Source of the DNA: Naegleria gruberi
Taxonomy: Eukaryota
Direction: 5' to 3' (one strand)
Assembly (NCBI GenBank): GCA_000004985.1
Contig: GG739300.1
Length of the DNA: 1,971 nt
The notes below the pieces were generated by a model that was not told the origin of the DNA, searched no databases, and was given only the letters and a program-made list of their open reading frames with translations. Shown piece after piece: positions 1 through 1,971 of this stretch. Position 1 is the stretch's first letter, and every line of letters begins with the position of its first letter. Both the position numbers and the translations under genes were made by a program.

Positions 1-943
1 CCTCCTGATCACAAACAACAACTTCATAAGTATCTCCAATGCATGCCATTAATTTACCATTCTTTGACTGAGTCACTGAATTATTGATACAATAATCAAA
101 AGATACTGCTGAAATCATGTCCATTGTAGGAAGATCAAACTTTCTAACAAACCCATCATTACTTGACACTAACAATGAATTTCCCTTCAAATCTAAATAA
201 TTTGTTATAGAGTTGGCAGAGTGTGATATTCGGTTATTGTAAATAACCTCTCCATCATTCTCTAAATTCATAATTACAATTTCTCCTTTAAATCCACCAG
301 CTACCAGATATGGGTAATTAGCATTAAGTGTTGATATTAAAATTCCTGAAGCTTCCGAATCCATATAAGTTAAATCCTTTACAATTCCCTTTCCCTTCCT
401 GAGATCCATTGATACTTTCGAATTTGATAATTTTCCATCAGCTTGTTGAGTTGTTCTTGTTATAGAATTCCAATGATGAATTGAATTATCATTCATATAA
501 TATACATCAGTAGGCGAAGTTGCTGCTATCATATGTCTCAATTGAAAGTGAGTAAACGAGCATGGTGTTTGTCTAGAATTTGATTTAAACGAATAAAAGC
601 AACATTTTTCATCTGTCGGAAAGTGTAATTTACTCTCCATATCACACAAATCACCAATTGGTTTACTCTCATCAGCATTCTTTTCCAGTGCTTTATCATA
701 CGTCTTCATTCTTTCAAGTCTATAATTTGATCGGGACTTCTTAATACTAACTTCCCATCCAATACGTTGAACATCTTGTCCATACACTTCAGATTGTAGG
801 CTTGTAGTATCCACGGCTAGTGATTGTTCCGTTAGAAATTTATTTCTCTTATCAAATAAATCTACAATACATGGATTTTCCGAGTATTCTTCCAAGTCAT
901 CACTCATCACTTGTCCATTTGTTGGTCTGTTATTACCATTCAT
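1..943 (-). CDS. WD40-repeat family protein, N-terminal 314 codons. The 5' end is complete (ATG at 943-941) and the 3' end continues past window position 1.
   Basis: I translated the minus strand by hand in the frame of the ATG at 943-941 and found no stop through position 2. Every plus-strand triplet starting at a position congruent to 2 mod 3 was checked for tta/cta/tca. The in-frame TAA (plus 950-952, tta) three codons upstream fixes this ATG as the first start. The start context is A8-ATG-A, which is typical of yeast. The protein begins MNGNNRPTNGQVMSDDLEEYSENP. It contains WD-repeat-like strand/turn signatures: YPYLVAGGFKGEIVIMNLEN (plus 263-316), LLVSSNDGFVRKFDL and KLMACIGDTYEVVVCD (near plus 2-50). 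Codon usage matches the neighbouring gene. The ORF track omits it because no stop codon falls inside the window. Confidence 0.8.
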   Translation of the reverse strand, partial: MNGNNRPTNGQVMSDDLEEYSENPCIVDLFDKRNKFLTEQSLAVDTTSLQSEVYGQDVQRIGWEVSIKKSRSNYRLERMKTYDKALEKNADESKPIGDLCDMESKLHFPTDEKCCFYSFKSNSRQTPCSFTHFQLRHMIAATSPTDVYYMNDNSIHHWNSITRTTQQADGKLSNSKVSMDLRKGKGIVKDLTYMDSEASGILISTLNANYPYLVAGGFKGEIVIMNLENDGEVIYNNRISHSANSITNYLDLKGNSLLVSSNDGFVRKFDLPTMDMISAVSFDYCINNSVTQSKNGKLMACIGDTYEVVVCDQE

Positions 944-975
944 TTTTTTTTAAAGTTTGTAAGCTTCGTCCCCAT
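940..975 (-). other. uORF of 11 codons (MGTKLTNFKKK*). Its TGA stop overlaps the main ATG as ATGA.
   Basis: The minus strand reads ATG(975-973) GGG ACG AAG CTT ACA AAC TTT AAA AAA AAA TGA(942-940). The main ATG is at 943-941, so the stop and start share 2 nt. The uATG has A at -3. Whether it lies inside the transcript depends on an unmapped TSS. Confidence 0.3.
942..958. repeat. Copy 1 of an exact 17-bp direct repeat, atttttttttaaagttt. It overlaps the start codon and A-rich leader of the WD gene.
   Basis: The 17 bases at 942-958 are identical to those at 1211-1227. Confidence 0.7.
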
Positions 976-1022
976 GATACCTTTTGGGATAGACACAATT
1001 CAATTCTCAATTTAAATCATAG

Positions 1023-1041
1023 AGGCTTTATTAAGGCTTTA
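1023..1041. repeat. Tandem 8-mer AGGCTTTA x2 (minus strand TAAAGCCT), with centres 11 bp apart.
   Basis: aggcttta at 1023-1030 and 1034-1041 are separated by tta. A third partial copy, taaagc, sits at 1371-1376 in the same orientation as the minus-strand motif. Confidence 0.5.
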
Positions 1042-1045
1042 AATA
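1038..1045 (-). promoter_or_regulatory. TATA-like element (minus strand TATTTAAA), about 95-100 bp upstream of the WD-gene ATG.
   Basis: The minus strand reads TAATATTTAAAG (plus 1037-1048, ctttaaatatta). This matches TATAWAWR with one mismatch. The distance to the ATG is compatible with yeast TATA-to-TSS spacing plus a short leader. Confidence 0.25.
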
Positions 1046-1210
1046 TTATTTTAGTTAAATCCTATAATCCTAAAATCATTGATAATTGGCATGAAATTCA
1101 AAGTCTATTATCACTACTTGTTGGTAAAGCACACAGAAAATATTACTCATGTTCTCTTAATTCAAGATAATACCTCATGATCCTATTGGGATCAGCTACA
1201 CTGAAATAAA

Positions 1211-1227
1211 ATTTTTTTTTAAAGTTT
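1211..1227. repeat. Copy 2 of the exact 17-bp direct repeat atttttttttaaagttt.
   Basis: Identical to 942-958. It lies 269 bp upstream, in minus-strand sense, of copy 1. Confidence 0.7.
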
Positions 1228-1267
1228 TTAAAAATAGAATTTTACTATTATTGTTTTTTCTTTTTGA

Positions 1268-1279
1268 AATAATAATAAT
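1268..1279. repeat. (AAT)4 microsatellite.
   Basis: aataataataat read directly from the sequence. Confidence 0.8.
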
Positions 1280-1315
1280 TTAAATCAAATTAAAATGGCA
1301 ACTATAAATCTATTT

Positions 1316-1327
1316 AATAATAATAAT
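1316..1327. repeat. (AAT)4 microsatellite.
   Basis: aataataataat read directly from the sequence. Confidence 0.8.
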
Positions 1328-1360
1328 TATGATGAATAATTAATTTTTAAATAGTATTTT

Positions 1361-1366
1361 TTTATT
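1361..1366 (-). terminator. Candidate poly(A) positioning element AATAAA for the mS41 gene, about 150 nt past the stop.
   Basis: Plus tttatt at 1361-1366 gives minus AATAAA. It is flanked by U-rich runs (plus 1357-1363 and 1377-1383 T tracts give minus A tracts, and minus T-rich sequence lies nearby). Yeast 3'-end signals are degenerate, so this is only suggestive. Confidence 0.2.
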
Positions 1367-1420
1367 GCCTTAAAGCTTTTTTTCAAAAAATCGAGATAAT
1401 GGTGTAGCAGTAGTATACCG

Positions 1421-1454
1421 ATGATGATAAGTAATAATAATAATTAGAGAGAGA
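1421..1454. repeat. Cluster of simple repeats: (GAT)3 at 1421-1429, (AAT)4 at 1433-1444 and (AG)4 at 1446-1454. It lies in the presumed mS41 3' UTR.
   Basis: Read directly from the sequence: gatgatgataagtaataataataattagagagaga. Confidence 0.8.
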
Positions 1455-1514
1455 TGTATCCAAAGTAAACAGCAACAACTAACACATTTCACACTACTTT
1501 TGTAGATTGAGAAA

Positions 1515-1971
1515 TTAATGCAAGTAGGTTTGTGGATATCCTGGAACTTCGCCCTTTCTATATCTTTCCAACCATTTCAAAATCCAACGACGTTGGGCAA
1601 CTGGTATTTCCTTAACCTTCAATTTGAGAGACTTGGAGGTGAACAAATCTTCCCATGAAGTAAATTTATCTACATGTTCTTCGCATCCTTTACCGATATT
1701 CTTTAAAAATGATTCCACAGTTATTCCTCTTCTTCTTCTCGGAACGATAAGTGGGTCTAGGAGAGGTTTTGGAAGGTTAGCGAGTTGTCTTCTGAGTTTA
1801 GTTTCATCATCTTCCTCTTCTTCAGCGGCTTCGCTATATGAACGTTTAATTGTTGTATTATTGAAAGTTTGATTCATCAAGAATTTATATTGATTTTGCT
1901 TGCATTGCAAAACAACTCTAGATGTTGCTGATGAAAGTTGTTGTTGGGATGGTTTTCTGGCAACCAATGAA
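1515..1971 (-). CDS. FYV4: Mitochondrial small-subunit ribosomal protein mS41 (Fyv4 family, IGR-motif domain). The stop is TAA at 1517-1515. The 5' end is open to the window edge, and an internal Met at 1877-1875 is an alternative start.
   Basis: The minus-strand ORF is 150+ aa. Its C-terminal half, FLKNIGKGCEEHVDKFTSWEDLFTSKSLKLKVKEIPVAQRRWILKWLERYRKGEVP, matches the conserved pattern I recall for the fungal IGR/mS41 family (IGR.C.E.....W..LF......G.PV..RRYIL....RY..G), as in S. cerevisiae Fyv4. The N-terminal ~45 residues (LVARKPSQQQLSSATSRVVLQCKQNQYKF...) are rich in S/R/K/Q and lack acidic residues, which is consistent with a mitochondrial presequence. The first codon in the track is TTG, shown as M. 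The frame stays open to position 1971 (minus reads ..T TCA TTG), so the true ATG lies beyond the window or is the Met at 1877. Confidence 0.8.
   Translation of the reverse strand, partial: SLVARKPSQQQLSSATSRVVLQCKQNQYKFLMNQTFNNTTIKRSYSEAAEEEEDDETKLRRQLANLPKPLLDPLIVPRRRRGITVESFLKNIGKGCEEHVDKFTSWEDLFTSKSLKLKVKEIPVAQRRWILKWLERYRKGEVPGYPQTYLH
1803..1832 (-). other. Acidic low-complexity segment EAAEEEEDDE inside the mS41 CDS.
   Basis: A GAA/GAG/GAT-rich run on the minus strand. Its reverse complement produces the poly-Ser run of the spurious plus ORF 1624..1872. Confidence 0.7.

What the first reader, a model, noticed from the sequence alone, without database searches (positions are those of the whole stretch)
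1..943. A real 314-codon CDS (a WD40-like protein) is missing from the supplied ORF track because it runs off the window edge.
The minus strand from ATG 943-941 to position 1 is open in frame, which I checked triplet by triplet. An in-frame TAA immediately upstream and a strong A-rich yeast start context support the start. The product has WD-repeat-like motifs (YPYLVAGGFKGEIVIMNLEN, LLVSSNDGFVRKFDL, LMACIGDTYEVVVCD). In front of them is a roughly 150-aa Cys/His-containing N-terminal region (DLCDMESKLHFPTDEKCCFYSFKSNSRQTPCSFTHFQLRHM) that I cannot place in a named family. It may be a fungal-specific WD protein of unknown function. Relying on the track alone would annotate this region only with the spurious plus ORF 820..1170.
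Basis: seen in the sequence. Interest (0 to 1): 0.5.

Follow-up and report, generated by a model that had tools for sequence, protein, structure and literature searches.

The report
Truncated Naegleria WD40 propeller gene
The open frame is a real gene fragment, but it belongs to the amoeba Naegleria gruberi, not a yeast; it is already in GenBank and encodes the first 314 residues of a seven-bladed WD40 propeller protein from a family known in plants and fungi, so it is ordinary.

Summary
Observation confirmed. The minus strand from ATG 943-941 to base 2 is open for 314 codons. The other five frames carry 17-41 stops, chance is about 1e-12, and the ORF list omits it only because it runs off the edge.

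The window is a complete 1971-bp scaffold of Naegleria gruberi NEG-M. The gene is already deposited as EFC35378.1, "predicted protein, partial". An identical copy on an 850-kb scaffold (EFC48939.1) supplies 133 more C-terminal residues.

Intronless orthologues of 447-453 aa exist in N. fowleri, Willaertia and Acrasis. A profile built only from plant, algal and fungal members hits the window protein collinearly (178 bits, E 1e-50). The N-terminal 140 aa alone score 50 bits. This is the family named SPBC2A9.03-like in databases, most probably the FPWD/DRW family of the literature.

An AlphaFold model of the orthologue shows seven blades. The window holds the N-terminal extension, blades 1-3 and most of blade 4.

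The "Cys/His region" is not a metal site. Its cysteines are not conserved; HFQLR[NH] is the family signature.

"Yeast" and "fungal-specific" are wrong. A link to yeast Laf1/Dgr2 could not be tested. Low interest.

The parts
1..943 (-). CDS fragment: codons 1-314 of the WD40 propeller gene. Codon 1 is 943-941 and codon 314 is 4-2; base 1 is the first base of codon 315. The 3' end of the gene, about 145 codons, lies beyond the scaffold end.
   Evidence: Open frame and shuffle statistics. 100% identical to GenBank EFC35378.1. Residues 27-314 are identical to EFC48939.1 from the 850-kb scaffold. 69% identical to the N. fowleri orthologue and 54% to the Willaertia one.
941..943 (-). Start codon ATG (M1). 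The next in-frame ATG is M13, at 907-905.
   Evidence: First ATG after the in-frame stop. GenBank model EFC35378.1 uses the same start. Orthologue N-termini are of similar length. No transcript evidence was available.
950..952 (-). In-frame upstream stop TAA, two codons before the ATG.
794..943 (-). Residues 1-50: poorly conserved N-terminal tail, predicted with low confidence.
   Evidence: Conservation 0.13-0.31 and gaps 17-57% in alignment A2. pLDDT 31-49 in the model of the fragment.
710..775 (-). Residues 57-78, DVQRIGWEVSIKKSRSNYRLER: family motif D[IV]Q[GR]IxW...R..YR..R. The second half starts a predicted helix.
   Evidence: D57, Q59, W63, R71, R75 and R78 are at least 90% conserved in 23 family members. 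Helix 71-88 in the fragment model and 63-81 in the orthologue model, both at low or moderate confidence. Matched by the profile built without heteroloboseans.
575..598 (-). I infer that it completes the last blade and so closes the ring.
   Evidence: Strand 110-116 in the full-length orthologue model. It is disordered in the truncated fragment model, where blade 7 is absent. The ring-closing role is inferred from counting strands, not from inspecting coordinates.
533..550 (-). Residues 132-137, HFQLRH: the family signature HFQLR[NH], the most conserved block of the N-terminal half. It leads directly into blade 1.
   Evidence: H132, F133, Q134, L135 and R136 are at least 90% conserved in A2 and invariant in A4/A5. 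The block at residues 131-140 has mean conservation 0.79. HFQ[LIVM]R is present in 104 of the 151 best-scoring proteins listed.
404..529 (-). Residues 139-180: blade 1 of the propeller.
   Evidence: Strands 139-141, 146-150, 154-159 and 176-180, with pLDDT 70-88. Equivalent strands 132-173 in the orthologue model.
230..337 (-). Residues 203-238: blade 2. It contains YPYLVAGGFKGEIVIMNLEN (motif AGGFxGE).
   Evidence: Strands 203-209, 212-217, 221-226 and 232-238, with pLDDT above 90. G216 and G217 are invariant, and G220 and E221 nearly so.
101..205 (-). Residues 247-281: blade 3. It contains NSITN and LLVSSNDGFVRKFDL.
   Evidence: Strands 247-253, 256-261, 265-270 and 275-281. I246, N248, N262 and D263 are invariant, and R267 nearly so.
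8..88 (-). Residues 286-312: the first three strands of blade 4 (LMACIGDTYEVVVCD). The blade is cut by the scaffold end.
   Evidence: Strands 286-291, 298-303 and 308-312. The window ends at residue 308 of the orthologue, inside blade 4, which spans 280-318 there.
820..1170 (+). Plus-strand ORF of 116 aa with a GTG start. It is most probably not a gene: it lies antisense to the 5' end of the real CDS and runs into the AT-rich upstream region.
   Evidence: No Pfam hit. Its only similarity elsewhere is a 22-aa stretch over a conserved non-coding element in Willaertia, where no ORF of 30 aa or more exists on that strand.

Best explanation
Bases 943-2 on the minus strand are the 5' two thirds of an intronless nuclear gene of Naegleria gruberi. 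It encodes a cytosolic seven-bladed WD40 beta-propeller of about 460 aa.

The protein belongs to a eukaryotic family found in plants, algae, fungi and several protists, and reported absent from animals. Databases call its members 'WD repeat-containing protein C2A9.03' after S. pombe SPBC2A9.03. It is most probably the family described in the literature as FPWD (fungal-plant WD) and DRW1-5.

The window encodes four parts: a disordered tail (residues 1-50); a family-specific N-terminal module (D[IV]QGIxW...R..YR..R with a helix, one extra strand, then HFQLR[NH]); blades 1-3; and three strands of blade 4. The canonical WD repeats of blades 4-6 lie beyond the scaffold end. They are known from an identical second copy on an 850-kb scaffold.

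Mechanism (inferred, not shown): like other WD40 propellers it has no catalytic site and acts as a protein-protein docking platform. The conserved N-terminal module is either a clamp on the propeller or a second binding surface. By analogy with published family members the likeliest site of action is the cell cortex or plasma membrane.

The fragment exists as such only because a small, probably redundant, scaffold ends inside the gene.
For: Shown:
- The frame is open and far beyond chance.
- It is 100% identical to GenBank EFC35378.1 on a contig of exactly 1971 bp.
- Residues 27-314 are identical to EFC48939.1 on an 850,158-bp scaffold, which adds 133 C-terminal residues. The neighbouring mS41 gene is duplicated in the same way.
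- Orthologues of 453, 447 and 430 aa exist in N. fowleri, Willaertia and Acrasis. The N. fowleri gene is a single 1362-bp ORF.
- The profile search gave 484 proteins at E<=1e-30. Many align over nearly the whole profile, N-terminus included.
- Named members come from Citrus ('uncharacterized WD repeat-containing protein C2A9.03'), Stylosanthes, Brassica, Chara, Gonium, Caulerpa, Acetabularia, Hildenbrandia, Gloeochaete, Umbelopsis, Blastocladiella, Allomyces, a chytrid and CUG-clade yeasts.
- In the reciprocal test, an HMM of 12 plant, algal and fungal members hits the window protein as one collinear domain: 178.5 bits, E 1.3e-50, residues 36-313. The first 140 aa alone score 50.1 bits. Generic multi-WD40 proteins match only profile positions from about 240 onward.
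- BLASTP against the Citrus protein gives 30% identity over 276 aa, E 1e-31.
- The AlphaFold model of the N. fowleri orthologue has pTM 0.79 and a strand pattern that fits seven blades (my count). Its best solved-structure matches are seven-bladed WD40 propellers (G-beta, Cdc20, Tup1, RACK1) at E about 1e-17.
- The model of the fragment itself gives blades at pLDDT 85-95 from residue 140.
- PF00400 passes its cut-off in the full-length copies: 35.3 to 42.4 bits against 27.

From the literature:
- FPWD is found in fungi, land plants, green and red algae and 'diverse marine protists', not in metazoans, and is predicted seven-bladed. Deletion of the A. nidulans locus, which also removes a tightly linked neighbouring gene, gives a cell-wall phenotype (PMC4964407).
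Against: - On the 314-aa fragment alone no Pfam model passes its cut-off.
- There is no transcript or protein evidence for Naegleria. M13 cannot be excluded as the start.
- I could not obtain the Arabidopsis, A. nidulans, S. pombe or S. cerevisiae sequences. Equating this family with FPWD/DRW therefore rests on database names of plant homologues, matching lengths and taxonomic spread, and my memory of At1g55680. It does not rest on a direct alignment.
- The molecular function of the family is unsettled. The published roles differ (cell wall, immunity/G-protein), one is a preprint, and none concerns a protist.
- The ring-closing role of strand 116-123 is inferred.
Confidence: 0.93

Rival explanations
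1. The fragment is not an independent locus. It is an assembly by-product: a small unplaced scaffold, either an alternative haplotype or a collapsed duplicate, that repeats part of the 850-kb scaffold. There would then be one gene in the genome rather than two. This concerns the status of the window and is compatible with the best explanation.
For: The scaffold is only 1971 bp. Both of its genes are cut by its ends. Both products are 100% identical (288 and 151 aa) to the products of two genes with consecutive accession numbers (EFC48938.1 and EFC48939.1) on the large scaffold.
Against: The nucleotide sequence of the large scaffold could not be fetched: exact-protein look-ups found no record. 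Synonymous differences, which would distinguish an allele, a true paralogue and an exact duplicate, were therefore not examined.
Confidence: 0.7
2. The protein is the Naegleria counterpart of yeast Laf1 (Ymr102c)/Dgr2. These WD proteins are recruited by the sterol transporters Lam2/Lam4 to ER-plasma-membrane contact sites, and Laf1 is needed for retrograde sterol transport.
For: From memory only: I recall YMR102C and YKL121W carrying Pfam DUF2415 and being listed as orthologues of S. pombe SPBC2A9.03. Here, DUF2415 passes its cut-off in two family members (Citrus 21.6 bits, Umbelopsis 20.6 bits, against 20.5) and scores 18.0 in the N. fowleri orthologue. The hit is always on blade 6. A Candida maltosa member is named after SPBC2A9.03. 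Laf1/Dgr2 biology is described in PMC7760575 and PMC5584152.
Against: No S. cerevisiae protein was retrieved by name in any search, and none was recognisable in the metagenome scan. Laf1 and Dgr2 are about 830-850 aa and were predicted to have ten WD repeats (PMC7760575), unlike the 450-aa seven-bladed proteins here. The CUG-clade yeast members do not hit DUF2415 at E<=0.01. DUF2415 lies outside the window.
Confidence: 0.5
3. The protein is a non-canonical G-protein beta subunit, as proposed for Arabidopsis DRW1/2. In that case the N-terminal helix would bind a G-gamma subunit.
For: The top Foldseek hits are G-beta chains (E 8e-18, TM 0.75 on the target). The model has helices N-terminal to the propeller. 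The preprint 10.1101/786848 reports that DRW2 interacts with GPA1 and AGG1/2.
Against: G-beta chains are very numerous in the PDB, and Cdc20, Tup1, RACK1 and spliceosomal WD proteins score within a factor of about ten. Sequence identity is 13-16%. Pfam WD40_Gbeta scores 21-24 bits against a cut-off of 150. The N-terminal helices are predicted with low confidence (pLDDT 37-68). The preprint itself places DRW outside the G-beta clade.
Confidence: 0.1
4. The open frame is a chance ORF or a dead pseudogene fragment, and the plus-strand ORF 820-1170 is the real gene.
For: The fragment has no significant Pfam hit of its own. The plus-strand ORF is what the ORF list shows.
Against: Chance probability is about 1e-12, and no shuffle reaches half the observed length. 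The sequence is 69% and 54% identical to orthologues at the protein level and collinear with homologues across eukaryotes. Codon-position composition looks like coding sequence. The plus-strand ORF has no family hit.
Confidence: 0.01

Closest known systems
Heterolobosean orthologues: N. fowleri FDP41_013590 (453 aa), Willaertia magna ABK040_016686 (447 aa), Acrasis kona 'WD repeat-containing protein' (430 aa); and the second N. gruberi copy, EFC48939.1
   Same: Collinear over the whole fragment at 69%, 54% and 42% identity. EFC48939.1 is 100% identical over 288 aa. The N-terminal module and blade order are the same.
   Different: The window copy lacks the last third of the protein because the scaffold ends. 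The neighbouring genes differ: mS41 is not within 6 kb in N. fowleri or Willaertia.
Plant and fungal FPWD / DRW1-5 family (A. nidulans AN10216; Arabidopsis At1g36070, At1g78070, At1g55680, At3g13340, At5g56190); RefSeq name 'uncharacterized WD repeat-containing protein C2A9.03' after S. pombe SPBC2A9.03
   Same: About 450 aa with a seven-bladed propeller. Shared motifs are D[IV]QGIxW, R..YR..R, HFQLR[NH], AGGFxGE, N.ITN and SSND..VR. The Citrus member is 30% identical over 276 aa (E 1e-31). The taxonomic spread matches the description in PMC4964407.
   Different: This member is from a heterolobosean amoeba, a group not named in the papers I read. Plant members have an acidic N-terminal tail instead of the Naegleria tail, and fungal members often have long N-terminal extensions. 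Identity with the Arabidopsis and Aspergillus genes themselves was not tested directly.
S. cerevisiae Laf1 (Ymr102c) / Dgr2 (Ykl121w), partners of the Lam2/Lam4 sterol transporters
   Same: They are WD-repeat proteins. There is a possible shared DUF2415 segment on blade 6. My recollection is that they are listed as orthologues of SPBC2A9.03.
   Different: They are about twice as long and were predicted to be ten-bladed (PMC7760575). No sequence was available here, so homology beyond generic WD repeats is untested.
Generic seven-bladed WD40 propellers with solved structures (G-beta, Cdc20, Tup1, RACK1, WDR5)
   Same: The fold is the same: TM 0.69-0.78 normalised on the target, E about 1e-17. 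The sequence profile matches their repeats at profile positions 280-390.
   Different: Identity is only 13-19%. None matches the N-terminal 200 positions of the family profile. No member of this family has a solved structure.

Membership tests
WD40 repeat / beta-propeller (Pfam PF00400 and clan) | At least one repeat passing the PF00400 gathering score (27 bits) | tested here: not met
   On the 314-aa fragment PF00400 is not reported even at E<=1. The best propeller models score 16-18 bits against cut-offs of 110-305. The feature is met by the full-length copies: N. gruberi EFC48939.1 35.3 bits at its residues 294-330 (residues 320-356 of the reconstructed protein, just beyond the window), N. 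fowleri 38.7 bits and Willaertia 42.4 bits.
WD40 repeat / beta-propeller (Pfam PF00400 and clan) | Closed propeller of four-stranded antiparallel blades | tested here: met
   The AlphaFold model of the 69%-identical orthologue has pTM 0.79 and a strand pattern that fits seven blades. Foldseek finds 1962 PDB matches at E<=0.001, and the 50 best listed are WD40 propeller chains or complexes containing them. The fragment model shows blades 1-3 and three strands of blade 4 at pLDDT 85-95. These are predictions, not experiment.
SPBC2A9.03-like / FPWD / DRW family | Collinear, near full-length similarity to plant, algal and fungal members, not only over generic WD repeats | tested here: met
   An HMM of 12 members, none heterolobosean, gives one domain of 178.5 bits, E 1.3e-50, profile 39-297 against residues 36-313. 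Multi-WD40 decoys match only profile positions from about 240 onward. BLASTP against the Citrus member gives E 1e-31 over residues 45-314.
SPBC2A9.03-like / FPWD / DRW family | Family-specific N-terminal module: D[IV]QGIxW...R..YR..R followed by HFQLR[NH] | tested here: met
   DVQRIGWE...RSNYRLER lies at residues 57-78 and HFQLRH at 132-137. These columns are at least 90% conserved in 23 members. HFQ[LIVM]R occurs in 104 of the 151 best-scoring proteins listed. The N-terminal 140 aa alone score 50.1 bits, E 1e-11.
SPBC2A9.03-like / FPWD / DRW family | Direct homology to the named type genes (AN10216, At1g55680 and paralogues, SPBC2A9.03) | not testable with these tools
   Those sequences could not be retrieved. 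The link rests on source names of homologues: Citrus and Candida maltosa members are named after C2A9.03, and a legume member is called 'Transducin/WD40 repeat-like superfamily protein'. It also rests on the matching taxonomic distribution in PMC4964407.
Pfam DUF2415 (PF10313) | Score at or above the gathering score of 20.5 bits | tested here: inconclusive
   The segment (blade 6) lies outside the window. The N. fowleri orthologue scores 18.0 bits, below the cut-off, and N. gruberi EFC48939.1 is not listed at E<=0.001. Family members Citrus (21.6) and Umbelopsis (20.6) pass. Eight of 23 members hit at E<=0.01.
Laf1/Dgr2 (S. cerevisiae) | Sequence homology to Ymr102c/Ykl121w beyond generic WD repeats; binding to Lam2/Lam4 | not testable with these tools
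   No S. cerevisiae sequence could be obtained. None was returned by name, and none was recognisable. Binding is an experimental property (PMC7760575).
Heterotrimeric G-protein beta subunit | Match to the G-beta propeller model (PF25391, cut-off 150 bits) and an N-terminal coiled-coil helix that binds G-gamma | tested here: not met
   PF25391 scores 21.1-24.2 bits in the Naegleria proteins. Structural similarity to G-beta is no better than to Cdc20, Tup1 or RACK1. The N-terminal helices have low confidence.
   C100, C114, C115 and C128 are Cys in 2, 1, 4 and 10 of 23 family members respectively. Only H132 and H157 are conserved, and both sit in beta-strand context.

The most novel reading that the evidence does not exclude
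The so-called fungal-plant WD family (FPWD/DRW/SPBC2A9.03) is neither fungal-specific nor plant-specific. Clear orthologues occur in three heterolobosean genera (Discoba) as well as in Archaeplastida and early-branching fungi, so the family would be ancient in eukaryotes and lost in animals. Naegleria trophozoites have no cell wall, so the conserved core function would not be cell-wall synthesis. A general cortical or membrane-contact scaffolding role would fit better, possibly the Laf1-type partnership with LAM/GRAMD sterol transporters. The conserved D[IV]QGIxW / HFQLR N-terminal module would then be the partner-binding element that defines the family.
Probability: 0.3. Interest if true: 0.3.

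Novelty: already known. Interest (0 to 1): 0.1.

Why it matters
It matters mainly as a quality-control point. ORF tracks that drop frames running off a contig end hide real genes on short scaffolds, and then suggest spurious antisense ORFs in their place. Guessing the organism from AT-richness (here 'yeast') led the interpretation astray.

Biologically the gain is small. The gene and its family are already in public databases.

Two modest additions come out of this work:
- The two partial GenBank models of N. gruberi (EFC35378.1 for the N-terminus, EFC48939.1 for the C-terminus) can be merged into a nearly complete 447-aa protein.
- The family, still of unsettled function, clearly extends to Heterolobosea. 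That argues against a role restricted to plants or fungi.

Tried and rejected
- Pfam and NCBIfam on the fragment gave only sub-threshold propeller hits or nothing.
- PDB sequence searches, with the single sequence and with a profile, gave only generic WD40 matches. No family member has a solved structure.
- Exact-protein contig look-ups for EFC35378.1 and EFC48938.1 found no record, so the large N. gruberi scaffold could not be compared at the nucleotide level.
- Synteny: mS41 is not next to the WD gene in N. fowleri or Willaertia.
- Fold search against AFDB, which would have given UniProt names including yeast and Arabidopsis entries, failed because the library is not installed.
- I tried several routes to reach S. 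cerevisiae Laf1/Dgr2: two profile searches of the word-indexed protein database, a metagenome scan with a fungal profile, the supplement of PMC7760575, where the alignment is only an image, and literature searches for DUF2415, SPBC2A9.03 and C2A9.03. None gave a usable sequence or a statement of orthology.
- Zinc-finger reading of the Cys/His region: rejected, because the cysteines are not conserved.
- Specific kinship with G-beta: rejected as unsupported.
- Structured-RNA reading of the conserved upstream element: no Rfam hit, no tRNA, and fold z-scores near zero on both strands.
- Coding reading of plus-strand ORF 820-1170: rejected.
Full report
**1.

Translating the minus strand of bases 1-1000 gives an in-frame stop, two lysine codons, then MNGNNRPTNGQVMSDD..., with no further stop down to the window edge. 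A script counted 314 sense codons from ATG 943-941 to base 2. The other five frames of the same 943 bases carry 17-41 stops each.

The upstream stop is TAA at 952-950. With the window's composition (31.5% G+C) a stop is expected every 12 codons, so 314 open codons have a probability of about 1e-12. In 2000 shuffles the longest open stretch never exceeded 158 codons, against 316 observed. G+C falls from 0.40 to 0.24 between codon positions 1 and 3.

The ORF list omits the frame by design, because it runs off the source. In this region it shows only a 53-aa internal ORF and the plus-strand ORF 820-1170.

**2. Where the sequence comes from**

The first protein search returned a 100% identical protein, 'predicted protein, partial [Naegleria gruberi]', on a contig of exactly 1971 bp. 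The window is therefore a whole small scaffold of the N. gruberi NEG-M assembly, not a yeast sequence.

Cluster look-ups gave the accessions. The WD fragment is EFC35378.1/XP_002668122.1. Its neighbour is EFC35379.1/NAEGRDRAFT_76967.

The same two proteins occur again, with consecutive accessions EFC48939.1 and EFC48938.1, on an 850,158-bp scaffold. Residues 27-314 of the window protein are identical to residues 1-288 of EFC48939.1, which continues for 133 more residues. The window's second gene is identical to residues 8-158 of EFC48938.1.

The suggestion to 'extend the contig leftwards' cannot be followed, because the scaffold ends there. The missing C-terminus is nevertheless already public. 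The small scaffold is most likely a redundant haplotype or assembly duplicate. I could not check this at the nucleotide level, because the large scaffold could not be fetched.

**3. What the protein is**

On its own the 314-aa fragment reaches no Pfam cut-off. The best hits are propeller models at 16-18 bits.

Its relatives settle the matter:
- Orthologues exist in N. fowleri (453 aa, 69% identity), Willaertia magna (447 aa, 54%) and Acrasis kona (430 aa, 42%).
- The N. fowleri gene is a single uninterrupted 1362-bp ORF.
- The alignment with the window is gap-poor to the last residue, so no intron needs to be assumed.
- The full-length proteins pass PF00400 at a repeat just beyond the window's end: 35.3 bits in the N. 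gruberi copy, 38.7 and 42.4 in the others, against a cut-off of 27.

A profile of the four heterolobosean sequences, searched against 1.84 billion representative proteins, gave 484 hits at E<=1e-30. Many aligned over nearly the whole profile, N-terminus included.

Names recovered for these and for later hits cover a wide range:
- Citrus ('uncharacterized WD repeat-containing protein C2A9.03'), Stylosanthes ('Transducin/WD40 repeat-like superfamily protein') and Brassica;
- the green algae Chara, Gonium, Caulerpa and Acetabularia, the red alga Hildenbrandia and the glaucophyte Gloeochaete;
- the fungi Umbelopsis, Blastocladiella and Allomyces, a chytrid, and CUG-clade yeasts. One Candida maltosa member is named after S. 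pombe SPBC2A9.03.

To avoid circularity I built an HMM from 12 plant, algal and fungal members only:
- It hits the window protein as one collinear domain: 178.5 bits, E 1.3e-50 for a nominal database of one million, residues 36-313.
- It hits the first 200 aa at 89.8 bits.
- It hits the first 140 aa alone at 50.1 bits.
- Long generic multi-WD40 proteins match only profile positions from about 240 onward.

BLASTP against the Citrus protein gives 30% identity over 276 residues, E 1e-31.

**4.

This region is the family's own signature. The motif D[IV]Q[GR]IxW...R..YR..R lies at residues 57-78, and HFQLR[NH] at residues 132-137. Both are at least 90% conserved across 23 diverse members. HFQ[LIVM]R occurs in 104 of the 151 best-scoring proteins listed.

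C100, C114, C115 and C128 are Cys in 2, 1, 4 and 10 of 23 sequences. A metal-binding reading is therefore rejected.

The AlphaFold model of the N. fowleri orthologue has mean pLDDT 75.9 and pTM 0.79. It has a low-confidence, partly helical first 100 residues, a lone strand at 110-116, and then a strand pattern that I count as seven four-stranded blades.

By strand count the lone strand should complete the last blade. This is my inference. It fits the model of the truncated fragment, where that strand is disordered because blade 7 is absent.

In window terms, the fragment carries:
- the tail;
- the N-terminal module;
- blade 1 (residues 139-180);
- blade 2 (203-238, containing YPYLVAGGFKGEIVIMNLEN);
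- blade 3 (247-281, containing LLVSSNDGFVRKFDL);
- three strands of blade 4 (286-312, containing LMACIGDTYEVVVCD).

Foldseek against the PDB finds ordinary seven-bladed WD40 propellers: G-beta, Cdc20, Tup1 and RACK1, at E about 1e-17 and 13-16% identity. A profile search of PDB sequences finds only generic repeats at profile positions 280-390. Nothing matches the N-terminal half. No family member has a solved structure.

**5. Comparison with what is known**

The literature describes a 'Fungal-Plant WD' (FPWD) gene, AN10216 in Aspergillus nidulans. It has five Arabidopsis paralogues: At1g36070, At1g78070, At1g55680, At3g13340 and At5g56190. [quoted passage not shown] It is predicted to be seven-bladed. 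Deletion of the locus, which also removes a tightly linked neighbouring gene, gives a cell-wall phenotype (PMC4964407, PMC4686805).

A preprint names the same five Arabidopsis genes DRW1-5. It reports plasma-membrane localisation of DRW2, interaction with G-alpha and G-gamma, and a negative role in immunity (10.1101/786848).

The lengths, fold and taxonomic spread match the family found here, and I recall the At1g55680 sequence as carrying the same motifs. I could not retrieve the type sequences, however. The equation is very probable but not directly tested.

A further lead comes from memory only: S. cerevisiae Laf1 (Ymr102c) and Dgr2 would be the budding-yeast members. These are WD proteins recruited by the sterol transporters Lam2/Lam4 to ER-plasma-membrane contacts (PMC7760575, PMC5584152). 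The only support obtained here is Pfam DUF2415 on blade 6:
- It passes its cut-off in Citrus (21.6 bits) and Umbelopsis (20.6 bits), against 20.5.
- It scores 18.0 bits in N. fowleri.
- It is not detected in the CUG-clade yeasts.

No S. cerevisiae sequence could be obtained by any route. Laf1 and Dgr2 are also twice as long and were predicted to be ten-bladed. I leave this at about even odds.

**6. How it most likely works**

Shown: this is a coding gene fragment, it belongs to the family, and it has a propeller fold (the fold is predicted).

Inferred: the protein has no enzymatic motif and, like other WD40 propellers, serves as a docking platform. The conserved N-terminal module either clamps the ring or offers a second binding surface.

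The cortical or plasma-membrane site of action is an analogy with DRW2 and, if the link holds, with Laf1. Nothing here tests it.

Naegleria trophozoites lack a wall, so a purely cell-wall role for the family seems unlikely. That is a modest argument from distribution, not evidence of function.

**7. Verdict**

It is wrong about the organism, about fungal specificity and about the nature of the N-terminal region.

The gene and the family are already in public databases, so the finding is ordinary. The useful by-products are:
- a merged, nearly complete 447-aa N. gruberi protein;
- the correction of two truncated GenBank models;
- the note that this family extends to Heterolobosea.

**8. Seen in passing**

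- The second gene (1515-1971, minus strand) encodes mitochondrial ribosomal protein mS41: PF09597 at 92 bits. It is cut at its 5' end by the other scaffold edge.
- A stretch of about 150 nt, lying 105-250 nt upstream of the WD start codon, resembles a stretch upstream of an unrelated Willaertia gene: 74% column identity and an identical 16-mer. It shows no sign of being a structured RNA or a coding region. It remains unexplained.

Noticed in passing
window 1515-1971 (-): A second gene encodes mitochondrial small-subunit ribosomal protein mS41 (PF09597, 92.4 bits). It is cut by the right scaffold end. The window frame equals residues 8-158 of the 158-aa copy EFC48938.1, so 7 codons are missing. 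The GenBank model on this scaffold (EFC35379.1, 120 aa) therefore starts at an internal ATG (1877-1875).
   Followed up: yes
window 2-58 (-): GenBank model EFC35378.1 ends at residue 295 (base 59). The frame stays open for 19 more codons (GKLMACIGDTYEVVVCDQE), and these are conserved in the orthologues and identical in EFC48939.1. Merging the two partial models gives a 447-aa protein that lacks only about 12 C-terminal residues.
   Followed up: yes
whole window: The 1971-bp scaffold repeats a gene pair of an 850,158-bp N. gruberi scaffold with 100% protein identity (288 and 151 aa). It is probably a redundant haplotype or an assembly duplicate. The nucleotide-level comparison could not be done.
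   Followed up: partly
window 1048-1195 (read on the minus strand); L003 243-365 (+): A conserved non-coding stretch lies 105-250 nt upstream of the WD start codon. It aligns with a stretch 35-155 nt upstream of an unrelated 386-aa Willaertia gene: 74% column identity, 27 of 30 bases in the best block, and an identical 16-mer GTATTATCTTGAATTA. Both downstream genes share the start context TTTAAAAAAAAATGAA. There is no Rfam or tRNA hit, no stable fold (z about 0) and no ORF in Willaertia. It is absent from the N. fowleri loci and from a metagenome pattern scan. It may be a promoter or 5'UTR element, or the remnant of a mobile element.
   Followed up: partly
window 1201-1400: The intergenic DNA between the two genes drops to 13% G+C (24% over 944-1514), against 33-37% in the coding parts.
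   Followed up: no
P0172, P0173, P0179, P0180 and others (CUG-clade yeasts): Family members in Scheffersomyces, Spathaspora, Suhomyces and Metschnikowia are labelled 'mitotic spindle checkpoint protein BUB3, WD repeat superfamily'. They carry the HFQLRN signature of this family, so the label looks like an automatic mis-annotation.
   Followed up: partly
P0016 (Brassica rapa, 1210 aa); P0066 (851 aa): Two representatives fuse a complete family domain to unrelated N-terminal parts: a lysine/glutamate-rich chromatin-like region in one, and a chloride-channel-like membrane domain in the other. These may be merged gene models rather than real fusions.
   Followed up: no
L048, L051-L054, L057, L064 (metagenome contigs, about 52% G+C): Near-identical 837-aa ORFs of this family have a long N-terminal extension. 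Their length is like that of yeast Laf1/Dgr2, but they are clearly not from Saccharomyces. The organism is unknown.
   Followed up: no
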